From assembly GCA_040219255.1 (NCBI GenBank), contig JAVJSW010000046.1, positions 64,001-128,000 on the forward strand: a stretch of DNA of 64,000 nt, given 5' to 3'. Origin of the DNA: Sumerlaeia bacterium (lineage in GTDB: Bacteria; Sumerlaeota; Sumerlaeia; SLMS01; JAHLLQ01). The translations under genes were made by a program, and so were the position numbers. Shown piece after piece: positions 1 to 64,000 of the stretch. Within the stretch, counting starts at the first letter, position 1, and every line of letters starts with the position of its first letter. Below the pieces are notes generated by a model. It searched no databases. It was not told the origin of the DNA and worked only from the letters and a program-made list of their open reading frames with translations.

Positions 1-461
1 TAGCTCGATGTCTCCAGGAAGAGAACCCCGTTCGCGATGCGCAGGAATCCATACAGACTCTTCCGGCCGGGAAGCGACAAGTCGATTTCCTTCGAACGAA
101 CCGTCACCACCATATCGTCCGGACCGGGTTCAAAGAGCCAATGCGGCGCGGAGTCTTTGTATTCTTTCTTGAGGAAGAATCGGGCCATGCGCTCGATCAT
201 TGGGTGGCCGGAAACATTGTCCACGAACGTGATGGCGGTCATGCAAAGGATAAGTAAAACAAAAAAAACATAGCCGTCTGTGATCCAATGCCATTCAAAC
301 AGATCAGAAAGAAGATACGCTGTTCCCGAGAATAGCGGGGCAAAAAGTAGACCAAAAGCCAGGCTATACAGAGAGGTGATATCCCGTGTTGCCACCCCGC
401 CATGCATCCTCCGCCCCCACCGGCTCGGCACCTTCTCTTCGCAAATAATCTCGGTTTCCAT
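1..461 (-). CDS. Hypothetical membrane protein, 3'-truncated by the window edge (not in the ORF track)
   Basis: Manual translation from ATG 461: METEIICEEKVPSRWGRR...SLAFGLLFAPLFSGTAYLL...YVFFVLLILCMTAITF...GFLRIANGVLFLETSS. Open to the edge (153 codons), two hydrophobic segments, AAGGA upstream. Confidence 0.6.
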   Translation of the reverse strand, partial: METEIICEEKVPSRWGRRMHGGVATRDITSLYSLAFGLLFAPLFSGTAYLLSDLFEWHWITDGYVFFVLLILCMTAITFVDNVSGHPMIERMARFFLKKEYKDSAPHWLFEPGPDDMVVTVRSKEIDLSLPGRKSLYGFLRIANGVLFLETSS

Positions 462-689
462 GGCTGGGGGTCCTTGATGCGGGAAACTTTCCTTCAGCGG
501 CAATATTATGCACCACAACATCAGTCGCGGCGCAATTCAAAACCACCCGAACCCCAAGACCTCAGCACCCACGGCCCGGACGCGTTCCAAATCCAAGGCC
601 TCGACCAAACGCTGGTTCAACAGCGACCTGGGCGAGGACGGGATTCCGACGTGGGGGCCTCGATGTGGCGTGGCTGGTTTTCGATTATA

Positions 690-824
690 GCCACGGATGA
701 CCGCGGATGGCGCAGATGAGGGGTGGTTGGCGGGGGAGCGGGGCTGATTTCGCAGTGGATGAACCGTTATTCTTTTACCGCTCTCTTGCACAAATCATCT
801 GCGCCCGTCTGCGTCATCCGCGGC
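690..824. repeat. Imperfect ~30-bp inverted repeat built of short (C/G)(A/G)C(G/A)GAT units (dispersed repeat family)
   Basis: 690-719 GCCACGGATGACCGCGGATGGCGCAGATGA versus reverse complement of 795-824 GCCGCGGATGACGCAGACGGGCGCAGATGA. Confidence 0.75.
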
Positions 825-835
825 GAAAACGTCTT

Positions 836-857
836 CGTGTCTCCGGGTCTCCGTGGT
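836..857 (-). repeat. Dispersed repeat unit ACCACGGAGACCCGGAG(A/G)CACG
   Basis: Reverse complement matches 24035-24056 at 21/22 positions. Confidence 0.75.
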
Positions 858-878
858 GGAACCTGAATAACCCAACGC

Positions 879-2414
879 CTACCCGCAGGCCTCCACCTCC
901 ACCAGCACCGGCCCCGGCCACGCTCCTTCCCAGTCGATCTGCAGCTCGCGGGCGGGGGCTTGGGTGGGGGGGAGGTCGAGGAGGAGGGAGCCGTCGGCGC
1001 CGACGATGCCGCCCTCCAGGTATTCCTGGTTCGCGAAGACGGCGAGGCGTTCCAAGTCTTCTTCCTCCAGGGCCTCGGCGAATTGCAGGCGCAGTTGCGG
1101 CGCCGGGCCGGCGGGCAGCATGAGCCAGGCGCGGCGGGGGAGGGGGCGTCCGATGCGGCCGCCGGCCTCGACGGGCAGCGGCCACCCGCGATGGAGCGGC
1201 ACCGCGAGCGTGTCGTCGAGCACCACCAGCGGCGCCAGATGGGCGTTGGCATAGGCGCCGAGGGCCTCGCGGCGGATGTCGGCCATGCGCGACTGCCAAT
1301 CGGCCATCAGGTCGGCGGGCGAGAGACCCTCGCGGTCTTTGCCCTGGCGCTTCAGCGAGCGCGGTTTGTGGCGGTCGCGCCGAGCGTAGATGCTGATCCC
1401 GCACCCGAGGAACCGGGCCATCAGGAGCCCGGCGGGGCCGCTGAGCACGCGGCCGTCCCACCGGCTGAGGTCCGCCGGCAGTTTGAGCCGCCGCAGCGCC
1501 CGGGGCATGCGCCGCCCCAGTGAGGGCTGGAACACCTGCACCTGGATGTTTTCGAACCCCGCCCGCTTCAGGGCGTATTCGTATTCCGACCAGAGGCGCA
1601 TCTGCTCGTCGATGCCTTCCTGGTAATCGAGCGTGTCGGCCAGGTACTCGTGTTCGAGGTCGAAGCAGGCGCGGATGCATTCGCCCGCCGCGACGAATTG
1701 ACCACCGGGGCGGCAGACGCGCGCCATTTCTTTCAGCGTGCGGCGCAGATCCTTGACGTGGTGCAGCGACGACCGGGTGAAGACGACATCGAAGGAGGCG
1801 TCGGCAAAGGGCAGGTGCTCGCTGTCGGCGACCATGCGGGGAAAGGTGCGCTCTTCGGCTGTCATGGGGCGCTGGCCGCGATGGATGTCGAAGGTTTCGA
1901 AATCGAATTTCTCGTCCGGGATCAGGGAATAAAGGCGGGGCGAGGCCATCTCGACAGGGGAAAAATCCGCTGCGATGACGCGGGCGCCTCGCTGGGCGAG
2001 GCCGAGGGTGGTTTCGCACATGCCGGCGCCGGTGTCCAGGATCCAGGGCTGGCCAGAGAAGTCGATGCGCTGGACGGCTTGGTCGAAGTAGCGTTTCCAG
2101 ACCGCAAGGGCTTCTCGCACGGCTTCCTTTTTGAACCCGATGCGCTCGGGGGCGATCCAGCCGTCGGCGAGCTTTTCGAAGAAATCGCGGTAGCGAACGA
2201 ATTCGTCCATGAGCCGCGGCGTCGCCTTGTGCCAAGTCAGCAGCACGGGCACGCCGTCGCGAATCGGATAGCGTTCGCCGCAGGCTTCGCAGGCCAGGGC
2301 GCCATCCTCTTCGGCGAGGCGGCCCTCGCGGCATTTGGGGCAGCGGACGCGGCCGAGGGCTTCGGGGTGGGCGAGAATATGATCGGCGGGGGGCGGGGTC
2401 ATTGGCGTATCCAT
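879..2414 (-). CDS. Trm112-like zinc-ribbon + class I SAM-dependent methyltransferase fusion protein
   Basis: RCPKC...LACEACGERYPIRDGVPVLL (Trm112-like), ILDTGAGMC (SAM motif I), ADSEHLPFADASFDVVF and LHHVKD...RVCRPGG (Methyltransf_11-like). Start moved from 2714 to ATG 2414 (alt. 2402) because the longer ORF overlaps the divergent gene. Confidence 0.85.
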   Translation of the reverse strand: MDTPMTPPPADHILAHPEALGRVRCPKCREGRLAEEDGALACEACGERYPIRDGVPVLLTWHKATPRLMDEFVRYRDFFEKLADGWIAPERIGFKKEAVREALAVWKRYFDQAVQRIDFSGQPWILDTGAGMCETTLGLAQRGARVIAADFSPVEMASPRLYSLIPDEKFDFETFDIHRGQRPMTAEERTFPRMVADSEHLPFADASFDVVFTRSSLHHVKDLRRTLKEMARVCRPGGQFVAAGECIRACFDLEHEYLADTLDYQEGIDEQMRLWSEYEYALKRAGFENIQVQVFQPSLGRRMPRALRRLKLPADLSRWDGRVLSGPAGLLMARFLGCGISIYARRDRHKPRSLKRQGKDREGLSPADLMADWQSRMADIRREALGAYANAHLAPLVVLDDTLAVPLHRGWPLPVEAGGRIGRPLPRRAWLMLPAGPAPQLRLQFAEALEEEDLERLAVFANQEYLEGGIVGADGSLLLDLPPTQAPARELQIDWEGAWPGPVLVEVEACG

Positions 2415-2544
2415 TGCGACTCTGAGGCAAGGACAAGCCCACGAGCGGGCGAAAAGCAAGGGCGATGGGCCTGAAAATCCTTGCCCGGCCCGGTGCCCGC
2501 TTCGCACGGTTTCGCCTCGCCAGGACCCCCACGGAGATATCTTC

Positions 2545-3771
2545 ATGCCCTTCTTCGCCATCAAGAGCCGACACATTTTTTCCATGACGCTGCTCCTCGC
2601 CGCCGTCGCCTTTCTCGGCGCGGGCTGCAAACAGCAAACCCCCGAGGAGCGTTTCGAGGAAGCGATGACCTTGATGCAGGAGGGGCAGACGGCGCGCGGC
2701 GTCATCAAGCTCAAGGAACTGGTGCGCGAGTTGCCCGAGGACCCGGTGGCCCCCGCCGCGAACCTGCAACTGGCCCGTTACTACGTCCGCGAAGCCAACG
2801 CGAACAAGGCCCTCGAGCACCTTCAAGAGGTGCTCGAGGGCCGCGCCATCGGAGACCCCGCCGCCCAGGAAGCGATCCAGGGCATCGTCGCGATTCGCCT
2901 CCAGTTGCAAGACTACGACACGGCCCTCGAAGTCCTGGACTCCGCCGTCGAAGAAGCCGAGGGCATCGTCCGCGAGGACCTGCTGCTCCAGCGCGCCCAG
3001 GTCTTGCGCGCCATCGGGACTCAGACGGAAAACGAGGACATGGTGCAGCAGGCCCTGGCGGAGCTGCGGGACCTGATGCTGACCGCCGGGAACGAGGGCA
3101 TGCGCGGATCGGCCCGTGAAGAGTTGGCCCAGTATTATCGCCAGCGCGGCGACCTCGCCGCCAGCAACGAAGTCTACGACGCGTACATCGAGGCCTATCC
3201 CGGCGACCGCATCGTGACCCAACTGGAAATGGCCAAAGCCATCAATTTGCGCAACGCCGGCCAGCAGGAAGAAGCGGAAGCGGCCTTTGAGGAAGCGGCC
3301 GCCGCCATGCGCGCCGAGGCCGAAGGTGAACTGGATCGCGTGGCCCGGGGCGAGATGATGCTCAATCTGGCCCGTTACCACGAACTGATGGGCTACAATT
3401 CGGAAGCCCGTGCCATGATGGAGAAGGTGATGGGCGATAACGTCGGCACGATGCTGGCCCTGCGCACCCAATTCGATATCGCACGCATGGAAGCCCAATC
3501 GGGCAACCTGGACGAAGCGCAGGCGATCTACGAGCGCATGGTGAAGGACAATCCGAACTCGAGCGTCAGCGCCCAGGCGGAGCAAATGCTCGCCCAACTG
3601 AGCCAAATCCGAGCGCAGCTCGCCGCCCAAACCGATGCCACCACGGAAACCTTGACACAGGCGCTCGCGACCACCGGCACGCTCGGCGCCCTGGACGAGG
3701 AAATGCCCAACATGCCGGCGCTCGGGGGGGAAGACGCCGCCTCCTCGCCCACCGCCGAAGGAGCGATGTAG
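2545..3771 (+). CDS. Tetratricopeptide-repeat lipoprotein (BamD/CpoB-like TPRs)
   Basis: Signal peptide with lipobox LGAG-C; repeated helical TPR-like units ending in xYP/xNP motifs (RELPED, EAYPGD, KDNPNS). Confidence 0.75.
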   Translation: MPFFAIKSRHIFSMTLLLAAVAFLGAGCKQQTPEERFEEAMTLMQEGQTARGVIKLKELVRELPEDPVAPAANLQLARYYVREANANKALEHLQEVLEGRAIGDPAAQEAIQGIVAIRLQLQDYDTALEVLDSAVEEAEGIVREDLLLQRAQVLRAIGTQTENEDMVQQALAELRDLMLTAGNEGMRGSAREELAQYYRQRGDLAASNEVYDAYIEAYPGDRIVTQLEMAKAINLRNAGQQEEAEAAFEEAAAAMRAEAEGELDRVARGEMMLNLARYHELMGYNSEARAMMEKVMGDNVGTMLALRTQFDIARMEAQSGNLDEAQAIYERMVKDNPNSSVSAQAEQMLAQLSQIRAQLAAQTDATTETLTQALATTGTLGALDEEMPNMPALGGEDAASSPTAEGAM

Positions 3772-3775
3772 CCCC

Positions 3776-4945
3776 GTGCTGCCTTCAGAGGCGAATATTC
3801 CCGATCGTAGCCAACCGATCCGCATCGTAAAATGCCGCACGCCCCGGGCGGTCGATGTTTTTTGCGACTTCGTCTACAAACTGAGGGGAAGCGAGCCCCG
3901 ATGGGTGCCCCCGCTGCGGCGCGATCAGCGCACCCTTCTCGATCGACTCAAGCACCCGTTTCACGATCACGCCCAAGTCGAGTACTTCCTGGCCAAACGG
4001 GGCGAACGGATCGTGGGCCGCATCGCCGCCATCGAGAACTTCGCCCACAACGAAGTCCACAATGAGCGCATCGGGTTCTTCGGCTTTCTCGAAGCGGAAG
4101 ACGACGCGGAAGTCTTCGCCCGGCTCCTCGCCGCCGCCGAGCGATGGGCCAAAGCACGCGGCCTGACGGCACTGCGCGGGCCCTGTTCCTTCAGCACGAA
4201 CGAGGAGTGCGGCGCCCTGGTGGGTGGTTTCGATATCGAGCCCATCTTGATGATGGGTTATCATCATCGGTGCTACTCGGCCAACATCGAAGCCGCCGGT
4301 TATGGCAAAGCCGAGGACCTGCTCTGCTTCTGGGTCGATCGCTACACCGACACCGAGCGCCTGATGCGCATGGCGAGGTCGATGCGCCAGCGCATCGAGC
4401 GTTCCGGCCGCACCTTCACAACGCGCCCGCTGGACAAGAAAAACTTCGAGGCGGAGGTGCAACTGGTCCAGAAAATCTACAACGCGGCCTGGGAGAAAAA
4501 CTGGGGCTTCGTTCCCATGACGGAGAAGGAGATCGATTTCCTTGCGAAGGAACTGAAGCCCATCGCCACGCCGGAACTGATTCGCTTCGCGCTGCTCGAC
4601 GGCGAGCCGGTGGGCCTTGTGCTCGGGCTCCTCAATTACAACGAAGTCCTCAAATTCATGCGGGGCCGGCTGGGACCGAAGGAAATCGCCATGATGCTTC
4701 TGCTCAAGAGCCGCATCCGCAGCGCCCGCATGATGATGCTTGGCGTACTGCCCGAGTACCGCCGCCTTGGCATCGACATCCTCTTGATCGAGGAATTCGG
4801 CTACGCCTGTGAAAAGCTCAACATCTGGGGCACCGATCTCTCCTGGATCCTCGAGCGCAACACCGCCATCACCAAAGTCATCATCGCCTGCGGCGGGCGC
4901 GAATGGAAGCGCTATCGGCTTTACGAGAAGAGCCTGCTGGGGTAG
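3776..4945 (+). CDS. GNAT-family N-acetyltransferase (YghO-like tandem GNAT)
   Basis: WVPPL, VGRIAAIEN, GFFGF, YNAAWEKNWGFVPMT, LGVLPEYRRLG (acetyl-CoA motif), SWILExN, KRYRLYEK; GTG start. Confidence 0.85.
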   Translation: MLPSEANIPDRSQPIRIVKCRTPRAVDVFCDFVYKLRGSEPRWVPPLRRDQRTLLDRLKHPFHDHAQVEYFLAKRGERIVGRIAAIENFAHNEVHNERIGFFGFLEAEDDAEVFARLLAAAERWAKARGLTALRGPCSFSTNEECGALVGGFDIEPILMMGYHHRCYSANIEAAGYGKAEDLLCFWVDRYTDTERLMRMARSMRQRIERSGRTFTTRPLDKKNFEAEVQLVQKIYNAAWEKNWGFVPMTEKEIDFLAKELKPIATPELIRFALLDGEPVGLVLGLLNYNEVLKFMRGRLGPKEIAMMLLLKSRIRSARMMMLGVLPEYRRLGIDILLIEEFGYACEKLNIWGTDLSWILERNTAITKVIIACGGREWKRYRLYEKSLLG

Positions 4946-4958
4946 GGTTGCGGGGAGT

Positions 4959-4978
4959 GGCTGGCCGGCCTTTTTTTT
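4959..4978 (+). terminator. Possible intrinsic terminator after the GNAT gene
   Basis: GC-rich GGCTGGCCGGCC followed by T8; the stem is short and weak. Confidence 0.35.
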
Positions 4979-5125
4979 AGCCACGGATAAACACAGATAG
5001 ACACAGATTCTTGTTTTGGTATCATCTGCAATCGGGCATGAAGCGATGGCGTCAGGGATAGAATTCAATCATTTTGCGATATTTCTGCTGGCCTTTTCCC
5101 GCTTCATCCGTGCCCATCCGTGGCT
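4979..5125. repeat. Second copy of the CACGGAT/CACAGAT inverted-repeat element
   Basis: AGCCACGGATAAACACAGATAGACACAGAT at 4979-5008; ATCCGTGCCCATCCGTGGCT at ~5106-5125 (reverse complement AGCCACGGATGGGCACGGAT). Confidence 0.7.
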
Positions 5126-5155
5126 TAACTCCTCCTCTGTGAACCTCTCGCCTGC

Positions 5156-8100
5156 GTGAACTCCGTGTCCCAAAGCCCCACCTGGAACAAAGCCCAAGCC
5201 CAAGCGATCCGCGCCCGGGGCCAGAACGTTCTGGTCAACGCGGGTGCCGGAGCGGGAAAGACCGCGACCCTCGTCGAGCGCGTGATCCAGTTGGTCATGG
5301 GCCCCGACGCCCACAGCCTCGATGAACTGCTGATCGTGACGTTTACAAAGGCCGCCTCGCGGGAAATGCGCGAGCGACTCGGAAAGGCCCTGCGCAAAGC
5401 TCTCGAAGCTGCCCGCCTCGACCCAGTCAAGATCGACCAAATCCCGCGCCTTCAGTCGCAGATCAACATTCTGCCCCGCGCCCAGATCAGCACCCTACAC
5501 AGCTTCTGCCTGAATCTGCTGCGCCAGCACGCCGGCGCCATCGGCCTCGCACCCGATTTCGAGGTCATGGCCGACGACGAAGTGCGCCTCCTGCGCCATG
5601 AAACCATCCAGGAGGTTATCGAGAACGCCCTCGCCGCGGAAAGCGATGGCGTGCTCTTCGATCTCCTGAGCCAACTATCGCCCGCTTCGGCGCCGGACGA
5701 ACTCCTGAAAATCGTCGAGAACACGATCGGTTTCCTCGAAGGTCTCTCCGACCCGCGCGGCTGGATCGACAGGCTGGCCCTGCCGTTCTACGATGAAGCC
5801 GCCGACGACGCGCTGCCGCTCGCCGAGACGCGGGCCGGGCGGATGCTGATCCCGATGGTGGAGGAGCCGCTGCGGGAGGCGTTGGCGCTGTATGAAGTTT
5901 TCCTGCAAGAACTCCCCGGGCAGCCGGAGAAATCATGGGCACAGGACATCGTGGCTCATTGCCTGGAGGCGCGCGAGCATCTTCGAGCGTTGCTGCGATG
6001 GGACGATGCCACGGCCGAACTCGCCGGGTTGGAGGAATCCGCGCCCCTTCCCGATCTCTGCGCTCTGCTCAAACTTCCCCCGCGGCGCAACGCGGGCAAG
6101 AATCCCGAACCCGCCACGGCCTATGTCAGCGTCGAAGGCGGCGTGTTGAAAGACGCCCTCGAACCGCCCGCCAAAGCCCTCTCCCAGGACTGGCTCCAGG
6201 AAGGCCAGACCCTCGCCCAGGTTCGCGCCGCCATCGCCGCCACCCGGCCCTACGTGCGGCTGCTGCTCGTCGATCTCGCTCTGGCCGCCAGCGATGCCCT
6301 CCTGGAAAAATGCCTCGATCAGAAGCGCCTCACTTACAGCCATCTCGAGTCTCTGACGCTTCGCCTCCTCGTCGGCGTAGACGGCGAACCGACGGCCGCC
6401 GCGCGCGACTTGCAGGCCGAAACGGCCTTCGTTCTCGTCGATGAGTTCCAGGACGTGAATGGTACCCAGGCCGCCCTCTTGAAAGCCGTCGCCCGCGCTG
6501 GGCGGCCGGATGCGCCACGGGGCGAGGCCGGAAACCTCTTCGTCGTTGGCGATGTGAAGCAGAGCATCTACCGATTCCGCCAAGCCGATCCGACTCAGTT
6601 CCAGGCACTCTACCGCTCCTTCGCGGATTTTTCCGAAACGGCCCGGGCCCACCCTGGCGCGCGGATCGACCTGCTGGAGAACTACCGCAGCGCCCCGCCG
6701 CTGCTTGAGGAACTGAACCGCTTCTTCGCCGCCCTCTTCAGCCCCCGCATCGGCGCTGTGGCCTACGATGCCCGCCAGGCCTTCCGCCCCGGCTTGCCCG
6801 AGCCCGCACCGGAAGACGACCGCGTCCGCCTCGCGGTTCATCTGCTGAATAAGGACGCCGACGAGGCCGATTTCGAAGACAGCGTCCAGGACCACGAAGT
6901 CAGCGATCGAGAAGCCGGCGAACAAGAAGCCGACGATCTGGAAGCGGGCGAACGCGAAGCCCGCTATCTGGTGACGCTGATCCGACGCCTCCACGAGACG
7001 GAGGGCGTGCCCTACAAAGACATAGCCGTTCTGGTCCGCTCGGCTTCCGGCTACGCCACCAAACTCGCCGAAGCCTTCAACGAATACGCCGTGCCGTTCT
7101 TCACCCAGGCCAACCTCGGCTTCCTGGCCCAGCAGGAAATCCAGGACGTCCTCGCGTTGCTGCGGGTGATCGACAACCCCTACCGTGACGTGTCGCTTGT
7201 TGGGGTGCTGCGCGGCCCGTCGGGCGGCTGGAGCGAGGACGATCTGGCGCGGCTGCGGCTTCTCGACCGCGACGGCCGCATCTACGACAACCTGCGCCTC
7301 GCGGCGGAACGGGACGCGCCTTCGATCGGCGATAAGGCCCGCGCCATCCTCGATTGCCTGGCCCAATGGCGCGAGGCCTCCAAACGCGAGAAAATGGCCG
7401 ATCTGTTCGCCCATCTCTACGACGAGCTGAACCTGCCGGAACGCCTCGCGACACTGCCCAATGGCGATCAGCGCCGCCTCAATCTCCAGTTCCTCCAGGA
7501 TCGCGGCGTCCAGTTCGACCGCTTTCGCCGCAAAGGCCTCGGCCAGTTCCTCCGCTTTCTTGAAGACCTGATCGAGCGCGACCAGGACCTCGGCACGCCC
7601 GCCGCCGAACCGGTCGACGACAACAGCGTCAAGATCATGACGATCCACGCCAGCAAGGGCCTCGAATTCCCCCACGTCTTCATCCCCTTCATCGGCAAGA
7701 AGTTCAACACGAAGGATCTGATCGGCAACGCGATCTGGGACCGCGAGACGGGCTTCGCGGTGAAGTTCTTCCCTGGCGCGAAGTACGGCGAGAAGCGCTC
7801 GTCGGCCGCTCCAGCGCTGCTGCGCAAGGCGCTGGAAGATCAAGCCCGTGGCGAGGAATTGCGCCTCCTCTATGTCGCCATGACCCGCGCCAAGCAGTCG
7901 GTGACGATGATCGGTACGGCCAAGAAAATGGCCGATGTCGTCTCGAAGCACCAGGAGGCATTGGCCGCCGGCGAGTCTCGCACGGGCCTGGAGAACGTCG
8001 AGGAAACCGCCGCCGCCAAATCGTTCCTCGATTGGACGCTACTGGCGCTGCGGGGCCGAGCAGAGTTTCTGGCGGTGTCGGCGGACACGCCGCAGAACGT

Positions 8101-9127
8101 TTCTGGTCTCGATGCTTTGCAAGTCTTGCTGGTGACCGATCCGGCACGGGAGCTTGGTCATAAGCCCGAACCGCCGGAACTCGATGTCCTGCGCGAGCAG
8201 CAGGGCGCCGAGCTTCTGGCCTATCGCGGTCAGCTTGATGCCACCCTCGCGCGCATCGCCCATCGAACCCGCCTGGCGCGCCAAGGCCCCGTCCGCGCCA
8301 AAGTCTCCGTTACGGAAGCCAAGCGCGCCTATGACGCCATCCACACGGAGGAAAACCCGCCCGCGCCGCGCGTGCCGCGCTTCGACGGGGACGCCTTGGG
8401 TTTCGCCGAATGGGTGCCTCCCATCGTCGCGGGCGTGTCGCCCACGCACCGCGACAGCGCCCGCAACCGTGGCACCGTGACGCACCGGTACTTGTCGTTG
8501 TTGGATTTGGAGCACCTCGCCAAGGACCCGGGGGATGCTCTCTCGCTACTCCAGGCCGAGTTGGCGCGTCTGGTCGAGGAAGGGTTCCTAACCGCCGACG
8601 AAGCGGACCTCATCGATCTCGAGTCGATCTGGCGTTTTTTCGCCTCCGAGTTAGGCAACCGAGTCCTGAAGCATCACGCCCGCGCCCGGCGCGAACGGGC
8701 GTTTACTGTGGCGGTGCCGGCGGTCGAACTGGACCGCGGCTTTCCCGCCCCCGATGAACCGATGATTTTCCAGGGCATGATCGATCTGTATTGGACCGAA
8801 CGGGACGCCAAGTCCGGCTCCGAGCGGCTGATCCTGCTCGACTTCAAGACCGACTGGTGCGGAGCCAAGGGCGAACGCGTGGCCGAACTTACCCAGTCCT
8901 ACGAGTCCCAGATGCTGCTCTACGCCGTCGGTCTCGAGAAGTCCCTCAAGCGGCCGGTGGACGAAATCTACCTCTACTTCCTGGATGCCGGCCAAGGCAG
9001 CCCACTCAAGCCGCTGCAAGGCGAACGTTGGCTCAGCGTGCTGCGCGCGGCGGCGATGGAGCAAACCGGGCCTTCACAAGACGAGCCCCCCGCGGGCGGG
9101 GCCGCCGGGCGACCCCGCCGGGCCTGA
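5156..9127 (+). CDS. addA: ATP-dependent helicase/nuclease subunit A (AddA; UvrD-like helicase + RecB-type nuclease)
   Basis: AGAGAGKT, TFTKAASREM, ISTLHSFC, VDEFQD, VGDVKQSIYRFRQADP, MTIHASKGLEF, RLLYVAMTRAK, C-terminal GMIDL...LLDFKTD nuclease; 1323 aa. Confidence 0.9.
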   Translation: MNSVSQSPTWNKAQAQAIRARGQNVLVNAGAGAGKTATLVERVIQLVMGPDAHSLDELLIVTFTKAASREMRERLGKALRKALEAARLDPVKIDQIPRLQSQINILPRAQISTLHSFCLNLLRQHAGAIGLAPDFEVMADDEVRLLRHETIQEVIENALAAESDGVLFDLLSQLSPASAPDELLKIVENTIGFLEGLSDPRGWIDRLALPFYDEAADDALPLAETRAGRMLIPMVEEPLREALALYEVFLQELPGQPEKSWAQDIVAHCLEAREHLRALLRWDDATAELAGLEESAPLPDLCALLKLPPRRNAGKNPEPATAYVSVEGGVLKDALEPPAKALSQDWLQEGQTLAQVRAAIAATRPYVRLLLVDLALAASDALLEKCLDQKRLTYSHLESLTLRLLVGVDGEPTAAARDLQAETAFVLVDEFQDVNGTQAALLKAVARAGRPDAPRGEAGNLFVVGDVKQSIYRFRQADPTQFQALYRSFADFSETARAHPGARIDLLENYRSAPPLLEELNRFFAALFSPRIGAVAYDARQAFRPGLPEPAPEDDRVRLAVHLLNKDADEADFEDSVQDHEVSDREAGEQEADDLEAGEREARYLVTLIRRLHETEGVPYKDIAVLVRSASGYATKLAEAFNEYAVPFFTQANLGFLAQQEIQDVLALLRVIDNPYRDVSLVGVLRGPSGGWSEDDLARLRLLDRDGRIYDNLRLAAERDAPSIGDKARAILDCLAQWREASKREKMADLFAHLYDELNLPERLATLPNGDQRRLNLQFLQDRGVQFDRFRRKGLGQFLRFLEDLIERDQDLGTPAAEPVDDNSVKIMTIHASKGLEFPHVFIPFIGKKFNTKDLIGNAIWDRETGFAVKFFPGAKYGEKRSSAAPALLRKALEDQARGEELRLLYVAMTRAKQSVTMIGTAKKMADVVSKHQEALAAGESRTGLENVEETAAAKSFLDWTLLALRGRAEFLAVSADTPQNVSGLDALQVLLVTDPARELGHKPEPPELDVLREQQGAELLAYRGQLDATLARIAHRTRLARQGPVRAKVSVTEAKRAYDAIHTEENPPAPRVPRFDGDALGFAEWVPPIVAGVSPTHRDSARNRGTVTHRYLSLLDLEHLAKDPGDALSLLQAELARLVEEGFLTADEADLIDLESIWRFFASELGNRVLKHHARARRERAFTVAVPAVELDRGFPAPDEPMIFQGMIDLYWTERDAKSGSERLILLDFKTDWCGAKGERVAELTQSYESQMLLYAVGLEKSLKRPVDEIYLYFLDAGQGSPLKPLQGERWLSVLRAAAMEQTGPSQDEPPAGGAAGRPRRA

Positions 9128-9148
9128 TACCCGCCCCCTCCGGGGGGC

Positions 9149-10933
9149 TCAGTGCCCCGCCTCCTGGTTGGCTGTTTTCATCAGAGCGAGCATCTGGACG
9201 TAATTCTTCGCTCCGAACATTTCGCTGCGCAGTGCCGAGTTTTCACCGAAGGACTTGCCGATATCGGCCAGCACCTCCAACTGGGCGCCATTGTCTTCGC
9301 TGTCGGTGATGATCATAAAGATCAGGTGAGCCGGCTTGCCATCGCGCGCGTCGAAGTCCACACCATCGCGCGAGACCCCCATGGCCACCACCGGCGTCCC
9401 CCAATTCGGGATGCGCGCGTGCGGCACGGCGATGCCCTGGCCCACGCCGGTCGACATTTGGCTCTCGCGCTCGCACACCGCCCGGGCTACGACTTCGACT
9501 TCGACATTCTTGGTCGCTTTCGCGACCGCTTCCGAGAGTTCCTGGATGACCCCCTCGCGGGTGCGATTGTACAGGTCCGCAACAAAGGTCTTCTCCGTCA
9601 CCAGGTCCACGATCCGGTGCGGTTTCGGAGCCTTCAGGAGGCGTTGGATCACCGGTCCGCTCATCATGGAAGTCACCAGCGCCATGATGACCAGCGCGAC
9701 GAACAGCTCTTCGCCGATCAGTCCCGCTTCCAGAGCCAGCAGGCCCAGAATGATTTCCATCGTGCCGCGGGCGTTCAGGCCGAAGCCCAGCACCCAAGAT
9801 TCGCGCCATCCCAGCCCGCTGATGCGCCCGCTGATTCCGCAACCCAACACCTTGCCCACGCACGCGATGAACAGGACCACGAGAGTCAGCAGCAGGTCGA
9901 AGTTGGTGATGAAGTTCACCGTCAGGCCGACGCTCGCGAAAAACAGTGGCGCGAAAATGAAGCTGATGAACTCGTGGAGAATGGAACGTGTTTTCTGCTT
10001 GAGGTGCGACGAATCGCCCAGCGCCACGCCCACCAGGAACGAACCGAAAATGGCGTGGATGCCGATGTATTCCGTGAAGGCGGCGCCGAACAGGGCGAGC
10101 GCCATTGCAAGTCCGATGGCGCTGCCCGGCCATGTGAAGTGGGCTTGCAGGAATGGCAGCGTCCGGTGGATCGCCATTCGCCCGATCGTCAGCATAAAAC
10201 CGGCGAAGCCCAGAGTCAGGACGATCACCCAGCCGATGGGGAGCTTCTCGTCGGCCACCACCTCCGTCCCATAGTTCCCCATGGCTTCCGGCTGTTTCGC
10301 CATCATGCCAAGGATAAGCGCGAAAATGATCCAGCCCACCAGGTCGTTGAAAATCGCCGCCGCCACCGTGATCATGCCGATGTCGCTGCGGTAGAGGTTC
10401 AAATCCATCAAGGTCTTGGCGATGACCGGCAGCGCCGAAATGGACAATGCGGTCGCGATAAAAAGCGAGAACGTGAACCGGTCGCTGCCGACCTCCATCC
10501 CCAGCAGAACCGGCGCGAACCAGCCTAGTCCGAACCCCATGGCGAAGGGCACGATCATCCCACCCAGTCCCACGATCAGCGCCCGTTTCCCCTGGGACCA
10601 GACCATGGAGAGATCGACCTCCAGGCCAGCCACCAAAAGGAACAGCGTGATACATAGGACAAAGAAGCCTTCGTAGAAGGCGGACACCGTTCCCTCCGAA
10701 GGGAAGAGGGTTTCCAGGGCTCCAGGAAAAAGAGCACCGAACAGCGTCGGACCGAGCAGCACGCCGGCGAGAAGTTCACCGAGCACCGAGGGCTGACCGA
10801 GGCGCTGGGCGGCTTCGCCGAACAGGCGGGCCACAAGCAGCAGGACGCCAAGGCCCAGCAGGACCATGGCGATCTCTTTCGTCGTCATCGAACCGCCAGC
10901 GGCGATCAGGAAAAGCGGGGAAAGGTCGGGCAT
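9149..10933 (-). CDS. CPA2/Kef-type cation:proton antiporter fused to a C-terminal PTS EIIA (Fru/Ntr-type) domain
   Basis: QPSVLGELLAGVLLGP, SISALPVIAK, FAPLFF, NARG motifs with many TM segments; C-terminal ERESQMSTGVGQGIAVPHAR and GVDFDARDG EIIA motifs. Confidence 0.9.
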   Translation of the reverse strand: MPDLSPLFLIAAGGSMTTKEIAMVLLGLGVLLLVARLFGEAAQRLGQPSVLGELLAGVLLGPTLFGALFPGALETLFPSEGTVSAFYEGFFVLCITLFLLVAGLEVDLSMVWSQGKRALIVGLGGMIVPFAMGFGLGWFAPVLLGMEVGSDRFTFSLFIATALSISALPVIAKTLMDLNLYRSDIGMITVAAAIFNDLVGWIIFALILGMMAKQPEAMGNYGTEVVADEKLPIGWVIVLTLGFAGFMLTIGRMAIHRTLPFLQAHFTWPGSAIGLAMALALFGAAFTEYIGIHAIFGSFLVGVALGDSSHLKQKTRSILHEFISFIFAPLFFASVGLTVNFITNFDLLLTLVVLFIACVGKVLGCGISGRISGLGWRESWVLGFGLNARGTMEIILGLLALEAGLIGEELFVALVIMALVTSMMSGPVIQRLLKAPKPHRIVDLVTEKTFVADLYNRTREGVIQELSEAVAKATKNVEVEVVARAVCERESQMSTGVGQGIAVPHARIPNWGTPVVAMGVSRDGVDFDARDGKPAHLIFMIITDSEDNGAQLEVLADIGKSFGENSALRSEMFGAKNYVQMLALMKTANQEAGH

Positions 10934-11012
10934 AGGGAGACGGCCTTTTCGTCAGCGATGTGGGATGGCGCCCCTGGAGCAAGCCGCGGGCCAAGCACAA
11001 AATCCAATTCCA

Positions 11013-11042
11013 CGCATAAATAAGTCCCGATGGGGATGTCAA
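11013..11042 (-). promoter_or_regulatory. Possible sigma70-type promoter for the antiporter gene
   Basis: Minus-strand TTGACA (11042-11037) followed by an AT-rich tract; the -10 match is poor (TATGCG at 18 nt). Confidence 0.3.
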
Positions 11043-11229
11043 CAATCGGCGCCTCGGCGCCATTGCCTGCGTTAGCAAGTCGCGAGGAAATGGCTTGCAC
11101 TCGCTCAACGGCGACTCGCATCAAGACCCCTCGCGGCTCGATGAACTCCTTGATGCGAACCCGCGTCTGAATTGACCAGATTGCCACTTCTTCCGCCAGG
11201 CGATATCACAAGGGACCAGTCCGCGACCC

Positions 11230-12390
11230 ATGCGCATCCTCCACACCATGGCTTCCCATCGTTGGACCGGAGCCGCCGAACCGGCAGCCCGGCAGGCACT
11301 CGCCGAGCAGCAATGCGGCGCGGAGGTCCTCTTCGCCCTGAGCGGCCGCGCCTCTCTCCAGAAGAAGGCGTCCGAACTCGGCCTGAACACATCGAGCGAT
11401 GTGCGCTTCCATCGCAAGTATTTCCCCTGGCGCAAGATCGAGGACGTGCTGCGCCTGCGCGCTTTGATCCGCGATTTCCGCCCCGACGTGCTGCATTGCC
11501 ATCTGACCCACGATCACTGCCTGGCCGCCGCCGCGCTCGCCGGACAGAAAGACCCCAAACCCGTTGTGGTCCGCACCTTCCACCGGGGAACCGTTCACAC
11601 CGGCTTGGCGCATCGCGCTCTGCTGATGCCCCGCACCCAGGGTGCCGTCGCCATTTCTCGCGAAATCGCCAGTCAACTCTGCAACACATTCGGCATGCGC
11701 GAAGAGGACATTTACCTGCACCGCGGCGGAGTCGATCTGACGGTCTTCCGGCCGACGAATCGCGGAGCGCGCCTGCGAGAGAAGTGGGGTATTTCCGCCG
11801 ATGCGCCAGTGATCGGCCTGATCAGCCGTATTCGCATCGCCCGCGGCCATGAATGGCTGCTCGAGGCCGCCGCCGACGCTTTGCCTCTGGTTCCCCAAGC
11901 GCGTCTCGTCATCTGCGGTCGAGGCAACTGGCAGAAGCAAATGGTCAAACTGCTCAAGACCCATCCGGCCCGCGATCAAATCGTCTACGCTGGATATATC
12001 TACAGCCCGGACCTGGAGGATGCCTACAACGCTTTCGACGTCTCGCTGCTCCTGCGCCCGGGAAACGACGGCACCTGCCGCAGCGCTCTGGAAACGATGG
12101 CCTGCGGCCGGCCCGTGATCGCCGGCGATATGGGCGCTCTCAAGGACCTTCTCGAAGACGGCCGCGCCGGATGGATGGTTCCCAACGATGATCGCCCGGC
12201 CCTGGCCAATGCGATGGTGGAAGCCCTCACCCGCCCGGACCTGCGCGAGGAACGGGGACGCCACGCTCTCTGGTACGCCCGTGAATTCTGCAACGTCGAA
12301 AAGCTCGGTCCCCGCATGCTGGCCTACTACAAAAGCCTTCTGCGCCGCCGCGAGTTGCCCGAAGGTTTGCAGCTTCCCCAGTTTGGCTGA
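11230..12390 (+). CDS. Glycosyltransferase family 4 (GT-B)
   Basis: MRILH start, PDVLHCH, GVDLTVF, LETMACGRPVIAGDMG. Confidence 0.88.
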   Translation: MRILHTMASHRWTGAAEPAARQALAEQQCGAEVLFALSGRASLQKKASELGLNTSSDVRFHRKYFPWRKIEDVLRLRALIRDFRPDVLHCHLTHDHCLAAAALAGQKDPKPVVVRTFHRGTVHTGLAHRALLMPRTQGAVAISREIASQLCNTFGMREEDIYLHRGGVDLTVFRPTNRGARLREKWGISADAPVIGLISRIRIARGHEWLLEAAADALPLVPQARLVICGRGNWQKQMVKLLKTHPARDQIVYAGYIYSPDLEDAYNAFDVSLLLRPGNDGTCRSALETMACGRPVIAGDMGALKDLLEDGRAGWMVPNDDRPALANAMVEALTRPDLREERGRHALWYAREFCNVEKLGPRMLAYYKSLLRRRELPEGLQLPQFG

Positions 12391-12513
12391 ATACCTTCCA
12401 ATTTCTTCGATGCCTCGAAGAAAACCGGCCGTTTTGCGTTGAATCCTCCGGCACCGTTTCCGCTTCTGGTCCCCGCAACCGACGCCAGGTAACGAAGGGA
12501 AACCGCCCCTGCG

Positions 12514-15240
12514 ATGGGAGTTCTGCAAGACACATTCGAGAAAATCGACCGCGACTTCGGCTTCCTCGTCGACGCCTTCGGCGAGGTGTTGACCGACATC
12601 GGCGAGGACGATCTGGCTGAGGTTCTGCCCCGCTTCGGCCCCAATCCTCCCGACTCGCCCATGCCTCCCCTGGGGCTCGAACCGACGCGGGAAATCCACC
12701 TGCTCTCCATCGTCTTGCAGTTCCTCAATCTGGTGGAGGAAAACGCCGCCGCTCAGGCGCGCCGCGTGCGCGAAGCCAGCCCCACCGATCCCGGCGAACC
12801 GGGTCTCTGGCGCCGCCGCCTCCGCGAACTGAAAGCTGAGGGTCTGACCGACGCCGAAATCGCCGAAGCTCTCGACGAAATCCTTGTCGAACCCGTGCTC
12901 ACCGCGCACCCCACGGAGGCCAAACGCCCCACCGTACTCCACACCCACCGCCAGATCTACACCCTGCTCCTGGACCTGGAGAACCAGATGTGGACCCCGG
13001 CCGAACGCCAGGAAATCCACCGCCGCATCAAGGGCGCTCTCGAACGGCTTTGGCGCACCGGCGAAATACGCCTCGACAAACCCGACGTCGCCTCCGAGTT
13101 GGACAATATGCTCCACTATCTTAAGGAGGTCTTCCCGCCCTCGCTCCAACGCCTCGACTTGCGCCTGCGCCAAGCCTGGGCCGCCGCCGACCTCGACCCG
13201 GCCCTGATCGCCGAGCCGGCCCGCCTGCCCCGCCTCGCCTTTGGCGATTGGGTTGGCGGAGACCGCGACGGCCATCCCCTCGTGACTGCCGAGGTCACAC
13301 GCCAGACCCTGGCCAAGCTGCGCTCCACGGCACTTGCCGTCCTCCAGCAGCACCTCAATACCCTCGTCGATCACCTCAGTCTCTCGCAGGCCATGCACGA
13401 TGCGCCGCTGCGGTTTCTCGACCGCCTCGACGAGCTTCTCGTGCGCTTTCCCGAGACCGGACGGCGCTTCGCTTCGCGCTTCAAGGCCGAGCCCTGGCGC
13501 CAGTACGCCGCCCTGATGATGGCCCGCGTCACCAGTACCCAGCAGGATCGCCCCAAGGGCTACGCGCGCGCCGAGGAACTCGTCGACGACCTCGTTTTCC
13601 TGCGCGAATCCCTGAAGGAAGTGGGCGCCCACCTGATCGCCGACCTGGAAGTCGCGCCGGTCGAACGGCTTGCGCGCACCTTCGGTTTCCACATGGCCAA
13701 GCTCGACATCCGCCAGAACAGCGCCTTTCACGATCGCGCCCTCTCGCAGTTGATGGAAGCCGCCGGATTCGCCGATTGCGATTTCGCCAATTGGCACGAA
13801 GCGAAGCGCCTCGAGTTTCTCAACGCCGAACTCCGCAACCTGCGTCCCCTCGTTCCCCGCAAGGCCCGTCTCGGCGCCGAAGCCCAGGCCGTTCTCGAAT
13901 GCTATCAGGTCATCGCCGACCATGCCGATCAGTACGGCACCGCCGGTCTGGGCGCGCTCATCATCAGCATGACCCGCAGCCTTTCCGACCTTCTGACCGT
14001 TTACATGTTCTGCCGCGAGGTCGGCCTCTTGCGGCGCGAACCGGACGGCGGTCTCTGGTGTCCGCTTCAGGTGGTGCCGCTCCTCGAAACCATCGCCGAT
14101 TTGGAAGCCGCGCCGGAAATCCTCTCCGGCTACTTCGCCCATCCCATCACCCGTCTCAGCCTCGAAAAATCCACCCTGGCGGGCTCCCGCCCCGTTCAGC
14201 AGGTCATGGTCGGATACAGCGACAGCAACAAAGACGGCGGCATTCTCGCGAGCCAGTGGGGCCTTCACGCCGCGCAAACCGCCATTGCGGCCATGGGCCG
14301 CCGGCAAGGCGTCAACATCGCCTTCTTCCACGGCCGCGGGGGGACCCCCAGCCGAGGCGCCGGACCCGTCCACCGCTTCCTCGACGCCCTGCCCCACGGG
14401 TCCCTCGGCGGCCAGTTCCGCGTGACCGAACAGGGCGAAACCATCGCCCAAAAATACGCCAACATCGGCACCGCCACCTACAATCTGGAATTGCTGATGG
14501 CTGGCGTGCTGACGACGACGCTCAAGCACCGGGAGGACGAGGAGCGGGACGAGGAACTGATCGCCGTCATCGAGCGTCTCGCCGACGACAGCCGCCAGGT
14601 TTATCAGGCTCTGCTGAAACGCCCGGGCTTCATCCGCTTCTGGGAGCGAGCCACCCCCATCGACGTCCTCGAACGCAGCGCCATCGGCTCTCGCCCGAGC
14701 CGCCGCACCGGCCGCAAAGAACGCTCCCTCGACGACCTGCGCGCCATCCCGTGGGTCTTCTCGTGGAATCAGGCCCGCTACTACCTGCCGGGCTGGTACG
14801 GTCTCGGTGCCGCCCTCGCTCGTGCCCGGGCCGAACGGCCCGTCGACTGGGACATCCTCCGCGACCGAGGCACCCGCCAGCCCTTCCTGCGCAACGTGCT
14901 CTACAACGCCGAAACCAGCCTCGCCTCCGCCGACCTCGGCCTCATGCTCGACTACGCCTCCCTCGTATCCGACGAAGCCTTGCGAGCCGAATTCTACGAC
15001 CTCATCGCCCGCGAGCACGGTCTCGTCGGCGAAACCATCGACGATCTCTTCGGGCAATCCCGCGAGCAACGCCGCCCCCGCATGCTCAAGACCATCCGCC
15101 TGCGCGAAGAAGGCCTTCGGCGTCTCCACAGCCACCAGATCGCCCTCCTGCGCAGCTGGCGCAGCGGCCGAGAAGAACTCCTCCCGCGCCTCCTTCTCAG
15201 CGTGAACGCCATCGCCAGTGGCCTGAGAACCACGGGGTGA
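12514..15240 (+). CDS. ppc: Phosphoenolpyruvate carboxylase (bacterial type)
   Basis: LTAHPTE, WVGGDRDGHP, VPLLETIADL, QVMVGYSDSNKDGG, FHGRGG, TEQGE, LRAIPWVFSWNQ, C-terminal GLRTTG. Confidence 0.97.
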   Translation: MGVLQDTFEKIDRDFGFLVDAFGEVLTDIGEDDLAEVLPRFGPNPPDSPMPPLGLEPTREIHLLSIVLQFLNLVEENAAAQARRVREASPTDPGEPGLWRRRLRELKAEGLTDAEIAEALDEILVEPVLTAHPTEAKRPTVLHTHRQIYTLLLDLENQMWTPAERQEIHRRIKGALERLWRTGEIRLDKPDVASELDNMLHYLKEVFPPSLQRLDLRLRQAWAAADLDPALIAEPARLPRLAFGDWVGGDRDGHPLVTAEVTRQTLAKLRSTALAVLQQHLNTLVDHLSLSQAMHDAPLRFLDRLDELLVRFPETGRRFASRFKAEPWRQYAALMMARVTSTQQDRPKGYARAEELVDDLVFLRESLKEVGAHLIADLEVAPVERLARTFGFHMAKLDIRQNSAFHDRALSQLMEAAGFADCDFANWHEAKRLEFLNAELRNLRPLVPRKARLGAEAQAVLECYQVIADHADQYGTAGLGALIISMTRSLSDLLTVYMFCREVGLLRREPDGGLWCPLQVVPLLETIADLEAAPEILSGYFAHPITRLSLEKSTLAGSRPVQQVMVGYSDSNKDGGILASQWGLHAAQTAIAAMGRRQGVNIAFFHGRGGTPSRGAGPVHRFLDALPHGSLGGQFRVTEQGETIAQKYANIGTATYNLELLMAGVLTTTLKHREDEERDEELIAVIERLADDSRQVYQALLKRPGFIRFWERATPIDVLERSAIGSRPSRRTGRKERSLDDLRAIPWVFSWNQARYYLPGWYGLGAALARARAERPVDWDILRDRGTRQPFLRNVLYNAETSLASADLGLMLDYASLVSDEALRAEFYDLIAREHGLVGETIDDLFGQSREQRRPRMLKTIRLREEGLRRLHSHQIALLRSWRSGREELLPRLLLSVNAIASGLRTTG

Positions 15241-15242
15241 CG

Positions 15243-16106
15243 ATGCCTGCTGGGCCAACGCTCATCCTCTTCGCTTCCGATATCCACATCGGCCAAACCG
15301 AGGTGGACACGGCGCATCGGCTGCGCGAGGTGGTGTCTAGAGAGGTGGCCCTCCGAAACGGCTGCTTGGCCGGAGTTTTTTTCCTCGGCGATGTTGGCGA
15401 GAGCCTGCGCGATGTGGCCGGCTGCCTGTCAGCGTTGGGCGGTCTCGCCCCGGTGCAGGTCATGATCCCGGGGAATCACGACCTCTTCGACACCGAACGC
15501 ATCGGCTCCAGCAAGTCCAAGTACGAGAATCATCTACCTCGGGTAGTCCGCGAAGCCGGATGGACCTGGGGCGAAAACGGACCCGTCATCCTCGCCGAGC
15601 ACGACCTCGCCATCGTCCTCAGTCCCGCCTGGGCCAGCCCCGGGCACCTGCCCGAAAAGATGCGCGGCATTTCCCGCGCGGAAATCTTCGAAGCCCGCCG
15701 CGAAACCCTTCCCGACGGCCAATGGATTACCAGCGACTGGGACGATGACGCCGAATCGACGCGGATGCTCGGGCGATTTCGAGCCAACCTCGAAGCCATT
15801 CCGCCCGCCATTGGCCGCGTCATCGCCGGGACGCACGTGCCGCCCTTTGTCGAAATGATGGGGAAACGCGACGCCATGGACGGTCGCAGTCCCTGGTTTG
15901 TCTCGCACCGTTTTGGAGAAGCCATCGTGGCCGCAAACCGCTCGCGCGAGAGGACTTGGATCACCCACGTCCTCTCCGGCCACACCCACGATCTGGTCCA
16001 GGTCAGCATCCCCTGGCATCCGAACCGCCCGGCCCTGCAATGCCGTAGCCTGGGCGGCAGCGTCGGCGACCCAGGGTGGGTGTTATTGGAAGTAGAGGAT
16101 CGTTAG
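15243..16106 (+). CDS. Calcineurin-like metallophosphoesterase
   Basis: SDIH, LGD, PGNHD, THVPP, SGHTH motifs; ATG 2 nt after the ppc stop (only the last 288 codons of track ORF 13248..16106). Confidence 0.85.
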   Translation: MPAGPTLILFASDIHIGQTEVDTAHRLREVVSREVALRNGCLAGVFFLGDVGESLRDVAGCLSALGGLAPVQVMIPGNHDLFDTERIGSSKSKYENHLPRVVREAGWTWGENGPVILAEHDLAIVLSPAWASPGHLPEKMRGISRAEIFEARRETLPDGQWITSDWDDDAESTRMLGRFRANLEAIPPAIGRVIAGTHVPPFVEMMGKRDAMDGRSPWFVSHRFGEAIVAANRSRERTWITHVLSGHTHDLVQVSIPWHPNRPALQCRSLGGSVGDPGWVLLEVEDR

Positions 16107-16894
16107 AAACCCTCCAACCGATAACGGCCCTCAGTTCCAACAACTCGAGCCCGCCGCTCGAACAGCTTTTCCATGTACTCATCCGTCAGGGCCTCGCGGC
16201 GTTCACCCTGAAATACAACTTCGCCTTTCTTGAGCAATAGTGCCCGCTTCAGCCACCCCCTTACTTCCTCCAGGTGATGCGTCACGAAGATCACCGTCGG
16301 CGCACCGGGGGCGGTCATGACTTGTTCGATGTCGTTGAGGAAATCCTCGCGCGCTGCCGGGTCGAGGCCTGCGCAGGCTTCATCCAAAATCAGCAATTCC
16401 GGCCGCGTCACCAGCGCCCGCGCCACCATCAGCCGCTGCCGCTCGCCCTGGCTCGACACGCCGTAAGCCCTATCGTGCAAGTACTCTATGCCCATGTAGG
16501 CCATGGCCGCGCGGGCGTCCTCTTTTTCGGCGGGGGAGAATTCCTCCCACGACCGCAACGCCGCCCTCGGGCCGTTGATCACGACTTCCAGGCCGCTTTG
16601 CGCGCCGTTCAGGCGATGGCTCAGGGCGCTGCTGACCCAGCCGATGCGCCGCCGCAGGTCCGGAATCCGGGCGCCATCGCCGAAGGTCTCGCCGAAAAGT
16701 TCGACACGTCCCGAAGTCACCCATTCATAGCCGCAGATGACATTGAGCAGACTGGTCTTACCGCACCCGTTCGGCCCAAAGAGAAGCCAGGCATCCCCAC
16801 GGTCGATGCGCCAGGACACGTTCTTCAATATCGTGACACCATCGCGAACGAGGGTCACATTCCGGAGTTCAATCAGTGGCCGGCTGTCCGTCAT
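16103..16894 (-). CDS. ABC transporter ATP-binding protein (ModF/YlmA-like), no adjacent permease
   Basis: GPNGCGKT, SSQGERQR signature, LILDE, VTHH; ATG overlaps the upstream stop (ATGA at 16894-16891). Confidence 0.88.
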   Translation of the reverse strand: MTDSRPLIELRNVTLVRDGVTILKNVSWRIDRGDAWLLFGPNGCGKTSLLNVICGYEWVTSGRVELFGETFGDGARIPDLRRRIGWVSSALSHRLNGAQSGLEVVINGPRAALRSWEEFSPAEKEDARAAMAYMGIEYLHDRAYGVSSQGERQRLMVARALVTRPELLILDEACAGLDPAAREDFLNDIEQVMTAPGAPTVIFVTHHLEEVRGWLKRALLLKKGEVVFQGERREALTDEYMEKLFERRARVVGTEGRYRLEGF

Positions 16895-18738
16895 TGCAGA
16901 TAAAAGGTCCAGCCGTACTCCACTGATTTCGTTTCGCCGGGCTCCAATTCGACCGTCCAAGTCAGCTTGGTGGAGGGATTCACGTTTCGCCACCACCACG
17001 GCCAATAGATCTGACCGCCCACGTTGACGCGATCCGGTGAAACACTCACTTTCTCCGCGCCTTCCGCTTCCGTGATTTGCCCAAAGACCACTCGTTCGAT
17101 TTCCACTTCCACCGGTGTGCCGCGCCGATTGGTCAGTTCGATTTCACCCGACATGGTGGCTTGCGAGTATTGTGTTTTGTTGATCGTAATGCCACTGCGG
17201 CGGCCTTCCTCGTACTCGCGCACATCCACGGCGATGTCGATAGCGGGGTTTAGTGCCACGTTGCTTTCCGCTCCTGGTGCTGTATAGAAGACCAGTCCCT
17301 GCGCCATCAACCGTCCGTTCGAGAAAACCATCGCGGGGCCCGTCGTCATCGGCGCCTCACGTTCATTCTTCAGCCGGATTTCCCGTATCACCTTCGGGCT
17401 GTTCAGCGCTTCCTCCGCCCGCCGCTGCGTTTCGTCCGGCACCCGCACGCTTTGCGTGATCGCTTGCGGCAGCGACGTTCCCAAATCCAGGCTGAACACG
17501 TCCTCGTAGGGCACTTCGAACGCGCCCACGGTCACCACCATCCGCTCGCCCTTCGCCAGCGTCACACCGTCCAGAGTGTAGAAATAAAGGTCCTGCGCGT
17601 CTTCGCCCTCGGGCATCGGCGCAGCTGGCGCCATGTCACCAACGGCGCCTCCGCCAAAGGCGGACACCTGGGTCATCATGGCGTTCGAGAATGGATCCGC
17701 CTGGGCTCTGCGGGGAACGCCGCGGGACTCCCGCATTTCCTCGCCGATACTTTCTAACGCGAACGGGTCGAGCTGCCCCGCCATCACTATGCTCGGAACG
17801 CCGACCACAAGGCGCACGGTCGCGTCCTCGAAATCGGCGATCTCGTTCACCAGCATCGCCTGAAACCGCACCCGGGCCGTCGCATCGTCAATCAAATCAA
17901 TGCGATAGTTGGGAATCCAGCGAATGCCGCGCTGGACGTAGGCCAGCCCCGCCCGCACCGCGGTCGAGGTCGTCGATCCATCCAATGCCATCGTCAGGCG
18001 ATAGGCGTCTTCCTCGCCATCCGGAGCCGTCATGGAGGGGTTCATCCCGACCACCGTGGCGCGGGCGATCTGACCGATCGGCACCACGACGTGCGTGGCT
18101 TTGCGCTGGTGTTCGGGATGCTTCTCGTCCGTTTCAAAGGCCGGGTTTTTCGCGAACGGGTCCTCGCGGGCCTCGCCGCTGTCAAAGGGATCGATGCCAT
18201 AGGGTTCGCGGCTGCCGATCGTGCGCGCCACGTCCAGAATCAGCACCTCGTCTGTCACCTCCAGGATCGTTCCCATTTCCACGATTTCGCTGTCCGATTC
18301 CGCTGGGCCGCCGGACAGAACGATTTCCGCCATGTGTCCCTTGTTCGCCGCCAAATAATCCCGCAGCGTCGCCACATCCTTCGTCTTAGCCGTCTTGACG
18401 CGCTTCGCTCTTGTCGCCGAAAGCGTCACACCCTGCTGCGCCAGATAGGGCCAGAACGTCCCCAGGACCGGCTCCGGCGCGACCCCCAGCAAGACCTCGC
18501 CCCCTTCATCGGCCGTCACCTCGCCCTCGTGCACAATCAGAGCGTGCCCATCCTTGAACACCGTCACGTCCACGATCGGCAGTTCCTGGCCCCCCTCCAC
18601 GGGCTTCAAGGTCACTTCGTCTCCCTGGACGATCCCGGAAAACCCACCCTGGTACTGGCCCTGAACGAACGTGGATGAAGCCAGCGCCAGGGCGACGGCG
18701 GCGGCGGATAGAAGAGAAACCTTTGGACGAGAGAGCAT
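16891..18738 (-). CDS. Secreted DUF4139/DUF4140-like protein
   Basis: Signal peptide MLSRPKVSLLSAAAVALALA; VTVFKDGHA, YVQRGIRWIPNYRIDL, DLYFY..VTLAKGE, TTGPAMV, C-terminal LEPGETKSVEY pattern. Confidence 0.7.
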   Translation of the reverse strand: MLSRPKVSLLSAAAVALALASSTFVQGQYQGGFSGIVQGDEVTLKPVEGGQELPIVDVTVFKDGHALIVHEGEVTADEGGEVLLGVAPEPVLGTFWPYLAQQGVTLSATRAKRVKTAKTKDVATLRDYLAANKGHMAEIVLSGGPAESDSEIVEMGTILEVTDEVLILDVARTIGSREPYGIDPFDSGEAREDPFAKNPAFETDEKHPEHQRKATHVVVPIGQIARATVVGMNPSMTAPDGEEDAYRLTMALDGSTTSTAVRAGLAYVQRGIRWIPNYRIDLIDDATARVRFQAMLVNEIADFEDATVRLVVGVPSIVMAGQLDPFALESIGEEMRESRGVPRRAQADPFSNAMMTQVSAFGGGAVGDMAPAAPMPEGEDAQDLYFYTLDGVTLAKGERMVVTVGAFEVPYEDVFSLDLGTSLPQAITQSVRVPDETQRRAEEALNSPKVIREIRLKNEREAPMTTGPAMVFSNGRLMAQGLVFYTAPGAESNVALNPAIDIAVDVREYEEGRRSGITINKTQYSQATMSGEIELTNRRGTPVEVEIERVVFGQITEAEGAEKVSVSPDRVNVGGQIYWPWWWRNVNPSTKLTWTVELEPGETKSVEYGWTFYLQ

Positions 18739-18919
18739 AGGAGGAACGCCTTTCAAGGAAGTGGGCTCTACGATAGCGAGTTGCCCGGCGTGGTCCACCG
18801 GAGTTTGTCGATTCACAAGACGACAAGACGATCGCTTGCGGTTTTCTCCTTTGCCGGGCTCACCCGCCAATGCTAACCTCGCCTCGCGAAAATCCCGCCG
18901 GAGGCGACCCGTAACGCCG

Positions 18920-19570
18920 ATGCCTCATCCCGACCACATCGCCGAAGCCGACGCCCCACCCTACGGCCCCTCCGCCACCGCCGCCGAGCCCCAGCTCGCC
19001 GTCCCCGTCCGCCGGCGCTTCACCCGCGCCGAATACGCCCAGATGGCGGACCTCGGCCTCTTCGACGGCCAGCGCGTCGAACTCTTCGAAGGAGACATCC
19101 TCGCCATGACCCCCGCCGGGCCCGGCCACTCCAGCGCCAACAGCCGCCTCCTCCAGGTCTTCTTCCGCCTGCTCCTCGAAAACCAGCACCTCCGTGTGCA
19201 GGAACCCCTCGCCCCCCGCGACAGCGAAAGCGCCCCAGAGCCCGACTTGGCCGTCGTCGCGGGAGCCCCCGGCGATTATCGCGACCGCCATCCTGAAGCC
19301 GCCCTCTTGGTCGTTGAGGTTAGCAAAGCCACCCTCGCATTCGACCGTGTCGAAAAAGCCCAACTCTACGCGCGTATGGGCATCCCCGAGTACCTGATCC
19401 TGAACCTGATCGACAACCAACTCGAATACCACGCCCAGCCTCTTCCAGATTCCGCCACCCCCGGCGGCTGGCGCTACGGAACCTACCGGGTTCTGCGGGT
19501 GGGGGAGACGGTGCGGCTGGAGGGGCTCGGCGGTGTGGAAATCCCCATTGGTGAACTCATTGATACATGA
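18920..19570 (+). CDS. Uma2 (DUF820) family putative endonuclease
   Basis: RRFTRAEY, RVELFEG, PEPDLAVV, LVVEVS..TLAFDR..KA.LYAR.GIPEY. Confidence 0.9.
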   Translation: MPHPDHIAEADAPPYGPSATAAEPQLAVPVRRRFTRAEYAQMADLGLFDGQRVELFEGDILAMTPAGPGHSSANSRLLQVFFRLLLENQHLRVQEPLAPRDSESAPEPDLAVVAGAPGDYRDRHPEAALLVVEVSKATLAFDRVEKAQLYARMGIPEYLILNLIDNQLEYHAQPLPDSATPGGWRYGTYRVLRVGETVRLEGLGGVEIPIGELIDT

Positions 19571-19574
19571 ATAA

Positions 19575-19700
19575 TTCACCGCAGAGCCCTGGAATGAAAA
19601 TCTCATACCATCGATTTTATTGGGGCCCCTTGGGAATAGCCAGCCCGCTTTCTCCAACCCTGTTTGAAAACACTGTCCTCCGTGCCCCCTTTGTGGTAAA
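19575..19700. repeat. Degenerate copy of the dispersed inverted-repeat family
   Basis: TTCACCGCAGAG (19575-19586) can pair with CTTTGTGGTAAA (19689-19700) at 11/12 positions if G-U is allowed. Confidence 0.45.
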
Positions 19701-19807
19701 AGATCATCCTAGAGCCACCTCTTCAAGCGAAAGCCTTGCGAATCGGCCGCACTCTTGCTTACCCTGCCTCCCGCATCGCTCCCCGTGGAAGGACCGCCGT
19801 CTCCGCT

Positions 19808-22714
19808 TTGGCTCCCTCGAAAACCACCTCCAAGAAACCGGCCGCAAAAAAGGCCGCCAAAGGCCCTGCGCCTAAGGCCAAGCCCAGCCGCAAGAAGGCT
19901 TCGCCCCCGAAGTCCGCGCCCGCCCCGACGCCCACCGATGCCATCACCATCCGCGGCGCCCGAACGCATAACCTCAAGAATATCAACGTCTCCTTCCCGA
20001 ATGCTCAACTCACCGTCGTCACCGGCCTGAGCGGTTCCGGCAAGTCCTCCCTCGCTTTCGACACCCTGTTCGCCGAGGGACAGCGCCGCTATGTGGAGAG
20101 CCTGTCCACCTACGCGCGCCAGTTCGTCGCCCGCCTGCCCCGGCCCGACGTGGACGATATCGACGCCATTCCGCCGGCCATCGCGCTGGAGCAGAAGAAC
20201 TCGGTCAAGAACGCCCGCTCGACCATCGGCACGGCCACAGAAATCAACGATTACCTGCGGCTGATCTGGGCCAAGATCGGTGTGCCCTTTTGCCCCAACG
20301 GCCATGGCCCGGTGCGTTCCGACACGGTGCTCGATGTGGTGCGCGAGGCTTTTGAAGGTGGCGGCCGTTTCTACGTCCTGGCGCCCGTTTCCCTCGATTC
20401 AGCCAAGCGTCTGGAAGCCACTCTCGGCGAGATGAAACGCCAGGGCTTCACCCGCCTTTTCCTCGCCGGCGAAATGCTCGACCTCGACGAACCGGACACT
20501 GCGCTGCCGGACGACCTCACCCACTTCCATGTCGTCGTCGATCGTCTCGCCGCCAAAAGCGAAGAAGGCCGCGCGCGCCTCGCCGAAGCCGTCCAGACCG
20601 CCTTCCGCATCGGCCAGGGCCGCATGAGCCTGCGTACCCCCGACGGCGAAGAGCACACCTATCACAGCAGTCTCGCCTGCAACGAATGCGGTTACGCGTT
20701 CCGCCCTCTCGAACCGCGCCTCTTCAGCTTTGGCAACCCTCTCGGCGCCTGCCCGAAATGCCAGGGCTTCGGCCGCACCACAGGGCTCGATTGGGACCGC
20801 ATCATTCCAGACCCCACGCTGGCCGTTTGCGACGGGGCCATCGCCCCCTGGCGCGGCGAATCGGGGGCCGAGATGCTGGATGACCTGCGCGTCCACAACG
20901 CCCGCTTCGGCATCAGCCTGACCACGCCGTGGAAGGACCTTTCGAACGAACACCGCGTCCTGATTAAGTACGGCAAAGGCGCCTGGGCGGGCGTCACCGG
21001 CTATTTCGATTGGCTCGAAACGAAACGCTATAAGGTCCAGGCCCGGATCCAGATCGCCCGCTATCGCGGCTACACCGAATGCCCCCAGTGCCACGGCGAG
21101 CGCCTCTGCGAAGACGCCCGCCACGTCTTGGTGGGCGGCAAGACCCTCGCCCAGGTCTGCCAGCTCCCCATCCCGCAGGCCCGCGCTTTTCTCGAAAGTC
21201 TCGACATTTCCGCCTCCGCCGCCGAAACCATCGATCGCCCCCTGCGCGAGGCCATTTCGCGCTTCAAGTACCTGGAGGAAGTCGGCCTGTCCTACCTCAC
21301 CCTCGCTCGCCAGACACGCACGCTCTCGGGCGGCGAAGCCCAGCGCATCAACCTCGCCACGGCGCTCGGCAGCGCCCTCACGGAAACCCTCTACGTTCTC
21401 GATGAACCCACCGTTGGCCTTCACCCGCGCGACACCAACCGGCTCATCGGCGTCCTGCGGCGGTTGACCGATTTGGGCAACACGGTCGTGGTCGTCGAGC
21501 ACGATCTCGATGTGATCCGCTCCGCCGAATACCTCGTCGATATCGGCCCCCGCGCAGGAGAGCACGGCGGCCAGGTCGTCTTTCAAGGCCCCCCCTCGGG
21601 CCTGACAAGATCCGCCTTTCCCGACAGCAAGACCGCCCCCTTCCTCCTCGAAGGCAAAGACCGCCCCGCAGCCACCGTTCGCCCCGCCGGGCGCCGTTCG
21701 CCCAGCGGCTGGGTCGAGGTCCGGGGCGCCTACGAGAACAACCTCGACTACCTCAACGCCCGCTTTCCGCTTGGGGTGCTCTGTTGCGTCACGGGCGTCA
21801 GCGGCTCCGGCAAAAGCACCCTCGTCTCCCGCTGTCTCTATGGCAATTACCGCCGCGAATTCCGCGGCGAAGCCGATGCCGACCCGGGCAAGATCGCCAG
21901 CCTCGCCGGCTTCGACGACCTTCAGGACGTCATCCTCGTCGATCAGTCGCCCCTCGGCCGATCCAGCCGCAGCAACGCCGCCACCTACCTCAAGGCCTAC
22001 GACGGCATCCGGAAACTTCTCGGCGAGTCGCGCGAGTCGAAAGCCCGCAACCTCTCGCCCCGCGACTTCAGCTTCAACGTCCGCGGTGGCCGCTGCGAAT
22101 CCTGCGAAGGCACCGGCCGCCAGATTATCGACATGCAGTTCCTCGCCGATGTGGAAGTCGTCTGCGACACCTGCGATGGCCAGCGCTTCCAGAAACGCGT
22201 CCTCGAAGTCGCCCATAAAGGCAAGAATATCAACGCGATCCTCGACCTGACGGTGGAGGAAGCGCTCGACTTTTTCGCCGACGAGAACGCCATCCTCAAA
22301 GGTCTCGAACCGCTCGCCGAGGTCGGCCTCGGCTACCTGCGCCTCGGCCAAAGCACCGCCACGCTTTCCGGCGGCGAAGCCCAGCGCCTCAAACTCGCCG
22401 CCCACCTTGCCGAAGCCGGCAAACGCACCGGCCACACGCTCCTCATCTTCGACGAACCCACCACTGGCCTCCACGCCGCCGACCTGGAAGCGCTCCTCGC
22501 GGTGTTCGAGAAAGCCCTGAAAGCCGGCTATTCGCTCCTTGTCATCGAGCACAACCTCGAACTCATCCGCCGCGCCGACTGGATCGTGGACCTCGGTCCC
22601 GAAGGCGGCGACCAAGGCGGCCACCTCGTCGCCGAAGGCCCCCCGGAAAGCATCGTGAAGGCAAAGGAAAGCATCACCGGCCAGTATTTGGCGCGGGAAC
22701 TCACCCGCTCGTAG
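19808..22714 (+). CDS. uvrA: Excinuclease ABC subunit A with Lys/Ala/Pro-rich N-terminal tail
   Basis: GARTHNLKN, TGLSGSGKSSLAFDTLFAEGQRRYVESLS, two LSGGEAQR signatures, zinc fingers, DEPT, GPEGG. TTG 19808 preferred as start (GGAAGGA upstream). Confidence 0.95.
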   Translation: MAPSKTTSKKPAAKKAAKGPAPKAKPSRKKASPPKSAPAPTPTDAITIRGARTHNLKNINVSFPNAQLTVVTGLSGSGKSSLAFDTLFAEGQRRYVESLSTYARQFVARLPRPDVDDIDAIPPAIALEQKNSVKNARSTIGTATEINDYLRLIWAKIGVPFCPNGHGPVRSDTVLDVVREAFEGGGRFYVLAPVSLDSAKRLEATLGEMKRQGFTRLFLAGEMLDLDEPDTALPDDLTHFHVVVDRLAAKSEEGRARLAEAVQTAFRIGQGRMSLRTPDGEEHTYHSSLACNECGYAFRPLEPRLFSFGNPLGACPKCQGFGRTTGLDWDRIIPDPTLAVCDGAIAPWRGESGAEMLDDLRVHNARFGISLTTPWKDLSNEHRVLIKYGKGAWAGVTGYFDWLETKRYKVQARIQIARYRGYTECPQCHGERLCEDARHVLVGGKTLAQVCQLPIPQARAFLESLDISASAAETIDRPLREAISRFKYLEEVGLSYLTLARQTRTLSGGEAQRINLATALGSALTETLYVLDEPTVGLHPRDTNRLIGVLRRLTDLGNTVVVVEHDLDVIRSAEYLVDIGPRAGEHGGQVVFQGPPSGLTRSAFPDSKTAPFLLEGKDRPAATVRPAGRRSPSGWVEVRGAYENNLDYLNARFPLGVLCCVTGVSGSGKSTLVSRCLYGNYRREFRGEADADPGKIASLAGFDDLQDVILVDQSPLGRSSRSNAATYLKAYDGIRKLLGESRESKARNLSPRDFSFNVRGGRCESCEGTGRQIIDMQFLADVEVVCDTCDGQRFQKRVLEVAHKGKNINAILDLTVEEALDFFADENAILKGLEPLAEVGLGYLRLGQSTATLSGGEAQRLKLAAHLAEAGKRTGHTLLIFDEPTTGLHAADLEALLAVFEKALKAGYSLLVIEHNLELIRRADWIVDLGPEGGDQGGHLVAEGPPESIVKAKESITGQYLARELTRS

Positions 22715-22763
22715 TCCCGCCTTTCGGCGGAGAAGGTCCGGCCGAGAAGCCCGTGGTACTTTT

Positions 22764-23936
22764 TTACACCGCCAACACCTCTCCCAACGCGCGTCCCCGT
22801 TCCTCGAACGTCCGGCGCATCACGTCCTCCACCTGGCGCGCCGCCCGGCCCCAGGAGTAGCGGCCGGCCTGGGCGAAGCCCGCTTCCATCAACCGTTCGC
22901 GGGTCCCTGCGTCCTCGCAAGCCTCCACCAGCGCCCGGTCGAACGATTCCGGCGCGTCCGGGTCGAAGAGCAGCGCAGCTCCGCCGGCCAGTTCGCTCAT
23001 CGGCGCGAGCCCCGCGCAGACCACCGGTGTGCCGACGCGCATGGCTTCGAGAATCGGGAAGCCAAAACCCTCCGCCAGGCTCGAAAACGCCAGCACCCGC
23101 GCTCGGCGGTACAGCTCGGCAATCTCGCCATCGGTCAGCCGGGGTACGACATGGACGCGGTCCGCGATGCCCAGCTCGCGCGCCAGCGCCGGGATCGCCT
23201 CGCGGCCCGCTTCGTCCAGCCCCGCCGCCGCTAAATCCCGCCCCTCCAGCGCTCCATCCTTCCACAGCGCCGCCAGCCGCCGGAGTAGAAACGCCCAATT
23301 CTTGTGCGGTTTGTGGATGCCGACGGCCAGGATGTTGCCCTCGCGCGCCCAGGCTTCGTCCGGCAGAGCCACCGCCGTCTCTTCCGCCTCGGGCCGCATC
23401 GTCGCCACCCCCGCTCCATAGGGGATCGTCAGGACCCGCTCCGGCGCGAAGCCGTAGAGCGTCTGCAATTGCACCTTGGTGTGGCGCGAGGGCGTGATGA
23501 TGTAGCGCGCGTGCCGCCTGAGGCGCGCCAGGTAGGCCTGCATGAAGAGCGCCGTGCCGCGCCGCGTCGGGTGGGTGATGTGGATCAGGTCCTGGACCAT
23601 GACCGCCATCGGTACCCGCGTCCCCAGCGGCGCCGTGTAGTGCGGGCAGAGGAGCACCTCGGCGCCATCGGTGGGCATGCGGGCGTTGACCATGCCGCGC
23701 GGATCGTAAATCCCGAGCCGAAACGGCACCGCGTTGGCCCGAAGGCCCTCTGGCATGCAGGCCCGAATCCGCCCCACCGGCCCCGCCAGCGTCACATCGA
23801 ACGGCGGAGGCGTCCGGCTCCACACACTCAGCAGCCCCCGAATCGCCGTCCCAATACCCGAATGGCCGATCATCCGCGCGTCGATGGCGACGTGACGCAG
23901 AGGCCGGGGGGGCGGGGGAGGAGCGATGATATCCAT
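22764..23936 (-). CDS. Glycosyltransferase family 4 (mannosyltransferase-like)
   Basis: AIDARM...SGIG, PHKN, SLAEGFGFPILEAM.GTPV. Confidence 0.9.
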   Translation of the reverse strand: MDIIAPPPPPRPLRHVAIDARMIGHSGIGTAIRGLLSVWSRTPPPFDVTLAGPVGRIRACMPEGLRANAVPFRLGIYDPRGMVNARMPTDGAEVLLCPHYTAPLGTRVPMAVMVQDLIHITHPTRRGTALFMQAYLARLRRHARYIITPSRHTKVQLQTLYGFAPERVLTIPYGAGVATMRPEAEETAVALPDEAWAREGNILAVGIHKPHKNWAFLLRRLAALWKDGALEGRDLAAAGLDEAGREAIPALARELGIADRVHVVPRLTDGEIAELYRRARVLAFSSLAEGFGFPILEAMRVGTPVVCAGLAPMSELAGGAALLFDPDAPESFDRALVEACEDAGTRERLMEAGFAQAGRYSWGRAARQVEDVMRRTFEERGRALGEVLAV

Positions 23937-24034
23937 GGGCGAGTCGCGATCGAACGGGGGCTAACTCCAAGACCTGCCGACTCCCGCCCCCGGAGGCAAG
24001 GCCAGAGCGGTGCGACTGGTGGGCTTTGTATTCT

Positions 24035-24272
24035 ACCACGGAGACCCGGAGGCACGGAGATGTGGTTGGCTGGAGAATCAGACTCTTCGTCAATCAGCCG
24101 AATAGACAGGGGGGTGCTTCCTGGCCATGCTTTAAAGCCAGTTAAATCAATTATTTATGGATTCTCAGGCGCCAGCAATCAATCTGCGCCATCTGGGTAA
24201 TCTGTAGCCAACAAAATCCTGTCGGCACGCGCTCGCTTCCCCCGAAGCCCCATCCCATTCATCCCATCCATC
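24035..24272. repeat. Cluster of short-period repeat units (dispersed family)
   Basis: CCACGGAG-ACCCGGAG-GCACGGAG (24036-24059); ATCTGCGCC-ATCTGGGTA-ATCTGTAGC (24182-24208); CATCCCATT-CATCCCATC-CATC (24251-24272). Confidence 0.6.
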
Positions 24273-24403
24273 GGCGGCCAATTCACCTCTTCTCCACTTG
24301 CGGCTCCCGGCGCCCCTTCCCAGGGTCAAACCGCTCACGTCGTGTGTGATCAGACCCAATCGCAGCTTTCCCCCGCTGCCGCTCCTGGTATTCGCTGGCC
24401 CTC

Positions 24404-27214
24404 ATGAAAACTGCCGTCGCCTTGTTCCGTTTCCTGACCCTTTGCACCGTCCTGTTTGTGGGTGTGCCCCTGTTTGCCCAGGACGCCGAGACCTCGGACT
24501 TCCAGGGTACGATGGGCGATGCCGCCGAGTCCGCCAGCGAAGCCGCCGATTTCCCAACCGCCGCCGATTCCGGCGGGCGCGATGCCTTCGCGGAAATCGG
24601 CGCCACGCAGGAATCCGCGCTCACCGATGATCCCGCCTCCGGAGCCGATCCTTTCGGCGGCTTTGACTTTGGCGGCGGAGGCGATGGCCCTGGCGCACCC
24701 CTCTCCGTCACATCCGAAGGCCAGCTCGCCTTTGACGAAAACGTCGCCTATGGCCTCGGCCGCACCACCGTCGTTTTCGGCGACATGACCATCGCCGCAG
24801 ACCGCATGGCCATCGATGTCATCACCCGCACCGTGACCGCCGAGGGCAACGTCACCGTCACCGGCGAAAAGCAGGACATCCGCGCCAGCCGTGCCCGCTA
24901 CGACTTCCGCCTCAACGAAGGCGTCGCCTACGATGTCGAAGGCGTTTACGGCCCCTTCTTCTTCCGTTCCATCTGGGACGAGGAAGAAAACGGCCCCTCC
25001 TTCCGCCGTGTCAGCGAAGACGAAGCCCTCTTCCGCGGCGCCTCCTTTACCACGTCCACCTTTCCCGTGCCGACCTATTACATCACCGCGTCGGAAGTCC
25101 TGATCTACATGGACGACCGCATTTTCATCAAGAACGCCACGTTCTGGGTCTGGGCCAACCCGGCTATTCCGCTGTTCTGGCTGCCGGTTTACACCGTCGG
25201 GTTCGATGGCGGCTCGCCCTGGTCTTTCTCCGCCGGTTACCGTTCGCGCTATGGCGCGTTCCTCAGCGTCGGCTACGATGTCTCGCACGAATCGAAAGTC
25301 CCCGCCTGGGACGACCCGGACCAGATGAACGTCCGCAGCTCAGGCAAGCTTGGGGTTCGCACCGACCTCTTCAGCGGCGGCGCCGTCGGCGTCGGAGCCA
25401 AGTACCGCTACCGCTTCGACTTCAAGCGCCACATCGGCAGCCTCGAACTCTACGGCGTCCGCGACTCGGTTCGCGATGTCGATGGCGAGACCGACGAAGA
25501 ACGCTGGCTCTATCGCCACCGCCACAACACGCTCTTCGGCAACACGCTGTTCCAGCTCAACGCCGACTGGATGAGCGACCCCGACCTTTACTTCGACCTT
25601 CTCGACGGCGCCGGAGCCGACAGCGTCAGCGTGGATGTCGCCGCCCAGGCCGATACCGCCCTGGAAGACGCCGAACGGGGCCGCGTTCCCGAACGCCGGC
25701 TGCGCTCCGCCATCGCTTACGTGAAAGACGACTATGTCGCCCGTCTGACCGGCGAGATCAAAGACCGCGTCACCCGCGACCGTTACCAGGACTTCACCGA
25801 TCCCGACGACGATAACCTGAATTACGAACCGGACCTCGATTTCGATGACGAGGACGACGACACGGAGGGCATCCCCAGCAGCCGCTATGGCCGCGTCACC
25901 GAGCGCCTCCATGGCCGCGTCGCCACCCGAATGCTGCCGCTGCTGCGCACACCGCTGTTCTGGCGCGCCGAGGTCAATGGCTTCAACGCCCTCGACGCGG
26001 GCTTCAACGAAGGCGACACGGAAGACGACGAGCGCATTTACGGCGGCGACGTCTATGGCGCCTTGTCGCATCGCCTTCGCCTCGATCCGCAGGGCCGCTT
26101 CACTTGGCTGAACCAGGTCGGCGCCGGAGCCGGGGCCTACGAACGCACCAGTGACGCCTTGATTTCGCGCAAGAAGCTGGCGGATTTCCGGGGCGTCATG
26201 GGTGCCGACCCGCGCGATGTGCGCGTCGATGGCCAGCGCTATCGCAACGCCAGCACCATCTATCTCGGCGAAGGCGACAACCGCCTCGATTACGAGGACG
26301 TCGATCCCTTCTTCCTGTGGGCCGACTACACTTCTCGCCTCAACGCGCGCTTCACCGATACCCTCTCGGGCTACGTTCAGTACTATGTCCGTCAGCTCAG
26401 CAACGACTCGGCCGGAACGTTCTTCGAGGAGGCGGGCCGCAAGGAAGCGTTCCAGGACATCTACGACTTCCCCACCCGCGAGCATTACGTCGAATCCCGG
26501 CTGGATTACCGCCTTCTCTACCCGAACTTGGGCATGTATGTGTTCGGCCGCTATAACTTGCAAGACGACAATGAAATCTTCGCCAACGAACCGGCGTGGC
26601 AGACCGGCACCGGCTTCGACTACCTGAACGACTCCGGCGAGTTCGGAATCGCTGGCGGCGTCGGCGTGGATGAATTCCAGCTCCGCGACCCCGGCGACCC
26701 GAACGAGTACCGCCGATCGAACGCCTACGCCAACTTGCGGACCAGCTACACCCCGATCCACAATCGCTACTACGCCGGCCTCAACATCGGCGGAAACAAG
26801 ATCCTGGAAGACGATCCCGCCGACGATCCCCCGGAAGAAGAAGAAAATCGCTTCGACGAGGACGACTCGGAATTCACCATCGAACCCGTCATCGGCAAGC
26901 GCTTCGGTCCCAAATACCTTGTCGAGGTCGGCGCCGAATACAACTCCGACATCGACGATTTCAAGGAAGCGGGGGTGACCATCGAGCGCGAACTGCCCGA
27001 TTTCGTCCTCGCCTTCTTCTTCGGCTTTAAACTCAACACCTTCGAGGACCGCGACGAACTCAACGACCGCGACCGCGACGAGCGCGATGGCGACCGCGAA
27101 CTCGACTTCCGCGTTTCCGCCCGTTTCAAGCAGCCAGGCGAACGCGGTGAACTCTCCGCCGTCTCCGTCACGACGCTTCGTGAACGTCAGCGCCGCGCCG
27201 AATTCGCCGAGTAA
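24404..27214 (+). CDS. lptD: LptD-like LPS-assembly outer-membrane beta-barrel protein
   Basis: Signal peptide; OstA-like beta-jellyroll (TIAADRMAID..TRTVTAEGNV, ARYDF), SFTTS..PTYYITASEV, IPLFWLP, GYRSRYG, WMSDPD; Tyr/Phe-rich alternating strands. Confidence 0.7.
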   Translation: MKTAVALFRFLTLCTVLFVGVPLFAQDAETSDFQGTMGDAAESASEAADFPTAADSGGRDAFAEIGATQESALTDDPASGADPFGGFDFGGGGDGPGAPLSVTSEGQLAFDENVAYGLGRTTVVFGDMTIAADRMAIDVITRTVTAEGNVTVTGEKQDIRASRARYDFRLNEGVAYDVEGVYGPFFFRSIWDEEENGPSFRRVSEDEALFRGASFTTSTFPVPTYYITASEVLIYMDDRIFIKNATFWVWANPAIPLFWLPVYTVGFDGGSPWSFSAGYRSRYGAFLSVGYDVSHESKVPAWDDPDQMNVRSSGKLGVRTDLFSGGAVGVGAKYRYRFDFKRHIGSLELYGVRDSVRDVDGETDEERWLYRHRHNTLFGNTLFQLNADWMSDPDLYFDLLDGAGADSVSVDVAAQADTALEDAERGRVPERRLRSAIAYVKDDYVARLTGEIKDRVTRDRYQDFTDPDDDNLNYEPDLDFDDEDDDTEGIPSSRYGRVTERLHGRVATRMLPLLRTPLFWRAEVNGFNALDAGFNEGDTEDDERIYGGDVYGALSHRLRLDPQGRFTWLNQVGAGAGAYERTSDALISRKKLADFRGVMGADPRDVRVDGQRYRNASTIYLGEGDNRLDYEDVDPFFLWADYTSRLNARFTDTLSGYVQYYVRQLSNDSAGTFFEEAGRKEAFQDIYDFPTREHYVESRLDYRLLYPNLGMYVFGRYNLQDDNEIFANEPAWQTGTGFDYLNDSGEFGIAGGVGVDEFQLRDPGDPNEYRRSNAYANLRTSYTPIHNRYYAGLNIGGNKILEDDPADDPPEEEENRFDEDDSEFTIEPVIGKRFGPKYLVEVGAEYNSDIDDFKEAGVTIERELPDFVLAFFFGFKLNTFEDRDELNDRDRDERDGDRELDFRVSARFKQPGERGELSAVSVTTLRERQRRAEFAE

Positions 27215-27233
27215 TCCATCCGCCCCCTTTCCT

Positions 27234-28853
27234 ATGTCCCGAGAAATCACTCTTTTGCCCGATTCCGCCGCCAGCGTTCTGCGCTGGGTGGCTTTTGGGA
27301 TTCTGGCGGCGGTGATCGGGCTCGCCCCGGCGATCTTCTGGCCCATTGGCGAGGGCGGTTCGCCCAGCGTTTCTCCGCCGCTCCAGCTCGCCAAGTCCGG
27401 CCTCATCCGCTACGGGGGAGCCGCGATTCTGCTGGTTTGCGCCGCGCTCCTGGTTGGGGACCCTCTCCGCCATTGGCTGCGGGCCCGGCTCGGGGTCCTG
27501 CTGCTGGCCGCGCTTCTCCTCTGGGCGGGCTTTTCCATTTTGCTCTCGCCCAACAGCGGACTCTCCCTGAACCAGTACCTCAACCAGGCCATGCTGATCG
27601 CCGTGGCTGCGCTGACGCCGCTTTTCCTGCGCACGGGCCGCCAAGTCTGGGTCCTCCTCGCCTGCTCCCTCGCCGGGTCTGTTGTCGTGGCCGCCGTCGT
27701 CTGGCTCGCGGTTGCGGGGTTCACTTCGATCACCCAACCGATCTACGGCAGCGATCCCCTCGCCATGCTCGAACAAGGCGCCGACCTCGCCGGGTCCCTC
27801 GAAGGCGGTCGGGGCCGTGCCGCGGCGATTTCCACCCTTGGCAATCCGGAATACACCGGCTCGTTTCTCGCCGCCGCGTTCCTGCTGGCCGGATGTCTGG
27901 CGATGGACGGCTGGGGCAGCCGGCGGGCCCATCGCTGGGGCTTCTGGGCGGGGCTGCTGCTCATGGCCTTTCTCGGCGGTGCCGCTCTCCTCAGCGAATC
28001 GCGCACGGTGGCCGTCATCGTCGCCGCTGGATTGCTCGCCCGCTGGCTGCTGTCCACTTCGTTCCGCGGAGTGACAATTGTTTCTGTTTTGTCTATTTTA
28101 GCCGTCAGTGGCGTCTTGATGGGGCCGGCGGCGGTCCTTGTGCCAGGGTCTCTCATTCTTTTCGCGGCGGTGGTGATCGAATACCGCCGCGGCCATCTGA
28201 ACGAGAACTGGACGCGGCTCGATGCCCGCATTCGCAAGCTCTTCCTCTTCGCCCCTGTCGTGCTGCTGCTCGGCCTGCTGGCTGTCGCCACCGTCAGCCC
28301 CCTGCGCGTGCGGGCCGTGCGCTACGCCAGCCGCTTCGCCGAGTCCGATTCCAGCGACCGCAGCGTCCGCATGCGCCTCGTGCTGTTCATGCTCGCTGGC
28401 GAGATGGCCCTCCAGGACCCGGTCTTCGGCGCCGGGCCGGGGTTCTATGGGCCGCGCTATTTTCCCGCGCTCGACGATGTCGTGCGCTCCGACGCGAGCG
28501 GGACCATGGCCTTCGCCCGCCTGGACGCCCGCACGTGGTTCGGCAAGCAAGCGCACAACGATTTCCTCCAGATGGCCGCCGAACTCGGCGTGCCCTATCT
28601 GGCGCTGTTCCTCGCGCTCCTGACCTGGGTGTTCTGGCGGCTCTCGCGGATCGCCCGGGCACCAAGCCCTGACGCGTTTCTTGCTGGCCTTGCGCGGGCC
28701 CTCGCCGTTACCCTTGTCGGTTACATGGCGATGATGCTGAGCAGCTTTCCCCTCGACGAAGGCGCCCGCACCGCCACCTTCTGGGGACTCGTGGCCGCCG
28801 CCGTGGGTCTCATCGCCATCGCGGCCGAGCAATCCGAAGCCCCGCCCGCCTGA
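27234..28853 (+). CDS. O-antigen ligase (WaaL/Wzy_C) family membrane protein
   Basis: Many TM segments; STLGNP, SESRT, R..LF...PVFGAGPG, AHNDFLQMAAELG. Confidence 0.85.
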   Translation: MSREITLLPDSAASVLRWVAFGILAAVIGLAPAIFWPIGEGGSPSVSPPLQLAKSGLIRYGGAAILLVCAALLVGDPLRHWLRARLGVLLLAALLLWAGFSILLSPNSGLSLNQYLNQAMLIAVAALTPLFLRTGRQVWVLLACSLAGSVVVAAVVWLAVAGFTSITQPIYGSDPLAMLEQGADLAGSLEGGRGRAAAISTLGNPEYTGSFLAAAFLLAGCLAMDGWGSRRAHRWGFWAGLLLMAFLGGAALLSESRTVAVIVAAGLLARWLLSTSFRGVTIVSVLSILAVSGVLMGPAAVLVPGSLILFAAVVIEYRRGHLNENWTRLDARIRKLFLFAPVVLLLGLLAVATVSPLRVRAVRYASRFAESDSSDRSVRMRLVLFMLAGEMALQDPVFGAGPGFYGPRYFPALDDVVRSDASGTMAFARLDARTWFGKQAHNDFLQMAAELGVPYLALFLALLTWVFWRLSRIARAPSPDAFLAGLARALAVTLVGYMAMMLSSFPLDEGARTATFWGLVAAAVGLIAIAAEQSEAPPA

Positions 28854-28886
28854 CTTTCCATCCCCCAAGGAGACAGCCCACCGGCC

Positions 28887-30395
28887 ATGTCCTTTCCCAA
28901 AGCCATCCTTCGCGTTCTTCTCATCGCGGCGCCTTTCGCGCTCCTCTCAGCCTGCGCCAGCAAGCAAGCCTACGAAACCGCCGCTCCCTCCCTCAAACTC
29001 GATGGTCCCCGCACCGTCAAGGCTCCCAAGAACGTCATCTTTTTCATCGGCGATGGCATGTCGCCCAATCACCTCGACGCCGCCAACGCCTTCCTCGGCG
29101 CGCCGCTGACGTTGTACGATTTCCCGGTGCGGCTCCACTGCTCGACCTACTTCCATGGCGCCGATTACGACTCGCGGGATTACTGGACCAATTACGGTTA
29201 CGCCATCGACGAAAACGCCGACGGGGAAAAAGTCCCCGACGCGGAAAAGAACGTCGTCGATTCCGCCGCCTCCGCCACGGCGATTTCCACCGGCTTCAAG
29301 ACCGACAACGGCAAGATCGGCATGGGTCCCGAGCCCGGCCGCGCCCGCCTGCCCCACCTCGGCCGCGACGCCCGCGCCCTGGGCAAGGCCTATGGCGTGG
29401 TGACCTCAGTGCCCTTCAACCACGCCACCCCCGCCAGCTTCATCGCCTACAATGAATCGCGCGGCAACTATCAGGAAATCGGCACGGAAATGATCAACTC
29501 CGGCGCCACCGTCATTCTCGGCGCCGGCCACCCCATGTTCGACGGCGATGGTCTGCCCAGCGGCTTCCCCCGCTACCGCTATATCAAGCCCTTCGACTAC
29601 GAGCGTCTCTCGGAAGGCCGCTCCCGGTGGACCTATATCGAGGAAACGCCCCAGTTCGAGTACCTTGCCAACTACGACAATCCCACACCGAAGAAGCTCT
29701 TCGGCCTCGTGCCCGTCGAATCCACGCTGCAGCAAGGCCGCACCCGCGCCCCCCGTGAAGAAGGCGAAGTCGCCGAAGTCTACGAGGACCCGCTCACCGA
29801 AGGCCTGCCCGATCTCGCAACCCTCACCAAAGCGGCTCTCAATACCCTGGAGGAGGACCCGGAAGGCTTCTTCCTGATGGTCGAAGGCGGCGCCATCGAC
29901 TGGGCCAGCCATGCCAACGATACGCCTCGCATGATCGAGGAAATGATCGACTTCGACCGCGCCATCGCCGCCGCCCTCGATTGGGCCGAGAACCGCAATC
30001 CCGGCGGCCTGGACGATACCCTGATCGTCATCACCGCCGATCACGACTGCGGATACCCCACCGGCACCGGTTCCGGCCGCCGCGGGAACGGCCCCGACAT
30101 CTGGTACCCGGTCATCAGCCAGGGTATCGGCAAAGTCCCCGCCCTCCAATGGGGCTCCACCTACCACGCCAACAGCCTCGTGCCCTTCCTGGCCATCGGC
30201 GCCGGATCGGAAGTTTTCTACGATTTCGCCGACCAGTATGACATCCGCCAGGGCGCCTACCTGGATCACACCGATATCCCCACCGCGGTCCGCATGATGT
30301 GGCAGGCCAAGTACGGCCTTGAAATCCCCGAACCCACCTACCCGGTAATCCGCCCCGCAGAGCCCGAAGACGAGGAAGAAACCCCCGCCGCCTGA
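28887..30395 (+). CDS. phoA: Alkaline phosphatase (PhoA-type), lipoprotein
   Basis: Lipobox LLSA-C; KNVIFFIGDGM, DSAASATA (catalytic Ser), HATPA, FFLMVEGGAIDWASHAN, TADHD. Confidence 0.9.
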   Translation: MSFPKAILRVLLIAAPFALLSACASKQAYETAAPSLKLDGPRTVKAPKNVIFFIGDGMSPNHLDAANAFLGAPLTLYDFPVRLHCSTYFHGADYDSRDYWTNYGYAIDENADGEKVPDAEKNVVDSAASATAISTGFKTDNGKIGMGPEPGRARLPHLGRDARALGKAYGVVTSVPFNHATPASFIAYNESRGNYQEIGTEMINSGATVILGAGHPMFDGDGLPSGFPRYRYIKPFDYERLSEGRSRWTYIEETPQFEYLANYDNPTPKKLFGLVPVESTLQQGRTRAPREEGEVAEVYEDPLTEGLPDLATLTKAALNTLEEDPEGFFLMVEGGAIDWASHANDTPRMIEEMIDFDRAIAAALDWAENRNPGGLDDTLIVITADHDCGYPTGTGSGRRGNGPDIWYPVISQGIGKVPALQWGSTYHANSLVPFLAIGAGSEVFYDFADQYDIRQGAYLDHTDIPTAVRMMWQAKYGLEIPEPTYPVIRPAEPEDEEETPAA

Positions 30396-30422
30396 GGCGT
30401 TCGCGGCCGGGCGGGTTGTCTT

Positions 30423-30437
30423 TGATAATCATTCTCA
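30423..30437. promoter_or_regulatory. Fur-family (Fur/Zur/Mur) operator box
   Basis: TGATAAT-C-ATTCTCA, one mismatch to the 7-1-7 palindrome TGATAATnATTATCA, directly upstream of a metal ABC operon promoter. Confidence 0.75.
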
Positions 30438-30445
30438 CTTGGGGG

Positions 30446-30474
30446 TTGACTTGCGGTGCACCGGTCCCTAGCGT
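30446..30474 (+). promoter_or_regulatory. Sigma70-type promoter of the metal ABC operon
   Basis: TTGACT-17 nt-TAGCGT. Confidence 0.6.
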
Positions 30475-30511
30475 CCGCCCCAGTTCTCTACCGGGGTGGT
30501 CTCCGAGCGTG

Positions 30512-31465
30512 ATGCGTCTTTTCTCAATTCTTCTTCTCAGTCTTCTTCTGGCGGCTTCCTCCGCCGCCGAGCCGCTGCGCGTCGTGACTTCGACGCCGAT
30601 CCTCGAGGACATGGTCCGCCAGATCGGCGGCAACCGGGTCCACGTCACCTCGCTTGTGCCCAGAGGCCTTTCCATCCACAGTTTCCGGCCCGCCCCCGAT
30701 GACGTCCGCCGCGTCCAAGACGCCGACTTGATCGTCATCAACGGCCTCGGGTTGGAAGGCTGGATGGAAAAACTGATCCGCAACAGCAGCGAGCAGGCTC
30801 CCGTCATCGAAGCCGCCGCCCGCGTCACGCCCCTCCATTCCATGGGCGGCCACGATCACGACGAGCACGACGCCCATGGCCACGCCGAGCACGACCCCAA
30901 CCACGAGGGGCACAGCGAAACCTGCCTGGGCCATGGCCCCCACGATCCCCACGCTTGGCTCGATGTGTCGCGCGTTCAACTCTATGTGGAAGAAATCCGG
31001 GACGCCCTCGTTCATGCCGACCCCGCAGGAGCCGAAACCTACGAGGCTCTCGGCGAGTTCTACCTTTTTCAGCTTCGCCTGCTCGACCGGTGGATTCGCA
31101 AACAACTCGCCGTCATCCCGCCGGAAGACCGCGTCATTCTGGTTTCCCACAATTCCCTGTCTTACTTCGAGGAAGCCTACGGCATGACGACCCTCCCCAT
31201 CCTCGGCTTCTCCGGCGCCGAAGACTCGGACCCGAAGCGCCTTGCCGAACTCACCGAGCGCATCGGCTCCGAAAAAATCCGCCTCGCCGCCTACGGCGCG
31301 GGAGAAAATACCCGCCTCCTCGATCAACTCGTCGAGGGCACGGACCTCAAGACCGTCGGCCCCCTCAACTTCGACACGCTCGGTCCGGCCGATTCCGCCG
31401 AAGGCACCTACATCGGCATGATGACCAACAGCGTCATGACGCTGGTCCAGGCCCTGAAGGACTGA
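30512..31465 (+). CDS. znuA: Zn/Mn ABC transporter substrate-binding protein (cluster A-I) with His-rich loop
   Basis: Signal peptide; H.FRP.PDD, NGLGLEGW, HDHDEHDAHGHAEHDPNHEGH loop, DPHAWLD, SHNSLSYF. Metal specificity is inferred from the His-rich loop. Confidence 0.85.
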   Translation: MRLFSILLLSLLLAASSAAEPLRVVTSTPILEDMVRQIGGNRVHVTSLVPRGLSIHSFRPAPDDVRRVQDADLIVINGLGLEGWMEKLIRNSSEQAPVIEAAARVTPLHSMGGHDHDEHDAHGHAEHDPNHEGHSETCLGHGPHDPHAWLDVSRVQLYVEEIRDALVHADPAGAETYEALGEFYLFQLRLLDRWIRKQLAVIPPEDRVILVSHNSLSYFEEAYGMTTLPILGFSGAEDSDPKRLAELTERIGSEKIRLAAYGAGENTRLLDQLVEGTDLKTVGPLNFDTLGPADSAEGTYIGMMTNSVMTLVQALKD

Positions 31466-31466
31466 G

Positions 31467-31934
31467 ATGCCACACCCCATGCGAGGATCGGCTTTCACTA
31501 CGTCATGGATCACGCGAGCCTCCGCCGCGCTGTTCGTGATCGCCGCGATGGGAGCCTGTATCGTCTGGGCCGAGCGCTCCGCCCACCAGAATTCGGCCTC
31601 GTCCTCCCCCCCTACGGCTCCTGCTTCCCAAACCTCGGAAAGCCGCATCACCATCCAATCCACCACCCCCATCGATCGCTGGCGCGTTATCGCCGGGGGA
31701 GCGGAACTCCAGCCCATCCAGTCCTCCGCCTCGACCTGGACAACGACCGCGGCCTTGTCCTTACAGCCAGCGACCGAATTGCTGATCGAAGCCGACCCGG
31801 CGGACATTTTCAGCGAAAGCCCGCAAGCCCTGCGCGTTCAATGGTCCGCAGGCGGCACAAGGCGCGAGGTCACCCTATGGGGCGAGGGCTTCCTCGGCGG
31901 CCCCGTCCGCTGGCAAGAGGCCCCCGCGCCGTGA
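31467..31934 (+). CDS. Hypothetical exported/membrane-anchored protein inside the metal ABC operon
   Basis: Starts 1 nt after the SBP stop, stop overlaps the ATPase GTG (GTGA); one N-terminal hydrophobic helix, S/P linker, beta-rich C-terminus. Confidence 0.65.
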   Translation: MPHPMRGSAFTTSWITRASAALFVIAAMGACIVWAERSAHQNSASSSPPTAPASQTSESRITIQSTTPIDRWRVIAGGAELQPIQSSASTWTTTAALSLQPATELLIEADPADIFSESPQALRVQWSAGGTRREVTLWGEGFLGGPVRWQEAPAP

Positions 31935-32707
31935 TCCTCCACACCTCCGCCGACCATCGCTGCGACCACCATCACGAAATCCTCCGCCTGGAAAGCGTCA
32001 CCGTCCGCCACGGGTCCGTCGAGGCCCTGACGGACGTCAGCGTCCATATTCCCTGCGGCGAGTCGGTGGCGCTCCTCGGCCCCAACGGCGCCGGCAAGAG
32101 CACGCTCCTGCGGGCCATCATGGGCTGGCATCCGCTGGCCAAGGGCCGTATCCTGATCGGCGACGATCACGCCCATCATCACCTGCCTCGCTTCGCCTAC
32201 CTGCCCCAGCGTAGCCAGGTCGATTGGGACTACCCCATCACGGTCCGCGATGTCGTGGCCCAGGGCCGCTTTCCGCTCCTCGGGCCCTTCCGCCGTTTTT
32301 CGCGGGCTGACCACGCCTTGGTCGACGACGCGCTGGACGAACTGCACCTCGCCGAGTTGCAGAACCGCCGCATCCATCAGCTCTCCGGCGGTCAGCAGCA
32401 GCGCGTTTTCCTCGCCCGCGCCCTCGCCCAGGAAGCCGACATTTTCCTCCTCGACGAACCCTTCACCGGCCTCGATCCTCAAGCCCGCGACGACCTCGCC
32501 GCCACCCTCAAGACCTGGCACCGCCAAGGCCGCACCATTCTGACCGTGGTGCACGACCTGCAAATCGCCCGCGAGGCCCTCGGCCAAGCCATCCTCCTCG
32601 ACCGCCGGTTGATCGCGGCGGGGCCCTGCGAGCAAATCCTGACGCCCGACAACCTGGAAGCCGCCTTCGGTGCCCAAGTCCGCAACCGCGAGGCCGCCCG
32701 TGTCTGA
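31931..32707 (+). CDS. znuC: Metal ABC transporter ATP-binding protein
   Basis: GPNGAGKST, AYLPQRSQVDWDYPITV, LSGGQQQRVFLARAL, LLDEPFTGLD, VVHDL; GTG start. Confidence 0.88.
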   Translation: MILHTSADHRCDHHHEILRLESVTVRHGSVEALTDVSVHIPCGESVALLGPNGAGKSTLLRAIMGWHPLAKGRILIGDDHAHHHLPRFAYLPQRSQVDWDYPITVRDVVAQGRFPLLGPFRRFSRADHALVDDALDELHLAELQNRRIHQLSGGQQQRVFLARALAQEADIFLLDEPFTGLDPQARDDLAATLKTWHRQGRTILTVVHDLQIAREALGQAILLDRRLIAAGPCEQILTPDNLEAAFGAQVRNREAARV

Positions 32708-33587
32708 TCTCTGGGGCGCCATCGCCGAACCACTCAGCTATCCCTTCATGCGCCGCGCACTCGTCGCCTCGATGCTTCTCGGCACCAGCGGCGGCCTCCT
32801 CGGCTGCTACATCGTCCTGCGGCGCCTCAGCCTCATGGGCGACGCCCTGGCCCACAGCCTCCTGCCGGGAATGGCCATCGCCTATCTGCTCTTCGGTACC
32901 AGCGTCTGGTCGTTGTTCGCGGGCGCTTTGGGAGCCGGGATGCTGACGGCGCTTGGCAGCGGACTCATCACGCGACTGACCCGCATCAAGGAAGACGCCT
33001 CCTTCGGCGCTCTCTTCCTGCTCTTCTTCGGCCTTGGAGTCGCCATCGTCAGCGCCGCCCGCGAACGCGTTCAGGTCGATCTGCTGCATTTCCTGTTTGG
33101 CGACGTGCTCGGAATCGCCAGTAGCGATCTCTACCTCGCCCTCGGCACCACATCGTTGACATTGCTCGCCTTCGCGGTGTTTTACCGCAACATCGCCATC
33201 GAGTCCTTCGACCCCATTTTCTACCGCAGCACCGGCCGCAGCCCGCTCCTGGCGCACTTGGGGATGCTGGCGCTGGTAGTGCTGAATCTCGTATCCGCCT
33301 TGCAGGCCATGGGTGCCGTGCTGGCCCTCGGGCTGTTCCTTCTGCCCGCCGTCACGGCCTACATCCTGTGCAACCGTTGGAGCACCATGCTGCTCCTCTC
33401 CGCCGTCATCGCCGTCCTCGGCAGCACTGGCGGCCTCTACGCCAGCTACCACCTCGGCATCGCCAGCGGCCCCTGCATCGTGGTCACCCTGGGCATTGTC
33501 TTCCTCACCGCCGCCCTCCTCAGCCCACGGGGGGTGCTGGGGCTGGTGATTTCGCCGAAACGCCGACCGGATTATCCGAAGAGGTAG
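32700..33587 (+). CDS. znuB: Metal ABC transporter permease
   Basis: FMRRAL, LRRLSLMGDALAHSLLPG, LFGDVL, SFDP, SGPCIV; GTG start overlapping the ATPase end. Confidence 0.88.
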   Translation: MSDLWGAIAEPLSYPFMRRALVASMLLGTSGGLLGCYIVLRRLSLMGDALAHSLLPGMAIAYLLFGTSVWSLFAGALGAGMLTALGSGLITRLTRIKEDASFGALFLLFFGLGVAIVSAARERVQVDLLHFLFGDVLGIASSDLYLALGTTSLTLLAFAVFYRNIAIESFDPIFYRSTGRSPLLAHLGMLALVVLNLVSALQAMGAVLALGLFLLPAVTAYILCNRWSTMLLLSAVIAVLGSTGGLYASYHLGIASGPCIVVTLGIVFLTAALLSPRGVLGLVISPKRRPDYPKR

Positions 33588-33654
33588 GGGGGCGGCTGCC
33601 GAGGTCTTGAGGACCGGGCGGAAACCTTTTGCGCTGACTCTGGTTTAACGAGGA

Positions 33655-33933
33655 TCAGCCCAGTACAATCCTTGACCGCAGGACCTCGCGGAACCTCAAC
33701 GCCGGAGGACTGAGTTCGCTTTCCTCCGCCTCGCCGTATTCGATCCAGAGCATGCGGACTTGCTCCAGCAGCTCGGCCCAAAGAGCTTCCCGTGTCGGGG
33801 CAAAGACATCGATCTGGAGTTCGTCGTACTCCAGGGACAAAAGGTGGCCCGATTCGCTGAGAAGGGGCCTGAGCACCAGAGGTTCTTTGAGCCTCAATAC
33901 CCGGCCGCCGCAGGGAATTTCTTGCAGGTACAT
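33655..33933 (-). CDS. Small hypothetical protein
   Basis: MYLQEIPCGGRVLRLKEPLVLRP...LQIDVFAPTREALWAELLEQVRMLWIEYGEA looks like a globular protein. Alternative GTG start at 34011 overlaps the GT4 stop. Confidence 0.5.
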   Translation of the reverse strand: MYLQEIPCGGRVLRLKEPLVLRPLLSESGHLLSLEYDELQIDVFAPTREALWAELLEQVRMLWIEYGEAEESELSPPALRFREVLRSRIVLG

Positions 33934-34007
33934 GGGGACCAAGTTCTTTTTTTTCAAATCTGTGGAACCCCTGTCCTCTGTGCCGCTCTGTGTTGAAGAT
34001 TTCTCAG

Positions 34008-35201
34008 TCACCCAACCGCCTCCTCCCAAACCCGCACCATCGCGTCGCGATGCGCCTCGATCGAGAACTTCTCCGTCGCCAGACGCCGCGCCTTTTCGCC
34101 CATGGCGGGCAGTTCCCCACGGTTCCCCCACGCTTTTTCCAAAACGTCCGCCAGACCCTCCGCCGTCACGGGGGAATGGGGGGGAGTGGGGGAGGCGGCG
34201 CCGTTCCCCACAATCCACCCGGTTTCGCCTTCGGCGATCAATTCCGGGATGCCTCCGATGGCCGAACCGATGGACGGCACGCCGAGCGCTCCGGCTTCGA
34301 TGATGGTGCGGCCAAAGCCTTCCTCGTCTGAAATCAGAAGATTGAGATCACAGGCGTTATAGAGGTCCAGGATGTCGTCCTGAAAGGGCACCCAGTGCAC
34401 CTTGCCCCGCAAATCCCCCGCTTCGATGCGCGCGCGCAGCGCCTCGCCGTAACCTTCCGTGCTCTTAAAAGCGTCGCCCGCCAGCAGCAGCCTCGCCGGA
34501 ACCCCTCGCGCGTTCGCCAGGGCCACCGCCTCGGCTGCCAGCAATTGGTTCTTGCGCGGGGAAATCAGCCCAAAGAGCCCGGCGATCAGGCATTCCGCCG
34601 GCCAGCCCAGCTCCGCCAGGAGGCGCTCGCGGGCGGCCCGGCGCCGTTCGGCGGAGGCTTGGAATTGCGATAAATCCACTCCGTTATAGACCACCCGGAC
34701 CCGCTCTTCGAGACCGGAGCCATCGAACAGCCGGCGGCAGGCCTCGCTGACCGCCACGATTCGGCAGCAGTGGCCCATGCGGTAGTTGCGAATCTGGCGG
34801 GGACTGATGCCGAGCCGCACATGCCCCACCACGGGGATGGATTTCTCCCCCGGATTCCCCCGCCAACTCCCCCGGATTCCCCCCGAACCCACCCGGGTGC
34901 CCTGGGGCACGCTGTGGAATTCGTTGCAGTGGATAACTCGAGGCTGGAAGCGGCGCACTTCGCGGGCGATGGCGGGAAGTTGAAGAAGCTCGGCTCGGAA
35001 CCGGCCGCTCAATTTGCGATAGGCACCATGGGCTATGACAGAAACCGGAGCCCCGCGATGTCGTAGCTCCTCCTCCAGCCCTCCCTGACCGGGACAGATT
35101 GTCAGCGTTTCATGTTGATTCGAGAGGGCTTGGATCAGCGCCAGAAGCGACCGCCGGGCGCCCAGGAGACGCACGCTGGGAGTCAAAAAGAGGATGCGCA
35201 T
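34008..35201 (-). CDS. Glycosyltransferase family 4
   Basis: MRILFL..GARRSL, VAVSEA, VYNGVD, RKNQ, EGFGRTIIEA.ALGVP.IGS.IGGIPELI. Confidence 0.9.
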   Translation of the reverse strand: MRILFLTPSVRLLGARRSLLALIQALSNQHETLTICPGQGGLEEELRHRGAPVSVIAHGAYRKLSGRFRAELLQLPAIAREVRRFQPRVIHCNEFHSVPQGTRVGSGGIRGSWRGNPGEKSIPVVGHVRLGISPRQIRNYRMGHCCRIVAVSEACRRLFDGSGLEERVRVVYNGVDLSQFQASAERRRAARERLLAELGWPAECLIAGLFGLISPRKNQLLAAEAVALANARGVPARLLLAGDAFKSTEGYGEALRARIEAGDLRGKVHWVPFQDDILDLYNACDLNLLISDEEGFGRTIIEAGALGVPSIGSAIGGIPELIAEGETGWIVGNGAASPTPPHSPVTAEGLADVLEKAWGNRGELPAMGEKARRLATEKFSIEAHRDAMVRVWEEAVG

Positions 35202-35328
35202 CGCGATTTGAGAGGCTCCAATTGCCGAAAACCGGCGGAAGATCCGGGCCATTCAAACCCCCGAAACGCTTCAAACGCAAGCCTTCCAATGCCCCGCGTT
35301 TTCCGTTCCCCACTCTTCCGGAAATCGC

Positions 35329-35404
35329 TTGACGGCCAGCGGCCCGGGAAGCACCTTCAAGAAGTCCGGTGGGGAATTCGCCCAAGCCGTGGGGTAACCG
35401 GGGG
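35329..35404 (+). promoter_or_regulatory. dcw promoter region with MraZ-type binding repeats
   Basis: TTGACG at 35329; GTGGGG at 35369 and 35389 and CGGGGG at 35399 (10-nt register), resembling the known TGGGN/GTGG direct repeats bound by MraZ. Confidence 0.6.
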
Positions 35405-35425
35405 AGACGATTTCAGGATGCCTCG

Positions 35426-35902
35426 ATGACTCAACTCTCCGGCATGATCGAATGCTCCGTCGACGAACGCCATCGCGTCGCGATTCCCGCCAAAATGCTC
35501 AAGTGCATGAAGGCCATCGCGGGTGTGGACGAGAGCGATAAGTCGGTCCCCATGACGGTTGTGGTGGGCCTTTCTCTCGGGCGAAACCTCGGGGTTTTTC
35601 CCAAAAACGTGCACGACGATCTCGTCGCGTTCTTGAACGGCAAACCCAAGCATGACACCGATTGGAATCGCATTCGAACCTGGATTATCGGCACCGCGGA
35701 GGAACAGACGCTTGACAAGCAAAATCGAATCCGCATCCCCGCTCTCCTCGCGAAGAAGCTCAAGCTGCAAGGCGAGGTGGTGGTCACCGGAGTAGAGGAC
35801 CACATCGAGTTGATTGGCAAGGACGATTGGGAGCGCGAGTTCGACGAGTACATGGACGAGTTCGAGTCGGTCTTCCAGCGGGCTTCCGGAACGAGGCCCT
35901 GA
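35426..35902 (+). CDS. mraZ: Division/cell wall cluster transcriptional regulator MraZ
   Basis: Two DxxxRxxIP repeats (VDERHRVAIP, LDKQNRIRIP), G..DHIEL; first gene of the dcw cluster. Confidence 0.9.
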   Translation: MTQLSGMIECSVDERHRVAIPAKMLKCMKAIAGVDESDKSVPMTVVVGLSLGRNLGVFPKNVHDDLVAFLNGKPKHDTDWNRIRTWIIGTAEEQTLDKQNRIRIPALLAKKLKLQGEVVVTGVEDHIELIGKDDWEREFDEYMDEFESVFQRASGTRP

Positions 35903-35941
35903 CCCTAAGAAATACGAGACTTTTTGCAGGAACGCAGACCC

Positions 35942-36961
35942 ATGATTTCGACGAAGGAGGCTCTCATCGCAACGCGACCGACGCACCACGTGCCCGTCAT
36001 GCTCGACGAGGTCCTCGGCGGACTCGCTCCCGCCCCTGGCTTCGTAGTCGCCGATGGGACCCTCGGCACCGCCGGCCATGGCGTCGCCTTCCTGCGCGCC
36101 CTGCATGGCGCCGGGGTGTTCGTGGGGCTGGATCGCGATCCGGATATGCTCGAGATCGCCCGCGGGCGCATCATGGACCTTTTCGACGCGGAACCGGAAC
36201 TGGCCACCACCCGCGTCATCCTGGCCGCCGAACCCTATGAGAACCTCGGCCGTGTGCTCGCCCGCGAGGGCCTCTCCGGCGCCGACGCCATTTTGCTCGA
36301 CTTGGGCTTCAACAGCTTACAGGTGGACGATCCGGAGCGGGGGTTCAGCTTTACGAACGACGGGCCCTTGGACGGGCGCTACAACGCGAGCGACCCCAAG
36401 TGCCGCACGATCGCGCAATTGGTGAACGAAGCGGCGGAGCTGGACCTGGCCGATTGGATCCGCCTCTATGGCGACGAGCGCTATGCCCGGGCCATCGCCC
36501 GCCGCATCGTGGCCCGCCGTGAGCGCCAGCCTTTCGAGCGCACCGCCGACCTGGCGGAGGTCATCTCCACCGGCTATCCGGTCAAGGAGCGCTACCGCTC
36601 GCACATCCATCCGGCAACGCGTTCCTTCCAGGCGCTGCGTCTGGTGGCGAACGATGAACTGGGCGGGGTGAAGCGCGGTATCGCGAATTGCCTGGGGGCG
36701 CTGGCGCCCGGCGGCAGGCTGGCCGTAATCGCCTACCACAGCGGCGAGGATCGGATCGCCAAGGCTCTCTTCGACGAAGCGGGCGCTCCGAAGGCCGATC
36801 CGTCGAACCCTTATGCGGCGACCACCACCGCCGGGTTGAATTTCGAGTTGGACCGCCGGTCGTCGGCGAAACCGTCTGCCGCCGAGGTCGTGCGCAATCC
36901 GCGCGCCCGCAGCGCCCGGCTACGCCTGATTCGCCGCCGCATCGCGGGAGGTGATCAATGA
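35942..36961 (+). CDS. rsmH: 16S rRNA m4C1402 methyltransferase
   Basis: HVPVMLDEV, DGTLGTAGH, DLGFNSLQVDDPERGFSF, HPATRSFQALR..NDEL, YHSGEDRIAK, NPRARSARLR. Confidence 0.95.
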   Translation: MISTKEALIATRPTHHVPVMLDEVLGGLAPAPGFVVADGTLGTAGHGVAFLRALHGAGVFVGLDRDPDMLEIARGRIMDLFDAEPELATTRVILAAEPYENLGRVLAREGLSGADAILLDLGFNSLQVDDPERGFSFTNDGPLDGRYNASDPKCRTIAQLVNEAAELDLADWIRLYGDERYARAIARRIVARRERQPFERTADLAEVISTGYPVKERYRSHIHPATRSFQALRLVANDELGGVKRGIANCLGALAPGGRLAVIAYHSGEDRIAKALFDEAGAPKADPSNPYAATTTAGLNFELDRRSSAKPSAAEVVRNPRARSARLRLIRRRIAGGDQ

Positions 36962-37416
36962 GCGCCCGGTCCGCCTCGAATCCCAAGTCCCGCCGCGGTG
37001 CTTGCGCCAAGAAGGCCGCGCCGGTGGAAACGCCCAAGCCGCTGACGGCCGGGCCGCTGTGCGTCATCGCCGCCTTCGCCTCGCTGGCGATCGTGCTCGG
37101 GATGGTTCAGGTGTCGGCGAGTTTCGCCGCCCGGGATTTCGAGATCGAGACGCGGCGTATGCAGGAGTTGGCTTCCGTCGAGCGCGACGAGGTCAAACGG
37201 CTGGAAGCGCGATTGAGCCGTCTGGGGCGCGACGATTCGTTGCGGGCCGTGGCTCAGGAAGAATTGAAGATGGTGGAACCGCCCTCGGAAACGATCGGTC
37301 AAATCGCCATCGATCCCGTCCGCAGGCAGGCGTTGAGCCACGCGGCGGACGAAAAACTTCGAGAACTGGAAGCGGAGCGCGTGGATCTGGCGCGCTTGGC
37401 GAAGGAGGCCGAGTAG
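36958..37416 (+). CDS. ftsL: Cell division protein FtsL-like (single TM + coiled coil)
   Basis: Position after rsmH (ATGA overlap); basic N-terminus, one TM, heptad coil, A.EELKMVEP motif. Confidence 0.7.
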   Translation: MSARSASNPKSRRGACAKKAAPVETPKPLTAGPLCVIAAFASLAIVLGMVQVSASFAARDFEIETRRMQELASVERDEVKRLEARLSRLGRDDSLRAVAQEELKMVEPPSETIGQIAIDPVRRQALSHAADEKLRELEAERVDLARLAKEAE

Positions 37417-38052
37417 AGAAACTAAGGACCCTCAGACAGTCCGGTCTTTTCGACAAGATAAGGCCAGACAGGGCTAGCAAGCTGGTGTGATGGAGTTTTT
37501 TCCCGTTCCGTTACAAAGAAAGCGAATGTTCCCGTTCCAGGAGTTGCCTTGTGCCGTTCCGCCGACTCGTTCCCGCTCCGAGACACTCGCGTGTCTCAAC
37601 AGAAAAGGCTCAGTGGAAGTACCCAACCTCCCATTCGAGCTAAAGTCAAAACACCACGGTCTCGTGACCGATCGTTTTTGACCGAGTCGCTCCCGTTCCG
37701 GTTCCCTTTCCCGCTCCGTTCCAGTGTTGTCCATCACTCCAGTGGAAGTTCCGCCGTCCGTCATTTGGCAACCGTCGTTCGGCGACTCTTCCCGCTTCCC
37801 TGTCTGGCCCTATCTTGACGAAACCCGAAGGCTCGCTTCTTGGACCCAACAGTTCGAACGCTCGTCTTGAATACAGTCATCGACTGTAAACACGACTCTC
37901 ATGTCTTTCAACAAGGGCGGCACGGACGTCAAGGAAGATCTCTGACAAACGGAGTCACCGACCAGGACCGCCACTAAAGCTTCGCCCCAAAAAGCCGTGC
38001 AACCCAAGCCCACGCTCCCTCTCCCGCTGATACCCCGCTGAATTTCCCCAGG
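37417..38052. other. Long structured non-coding region inside the dcw cluster (candidate regulatory RNA/leader)
   Basis: No credible ORF; five exact CCGTTCC copies, hairpins 37580-37597 and 37645-37682, direct repeat CAGTGGAAGT (37611, 37740), palindrome 37872-37888. Confidence 0.45.
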
Positions 38053-38061
38053 GTGGCCGAC

Positions 38062-40107
38062 ATGTTGAAAAAGCACCATCGCTTCCGCGTTTTACTCTTT
38101 GGCTTCGCCTTCTGCGTCCTCACCGCCATGGTGATCGCTCGGTTGGCGAACCTCCAGATCGCCCGTCACGAGCAGTATCTCGAACGGGCCGATCGCCAGC
38201 AGAACAAGCGCGTGGTGGTGCAAGCTCAACGGGGCGATATCCTCGATCGGCGGGGGAGGCCGCTCGCCAACAGCGCGGGCACATTGTCCCTCTACACGGA
38301 CAATCGCTATCTGCGGCCTCCCCACGCCGACCTGGATCTTGGTGCTCTCGCCTATCAGATCAGCCATTACGCCGACCAGGACCCCGACTCCGTCCGGCGA
38401 CGGCTCGCCCGCGAGGGCGTCGTGCCCGTCGCTCGCCAACTCCCCCCGGAAAACGCGCACCAGATCGGCAACATCCTCGATGACTACGGCATCGATGGCC
38501 GCGGCTATTGGCTCCATCGCGAGAGCAAGCGTCTCTATCCGCGAGGCCTCGCGCCTCACATCATTGGCTTCTGCAGCACCGATGGCGATGGCGACAACAA
38601 GGGGCAGTCCGGCTTGGAACTCGTCTACAATGAGGTCATTCAAGGCCAGCGCATCGAGGCCCGCAGCCGCCGCACCGGCATCAGTCAGACCATGGACCCG
38701 GTCGAGTACGAGGACCTCTTGAGCGCTCAGGGCCACACGCTCCTTCTGACGATCGACTCCGCAATCCAGGAAACCGCTGAGAAGGCTCTCGCCCGCGCCT
38801 GCGAGGAATGGCAGGCGGACTCCGGCGGCGTCGTCGTCCAGGACGCCCGCACCGGCGGTATTCTGACCATGGCGTCCTGGCCGACATTCGACAACCAGGC
38901 CCCCGGCGGCGCCGAAGCCGATTTTCTCCGCAACCGCATGCTCACCGATCCGCTGGAAACGGGCTCGGTGGTGAAACTCTATACCGCCGCCATACTTCTC
39001 GACACGGACAAGATCCGCATCGACTCGCCGGTCGATTGCGAGGGCGGCCGGGCATACATCGACGGACGCCGCGTCAGCGATTCGCCTGGCCATTACCTCG
39101 ACACCGTTCCGTTCTACGAAGTGCTCCGCCACTCCAGCAACATCGGCATCATCAAGACCGCCCTCGCGCTGGAAAACGAGGAGTGGTATCGATACTTGCG
39201 CGACTTCGGCTTTGGCCAGAAAACGGGCATCGATCTCCCCGGCGAGGGTGCCGGCCTGCTTTACCACCCGGACCGCTGGACCAAGTTCAGCCGCACGTCC
39301 CTGCCGATGGGTTACGAGATCGCCCTGACACCGATTCAGATCACCAACGCCATCACGGCGCTGGTCAATGGTGGCGAAGTACTGGAACCGTATGTTGTCG
39401 CCGAAGTCCGCGACGCCCGCGGCAACGTCGTCGAACGCCAGTCCCGCACCGTCGTCCGCCGAGTCATCCGCCCCTCCACCAGCTTGCAGATGCGGTACGT
39501 CATGGAGGATGTCGTGGTGAATGGCACCGGCAAGAAAGCCCAAGTGCCAGGTTTTCGCGTCGGTGGTAAGACCGGCACCACGCGCAAGAGCCACGTTCTG
39601 ACCCACCGCGAGTACATCGCGTCCTTTGCCGGCGCCCTCCCCATCGACGATCCCCGGGTGACGATCTACTGCTACATCGATAATCCCAAGGGTGCCTACT
39701 ATGCCTCGACGGTGGCGGCGCCGCTCTTTCAGGAAGTGGCCCAGGCCAGCGTCGTCCACCTCGGACTGGTGCCCTCGGAAACGGGTGGCGAAAAGGCCGC
39801 GCCGGTGCTGGAGGAGTACTTCGGCAAGTCTACCAAGACGATGGCCAAACCGAAGACTCTCGACGATCTGCCCGATCCGACGGACATGCCCAACTTGACT
39901 GGCCTGACGATGGCGGCGGCGCGCAAGGAACTACCCCCCACCGCCCGCAACGTGCGATTCATGGGCTCCGGGCGCCTGGTCGATCAGGTTCCCGCCGCCG
40001 GAGAAAGTGTGTCCGAATCGACCATGGTGGTCTTGACATTCTCCCCGCCCGCCCCGGCTTATGCGGATGTTTCCCCCTCGAACGCGAAAGGCCGCTCCCG
40101 CCGATGA
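38062..40107 (+). CDS. ftsI: Class B penicillin-binding protein FtsI (PBP3) with C-terminal PASTA-like domain
   Basis: N-terminal TM, RGDILDRRG, R.YP.G, GLEL.YN, LTIDS.IQ, SVVK / SSN / KTG catalytic motifs, MPNLTGLT PASTA-like start. Confidence 0.93.
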   Translation: MLKKHHRFRVLLFGFAFCVLTAMVIARLANLQIARHEQYLERADRQQNKRVVVQAQRGDILDRRGRPLANSAGTLSLYTDNRYLRPPHADLDLGALAYQISHYADQDPDSVRRRLAREGVVPVARQLPPENAHQIGNILDDYGIDGRGYWLHRESKRLYPRGLAPHIIGFCSTDGDGDNKGQSGLELVYNEVIQGQRIEARSRRTGISQTMDPVEYEDLLSAQGHTLLLTIDSAIQETAEKALARACEEWQADSGGVVVQDARTGGILTMASWPTFDNQAPGGAEADFLRNRMLTDPLETGSVVKLYTAAILLDTDKIRIDSPVDCEGGRAYIDGRRVSDSPGHYLDTVPFYEVLRHSSNIGIIKTALALENEEWYRYLRDFGFGQKTGIDLPGEGAGLLYHPDRWTKFSRTSLPMGYEIALTPIQITNAITALVNGGEVLEPYVVAEVRDARGNVVERQSRTVVRRVIRPSTSLQMRYVMEDVVVNGTGKKAQVPGFRVGGKTGTTRKSHVLTHREYIASFAGALPIDDPRVTIYCYIDNPKGAYYASTVAAPLFQEVAQASVVHLGLVPSETGGEKAAPVLEEYFGKSTKTMAKPKTLDDLPDPTDMPNLTGLTMAAARKELPPTARNVRFMGSGRLVDQVPAAGESVSESTMVVLTFSPPAPAYADVSPSNAKGRSRR

Positions 40108-41693
40108 CCCCGCCGCCGTCCCCGCTCACGCCGCCCCAAAGCCTCCGCCGCCTCCTCACCGAAGCCAACCTGATGGTCGAGGACCTCACCGGCGATGCCG
40201 ATGTCCCGGTCACCGACCTGACCCATCGCGCCCAGCAAACGCAGCGCGGAGGGCTCTTCATCGCCATCAAGGGCCACAGCGCCGACGGGCACCTGATGAT
40301 CTCGGACGCGGTGCAGCGCGGTGCCCGATCGATCGTCACGGAGCGCGCCATTCCTCCCTATCCGGGCGTGACCGTCGTTCAGGTCAAGGATACACGGCAA
40401 GCCCTCGGGCGCCTGGCACAAGCCTTTCACGGCCATCCCTCCCGCGGCATGACCATCGCCGGCGTCACCGGCACCAACGGCAAGAGCACCGTCGTCGGCC
40501 TGATCCACACGATCTGGGAGAGCGCGGGCCTGAAGGCCGGGCGCGCCGGGACCCTTGGCACGGCGTGGGGCGAAAAGGATTTCGACCACGGCACCACGAC
40601 ACCCGACGCTTTGTTCCTGGCGCAAAGTATGGCCGCCATGGCCGCCGAGGGCGTCACCCATCTGGCCATGGAAGTCAGCAGCCACGCCATCGACCAGGCT
40701 CGCGTCGCGGGCGTTCCGATGCACGCCGGCGTCTTTACCAACATCAGCCAGGACCACCTCGATTACCACGGCGATTTCCCCACCTACATCGGGGTCAAGC
40801 GCCGCCTGTTCTTCGATTACGTCGAGCCTTCCGGCGGCGTGTCGGTCCTCAATATCGAGGACCCGGTGGGGGAGGAACTGGCCTTCAGTCTGCCGGGCCG
40901 GCGGATGACCTTCAGCCATCGCGACAACAACAGCGCCGCCGATCTGCGCGCCGAAAACGTCTTCATGAGCCCCGGTGGCACACGCTTCACGCTCCATCGC
41001 CGCCTGCCAAACGGCAAAGTGGAAACCGCCCAGGTGGCGACCAGCCTGATCGGCGAGTTCAACGTCAGCAACATGCTCGCCGCCGCCGGAGCCTGTCTGG
41101 GCCTGGGAATGGAACTGCCGCGGATCGCGAAGGGGCTCTCGCAAGCTCGCTGTGTCGCCGGGCGCTTCGAGCAAGTCCATGAAGGCCAGCCCTTCAGTGT
41201 GATCGTCGATTACGCCCACACGCCGGACGCGCTCGAGAAGGTTCTCCGGACCGCCCGCCGCATCACCGCCGGGCGCCTGATCACCGTGTTCGGCTGCGGC
41301 GGCGACCGCGACCGCTCGAAGCGCCCCCTGATGGGCCGGACGGCGGCCCGCTATTCCGATTACGTGATCCTGACCAGCGACAACCCCCGCACGGAAGATC
41401 CGGAAGAAATCGCCCGCCAGGCACTCGCCGGTCTGCAAGCGGAAGCCGAACGGCCGGGCCGCTATCAGGTCGTCCTGGACCGCGCCAACGCGATCGAACG
41501 CGCCATCCAACTCGCCCAGCCCGGTGACTGCGTCATGATCGCTGGCAAGGGTCACGAAACCTATCAGCAAATCGGCACCACCCGCCATCCCTTCGACGAC
41601 CGCCAGGCCGCCCGCGACATCCTGCAATCTTTGGCCGATTCCTGGCGCACCGCACCGCGTTCGTCCTGGCGCCCCGAGGAGGCGACGGGATAA
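40104..41693 (+). CDS. murE: UDP-MurNAc-Ala-Glu:meso-diaminopimelate ligase
   Basis: GVTGTNGKST, TTPD, MEVSSH, FTNISQDHLDYH, DYAHTPDAL, FGCGGDRDRSKR, DNPR (meso-DAP motif), AGKGHE. Confidence 0.96.
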   Translation: MTPPPSPLTPPQSLRRLLTEANLMVEDLTGDADVPVTDLTHRAQQTQRGGLFIAIKGHSADGHLMISDAVQRGARSIVTERAIPPYPGVTVVQVKDTRQALGRLAQAFHGHPSRGMTIAGVTGTNGKSTVVGLIHTIWESAGLKAGRAGTLGTAWGEKDFDHGTTTPDALFLAQSMAAMAAEGVTHLAMEVSSHAIDQARVAGVPMHAGVFTNISQDHLDYHGDFPTYIGVKRRLFFDYVEPSGGVSVLNIEDPVGEELAFSLPGRRMTFSHRDNNSAADLRAENVFMSPGGTRFTLHRRLPNGKVETAQVATSLIGEFNVSNMLAAAGACLGLGMELPRIAKGLSQARCVAGRFEQVHEGQPFSVIVDYAHTPDALEKVLRTARRITAGRLITVFGCGGDRDRSKRPLMGRTAARYSDYVILTSDNPRTEDPEEIARQALAGLQAEAERPGRYQVVLDRANAIERAIQLAQPGDCVMIAGKGHETYQQIGTTRHPFDDRQAARDILQSLADSWRTAPRSSWRPEEATG

Positions 41694-43123
41694 TGGAGAA
41701 CTGGGCCTTCGATCTGACCCTGGCGGAAGCCGCCGAAGCCACCCGGGGCCGCATCCTGGCGGGGGACCCTTATTTGCGGCTGGGCGAGATCGGCACCGAT
41801 ACGCGCACTCTCGCCGCCGGCCAGACCTACCTGCCGATCGTGGGCGAGAATTTCGACGGCCACGATTTCTTGCCCCAAGCCGTGGCCGCCGGGGCCAACG
41901 CTCTGATCGCCCAGCACCCGCCCAACGATCCGCCATCACACATCGCCGTCCTCCAGGTCGAAGACACCACCCGGGCCTACGGTCACATCGCCCGCGCCCA
42001 TCGCCGGAAAATGGGAACGAGAATGCTGGCCCTGTCCGGCTCGAGCGGTAAAACTACCACTAAAGAAATGATGGCTTCCGTCCTGCGCCAGGAGGGGGAA
42101 GTGCTCGCCACGGAAGGTAACCTGAACAACCACATCGGCGTTCCGCGCACGCTGCTGCGCCTGACTCCGGATCACGATTTCGCCGTCATCGAGACCGGCA
42201 TGAACCACGCCGGTGAGTTGAACTGGCTGGTCGAGGTCGCCGAGCCGCACGCTGGCCTCCTGACCCACGTCGGCGACGCTCACATCGGAAACTTCGGCGG
42301 CTCGCGAGAAGGTATCGCTGCCGCCAAGGCGGAATTGATCCACGGCCTGCCCGCCGGGGCCCCCGCCATCCTGAACGCCGACTGCCCCTACGGCGTCCGC
42401 CTCGCGAACGAAATCGCCGGGCGCCGGGACGTGATTTTGTTCGGCGAGTCGCCAAGTACCGACGTCCGCGCGGCTAACATCGCGGCCCTCGCCGATGGCC
42501 GGGGCTATCGATTCGACCTGCAAATCGAGGGCGAATCGGCCCCCGTGGAACTGCAAGTCTTCGGCCTCTATCAAGTCAGCAACGCCCTCGCCGCCGCCGC
42601 CGGTTGCCATTGGTTCGGCCTCGGCGCCGATACCATCGCCCACGGGCTGAGCCGCTTCGCCGCCCCCAAAATGCGTTCCGAACGCGAAGTCATCGCCGGC
42701 GTTACCGTCATCGCCGATTGCTACAACGCCTCGCCGAGCGCCACCCGCGCCGCGATGAAGAGCTTCGCCACTCTCCCCGTCGAGGGCCGCCGCGTTTTGC
42801 TCCTCGGGGATCTGTTCGAACTCGGCGACGCCGCCGAGGAGCATCACCGCCAACTCGGCCGCGACGCCGCCGCGCTGCACTTCGACCGCTTCGTGTGCTA
42901 CGGCCCTCAGGCCCGGTGGATGGCGGAAAGCGCTCTGGCCGACGGGCTGCCCACCGATCATTTCCTCGACCCGGCGCTCGCGGCCCATCGGCTGCGCGAA
43001 CTTCTCGCCCCCGGCGACGCGCTGCTCGCCAAGGGCTCCCGCGGCGCCCGCCTCGAACGTGTTCTGGAAGAATACCGCGGACTCGTACAGCCTCCGCCCG
43101 CACCGGCGGAGGCCCACTCGTGA
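41693..43123 (+). CDS. murF: UDP-MurNAc-tripeptide:D-Ala-D-Ala ligase
   Basis: TDTR, GENFDGHDF, GSSGKTTTKEM, NLNNHIGVP, GMNHAGE, DCYNASP, LGDLFELG, KGSRG. Confidence 0.95.
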   Translation: MENWAFDLTLAEAAEATRGRILAGDPYLRLGEIGTDTRTLAAGQTYLPIVGENFDGHDFLPQAVAAGANALIAQHPPNDPPSHIAVLQVEDTTRAYGHIARAHRRKMGTRMLALSGSSGKTTTKEMMASVLRQEGEVLATEGNLNNHIGVPRTLLRLTPDHDFAVIETGMNHAGELNWLVEVAEPHAGLLTHVGDAHIGNFGGSREGIAAAKAELIHGLPAGAPAILNADCPYGVRLANEIAGRRDVILFGESPSTDVRAANIAALADGRGYRFDLQIEGESAPVELQVFGLYQVSNALAAAAGCHWFGLGADTIAHGLSRFAAPKMRSEREVIAGVTVIADCYNASPSATRAAMKSFATLPVEGRRVLLLGDLFELGDAAEEHHRQLGRDAAALHFDRFVCYGPQARWMAESALADGLPTDHFLDPALAAHRLRELLAPGDALLAKGSRGARLERVLEEYRGLVQPPPAPAEAHS

Positions 43124-44253
43124 TTCCCTGGCTCGCCGACGTTCTCGGTTCCGAAAGCGACTCGTTTTTTCGAATCGGAACCTATATCACCGTGCGCTTC
43201 GCCGCGGCTCTTTTTACGGCTTTTCTCCTCTGTCTGCTCTTCGGGCCATGGGCGATCGCCGGCTTGCGACGTTTGAAGTTCGGCCAACCAGTTCGCGACT
43301 CGCAGGGCGAAAACGCCGTCAGCCTCCTCGACATGCATGCTTCCAAGGTCGGCACCCCCACCATGGGCGGCTTGCTGATGGTGGCTGCGATGCTGGTGGC
43401 CGTGCTTTTCTTTGGCGACTTGCGATCCCCGGCCCTCCTGCTCGGGCTCTTCGCGGCGGTCGGTTATGGCGCCATCGGGTTCGCCGACGACTGGCTCAAG
43501 GTCAGCAAGAAGAACTTCGCCGGACTCTCCGCCCGGGGCAAACTCCTGGCCCAGGGCGCCATCGGTCTCGTCTTCGGCGCCATTTGCGTTTATCTCCTGA
43601 CCGGGAACACTGTTTACGAACACGGTCAGACCGGCGGGGGAGACCTCGTCGCCCTTCCTTTCTTTAAAGACGCTTTTTTTCGCCTCGGAATCCTCTATTT
43701 GCCCTTCGCCGCCTTTGTCTTAATGGCGACCAGCAACGCCGTTAACTTGACCGACGGATTGGACGGCCTCGCCTCCGGCGTGACTCTCACGGTGGCCCTC
43801 AGCCTCGCCGTCGCGGCGTACCTGGTGGGCCGCGTCGACGCCAGCGCCTACCTCCTCATTCCCCACGTCGAAGGCGCCGGCGAATTGAGCGTCCTCCTCG
43901 CCGCGCTTTCCGGAGCCTGTCTCGGTTTTCTCTGGTTCAACGCCCCCCCGGCGAAAGTCTTCATGGGCGATACCGGATCGATGATGATCGGCGGACTTCT
44001 GGGTGCCGTGGCGCTTCTCATCAAGCAGGAGTTCCTCCTCGTCGTGGCGGGCGGGGTGTTCGTGGCGGAAGCGCTCAGCGTGATGATTCAGGTGAGCAGT
44101 TATAAACTCCGGAAGAAGCGGGTTTTTCTGATGTCGCCTTTGCATCACCACTACGAAAAGCTGGGGATCGCGGAGTCGCAAATAATTGTGCGTTTTTGGA
44201 TCATTTCCCTCTTGCTCTCGCTCGCTGCATTAAGCATTCTCAAGTTACGATAA
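43120..44253 (+). CDS. mraY: Phospho-N-acetylmuramoyl-pentapeptide transferase
   Basis: K.GTPTMGG, GFADDWLK, NAVNLTDGLDGLA, FLWFNAPPAKVFMGDTGS, MSPLHHHYE; GTG start overlapping the murF stop. Confidence 0.96.
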   Translation: MIPWLADVLGSESDSFFRIGTYITVRFAAALFTAFLLCLLFGPWAIAGLRRLKFGQPVRDSQGENAVSLLDMHASKVGTPTMGGLLMVAAMLVAVLFFGDLRSPALLLGLFAAVGYGAIGFADDWLKVSKKNFAGLSARGKLLAQGAIGLVFGAICVYLLTGNTVYEHGQTGGGDLVALPFFKDAFFRLGILYLPFAAFVLMATSNAVNLTDGLDGLASGVTLTVALSLAVAAYLVGRVDASAYLLIPHVEGAGELSVLLAALSGACLGFLWFNAPPAKVFMGDTGSMMIGGLLGAVALLIKQEFLLVVAGGVFVAEALSVMIQVSSYKLRKKRVFLMSPLHHHYEKLGIAESQIIVRFWIISLLLSLAALSILKLR

Positions 44254-44472
44254 GGCGTTTGATAGCGCGAAATTCCGCCCCGCGAGGAGGTGCCGTCTTC
44301 TTTTTCGTTCGACATACCGGCCGAGTCCTTCCCCTCGACCGCATCCAAGCCCACTGAAACCGTTACCGTTCCACCCGCTGTTTCGTTCCGATCCGCTGAA
44401 CTCCCTGTTCGTTTCTCGAGCTGCCTTCGAGAAACCGCTCCCTTTCCTGATACGCTCCCGGAGGTCCCTCTC

Positions 44473-45864
44473 ATGCTGTCCCTGTCCCTGTCTCAACGAC
44501 CCAAGTTCCCCTACCAACGCGTCTGCGTCTTCGGTGCCGCCCGCTCTGGCGTCGGTGCCATGGCTCTTCTCCGCCACCACGGAATCGAAGTCGTCCTCTG
44601 CGACGAAAAACCGGCCATGGAGTTCCGCTCCCTCATCCGCCGGCTCCGCCGCTCCTACGTCACCTTCTACTTCGGCAACATCGACGCCTCCGTCCTCGAC
44701 GGATGCGACGCCCTCGTCACCAGCCCCGGCATCCCGCTCGAGCACTGGCTGAACCAGGAAGCCCTCAACCGCCACATTCCGATCATCTCGGAAGTCGAAC
44801 TCGCCTCCTATTACGCCGGCTCGCCCATCTGCGCCATCACCGGCACCAACGGCAAGACGACGACCACGACCCTGACTGGCCAGATCATGGCCGACGCGGG
44901 CCACAACGCCGTGGTCAGCGGCAACATCGGCCGCGCCTTCTCCGATGGCGTTCTCGCCAGCCAGGACCAGAGCCGCGACACGCTTCTGATCACCGAAGTC
45001 TCCAGCTTCCAGCTCGAGTGCGTCGAAATCTTCCACCCCCACGTCGCCACGATCCTCAATTTCAGCCGCGCCCACGAAGACCGCTACCCCGACATGCGCG
45101 ACTACGTGGAAGCAAAATATCGCATCACCACGAACCAGGACGAGAACGATTTCCTGGTGCTGAACGCCGACGATCCGCTGTGCGTGCGCCTGGCCGAGGA
45201 CTCCTGCGCCCAGGTCTTCTGGTTCTCCATGAAGAAGCCCGTCGAACGCGGCGCCTACGTCGATGGCGAGACGATCTATCTCGTCGAAGACGGCCAGAAA
45301 ATCCCCATGTGCACCGTGAAGGACGTTCCCATTCCCGGCACCCACAACATCGAAAACACCCTGGCCGCCGTCGTCATGGCGCGCCGCATGGGCGCCGAGG
45401 TGGACAGCATCCTGCGCACCCTGCGCAAGTTCAAAGGCGTCGAACACCGCTGCGAATACGTCGGTAAGAGCAAGGACGGCGTGCTGTTCTACAACGACAG
45501 CAAGGCGACCAACATCGACAGCCTGGAGAAAGCCCTCCTGTCCTTCGACAAGCCCATCGTGCTCGTCGCCGGCGGCATGGAGCGCAACGCGGGCTATGAG
45601 CGCCTGTCGTCCCTGATCCGCGACAAGGTCAAGAAAGTCGTCCTCATCGGCGAAGTGGCCCCCAAGATCCAGAAATCCTGGGGCTCCATCGTGGAATGCG
45701 AACTGGCCAAAGGAATGGACGATGCCGTGAAGCGCGCTTCCGCTTCCGCCAAGGAAGGCGATATCGTGCTCTTGTCGCCCGCCGCCCCTAGCTGGGATAT
45801 GTATAAGTCGTACGAGGAGCGGGGAAAGGAATATAAGAAGTACGTCCGCGCCGTTCTTCGTTGA
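44473..45864 (+). CDS. murD: UDP-MurNAc-Ala:D-glutamate ligase
   Basis: GAARSG, SPGIP, ITGTNGKTTTT, GNIG, EVSSFQLE, EHRCE, YNDSKATN, LLSPAAPSWDMY.SYEERG. Confidence 0.95.
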   Translation: MLSLSLSQRPKFPYQRVCVFGAARSGVGAMALLRHHGIEVVLCDEKPAMEFRSLIRRLRRSYVTFYFGNIDASVLDGCDALVTSPGIPLEHWLNQEALNRHIPIISEVELASYYAGSPICAITGTNGKTTTTTLTGQIMADAGHNAVVSGNIGRAFSDGVLASQDQSRDTLLITEVSSFQLECVEIFHPHVATILNFSRAHEDRYPDMRDYVEAKYRITTNQDENDFLVLNADDPLCVRLAEDSCAQVFWFSMKKPVERGAYVDGETIYLVEDGQKIPMCTVKDVPIPGTHNIENTLAAVVMARRMGAEVDSILRTLRKFKGVEHRCEYVGKSKDGVLFYNDSKATNIDSLEKALLSFDKPIVLVAGGMERNAGYERLSSLIRDKVKKVVLIGEVAPKIQKSWGSIVECELAKGMDDAVKRASASAKEGDIVLLSPAAPSWDMYKSYEERGKEYKKYVRAVLR

Positions 45865-46022
45865 CATCGTGAAGCGTTGGGGGCGACCGGTTCGGTTGCT
45901 TCCCTTCTCGCCGATTGGCGGGCGGGTCGCCCCCAAACCTTTCCGCCGTTAAGGATCACTTCGTTCTCCCAGCGATTCGCTCTCCCCGTTCCCGCTTCCT
46001 TCCCGTCCCCGCTGAGGCCACC

Positions 46023-47210
46023 ATGCGTCTGCTCCCCGCCAACAGCACCGCGACCCTGATCGCCATTGTCACCGCCGCGCTCGTTTCTCTGGGCGTGGTG
46101 ATGGTTTATTCGGCCAGCGGCGCGCGGGCCGGGCTCGAGGAACGGCCCTCCGAATCGATCGTCGACGTCGAAACCGGCCTCTCCCACGAACGCGTTTATC
46201 ATCACAGTGCTTCCTACTTCGGCAAGCAGGTCTCCGGCGCCATCGTGGGCTTTCTTCTGCTCGTGGCGATCGTCCGCATGCCCCCGGAATGGATCGAACG
46301 CTCCGCTCCCTGGATCATGCTGGCGAGCCTCATCCTCATGGTACTGGTCGTGGCCACGCCCCTGGGCGTCACGGTCAAGGGCGCGAGGCGGTGGCTTCGC
46401 CTCGGGCCCATTGTTTTACAACCGGCCGAGTTCGCCAAGATCGGCCTGGTCGTCTTCATGGCTCACTTCCTGACCTCCCGGCGCGACCAAATCCAGGACT
46501 TCCTCCGCGGCTTCCTGCCCACCATGGCGATCTGGTGCGTTTTCGCCGGCCTGGTCGTGCTTCAGAAGGACCTCGGCACCATCATCCTCATGGGCGCCGT
46601 CATGCTCGGCATGTGGCTCATGGCCCGCATGCGCCTCAGCCACCTGGGCCTCCTGGTGGCCGCGTCGATCCCCGTGCTCATCTATCTGATCTTCCAGCAC
46701 ACCTACCGAATCAAACGCATCCTCGCCGTCTTCAACCCCGACGAGTACGCCATGACCTACGCCTACCAGCTCAACCAGTCGCTGATCGCCATCGGCAGCG
46801 GCGGGCTCTTTGGCCGGGGTCTCGGCGACGGGTTGCAGAAGTATCACTTCCTCAGCGAAGCCCACACCGACTTCATCTTCGCCATCGTGTGCGAAGAACT
46901 GGGCTTCATCGGCGCCGCCTCCGTCGTGCTGCTGTTCCTGGCGCTCGCGGTGCTCGGCTGCCGAGTGGCCTTCCGGGCGCCCGATTACTTTGGCAGCCTG
47001 GTGGCGGGGGGCCTGACGATGATGCTTTGCTGCGCGGCCTTTATCAACTTCTTCGTCGTCACCGGCATGGCGCCCACCAAAGGCCTCGCCCTTCCCTTTT
47101 TCACCTACGGCCGGTCGAGCATGATGGCCTCGTTGATCTCCATCGGGATCATTCTCAACATCGCCAACTACACGGCCATCAGCCGCGGGGGAGGGCGCGG
47201 GCCCTCATGA
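46023..47210 (+). CDS. ftsW: SEDS peptidoglycan polymerase FtsW
   Basis: GVVMVYSAS, GARRW, QPAEFAK, QKDLGT, YQLNQSLIAIGSGG, EAHTDFIFAIVCEELG, PTKGLALPFFTYG. Confidence 0.95.
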   Translation: MRLLPANSTATLIAIVTAALVSLGVVMVYSASGARAGLEERPSESIVDVETGLSHERVYHHSASYFGKQVSGAIVGFLLLVAIVRMPPEWIERSAPWIMLASLILMVLVVATPLGVTVKGARRWLRLGPIVLQPAEFAKIGLVVFMAHFLTSRRDQIQDFLRGFLPTMAIWCVFAGLVVLQKDLGTIILMGAVMLGMWLMARMRLSHLGLLVAASIPVLIYLIFQHTYRIKRILAVFNPDEYAMTYAYQLNQSLIAIGSGGLFGRGLGDGLQKYHFLSEAHTDFIFAIVCEELGFIGAASVVLLFLALAVLGCRVAFRAPDYFGSLVAGGLTMMLCCAAFINFFVVTGMAPTKGLALPFFTYGRSSMMASLISIGIILNIANYTAISRGGGRGPS

Positions 47211-48400
47211 CGGCGCGGGATTTGGGCAAGACCAGGCGAGCGAAGCCCCGCGTGCTGATCGCGGCGGGAGGAACCGGCGGCCATGTGGCGCCGGCTCTTG
47301 CCGTTGGCGCGGCCCTCGTCGAATTGGGCGCCGAAGTGCGCTACCTCTCTGGCAATCGCCGCGCTGAGTTGCAGACCTATAGCTCGGAGAAGGTGAAGCC
47401 GGAAATCCTCGATCTCGAAGCCGCACCCCGCCTTTCCTTCACCTCGATCAAAGACTGGCGTAAGCTCTGGAAAGCCATCGGCGCCTGCAAATCCCTCTTC
47501 GCGGACTGGCAGCCCACGGTCCTGCTGGCCATGGGCGGCTACGTCTGTGTGCCCGCCATCATGGCGGCCAAGAGGGCGAAGGTTCCTTACTTCCTCCACG
47601 AGTCCAACGCCATCCCGGGCCGCGTGACGCGGAAGTACGCCGAGGGCGCCGCGAACGTTTTCCTGGGTATGGAAGGCGCCGCCGGGCACCTCTCGGCCAA
47701 GGCCCTGACCCAGGTCACCGGCACGCCCATCCGCCCCAGCCTGCTACACCGAGACCGTGCGCTGGCCTGCCAAGAGCTGGAGTTCGATCCCGCGAAACCG
47801 ACCCTGCTGGTTGTCGGCGGCAGTCAAGGCGCCCTGAAGCTGAACGACAATTTCGCGCAGGCCATCCCCTACATCTCCCGCGCCTTCAAGCAGGATGGAG
47901 CCTATCAGATTCTGTGGGCGACGGGTCCAACGCACCTGCTCGAAATGCAGCGCATGACCCGCGAGGACGTCATGGACGCGCGCGTCACCCTCAAAATAAT
48001 GGGCTACATCGAGGACATGGCGAGCGCCTACGCGGCCGCCGATGTGATCGTCAGCCGCGCCGGAGCCAGCACTCTGGCGGAGACGACCACCCTCGGCAAA
48101 GCCATGATTCTCGTTCCTTACCCGCACGCGAAGGACGATCATCAGCTCGAGAACGCCCGATTCCTGGCCGCCCGAGGCGCCGCTCAGGTCATCGAAGAGC
48201 GCTCGCTGCGACCCAAAGCCTTCGCCGAAGAGATTCTGGAATTGCTCACCGGCGACGAGCGCCGCGCCGCCATGGCGCAGGCCGCGAGCGAGCTGGGCCA
48301 GCAGAAGGCGGCTGAGCTGATCGCCGAATCCCTCCTTTCCTTTTGTCACACCGACGCCACCGTGCCTGCCAAACCCCCGACCGGAGCCCCCGAATCGTGA
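47207..48400 (+). CDS. murG: Undecaprenyl-PP-MurNAc-pentapeptide GlcNAc transferase
   Basis: AAGGTGGHV, GGYV, HESNAIPG, GGSQGA, SRAGAST, PYPHA.DDHQ..NA; ATG 47207. Confidence 0.95.
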   Translation: MTARDLGKTRRAKPRVLIAAGGTGGHVAPALAVGAALVELGAEVRYLSGNRRAELQTYSSEKVKPEILDLEAAPRLSFTSIKDWRKLWKAIGACKSLFADWQPTVLLAMGGYVCVPAIMAAKRAKVPYFLHESNAIPGRVTRKYAEGAANVFLGMEGAAGHLSAKALTQVTGTPIRPSLLHRDRALACQELEFDPAKPTLLVVGGSQGALKLNDNFAQAIPYISRAFKQDGAYQILWATGPTHLLEMQRMTREDVMDARVTLKIMGYIEDMASAYAAADVIVSRAGASTLAETTTLGKAMILVPYPHAKDDHQLENARFLAARGAAQVIEERSLRPKAFAEEILELLTGDERRAAMAQAASELGQQKAAELIAESLLSFCHTDATVPAKPPTGAPES

Positions 48401-49848
48401 TGACCCGCCCCTATACCATGGAATCGGCTCTGGACGGCCGGCTGCCCGCCTCGGCCCACTTGATCGGCATCGGCGGCGCCGGCATGAGCGCCATCGCCCG
48501 CGCACTCTTGGCGGCGAACGTCGTTGTCAGCGGCTCGGACGCGTGCGCGACGAGCGAATCTTGCCGCCAACTTAAGCTCCTAGGCGCCACCGTCTGGCAG
48601 GGCCACCGCGCCGAGAACCTCGCGGCGGAGGCCGACGTCGTGATCGTCAGCACCGCCATTCGGACCTCAAATCCGGAACTCGCCGCCGCCCGCGAGCGCA
48701 AACTTCCCGTCCTTCACCGCAGCCAGGGACTCGCCCTTTTCCTGCAGGGACGCGCGTCTTGTCTGGTGGCGGGAACGCACGGCAAGACCACCACGACAGC
48801 CATGCTGGCGCTCTGCCTAAGCGAAGGTGGCTTCGACCCACACGCCTTCGTCGGCGGTTCGGTACCCGCCTTCGGCGGCAACGTACGTCTGGGCAAGGGC
48901 AATTGGGCCGTGGCCGAAGCCGACGAAAGCGACGGCTCCTTCCGAAACCTGCCCGCCGATAACCTGATCGTCACGAACGTCGAGCCCGATCATCTCGACT
49001 ACTGGCGCACCGCCGAGCGCATGATGGGCGGCTACGTGGAGGTCTGCGAGCGCCTGCCCGCCAGCGGCACGCTGCTGATCTGCAGCGATGACCCCGGCGC
49101 CTGCGAGCTGCGAGAACGGCTCGACCGGCCGGCCCTGGCCTACGGGATCGAGCCGGGAATCGCGCACTACCACGCCGGCAATGTCGTTGAAGAACCCTTT
49201 CGCAGCCACTTCAACCTCTACGTCATGGGCAAGCGCGCCGGGCGGATCACCCTTGGCGTCCCCGGGCGCCAGAACATCCAGAACGCCGTCGGCGCCGCCG
49301 CCCTGGCTCTGCGCCTGGGGGCGAGCTTCAGCGCCATCGCCCGCGCCCTGGAAAACTTCCATGGGGTCGAGCGCCGGTTTCAGATCAAGGGCACGGAGGG
49401 CGGTGTCACGGTGATCGACGATTATGCCCATCACCCCACGGAAATCCGCGCCACGCTGGCCGCCGGGCGCCAGGCCCTGCGCGGCACGGACGGTCGTCTC
49501 ATCGCCGTTTTCCAGCCGCATCGCTACACTCGCACCCGCGATTTCCTGACCGAGTTCGCCGATTCCCTGACCGCCGCCGACCGCGTGATCCTGACGGACA
49601 TTTACGCCGCCAGCGAAGACCCCATCCCGGGTGTCGGCATCGATCGCCTGGCGGCCGATGTGGCGGCGACCCTTGGCGAACGCTGCCAATTGATCCGCGA
49701 CCGCTCGGCCATCGCCGAGGCGCTCGCGCCCGAACTTTCCGGGGGCGATCTCGTCCTGACCCTCGGCGCCGGTGACAACTGGCGCACCGCGGACGAACTC
49801 CTTTCCCAACTCGCAACCCTCTCTCTTCCCGCTGAACCCGCTGATTGA
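48400..49848 (+). CDS. murC: UDP-MurNAc:L-alanine ligase
   Basis: HLIGIGGAGMSAIA, AGTHGKTTTT, EADESDGSF, DHLD, GVERRF, DDYAHHPTEI, FQPHRYTRT, GAGD. Confidence 0.96.
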   Translation: MTRPYTMESALDGRLPASAHLIGIGGAGMSAIARALLAANVVVSGSDACATSESCRQLKLLGATVWQGHRAENLAAEADVVIVSTAIRTSNPELAAARERKLPVLHRSQGLALFLQGRASCLVAGTHGKTTTTAMLALCLSEGGFDPHAFVGGSVPAFGGNVRLGKGNWAVAEADESDGSFRNLPADNLIVTNVEPDHLDYWRTAERMMGGYVEVCERLPASGTLLICSDDPGACELRERLDRPALAYGIEPGIAHYHAGNVVEEPFRSHFNLYVMGKRAGRITLGVPGRQNIQNAVGAAALALRLGASFSAIARALENFHGVERRFQIKGTEGGVTVIDDYAHHPTEIRATLAAGRQALRGTDGRLIAVFQPHRYTRTRDFLTEFADSLTAADRVILTDIYAASEDPIPGVGIDRLAADVAATLGERCQLIRDRSAIAEALAPELSGGDLVLTLGAGDNWRTADELLSQLATLSLPAEPAD

Positions 49849-49889
49849 TCCCGCCGATCGATTCCGCTGCCAGGAGGCCAACCCCGCCC

Positions 49890-50849
49890 ATGTCCAAAGT
49901 TCGCTCCAACCCTTACGTGACCGCGCTCAAGACCATCCCGGGTCTGCGCGTCACCCAGAACGCCAACCTGTCAAAGCGCACGTCGATGCGCATGCGCGCG
50001 CGCTGTGCCGCGCTGGCCGAGCCCCAGACGCCGGAAGCCCTCATGCGCACGGTGATCATGGCGCGCGATCTGAACTGGCCGCTGCTGATGCTCGGTCTCG
50101 GCAAGAACACCATCTTCGCCAACAGCTACTTCGACGGCATCGTGGTCATTCTTCCGATGAGCGGCTTCGGCCACTTCGAACGCCTCGATCGCAACGTGAT
50201 CAGTGTCGGCGCCGGCATGTCGCTGGGCGGGCTGCTGACCAAGATCAAGCGCGAGGGACTGATGGGGCTGGAGTTCATGACGAAAATCCCAGGCACTGTG
50301 GGCGGCTCGCTGGCGGGTAACGCCGGCGCGGGCGAGTTCGGCCTCTGCGATTTCGCCGAGCGCGTCCTCCTCATGACCCGCGACGGCGAGCTGGTCACCC
50401 TCCACCGCGGCGAGTACGAGTACGGCTATCGTAAGAGCGAACTGGCCGACTACATCGTCCTGGAAGCGGATTTCTACCTCGACCGGCTGGACCTGGACAA
50501 GTCGGAGAAGTTGGCTCAATATTACGCGGACAAGAAAAAAGGCCAGCCTTACAACGTGCCGTCGGCCGGCTGTATTTTCAAGAACCCGAAGAATCCCGAT
50601 TCGGGCGATCCCATCAGCGCCGGAAAGCTGATCGATCAACTCGGACTGAAGGGCTATCGCCTGAACGGCGTCGAAGTCAGCCCCGGACATGCGAACTTCC
50701 TGACGAATCCCGAGTCATGCGCCCGGGGCGAAGACCTTCTCGCCGCGATCCGCCTGCTCCAGGACTTCGTGCAGGACAAGTTCGGCATCGAACTCGAAAT
50801 CGAAGCCCGCATCGTCGGCGGCGGCATGACGACCTGCCGGATTCACTAA
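49890..50849 (+). CDS. murB: UDP-N-acetylenolpyruvoylglucosamine reductase
   Basis: IPGTVGG...NAGA, GYRKS, QP...SAGCIFKNP, SAGKLID..GLKG, HANFL.N, LE.E; position after murC. Confidence 0.88.
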   Translation: MSKVRSNPYVTALKTIPGLRVTQNANLSKRTSMRMRARCAALAEPQTPEALMRTVIMARDLNWPLLMLGLGKNTIFANSYFDGIVVILPMSGFGHFERLDRNVISVGAGMSLGGLLTKIKREGLMGLEFMTKIPGTVGGSLAGNAGAGEFGLCDFAERVLLMTRDGELVTLHRGEYEYGYRKSELADYIVLEADFYLDRLDLDKSEKLAQYYADKKKGQPYNVPSAGCIFKNPKNPDSGDPISAGKLIDQLGLKGYRLNGVEVSPGHANFLTNPESCARGEDLLAAIRLLQDFVQDKFGIELEIEARIVGGGMTTCRIH

Positions 50850-50895
50850 GGCCCGCGGTTTCCGCGCCGCACAACCCCCGAAAGGACTCCGGCCC

Positions 50896-51789
50896 ATGGC
50901 GATGATTCCCGGCGTATTGCGAAACCGCCTCTTTCCCCTCCGCGAAGCGGTCAGGCCCGCCTCCGGAGGCCGCGCCATGCCGGGCCGCAGCCATCGCGAT
51001 CCCGTGCCCCGCGATCTTGGCCCAAGGCTCCTCCATTACCTTCGGAAAATTCCCGCCGGTCTCCCACTCCTGATGGCGCTCGCCTGCATCGCCGTCGTGG
51101 TCGCCGTGTTCGTACAGTTTGTCCAGTCCTCGGGTTACTTCCTGGCGCAGGACTACGAAGTCATCGGCGCCGACCGCGTCGCCAGCGCCGACGTCATCGA
51201 ACTCATCACGCGGGGCGAACCCCTCCACCTCTTCCAAATGAACGTGCCGGCGGCTCAGGCCCGGCTGGCCAGCCACCCCGCCATCCACCACGCGGAAATC
51301 CGCCGCGCCTGGCCCAACCGTCTCGACGTCATGATCGAGGAACGGCAGCCACAGGCTCTCCTCCTCAGCGATGGGGAAAACTTGCTTGTCGACGGCGAAG
51401 GTGTGATCCTCGGCCGCGCCACGCCGGACGACCTGCTTCGGAGCAATCTGCCGCTCCTCACTGGGCCCTTGGGCAAGCGCTACGAACCGGGCGGCGAACT
51501 CGAGCCCCCTTTCCGCCGCGCGGCCTTCTCCTACATCGGTGCGCTCGACTCGGGCCTTTTTCCCGCCCTTCTGGCCGAACTCCATTGGGAACCGGGCACC
51601 GGCGTCACGCTCTACACCGAGGCCGGAACCCAACTCCTCTGCGGGCACCTGGAACCGGGCGAGGCGCTGGCCAAGGCGGAAGCGCTCTCGCGAGCCCGAA
51701 ATGGACTTGACGGTGTTGGCGCCGCCGACCTCCGAATAGCCGACCATCTTCCGTGGAGCCCCCAGGCGGTGCTCGTAACTTCGCGATAG
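50896..51789 (+). CDS. ftsQ: Cell division protein FtsQ/DivIB
   Basis: Single TM, POTRA-like segment (HP.I..AEIRRAWPNRLDV.IEERQP), C-terminal DLR motif; lies just upstream of ftsA. Start uncertain. Confidence 0.85.
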   Translation: MAMIPGVLRNRLFPLREAVRPASGGRAMPGRSHRDPVPRDLGPRLLHYLRKIPAGLPLLMALACIAVVVAVFVQFVQSSGYFLAQDYEVIGADRVASADVIELITRGEPLHLFQMNVPAAQARLASHPAIHHAEIRRAWPNRLDVMIEERQPQALLLSDGENLLVDGEGVILGRATPDDLLRSNLPLLTGPLGKRYEPGGELEPPFRRAAFSYIGALDSGLFPALLAELHWEPGTGVTLYTEAGTQLLCGHLEPGEALAKAEALSRARNGLDGVGAADLRIADHLPWSPQAVLVTSR

Positions 51790-51878
51790 CCGCGTTCCCG
51801 CAGCGCCGCGGCGGGTGGCTTCGCTAGCTGCTTCCCACTGCTCCCATTCCCCCCGTTCCCGCAGGAGTCCCGCTGTCC

Positions 51879-53240
51879 ATGTCCCGCTCGCCCTCCGAAT
51901 TTGGTTCTTCCGACGCCCAACCGATCGCCGTTTCCCTCGGAAAATCGATCGATTTGCCCATTCTTCCGGCCGACTCCCTCGCTCCGCGCGCGCCCGGTGC
52001 CATCGACTTTCAGCCCCCCAAGAAAACCCGCCTCTTCACCGGGCTCGACATCGGCACCACGAAAGTCTGCGCCATCATCGGCGAGATCGACCCCAGCGGC
52101 CAGACCACAGTCAAGGGCCTCGCCAGCACGCCCAGCCAAGGCCTTCAGCGCGGCGTCGTCATGAATCTCGACGAGACGATCCACTCGATCCGCTCAGCCA
52201 TTCAGCACGCCGAAGAAATCGCCCGCGTCAGCGTCCGCGACGTCCTCGTCGGCATCGCCGGCAGCCACATCCAGACCCACAACGTCCTGCACACCATCAA
52301 GATTCAGAACCCCGAGCGCGGCATCAGCAAGAGCGACGTCAAGAAAGTCGTCGACCGGGCCGTGGCCAGTGTTGCCAGCGCCGACCGCGAAGTCGTCCAG
52401 GTCGTCACCCAGCGGTTCCTCATCGACGACGGTGAAGTCTCGCGCCCCGTCGGAGTCTCCAGCCACGAACTCTCCGTCGAGGTCCTCGTGGTCACCGCCG
52501 CCATGTCCAGCGCCCAGAACATCGTGCGCGCCGTCAAGCAGGCGGGCTATCACACCAGTGGCATCTACCTCGAACCGCTCGCGTCGTCCCTCGCCGTCCT
52601 CACACCCGAGGAGCGCAACCTCGGCGTCCTCGTCGTGGACATCGGCGGCGGCACCTCCGACATCGCCCTGTGGGCCCACGGGGCGGTGCGGTTCACGGGC
52701 AGCGTCCCCTTCGGCGGCGACAGCATCACCGAGGATATTTCGAGCGTCCTGAAGATCAGCCGCTACGACGCCGAGAATCTGAAAAAGCGCTTTGGAGGTT
52801 GCGATCTGGACTCGCCGAACCTGGACCAGGAAATCGAGGTCCCCCTCGCCGTCACCGGCGCCATGACCAAGGTCAACCGCCGCCTGCTCTGCGAAATCAT
52901 CGAGTCGCGCCTCGCGGAGATCATGGAGCTGTGCGTCGAGAACTGCCGCCGCTCGCGCTACTTCGACCCGAACAACCTGGGCGGAATCATTCTCACGGGC
53001 GGCGCGGCGCTTACCGATGGCCTCGCCGGCCTGGGTGAACGGACCTTCCAATTGCCCTGCAAAGTCGGCGTCCCCATGGGCCTCAAGGGCCTCGCCAGCA
53101 TCGCCGATTCGCCGATCTACTCCACCGGCGTCGGCCTCGTTCGCTACGGTCTCAAGCACGAGCACGACCTCGATTTCAGCGAGGCCAACCTCTTCTCGCG
53201 GCTTATGGGCTTCTTCAAACGCTCGATCGAGTGGTATTGA
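51879..53240 (+). CDS. ftsA: Cell division protein FtsA
   Basis: GLDIGTTKV, GLQRGVV, LASSLAVL..EE..LGVLVVDIGGGTSD, AENLKKRFG, IILTGG, YSTGVGL, C-terminal amphipathic helix LFSRLMGFFKR. Confidence 0.95.
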   Translation: MSRSPSEFGSSDAQPIAVSLGKSIDLPILPADSLAPRAPGAIDFQPPKKTRLFTGLDIGTTKVCAIIGEIDPSGQTTVKGLASTPSQGLQRGVVMNLDETIHSIRSAIQHAEEIARVSVRDVLVGIAGSHIQTHNVLHTIKIQNPERGISKSDVKKVVDRAVASVASADREVVQVVTQRFLIDDGEVSRPVGVSSHELSVEVLVVTAAMSSAQNIVRAVKQAGYHTSGIYLEPLASSLAVLTPEERNLGVLVVDIGGGTSDIALWAHGAVRFTGSVPFGGDSITEDISSVLKISRYDAENLKKRFGGCDLDSPNLDQEIEVPLAVTGAMTKVNRRLLCEIIESRLAEIMELCVENCRRSRYFDPNNLGGIILTGGAALTDGLAGLGERTFQLPCKVGVPMGLKGLASIADSPIYSTGVGLVRYGLKHEHDLDFSEANLFSRLMGFFKRSIEWY

Positions 53241-53276
53241 GGCCGTTCAACTTACGGGGTTCAACGTCGCGGGTTC

Positions 53277-54701
53277 TCACTCCTTTGTCCGCGTCGGCTC
53301 GAACAACACCTGCTCGATCACCCATTCTTCGCCCTGCTTGCGCAGGGTCAGCACCGCTTCCATGAACATGTCGCCATTCTCGCCTTTCAGGTCCACGTTG
53401 GCCTGGCGGACTTCCGCGTGCGAACCGGAAACCTGCGGCACGGCGGTGGTGAACTTGCTGGCCAACTCCTCGTTTTCCATACGGCGGATGTCGGCCAGGA
53501 GCATATCGGTGTGCATTACGCCGCCGCCGCTGGCGTAGGTTTTCGCTTCGTCCGCGTCGCCGTCTATCAGCGCGTCGAAGTACAGGTTGACCACACCGTA
53601 GGGCGTTCCGGTGGTGTTGGTTGGAATGACGAGTTTCTTCACATTGAGAATCACCACGATAAGGAGAATCACCGAGGCTAGGGCGATGCCGCCCTTGATG
53701 AGCAAACCACGGTTTTCGTAGAGCTTCTGCTGCGCGGGCGAGCGCCCCTCGGCAGCCCGTGCCGCCAGGACTTCCGTGGCGTCTTCGTCCGCCTCCTTCT
53801 TCGCATAGCGGTCCGCCGCCAGCCGCGTCATTTTCGGATCCGGGTATTGGCCGTTGCGGGGCGTGATGCCGCCCTCCAGGATCGTGACCAGCCGTTTGAA
53901 CGGAACGGCGTTGCGCAGCGCCTGGGTCTTGCGCGGCAGTTCGAAATTTCCCGCGGCGCATTCCGCCCAGATCCAACTGATCGCGTACACGTCGGCGTGA
54001 ACTTCGTCCGGGGCTTTGGCGGCCGCCAGCTCCGGCGCGGTATAACGCCCGCCGCCCAGCAGCGCTGCCTCCCGGGACACGCCGGGTGCCACCGGGATCA
54101 GGCGCCAGCGATTCTCCGCGTCCGCCGGACCGACCTTCGAGGGATCTTCCACGATGGTCAGCGGCGTCAGGTTCACCGGCCCCAGCCCATGGCTCAGCGC
54201 GTCGTAGGACGCCTTGGCGGCACTTTGCGCCATGCGAGCTTCCTTCTTGAGGGAAAACGTCTTGGCCGCCTGCGCTTCCAATTCCCCGGCCTGGCCCTTC
54301 AGCCCCTTCGCCTCCGCGCCCTTCAGCGTGTTCGCCTGGGCCTTCAGGCCCGCCGCCTTGGCCTTTAGATTCATCGCTTCTTCGGCCAGAGACTTGACGA
54401 TCGGACCGCCCGGATCCTCCACCAGAAGATGCGGAACCTCGGCGTCGCCGTGCATCGCCCGGATGTTCAGCAGGCCCGGCGCGGAGAAGGTTTCCGCCAG
54501 CACTTTCCACCGTTCCAGATGGGGCGCCGCTTCCGCGTAAAGCCGCCGCCCCGCCTCGGTGGCGTAAACGACCAGGAACGCCGGGTCCGCCTCCTTGAGC
54601 TGGCCGCGCCAGATTTCGCCCCAGGCCTCGGCCAGGACCAGAGTCTCCGGCACAAAGCCGTCCGGTCCCCAGGCTTCTCCCGCTTTCAGAAAGCTTGTCA
54701 T
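53277..54701 (-). CDS. Membrane-anchored protein-kinase-like (pseudokinase) protein with coiled-coil insert and NTF2-like external domain
   Basis: AWGEIWRG, PHLLVED, RYTAPE, ADVYAISWI resemble Hanks subdomains; no VAIK/HRD/DFG. TM GGIALASVILLIVVIL; TPYGVVNLYFDALIDGD...LRKQGEEWVI. Start 54701 chosen by alignment with the paralog. Confidence 0.7.
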   Translation of the reverse strand: MTSFLKAGEAWGPDGFVPETLVLAEAWGEIWRGQLKEADPAFLVVYATEAGRRLYAEAAPHLERWKVLAETFSAPGLLNIRAMHGDAEVPHLLVEDPGGPIVKSLAEEAMNLKAKAAGLKAQANTLKGAEAKGLKGQAGELEAQAAKTFSLKKEARMAQSAAKASYDALSHGLGPVNLTPLTIVEDPSKVGPADAENRWRLIPVAPGVSREAALLGGGRYTAPELAAAKAPDEVHADVYAISWIWAECAAGNFELPRKTQALRNAVPFKRLVTILEGGITPRNGQYPDPKMTRLAADRYAKKEADEDATEVLAARAAEGRSPAQQKLYENRGLLIKGGIALASVILLIVVILNVKKLVIPTNTTGTPYGVVNLYFDALIDGDADEAKTYASGGGVMHTDMLLADIRRMENEELASKFTTAVPQVSGSHAEVRQANVDLKGENGDMFMEAVLTLRKQGEEWVIEQVLFEPTRTKE

Positions 54702-54799
54702 CGTGGCACGCTCCGTCTGGATTACCGGGCCAAAGCCCGCCGATTTTCCGAATCGCGTGCAAATTGCCATGAAGGAGCAAGCGGCACAAGCCAGTTCCG

Positions 54800-56170
54800 C
54801 TAATTGGCCGCCGGGCTCGAACTCACCCTCGAAACCTTGTAAGTTCCGTCGCCCTGCTTCTCAAGTCCCACGCGCACCGATAGAACCTTCTTGCCCGCCG
54901 CATCGCGCAGCAAGCCTTGCCCTTCGTAGAAGTCGCCCTTCTTTTCCGCGACGATCGGGCTAAAGGCCCCCCGCTTGGCCATCTTGCCCGACGATTCCAT
55001 CTCGGTGATATGTTTCAGCAGATCGGTGGTGTCCTGCTGCGCATTGCCGACCGCCATCTTGGCGGCGCCGCTGCCGCTGCCTTTCAGGACCGCCGAGAAA
55101 TACCGGTCCGCCGCGCCGATGGGAGATTGCAGCGCCGTGCTCGGAGCCGTCTTGTCCGTGTAGATCTTCGCGCCCACCAGCCCTCCCGCTGTCAGCAGGA
55201 TGGTCAGCAAGATCGTCCCCACCAAGGTCAGAATCTGCTTCTTGCCCATCTTCTTCTCATAGGACTTGCCGAGCGTCTTTTTCTTGATGGCCTCGACGGA
55301 AACCGGCGCGGGAGCCTTCTTTCCGGTGCGCTTCTTATAGTCGGCGGTCAGTTCCTTGCGCCACTTCTTGACGTCCTTGTCCGCCTCATTGCGCAGCCAC
55401 CGCTTGAGCCCGCCCTCCACCACGGCCGGTTCCAGGCAACGGCCACTGCGCAACGCCAAGCCGTTGGCCAAGTGTTTGCCCAACAGCGGCGCCGGAATCG
55501 TTTGCTCGAAAGACGCGGCGGAAATCTCCAGGTCCCAGTTGCGCATCAGCGCCTGCGCGGACACCGCCACCAGCGACCACGTGTCCGGATGCAGCATCCG
55601 CGGATCGCAGGTCTGGTCCTGCAACGGTGGCGGGCTGTAGCGCCCGCCCGCCAGGTAAAGGGCCTGCATCGCATTCGACGGTGCCACGGGCAGCACGCGG
55701 AATGGGTGCGTCCTGTTCTCGGCCCCGCAGTAAAACAGGGTGTCGGGCGTCACGCCGATGGGCTGCAAGTCCAGCAACTCCACCTCCGCGAGCGCCTTGA
55801 GCGTCTTCACCAGATCGTAGATAAAATCCTGCGGATCGTAGAAGAAACTCTCGTCCGCCATGGCCTGCCGCAGCGTCGGCGCCCGCTGATCTTCTGCCAG
55901 GACGTAGGGGATGGCCGAGTCGGGCGAAACGTGCAGGATCGGGATCAGCATCGGGGCGCTGAAGTTCCCGCGCTCCTTCCACCGATCCAGGTGTGGCCGG
56001 CTCTTCTCGAAAATCCTCAGCCCCTCGGTGGTCGTGTAGGCGATGAACAGCACCTGGCCGAGGCGCTCGTGCGTGGCTTTCCAGACCTCGCCCCAGGCGT
56101 CCTCGAAAATCAGCTCGTGTGTGGTGATTCCCTGATCGGGCACTTCCCGGCCCGGCTGGCACATGGGCAT
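54800..56170 (-). CDS. Paralogous membrane-anchored pseudokinase with NTF2-like external domain
   Basis: AWGEVWKA, PYVLAED..PTLRQ, GGRYSPP, PDTWSL; Lys-rich linker, TM ILTLVGTILLTILLTAGGLVG, SPIGAADRYFSAVL...LEKQGDGTYKV. Confidence 0.7.
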   Translation of the reverse strand: MPMCQPGREVPDQGITTHELIFEDAWGEVWKATHERLGQVLFIAYTTTEGLRIFEKSRPHLDRWKERGNFSAPMLIPILHVSPDSAIPYVLAEDQRAPTLRQAMADESFFYDPQDFIYDLVKTLKALAEVELLDLQPIGVTPDTLFYCGAENRTHPFRVLPVAPSNAMQALYLAGGRYSPPPLQDQTCDPRMLHPDTWSLVAVSAQALMRNWDLEISAASFEQTIPAPLLGKHLANGLALRSGRCLEPAVVEGGLKRWLRNEADKDVKKWRKELTADYKKRTGKKAPAPVSVEAIKKKTLGKSYEKKMGKKQILTLVGTILLTILLTAGGLVGAKIYTDKTAPSTALQSPIGAADRYFSAVLKGSGSGAAKMAVGNAQQDTTDLLKHITEMESSGKMAKRGAFSPIVAEKKGDFYEGQGLLRDAAGKKVLSVRVGLEKQGDGTYKVSRVSSSPAAN

Positions 56171-56363
56171 AATGTTCGAGGCCTCTCCTGAATCCGCGAC
56201 TTCCTGACCGCATCAGCCCAAAGCCTCCGCCACGGCGCAAGATCAAGCGTGAAGTATTGCAGCCTTTTCCATTGGGGGGAAAAACGCGCCGGGATTTCAG
56301 ACTCTACCTGCGGAAGTGGAGCGATATTCACCGCTCGCCGCGCCTCCATGGCGGACTCCGATC

Positions 56364-58208
56364 CTACCCTTTGTTCCCGAGCCGCCGGTCCAGATCGAAC
56401 GCCGCGCTGATCAGCCCGAGGTGCGTGAAGGCTTGCGGGAAGTTCCCAAGGTGCTCGCCGCTCCGGCCCAACTCCTCCGCATACAGCCCCAGGTGGTTCG
56501 CATACCCCTGCATTTTCTCAAAGTAGAAGCGCGCTTTTTCCACGTCGCCGGCCCGCGAGAGGCATTCCACGAACCAGAAGCTGCACATGGAAAACGTCCC
56601 TTCCGTCCCGTGCAGCCCGTCCGGGCTGTGCAGGTTGTGGTAACGATACACCAGCGAATCGTCCACCAACTGCTTTTCGACCGCCTTCATGTGCGAAAGC
56701 CACCGCGGATCCTTGGGGCTGATGAACTTGATCAGTGGCATCAGGAGCGAGGCGGCGTCCAGCGCGTCCGAGCCTTCGAACTGCATGAAGGCCCCCACCT
56801 GTGGGTTCCAGAACTTCTCGAACACATCGAAGTACATGCGGTCGCGGGCCTTCATCCATCGGTCCATCGGTGCCGGCAGCGAGCGTTTCAGCGCCAGCCG
56901 AATCCCGCGATCCACCGCCACCCAGCACATCACGCGCGAGAACAGGAACTTCTGCCGTCCGCCACGCACTTCCCAGATGCCCTCGTCCGGCTGATCGTAA
57001 TTCTCGCAAACCCAATCGATCAGCTTCCTCAGGTTCATCCACAGATCGTATGAGATCGGCTCGGCGAACTTGTCGTACATATAGACCGAATCCATCAGCT
57101 CGCCATAGATGTCGAGCTGGAGCTGATCGTAGGCCCCGTTGCCGACCCGCACCGGCCGCGAGCCCCGATAGCCTTCCAGGTGCGACAGGTCCTCCTCCTT
57201 CAAATCATGGCGGCCGTCGATGCCGTACATGATGTTGAGCGACCGGCCATCGGCCAGCTCGCGGCAGCGGGCCTCCATCCACCCCATAAAGTTCTCCGCT
57301 TCCTTTGTGTAACCCAGGCGGATCAGAGCGTAGAGCGTGAACGACGCGTCGCGAATCCAAGTGTAGCGGTAGTCCCAATTGCGCGATCCGCCGATTTCCT
57401 CCGGCAGCCCGAAAGTCGGCGCCGCCACGATGGAGCCGTGGGGCTCGGAGACCAGCAGCTTCAGCGTCAGCGCCGAGCGCTCCATCATGTCGTGCCAGCG
57501 GCCCGAGTACTTCATGCGCGACAGCCACGATCGCCAATAGTTCACCGTTTGCTTGAAGGAACTGGAGACAAAATCCTCCGAGGTGGAGGGCGAGTCGGCG
57601 CATTCGTCGCCGAGCGCTTCCATTACGAAGGCGACGTTTTCTCCGGCGCAGAGGCGGAATTCGGCACACGCCGCGCCCTCCTTCAAAGTGATAGGAACCC
57701 CGTCCTCGCAGCCGGAAAAGATCCTCAGGCGCAACGCGGTGCGGTCCGGCCCGCGCGAGAGGAAGTGGAACTCGCTGTCCGAAATCTGGCGAATCTCATG
57801 ATCCGCCCGGGCGTAATCGAACCGCGGCGCGAAGACCATCCGGAACACGATTTCTCCCCGCACGCACTTCGCCCGCCGCACCAGATCGTTTTTCGGACAG
57901 GTCTCGGTGATCGGCATGAAGTCGGAAACCTCGCCCACCCCATCGTGCGACAGAAACCGCGTCAGCAGGATGTTGGATTCCGGCAAGTAGATTTGCTTAT
58001 GATTCGCATCGTTCAGCAGTGGCGCCACAAGAAACCGCCCGCCCTTTTTTCGGTCCAGCAGCGACGCGAAAATCGTCGGCGAATCGAATCGGGGGAAGCA
58101 CATGAAGTCGATGGAGCCATCCATTCCCACTAAAGCCACCGTGTTCAAATCGCCCACGACTCCGTAGTTCGCGATCGGCTGATAGTCCTCTTGAATCGGC
58201 AGGGGCAT
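56364..58208 (-). CDS. Glycoside hydrolase family 15 (trehalase/glucoamylase-like)
   Basis: C.PRFDSP.IF..LLD, AAPTFGLPEEIGGSRNWDYRYTWIRDA, QLDIYGE, DEGIWEVRG, EGTFSMCSFW, LGNFPQAFTH. Confidence 0.93.
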   Translation of the reverse strand: MPLPIQEDYQPIANYGVVGDLNTVALVGMDGSIDFMCFPRFDSPTIFASLLDRKKGGRFLVAPLLNDANHKQIYLPESNILLTRFLSHDGVGEVSDFMPITETCPKNDLVRRAKCVRGEIVFRMVFAPRFDYARADHEIRQISDSEFHFLSRGPDRTALRLRIFSGCEDGVPITLKEGAACAEFRLCAGENVAFVMEALGDECADSPSTSEDFVSSSFKQTVNYWRSWLSRMKYSGRWHDMMERSALTLKLLVSEPHGSIVAAPTFGLPEEIGGSRNWDYRYTWIRDASFTLYALIRLGYTKEAENFMGWMEARCRELADGRSLNIMYGIDGRHDLKEEDLSHLEGYRGSRPVRVGNGAYDQLQLDIYGELMDSVYMYDKFAEPISYDLWMNLRKLIDWVCENYDQPDEGIWEVRGGRQKFLFSRVMCWVAVDRGIRLALKRSLPAPMDRWMKARDRMYFDVFEKFWNPQVGAFMQFEGSDALDAASLLMPLIKFISPKDPRWLSHMKAVEKQLVDDSLVYRYHNLHSPDGLHGTEGTFSMCSFWFVECLSRAGDVEKARFYFEKMQGYANHLGLYAEELGRSGEHLGNFPQAFTHLGLISAAFDLDRRLGNKG

Positions 58209-58282
58209 AAAGGCGTCCTCTCCTGGGGGGCCGTGAGTCGATCGTTCAGGTCAGCCAATTGAAACGAAAAGGATGCCTGAGT

Positions 58283-60424
58283 CTATTCAGCCTGCCGGTC
58301 CACCGCCGCTAGGTCCACCACAAAGACCCCATCGCGCGGCCGGAAAACCACCCCCGTCAGGAGTCGCTCGACCAGCGCCCGGTATCGCGGCCAGAGGGCG
58401 TCGGGGAATCGGGGCTTGAAGAACATGTCCTCGTAGAGGGCCAGCTCCGCGTAATTGATCAGCACGTATCGGATGCCGCGCTTTCGCCAGTTTTCCAGCA
58501 GCGCCGCGTTCGAATCCGCCGCCTCCAACTCGACCAGGATACGGGGCCGGTCGAACCAGTCGGACAGGATCACCGGATAATCCGCGTAAAGGCCCCGATG
58601 CTCGCCGATATAAAAAACCTTCTCGCCCGGCTCCACTTCCGCGTTCAGCCATTGCACTGCGGTGTAGGCGTTGAAGCGGCTTGCCAGCACCGTTTCCTCG
58701 CCGATCAGCCCCAGTCCCGCCGCCACCGGCCGCGATGGCGCCCGGAACAGCGTGTAGGCGCCATGCCAGGCCATTCCTCCGATCGCCAGCGCCACCACCG
58801 ATCCCGCCGCCGTCCGGCGAAGCCAGCGGCCCGTGGGCTGCACCGCGAATCCCAGCGCCGCCACCCCCAGCACCGCCACCAGCGCCAGCGGCAGCATGCC
58901 GAAACGCACGCTCTGATACGTCAGGAACCAGAACGCCCAGCTTCCGAACAATAAAAGCCCAAGCATCAGCGCCAGCACCCTCCTCTCGCGACCCCGGCCC
59001 TTGGCGAGCAGCGCCAGCGCGAAGAGCGCCGCCGGCAGCAGCGCCAGCAGCACCGGCCCCGGATTGTGGGCCTCGAACGCCACCCAGTTCCACGACGCCT
59101 CGAACGGCGCCCGGATCAGATCGCCCGGCAACCCATGTCCTACGCCCTTGTCGGCGAGGCGCCCCTTGTAGAAGGCGTCCGTCGCCGCATCCCACTCCGG
59201 TCCCCCGAACAATCCGTAACCCGCCGGATAGACTGGGTTGCGATGATAAATCCAGTTCCGCACAAACCAGGACATCGGTACCAAAGCCGCCGGCAACGAA
59301 AACCGCACCGCGTCCAACAAGACCGTCTTCCAGTTCCAACCACTCCCCTTCCCCCGCTCCCAAGCCTGGACGTGGCTGGCCGCACGTTGCACGCCCCCCA
59401 CCACGACGATCGTCCCCAGCATGCCTCCGGTGACTACCGCCGTCAGCTTTGTCCCGACCGCCGCCCCGGCGAACAGGCCCGCCAGTATGACCCGGTCGCG
59501 GCGGCACCGCAGGCTGCCGGGCGCCAACGCCCAGACCGCCGCAAGCGTGAACGCCAGCGTACTCAGGTCCACGAACGGCCACGCCGCCAGCACCAGCACC
59601 ACCGGCGCCGAAACCGCCATCACACCCGCCAGTGCGGGCCACGGCCCGGCTTCCAGCGGACCTTCCGCGCGCCGCTGTCCGGCCCACAGTTGCCTCAGCA
59701 CCACCCGTCCCAGCGCCGCGCAGAGCACCGCCACCACCGGCAGGTAACTCCAGTGCAGCAGTTGACTCGCCCGCGCTCCGCCCAGCGGCATTGCCGTCAT
59801 GTACAGCATGTTTGTCTGGAACGGCAAATTCGTGAAGGAGTTGTAGGGGAGCGCCGCCAGCGAACCCTGCTTCAGGAACTCCTGGATGCCGAAGAGGTGG
59901 TAGCGCAGCCCATCGCTCTCGACCGCCGGAGCGAGTGCCGCGATGAACGCGATCGTCACGGATGGCACCGCCAGCCACCACGGCCAGCGCGCCCCCGGCC
60001 GCGCCGCGCCGCTTTCCGATTTCCAGTACCTCCAGAGCCCCGGCGCGAAGACCGCTCCGCCCAGCACCACCAGCAACCCCCACGGCAGCAGCCCCACCGC
60101 CCCCGCCGCGAACGCCAGAAGCGCCACCGCCACGTGGCCCGTCAGCAGGCAAACGGCCAAGCCCTTCGCCCGGCCCAGGCCCCGCAGATCGAGCCCCCAT
60201 CCCGCCAACCCATGGCCCCAGCAAACCGCCAGGGCCGAGAGCAAACCCGCCGCCAAGACCGCCCGGGCCTGTGCCACCGGCACTTCCGGTTCGTACACCG
60301 GCAGGAACGGGCCGAGGTTTCGCCAGGGCATGTCCCAGCCCTCCGCCAGCCACATCAGGCAGCCCGCCGCCGCGGCCGCCAGCAATAAACCCGGCGGCAC
60401 CCACCGCCCAGCATCAGTTCTCAA
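58283..60424 (-). CDS. Polytopic membrane protein, GT-C (lipid-carrier-dependent glycosyltransferase)-like
   Basis: Many TM segments; DGLRYHL, WPFVDL, GTKLT, WFVRNW...NPVYP; TTG 60424 with AAGGAG upstream. Confidence 0.65.
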   Translation of the reverse strand: MRTDAGRWVPPGLLLAAAAAGCLMWLAEGWDMPWRNLGPFLPVYEPEVPVAQARAVLAAGLLSALAVCWGHGLAGWGLDLRGLGRAKGLAVCLLTGHVAVALLAFAAGAVGLLPWGLLVVLGGAVFAPGLWRYWKSESGAARPGARWPWWLAVPSVTIAFIAALAPAVESDGLRYHLFGIQEFLKQGSLAALPYNSFTNLPFQTNMLYMTAMPLGGARASQLLHWSYLPVVAVLCAALGRVVLRQLWAGQRRAEGPLEAGPWPALAGVMAVSAPVVLVLAAWPFVDLSTLAFTLAAVWALAPGSLRCRRDRVILAGLFAGAAVGTKLTAVVTGGMLGTIVVVGGVQRAASHVQAWERGKGSGWNWKTVLLDAVRFSLPAALVPMSWFVRNWIYHRNPVYPAGYGLFGGPEWDAATDAFYKGRLADKGVGHGLPGDLIRAPFEASWNWVAFEAHNPGPVLLALLPAALFALALLAKGRGRERRVLALMLGLLLFGSWAFWFLTYQSVRFGMLPLALVAVLGVAALGFAVQPTGRWLRRTAAGSVVALAIGGMAWHGAYTLFRAPSRPVAAGLGLIGEETVLASRFNAYTAVQWLNAEVEPGEKVFYIGEHRGLYADYPVILSDWFDRPRILVELEAADSNAALLENWRKRGIRYVLINYAELALYEDMFFKPRFPDALWPRYRALVERLLTGVVFRPRDGVFVVDLAAVDRQAE

Positions 60425-60556
60425 CGCGGTTCGCTCCTTACAAAAGGTTTCCGCAACGAAACGGCGGGATTGGAGTTGCGACGCCCGGCATGCCACGCGA
60501 TAACTCGCCATGGACTGTTTCGCGGATCGCGAAGCCGACAACCGGACCAGGAACTC

Positions 60557-62119
60557 GTGCTCAATTCCCTTCCCGCCAGCCTACATTCCGCGACCCCTCA
60601 GTCAGGCGCAACGACGGACCTGTCGTTTGCGCCGCTCTTCCTTTTGGGCCAATCCACACTGACTCAGTTCTCCTCCGTCTTCGTTACCATCCTTCTCCTC
60701 GCGCTCGCCTGGTCATTCGCATATAACGTCAAGCTGAAGCGACGCCTCTGGTTCGCCAACTACCTGATCCAGAACCGCGATCGCGAACGCCAGACCGTCT
60801 TCACTTTTCTCAACGAACTCGGCGAACGCATCACCCGGCGCTTCGACATCGACGAAACCCTGGAACTCGTCGTCGATTTCTGCATGAACGCCACCCGGGC
60901 CGACGCCGGCGCGATCTTTATCCGCGATGACGACGACCCCGATCTGCTGCAAGCCCGCGTCGTTCAGGGTCTCTTTCCGCCGCTGCATGAGACCAAGCTG
61001 GACAAACTCGCTTCGAAGCGCCGCTTCCTGGTCGAGAAAATCAAGAAGGACAAACTCAAAATCGGCGAAGGCATCATCGGCTACGTCGCCAAAAACGCCG
61101 AAGCGATCCTGATTCCGGACGCCTCCTTGGACGCGCGCGTCCCCCAGAGCGCCGGGGAAATCGTCCCTCTGGAAGGCCTCATCCTCTCGCCCCTCGTCGT
61201 GCGCGGCACCGTTCTTGGCGTTCTCGTGCTGGTCAACAAGCGCGCCGAGGGCCAGACCTTCAACGAGTCCGATCGCGACCTGGTCACCGCCCTCGCCGAT
61301 CAGGCGGCGGTCATGCTCGAAACCGTGCGGCTCTACGAGGAACTCGCCAACAAGCAACGCATCGAGCAGGAACTCAAACTCGCCCACGACTTCCAGAAAC
61401 TCCTCCTGCCCCGCGAAGTCCCCAACTTCCCCTCCATCGCCATCGCCGGCTTCAGCCAGCCCGCCCTGGAAGTGGGCGGCGATTACTTCGATTTCATCCC
61501 GGTGGACGAGGGCCATGTGGGAATCGTCATCGCCGACGTCTCGGGCAAGGGCATGCCCGGCGCCCTGGTCATGGCCACCCTGCGAAGCACCATGCGCGCC
61601 GAGGCCCCAGGCGACCTCTCGCCCAAGGCCGTTCTCTCCCGCGTCAACGAACACATCCTCCGCGACACCAAGGAAAGCGTCTTCATCACCGTCACCTACG
61701 GAATCCTGGACCTCGAAACGGGAGCCTTCCGCTTCGTTCGCGCCGGCCACGAACCCGTCGTTTGCTGCGAACATTGCCTGGATGGGAAATCAGCGGAGTT
61801 GACGCTCCACTCGCCCAATGGCATTGTCGTCGGACTGGTGGGGGGAGACTCCTTCGGGATCACCGAAGAGCAGGAAATCGACCTCTCGCAGTGCGGACTG
61901 ACCGTCCTGTATACCGATGGAGCGACAGAGGCCATGAATTCCGACCGCGAAGAGTATGGCGAAGACCGCTTCCACGACGTCGTCCGCCAGAGCTCCATGG
62001 CGGCCCCGCAGGCTTTGATCGAACGAATCATGGACGACATTTCGGATTTCACTGGCGGAATCCCGCAACATGATGACATTACGCTTGTGGTGCTCAGGTG
62101 GAGGCGCCAGGATGGTTAA
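60557..62119 (+). CDS. Membrane-anchored GAF + SpoIIE/PP2C phosphatase (RsbU-like)
   Basis: One TM, GAF (GEGIIGYVA, PL...GVLVLVNK, F.ESD..L..LADQAA), EVGGDYFD, IADVSGKG, RAGH, YTDG..EA, DDITL; GTG 60557. Confidence 0.9.
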   Translation: MLNSLPASLHSATPQSGATTDLSFAPLFLLGQSTLTQFSSVFVTILLLALAWSFAYNVKLKRRLWFANYLIQNRDRERQTVFTFLNELGERITRRFDIDETLELVVDFCMNATRADAGAIFIRDDDDPDLLQARVVQGLFPPLHETKLDKLASKRRFLVEKIKKDKLKIGEGIIGYVAKNAEAILIPDASLDARVPQSAGEIVPLEGLILSPLVVRGTVLGVLVLVNKRAEGQTFNESDRDLVTALADQAAVMLETVRLYEELANKQRIEQELKLAHDFQKLLLPREVPNFPSIAIAGFSQPALEVGGDYFDFIPVDEGHVGIVIADVSGKGMPGALVMATLRSTMRAEAPGDLSPKAVLSRVNEHILRDTKESVFITVTYGILDLETGAFRFVRAGHEPVVCCEHCLDGKSAELTLHSPNGIVVGLVGGDSFGITEEQEIDLSQCGLTVLYTDGATEAMNSDREEYGEDRFHDVVRQSSMAAPQALIERIMDDISDFTGGIPQHDDITLVVLRWRRQDG

Positions 62120-62209
62120 GTGTCCTAGACTCCGCCCCAACCCGAGTGAATCATCCCTGAACCTCAGCGCCTCCCGGGGCGCTTCCGTAGAAAATCAAAG
62201 GAGACGGTT

Positions 62210-62581
62210 GTGAAGAACTACGACCTCACTATCCACCCCGCTGATTCCTCTCACAGCTTCCGTCGGGTCGATGTGATTGGCTGCCTCGACAGCCATACGG
62301 TGGTGGGATTTGAAAAATCCCTTCACAACCTGCTGGACGAAGGCGTCACACGCCTTCTCATCGACCTGTCCGAACTCAGCTACATCTCCTCCGCCGGCAT
62401 CAGTGCCCTCATGGGTCTGACTCATCGCCTTCGCAAGAACAACGGCGACCTGGTCCTTCTCAAACCCACGGAAAAAGTGCATCGCGTTTTCCGCACCCTC
62501 GGCTTCACCAACATCTTCAAAATCGTCGAAGACGAAAATGAAGTGGAAGCCTCCTTCACCGGAACCGGGTCCGAGTCCTGA
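62210..62581 (+). CDS. rsbV: STAS-domain anti-sigma factor antagonist (RsbV/SpoIIAA-like)
   Basis: G.LD, LIDLSELSYISSAGISALM, LGF..IF; AAAGGAG RBS. Confidence 0.88.
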   Translation: MKNYDLTIHPADSSHSFRRVDVIGCLDSHTVVGFEKSLHNLLDEGVTRLLIDLSELSYISSAGISALMGLTHRLRKNNGDLVLLKPTEKVHRVFRTLGFTNIFKIVEDENEVEASFTGTGSES

Positions 62582-62653
62582 CCCCACCCTCGCCGCGAAT
62601 TTTCGGCTCCTGCCGCCACGGTCCGCGTCCCCTTGATTTCCCTGATCGCCTCC

Positions 62654-63181
62654 ATGCACAACCTCGATCTGGAAATCCGTTCCACTATTGAGCCCCACGT
62701 CCTTGGCGTGCTCCGGGCCATGGTCACTTCTGTCTCCACCCAGGCCGGCTTCGACGAAGAAGCCGTCGCTCAGATCGAAATGGCCGTCGACGAAGCCTGC
62801 GCCAACGTCGTCCGCCATGCCTATAAGCACCTTGGCTATTCCTCCGACTTCGCTGGCGAGGAGCAATGTGACGCCGCACTGCCCCGCCTCTTCAATCCAC
62901 AAGACGAATCGGACGTTCACCTCACCTTGCAAATCTGCGTCGATGAAGAAGCGATCTGCTTCCGCATCATCGACTCCGGCGCCGGACTCGAAAGTCACAC
63001 CCACTCCCGCATGGGCGTCGAGAGCCTGGAAGAATACATCGAAAAGGGCGGCACCGGTGGCCTCGGCAGTCTCATCATCCGAAACTTTATGGACAAAGTG
63101 GAGTACGACACCGCTCCCAACGGCGGCACCATCCTCACGATGACCAAGTACCGCCAGCGGACCACCGCCTCCTCCACATGA
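62654..63181 (+). CDS. rsbW: Anti-sigma factor / Ser kinase (RsbW/SpoIIAB-like HATPase)
   Basis: IEMAVDEACANVVRHAY, IIDSG.G, GGLG..IIRNFMDKVEY, GT.L.M.K. Confidence 0.88.
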   Translation: MHNLDLEIRSTIEPHVLGVLRAMVTSVSTQAGFDEEAVAQIEMAVDEACANVVRHAYKHLGYSSDFAGEEQCDAALPRLFNPQDESDVHLTLQICVDEEAICFRIIDSGAGLESHTHSRMGVESLEEYIEKGGTGGLGSLIIRNFMDKVEYDTAPNGGTILTMTKYRQRTTASST

Positions 63182-64000
63182 CCGGAGAAAACCACCTCGC
63201 TCCGCACCGGGTCGAGCGCCTCATGGCGCAAATCCGTTGGATCACCCGCATCTCCGTCGCCCTCACGTCCACGGTCCATGTCGAGGACGTCTACTCCGTT
63301 CTCATCTCCGGCCTCATCTCGCCCCTCGGCATGGGCTTCTCCCACGTCAGCCTCTTCGAGATTGGCGCCATCGACCAGATCGCCACCGGCAAGTACTCCC
63401 TCGGCATCGACTCGCCCGAGGAAGCGGAAGAATTGCGCGCCGAACTCCTCGACGAAATGGACTTCATCGAGCGGCGCCGCGAGGAACTCTACTCCCGATC
63501 CCCCGATCCGGAAGTCGAGCAGGAGCTGCGCACCCTCGAACTCGGCGCCCAATGGGTCACCCTCTTCCAACGCCTGGGACCCGACAACCCCCGCACCCAA
63601 GAAATCTCGCGCCTCTCCTTCAGCATCGTCCCCGATCCCGGTTTGCCCCTCGACCTGTTTCAGCAGGCCTCCGTCAGCAAAGCCCCCTTCGCCCTCACCA
63701 AATCCAAGGACCTGGACCGAATCCCCGACGAACTGCTCGAGTTCCTTCCCGAACACTTCGCCATCGTTCCCCTCCGCACCAGCCAAGGGCTCCAAGCCCT
63801 TCTTATCGTGGACATGCGATGGAAAGACGAACCCATCGACGAGCAGGTCCTCGAAGCCTTCGACTGGTTCGGCACCCAGGGCGCGCTCGCCATCCAAAAC
63901 GCCCGCCTCATCGAAGACCTCGAAAAAGCCTACAACGAACTCAAAACCGTCGATCAGCTGAAATCCAATTTCCTCAGCATCGTCAGCCACGAACTGCGCA
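63178..64000 (+). CDS. GAF-domain sensor histidine kinase, 3'-truncated (not in the ORF track)
   Basis: Manual translation from ATG 63178 (ATGA overlap with rsbW): MTGENHLAPHRVERLMAQ...FAIVPL...ALAIQNARLIEDLEKAYNELKTVDQLKSNFLSIVSHELR, ending in the HisKA H-box. Confidence 0.88.
   Translation, partial: MTGENHLAPHRVERLMAQIRWITRISVALTSTVHVEDVYSVLISGLISPLGMGFSHVSLFEIGAIDQIATGKYSLGIDSPEEAEELRAELLDEMDFIERRREELYSRSPDPEVEQELRTLELGAQWVTLFQRLGPDNPRTQEISRLSFSIVPDPGLPLDLFQQASVSKAPFALTKSKDLDRIPDELLEFLPEHFAIVPLRTSQGLQALLIVDMRWKDEPIDEQVLEAFDWFGTQGALAIQNARLIEDLEKAYNELKTVDQLKSNFLSIVSHELR

Follow-up and report, generated by a model that had tools for sequence, protein, structure and literature searches.

Little work has been done on bacterial pseudokinases: a 2025 review lists seven annotated families and attributes a known role to almost none of them (PMC12599244). 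In this review the ATP site of the MviN pseudokinase is described as filled by bulky aromatic residues, and EssB/YukC of type VIIb secretion is said to work as a dimeric scaffold (PMC12599244). The ActPs3/MviN type is further characterized by a deletion of about 40 residues in the activation loop, by motifs of the VALT/LSIDHPSR type and by its occurrence in Actinobacteria (PMC12599244; 10.1101/2025.01.12.632604).

The two genes described here, PkA and PkB, lie in a 64,000-nt stretch (the window) of contig JAVJSW010000046.1 from the Sumerlaeia bacterium assembly GCA_040219255.1 (genome G000). They represent a small, unnamed pseudokinase family that has conserved substitute motifs of its own and an NTF2-like domain as sensor; in places its pseudokinase domain is naturally fused to an active kinase. 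The family would offer a clean case for how live kinases are controlled by dead ones in bacteria, within a phylum whose Hanks kinome is very large and which lacks a cultured model.

The Gene Pair

PkA occupies positions 53277..54701 of the minus strand and encodes 474 aa comprising a pseudokinase domain, a transmembrane (TM) helix and an NTF2-like ectodomain, as delimited from the open reading frame (ORF), the alignment of homologues and the gene call P0004 in the database. PkB, defined by its ORF, follows at 54800..56170 on the same strand and encodes a paralogue of 456 aa with identical architecture. The initial annotation had proposed two paralogous ORFs in this region, and both are indeed present on the minus strand, with a correction to the start of PkA. 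The 497-aa ORF beginning at 54770 is probably too long, the real start being Met24 (window position 54701); this start agrees with the database gene call and with every homologue in the alignment, and a GGAG sequence lies 9 nt upstream of its ATG. Judging from the BLASTP alignment (24% identity across nearly the full length, E 1e-32), PkA and PkB are true paralogues. The motifs that they had been said to have in common (AWGE[VI]W, PHL[DE]RWK, FSAP, TPxT, PVAP, GGRY and EADxD) can all be seen in that alignment, and most of them correspond to conserved columns in an alignment of 44 family sequences.

Both proteins are unmatched in Pfam and NCBIfam, and are annotated solely as "hypothetical protein". 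A promoter and terminator scan detected no promoter-like site; it returned two overlapping terminator-like sites on the opposite strand, inside the PkA coding region, a count below the shuffle expectation. The search of sequencing runs found no RNA run and three DNA runs from one study, the best containing 0.49 of the sampled words.

The Cytoplasmic Domain

The kinase-fold domain of PkA, together with a juxtamembrane helix, corresponds to about residues 1-310 (53772..54701, minus strand) as located by VIA-align, Foldseek and hhalign, whereas that of PkB (about residues 1-285; 55316..56170, minus strand) was placed by alignment with PkA and the family. PkA differs from PkB by an insertion of about 38 aa (approximately residues 110-147; 54261..54374, minus strand), rich in Ala, Lys, Gly and Gln and situated between the equivalents of alphaD and alphaE. 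Helices are predicted in this insertion in the AlphaFold model, and its columns are filled by PkA alone among the rows printed of the 44-sequence alignment.

That these domains would adopt a kinase fold had been proposed from hand-mapped motifs, and the proposal is borne out by three kinds of comparison. Against PDB sequences, the 44-sequence family profile matched PknB at E 1.9e-9, and the sequences listed as matches are kinases, with those of the PknB type ranging from E 1.9e-9 to 1e-4. When the family alignment was compared with a real kinase (P0069), hhalign gave a probability of 93% and an E value of 3.1e-7 over residues 15-260. Finally, the AF2 model of PkA (pLDDT 96.4) produced at least 500 Foldseek matches, and those listed are kinases, as are the 50 chains listed by VIA-align, which span model residues 3-307 with Z scores of 17-19.9 over about 220-255 residues. 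The best VIA-align match was 3uqc_A, from the pseudokinase MviN of M. tuberculosis (Z 19.9, rmsd 2.9, 224 aligned residues), so that the choice of MviN as a precedent in the initial annotation was apt; this Z score is nevertheless tied with those of IRAK1 (19.0) and PknB (18.9). Neither 3uqc nor the EssB/YukC structures appear among the Foldseek matches listed, and 3uqc is also absent from the 60 PDB sequence matches listed; since these lists do not run to the last match, such absences carry little weight. The Pfam Pkinase model (PF00069) had no match at E <= 1 in PkA or PkB and gave weak matches in only 5 of the 44 family members (best E 0.011); the 45 Pkinase matches found in G000 include neither protein. 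Because this model stays below threshold, the kinase assignment rests on the profile and fold comparisons, which for the cytoplasmic domains of PkA and PkB establish a predicted bilobal fold of the Hanks/PknB type.

The positions that normally carry the catalytic residues were mapped by hhalign to the real kinase and counted in the 44 family sequences. The beta3 Lys, the HRD Asp and the DFG Asp are each found in 0 of 44 members. Their places are taken by V31/A6/I5/L2, G38/N4/A1/V1 and P43/S1, respectively (n=44). The glycine-rich loop is replaced in the family by a conserved W-G-E-x-W-R, with W27 and G28 in 44/44 and W31 in 40/44 members, and the subdomain IX Asp is kept in 42/44. The mapping converts the G-loop to (E/D)xWGE, the beta3 Lys to Val, HRDxKxxN to P[VI][GN]xTPxT and DFG to PVA, while traces of APE and of subdomain IX persist. 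In PkB, which has the same substitutions, the motifs read AWGEVWK, LFIAY, PIGVTPDT, RVLPVAP and GGRY. The hand mapping of dead motifs was thus reproduced by hhalign and extends to the whole family. Homologues retaining K, HRD or DFG, which would have spoken against the pseudokinase reading, were looked for, and none of the 44 keeps them. Under the sequence definition of a pseudokinase (loss of at least one of the VAIK Lys, HRD Asp and DFG Asp), the PkA/PkB family qualifies, and ATP binding would presumably have been lost in both proteins.

A degraded site could also have acquired another use, either a different catalysis (cf. SelO AMPylation or SidJ glutamylation) or the binding of a non-nucleotide ligand. 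The strongly conserved new residues W27, G28, W31, R32, Y46, W65, G177 and P203 line the former active site, and precedents for such conversion are reviewed in PMC12599244. However, the substitutes are mostly aromatic residues, Gly and Pro rather than acids or bases, and the triad positions hold no Lys or Asp (0/44 each), whereas that review describes SelO and SidJ as keeping residues that bind ATP and metal (PMC12599244). A repurposed enzyme consequently seems most improbable.

The Membrane Helix and the Outer Domain

The initial annotation assigned to each protein one TM helix, followed by an outer domain of about 110-120 aa. PkA and PkB contain one hydrophobic stretch each, with a positive-inside bias, followed by tails of about 122 and 125 aa, respectively. 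The helix of PkA (about residues 333-352; 53646..53705, minus strand) is its sole region above 1.6 in the 19-residue Kyte-Doolittle mean, where it reaches 2.75. That of PkB (about residues 313-331; 55178..55234, minus strand) has a mean of 2.2 and is preceded by a Lys-rich stretch. The Lys/Arg count on the N-terminal versus the C-terminal side of the helix is 3 versus 2 in PkA and 6 (in the 15 preceding residues) versus 2 in PkB.

The NTF2-like fold, an alpha+beta cone in which three helices pack against a curved antiparallel sheet, is very widespread. The extracytoplasmic domain of PkA (residues 355-474; 53280..53639, minus strand) was modelled with a pLDDT of 94.2 as three helices and four long strands, and the great majority of its best 50 VIA-align matches are NTF2-like, SnoaL, ketosteroid-isomerase, CaMKII-association and VirB8-like proteins (Z 7.2-9.5). 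Foldseek gave 20 matches at E <= 1e-3, the best being SnoaL-like (E 1.1e-4), and almost all of those listed are natural or designed NTF2-like proteins. From its model, the domain belongs to the NTF2-like superfamily. The corresponding region of PkB (residues 335-456; 54803..55168, minus strand) is homologous to it by alignment. Of the earlier description of these ectodomains as NTF2/DUF4878-like, the NTF2-like part agrees with the fold predicted for PkA; the DUF4878 part had no Pfam match at E <= 1. Protein-atlas features of the ectodomain include DUF4864 (0.90) and DUF4878 (0.89), to be taken as leads only.

The outer domain bears on a further reading, in which the proteins would form the structural hub of an envelope machine in the manner of EssB/YukC, independently of kinase signalling and with an NTF2/VirB8-like domain outside. 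The overall plan (all motifs degraded, one TM helix, an outer domain) is that of EssB/YukC as outlined in PMC12599244, and the structural neighbours of the ectodomain include the periplasmic, VirB8-like TraM, DotI, CagV and PrgL (Z 7.3-9.1). These neighbours are, however, unspecific because the fold is so common; moreover, the Pfam YukC model had no match at E <= 1, and no secretion or machine genes are conserved alongside the family in 18 loci. We regard such a hub as quite improbable.

Distribution of the Family

The family is small, with 68 representatives among 1.84 billion sequences, and full-length members occur in 22 of 75 Sumerlaeota genomes. A homologue search from PkB gave 3 matches, and an exhaustive search from PkA yielded more. 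A locus scan with the 10 closest sequences returned two loci, both titled Candidatus Sumerlaeota; the family has so far been found in this phylum, to which both named records belong, the metagenome members being unplaced. Most carrier genomes have one copy. In the tree, PkA and PkB fall in different subfamilies, PkB lying inside an f1-specific clade (support 99/100). A literature search found nothing joining Sumerlaeota and pseudokinases, although the supplements of a kinase-atlas preprint may classify some members, and bacterial pseudokinases and NTF2-like domains were co-mentioned in one unrelated paper only.

The ftsA Neighbourhood

The gene facing the pair is ftsA (51879..53240, plus strand), included here as context, which is the last gene of the dcw cluster (TIGR01174 E 2.3e-100; Pfam FtsA and SHS2_FTSA). 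It ends at 53240 and the stop codon of PkA starts at 53277, and the spacer between the two convergent stop codons (53241..53276) measures 36 nt, as had been noted initially, with no terminator-like site found in it. The pair was also correctly placed in the ftsZ position, ftsZ being absent after ftsA and located on another contig (G000:C8:93023-93976). This arrangement had suggested a division scaffold made of two dead kinases, an obligate heterodimer of PkA and PkB that takes the place of ftsZ in the dcw cluster and contacts FtsA or FtsQ. Convergence on ftsA and the displacement of ftsZ agree with it, as does the structural match to MviN, whose pseudokinase takes part in the control of mycobacterial cell-wall synthesis (PMC12599244).

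The synteny search in relatives went against the division link. No FtsA, FtsQ, MurB, MurC, FtsW or FtsZ gene was found near the family gene in 22 related loci (at 21 different places, with up to 8-10 kb of flanking sequence), and a tandem pair or second copy alongside was seen in 0 of the 22, so that adjacency to dcw genes was seen only in G000. The family gene lies about 760 kb from ftsA in G001, on the same contig, and about 118 kb from it in G016. Conversely, the regions downstream of ftsA in 10 relatives contain no family member (0/10) and no match to a window gene beyond ftsA itself. An association between presence of the family and unlinking of ftsA from ftsZ was also considered and ruled out: G040 and G052 carry the family and have canonical, adjacent ftsA-ftsZ, and in G004, G009, G011 and G017 ftsZ is separated from ftsA with no family member found.

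The heterodimer, claimed as a general property, fares no better, given that most relatives have a single copy and that PkA and PkB belong to different subfamilies. A complex prediction that paired PkA 1-335 and PkB 1-285, using the alignments of both proteins, gave scores of 0.00 and 0.00 without controls, and is neutral either way. The division-scaffold reading is already weakened by synteny and must be considered very unlikely. The position beside ftsA looks accidental; tandem arrangement and ftsA adjacency are peculiar to G000, without demonstrated functional meaning. This negative result matters too, as a place in the "ftsZ slot" should not be taken as a division function.

Pfam analysis of 65 neighbouring ORFs in 18 loci revealed no conserved partner, the neighbours being variable. 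At short range, ABC-3/Znu-type transporter genes occur at 4 f1 loci, EI24/CysZ at 3 f2 loci and DUF2784 at 2 loci; none of these patterns suggests a function.

Proposed Role

We consider it probable that PkA and PkB are bitopic, receptor-like pseudokinases of the inner membrane, acting as non-catalytic modules that couple binding by the NTF2-like domain to the Hanks-kinase network. Each would consist of an N-terminal cytoplasmic dead kinase domain leading through a long helix to one membrane helix and then to the small outer NTF2-like domain. The proteins would phosphorylate nothing; their NTF2-like domain would bind something outside the membrane, and this binding would be passed on to the large Hanks-kinase network of the cell, most likely through pairing with an active kinase that is tuned allosterically.

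A partnership of this kind is hinted at by relatives in which the pseudokinase domain precedes, within one chain, a kinase domain whose Lys, HRD and DF(S) Asp are intact. One example is G018:C36 (L023 8982-11246), with a Pkinase match at E 1.3e-48, and others are P0058 and a protein of G022. Because genus g14 and a single metagenome protein are the only places where the fusions were seen, they give a hint, not proof, of partnership in trans. A bolder version can be drawn from them, namely that Sumerlaeota-specific receptor pseudokinases gate active Hanks kinases as JH2 does JH1, with a periplasmic ligand in the NTF2-like cup, the two parts being fused in few genomes and split in most, and with two anciently diverged subfamilies forming a two-gene heteromeric receptor in G000. 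It is offered as an unlikely, speculative extension.

The second possible mode is phospho-dependent docking, with the pseudokinase serving as a platform as in MviN. A Hanks kinase would phosphorylate the pseudokinase or its juxtamembrane segment, an FHA protein would be recruited and an envelope process thereby regulated. With 45 Pkinase and 13 FHA matches, G000 has the components, the best structural match is 3uqc, and the succession of pseudokinase, one TM helix and outer domain is similar to that at the C-terminal end of MviN (PMC12599244); in addition, the alignment of the PkA subfamily repeatedly shows an Arg-Ser/Thr directly ahead of the TM helix. On the other hand, the 44 sequences have no family-wide conserved Thr or Ser outside the catalytic-loop remnant, the conserved neighbours sought in the 18 loci include neither FHA nor kinase genes, Pfam reveals no attached MurJ-like domain, and the Z score of 3uqc is matched by ordinary kinases. 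Docking of this type is judged rather unlikely and ranks after allosteric pairing with an active kinase.

Comparison with Known Systems

Like MviN (Rv3910, ActPs3, 3uqc), the Sumerlaeota proteins have all three catalytic motifs degraded, and their pseudokinase domain is followed by one TM helix and then by an outer domain. The aromatic filling of the MviN ATP site has a possible counterpart in the invariant Trp at the G-loop position of the family, whose Trp residues may by analogy fill the ATP pocket. The family differs from MviN in lacking the MurJ flippase domain, in its taxon (Sumerlaeota, not Actinobacteria) and in the outer domain, which is carbohydrate-binding in MviN and NTF2-like here. 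Its motifs also differ from the VALT/LSIDHPSR type of ActPs3, and the segment between the DFG and APE equivalents has about 22 residues against about 31 in PknB, about 9 fewer, compared with the loss of about 40 described for ActPs3; 3uqc nevertheless stays the best fold match.

EssB/YukC is likewise bitopic, and the pseudokinase at its cytoplasmic N terminus is without the three motifs and the glycine-rich loop (PMC12599244). The Sumerlaeota family is distinguished from it by the missing YukC match, another outer domain and another phylum, and no T7SS or secretion genes were found in the window neighbourhood or beside the genes of relatives (18 loci). With the proteobacterial GLW family it has in common the loss of three motifs, a hydrophobic residue at the beta3 Lys and a C-terminal TM helix (PMC12599244). 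HRD has nevertheless become P-[VIL]-G rather than G-L-W, beta3 reads V-A-Y rather than poly-Leu and the phylum is different, so that, on its motifs, the family would not be classed with the GLW pseudokinases.

By sequence profile the closest relatives, closer than MviN, are the PknB-type kinases (PknB, PknA, StkP and Stk1). With these the family has in common the bilobal fold and the receptor plan, in which a kinase domain is joined through one TM helix to a sensor domain outside. Unlike them, it is devoid of the Lys, the HRD Asp and the DFG Asp, carries WGExWR as its G-loop, stays below the Pfam Pkinase threshold and bears an NTF2-like instead of a PASTA outer domain. Finally, P0058 and the fusion proteins of G018 and G022, single polypeptides with a pseudokinase N-terminal to an intact kinase, recall the JH2-JH1 order of JAK, and the fold matches include the pseudokinase structures of TYK2 and JAK2 (VIA-align Z 18.0-18.1). 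This likeness is an analogy of arrangement, with no specific relationship beyond the kinase fold; unlike JAK, the pseudokinases of G000 are separate proteins, each with its own TM helix and ectodomain.

Genes and Gene Surroundings

The two pseudokinase genes lie in tandem on the minus strand, PkB (54800-56170, 456 aa) preceding PkA. The longest PkA frame covers 53277-54770, with Met24 at 54701 as the better start (474 aa), since this is where the gene call in the database (P0004) and every homologue start; a GGAG sequence is found 9 nt upstream of this codon, and 98 nt then separate the two genes. BLASTP aligned the two proteins across almost their full length with 24% identity (E 1e-32), which indicates that they are real but old paralogues. 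The base composition of the region is similar to that of its surroundings. On the plus strand, the window presents the normal dcw order up to ftsA (ftsI, murE, murF, murD, ftsW, murG/murC, murB, ftsQ, ftsA), and ftsA (51879-53240) converges with PkA, the stop codons being 36 nt apart. The tandem of paralogous frames converging on ftsA, as described in the initial annotation, is thus present. Within this cluster, the class B penicillin-binding protein of FtsI type (38053-40107, plus strand) has a PASTA domain at its C-terminus (Pfam E 5.3e-7). Upstream of PkB, the minus-strand segment 56364-60541 encodes a glucoamylase/trehalase-like GH15 glycoside hydrolase, separated from PkB by 193 nt, and a 752-aa polytopic membrane protein with a weak match to the LIC_10190 family.

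A Kinase Fold with Dead Catalytic Motifs

Neither PkA nor PkB is matched by Pfam or NCBIfam models. Among 1.84 billion representatives searched exhaustively with PkA, only 68 proteins matched at E <= 1e-3, and a word-based search with PkB returned 3; the homologue records, where named, read "hypothetical protein", one being from a Candidatus Sumerlaeia MAG. When a profile built from 44 family members was compared with PDB sequences, 476 matches were obtained at E <= 10, the best 60 of which were protein kinases, headed by Mycobacterium tuberculosis PknB (E 1.9e-9). Alignment of the same profile by hhalign with P0069, a genuine kinase from the PkA homologue search (Pfam Pkinase E 1.8e-46), gave a probability of 93% and an E value of 3.1e-7 over PkA residues 15-260. 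The AlphaFold2 model of PkA computed with the family alignment reached a mean pLDDT of 96.4, and a Foldseek comparison of it with the PDB yielded at least 500 matches at E <= 0.001, those listed being kinases. In an independent all-against-representatives structure alignment, the first match was the kinase-homology domain of Rv3910/MviN (3uqc_A, Z 19.9, rmsd 2.9 over 224 residues), statistically tied with IRAK1 (19.0) and PknB (18.9).

The degraded motifs, which had originally been mapped by hand, were reproduced by hhalign against the real kinase. The glycine-rich loop is replaced in the family by (E/D)-x-W-G-E-x-W-R, the beta3 Lys by Val44, H-R-D by P-V-N in PkA and P-I-G in PkB, the catalytic-loop Lys and Asn by two Thr residues, and D-F-G by P-V-A. 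In the HMMER alignment to PknB the equivalent of DFG lies a few residues away from this place, with no Asp near it in either register. Homologues do not keep the catalytic triad: over the 44 aligned sequences the beta3 Lys position holds V31, A6, I5 and L2, the HRD-Asp position G38, N4, A1 and V1, and the DFG-Asp position P43 and S1. The expected residue thus occurs in 0/44 sequences at every position, which favours a pseudokinase and, together with the profile and fold matches, confirms the initial reading of the domain. The substitute residues are themselves conserved (W27 and G28 44/44, W31 40/44, R32 38/44, Y46 37/44, W65 40/44, P203 43/44), and kinase remnants are kept in the APE-motif Glu (29/44) and the subdomain IX Asp (42/44). 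A repurposed enzyme is considered very improbable. By analogy with MviN, whose ATP site is plugged by Phe and Trp according to a 2025 review (PMC12599244), the conserved Trp residues may fill the same site here.

Two sequence peculiarities distinguish the paralogues. PkA carries at residues ~110-147 (window 54261-54374) an Ala/Lys/Gly/Gln-rich insertion of ~38 aa, predicted to fold as a helical hairpin between the equivalents of alphaD and alphaE and unique to PkA among the listed rows of the 44-sequence alignment. The N-terminus of PkB (window 56159-56170) follows the pattern M-[PA]-M-C-x-x-G-[KRS]-E-[IV]-P, strikingly conserved in the PkB subfamily (genes at the fetched loci L016, L017, L018, L033 and L034), in which the Cys at position 4 is invariant and a signal peptide is absent.

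Membrane Topology and Outer Domain

Each protein has one strongly hydrophobic stretch, at ~333-352 in PkA and ~313-331 in PkB, and Lys and Arg are more numerous on its N-terminal side, which indicates that the first ~310 residues are cytoplasmic and that the C-terminal ~120 lie outside. The ectodomain of PkA (residues 355-474), modelled with 16 homologous tails, combines three helices with a curved sheet of four strands (pLDDT 94.2). Its best 50 VIA-align matches were overwhelmingly NTF2-like folds (Z 9.5 to 7.2), including ketosteroid-isomerase-like and SnoaL-like proteins, the CaMKII association domain, DUF4783, and the VirB8/TraM/DotI periplasmic domains, and Foldseek found a SnoaL-like protein at E 1.1e-4. 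The proposal of an "NTF2/DUF4878-like" outer domain therefore stands at the level of fold. Its assignment to DUF4878 itself is not supported: no Pfam family matched the ectodomain in PkA, PkB or the family members; protein-atlas features gave weak pointers to DUF4864 (0.90) and DUF4878 (0.89). Taken as a whole, PkA and PkB are very probably membrane pseudokinases with an NTF2-like ectodomain.

Distribution and Genomic Context in Sumerlaeota

At E <= 1e-10 the family profile matched 28 of the 75 genomes of the phylum. Full-length or clearly fragmentary members were present in 22 of them, namely the source genome (G000) and relatives from families f1 (8/10), f2 (9/11), f4 (2/2) and f14 (2/3), while in the other 6 the match was limited to an ectodomain-like piece or to a kinase core within larger proteins. 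Two of the loci have named records, both Candidatus Sumerlaeota MAGs. In a tree of 19 sequences, PkB fell in a clade limited to f1 (support 99/100), and PkA grouped, though with loose support, with sequences from f1 (G001), f2, f4 and f14. Among the 75 genomes, an adjacent pair of members occurs in the source genome only; the two or three members of G018, G020, G022 and G024 lie on separate contigs, and the other carriers have one. An obligate PkA-PkB heterodimer is therefore unlikely to be how family members generally work. Four metagenome representatives (P0036, P0037, P0047 and P0055; 1015-1121 aa) are long forms in which ~600 aa of Pro/Ala-rich, repeat-like outer sequence come after the pseudokinase and membrane helix, with a DUF5684 membrane domain at the end of two of the four.

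The position beside ftsA had suggested a scaffold of the divisome standing where ftsZ would be expected. The gene surroundings were compared in 22 loci of relatives (21 distinct places in 19 genomes, one contig having been fetched twice), with flanks of up to 8-10 kb, or less on short contigs. None of the 22 contained FtsA, FtsQ, MurB, MurC, FtsW, FtsZ, the GH15 enzyme, the 752-aa membrane protein or a second family member. In G001 (97% complete, 10 contigs) a single contig includes both ftsA and the family gene, ~760 kb apart; in G016 the distance is ~118 kb. In 10 relatives the sequence following ftsA, which in two of the loci stops within ~1.3 kb, gave no match to any window frame other than ftsA, and the end of ftsA is a synteny break-point in the clade.

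Regarding ftsZ, its position relative to ftsA was compared in 31 genomes: the genes are adjacent in five (G012, G025, G040, G051, G052), 18 kb apart in G014, and on different contigs in the rest, at least 6 kb of sequence following ftsA in eight. In G040 and G052 the family is present, its gene on a separate contig, yet ftsA and ftsZ are adjacent. The reverse is seen in G004, G009, G011 and G017, where ftsZ and ftsA are on different contigs and no family member was found. Displacement of ftsZ and presence of the pseudokinase are thus unrelated, and the occupation of the "ftsZ position" is a coincidence of gene arrangement in the source genome. The link to division is not supported, and a divisome scaffold, with proximity to ftsA in this one genome on its side, is very improbable. 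In the source genome ftsZ is found at G000:C8:93023-93976 (L001 1468-3021), detached from the dcw cluster and following a nitrite/sulfite-reductase-like gene, a detachment common to f1, f2 and f4.

The gene neighbours in relatives are heterogeneous: four f1 loci have genes of a Znu-type ABC transporter, three f2 loci have EI24/CysZ and two loci have DUF2784, the remaining neighbours being unrelated to one another. In the four f1 loci (L016, L017, L019 and L027, from G006, G002, G001 and G007, respectively) the single member directly adjoins the metal ABC operon, composed of an ABC-3 permease, an ABC ATPase and ZnuA; this operon is absent next to the pair in the window.

Proposed Function

In the source genome, 45 Pkinase matches pass the Pfam cut-off, PkA and PkB not being among them, and 13 FHA domains are found. 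For a genome of 5.3 Mb such a Hanks-type repertoire is very large, and many of the Pkinase matches lie in open frames of >1000 aa. A phospho-docking platform for FHA proteins, similar to MviN, would find both kinases and FHA domains in this cell and its counterpart among the closest folds; it is nevertheless considered unlikely.

Gene fusion is a classical hint that two domains work together. A 754-aa protein of the relative G018 (G018:C36; L023 8982-11246) begins with a family pseudokinase domain (profile positions 2-259, E 4.5e-60), which is followed by a Pkinase domain (residues 407-673, E 1.3e-48) and a C-terminal membrane helix. The second domain, with a glycine-rich loop, VVLK, HRDVKPTN and DFS, is apparently active, judging from its motifs. 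The same arrangement occurs in G022:C177:16065-16829 and in the metagenome protein P0058, the fusion proteins having 754-765 aa and a linker of ~130 aa between the two domains. Together with the size of the Hanks-type repertoire, this natural fusion to an intact kinase favours a receptor-like module partnered with an active Hanks kinase. In the model tentatively preferred here, PkA and PkB would be receptor-like, non-catalytic modules, each dimerising with an active Hanks kinase, and an outside ligand in the NTF2-like cup would cause the pseudokinase to modulate its partner.

Comparison with Known Pseudokinases

In the library searched, no paper was found on Sumerlaeota together with pseudokinases, and the available part of a Sumerlaeota genomics paper (PMC8092238) does not discuss these genes. 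A 2025 review and the preprint on which it draws distinguish seven families of bacterial pseudokinases (ActPs1-3, GLW, CP1, DYD and DLHK), with EssB/YukC, SidJ and SelO as unclassified cases; the classification started from Pfam PF00069 homologues (PMC12599244; 10.1101/2025.01.12.632604). The family of PkA and PkB lies below PF00069 reach. Its motifs set it apart from GLW, and it does not seem to have the large activation-loop deletion described for ActPs3. By sequence it is not EssB/YukC, and a role as an EssB-like structural hub is quite improbable. Although some members may already be classed in the preprint supplement, PkA and PkB are rated as representing a putatively new family of bacterial transmembrane pseudokinases, restricted to one phylum and marked by a motif set of its own and a predicted NTF2-like sensor. 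The nearest relatives of this family by sequence are canonical kinases of the PknB type, and by fold the nearest to PkA is MviN, in a tie.
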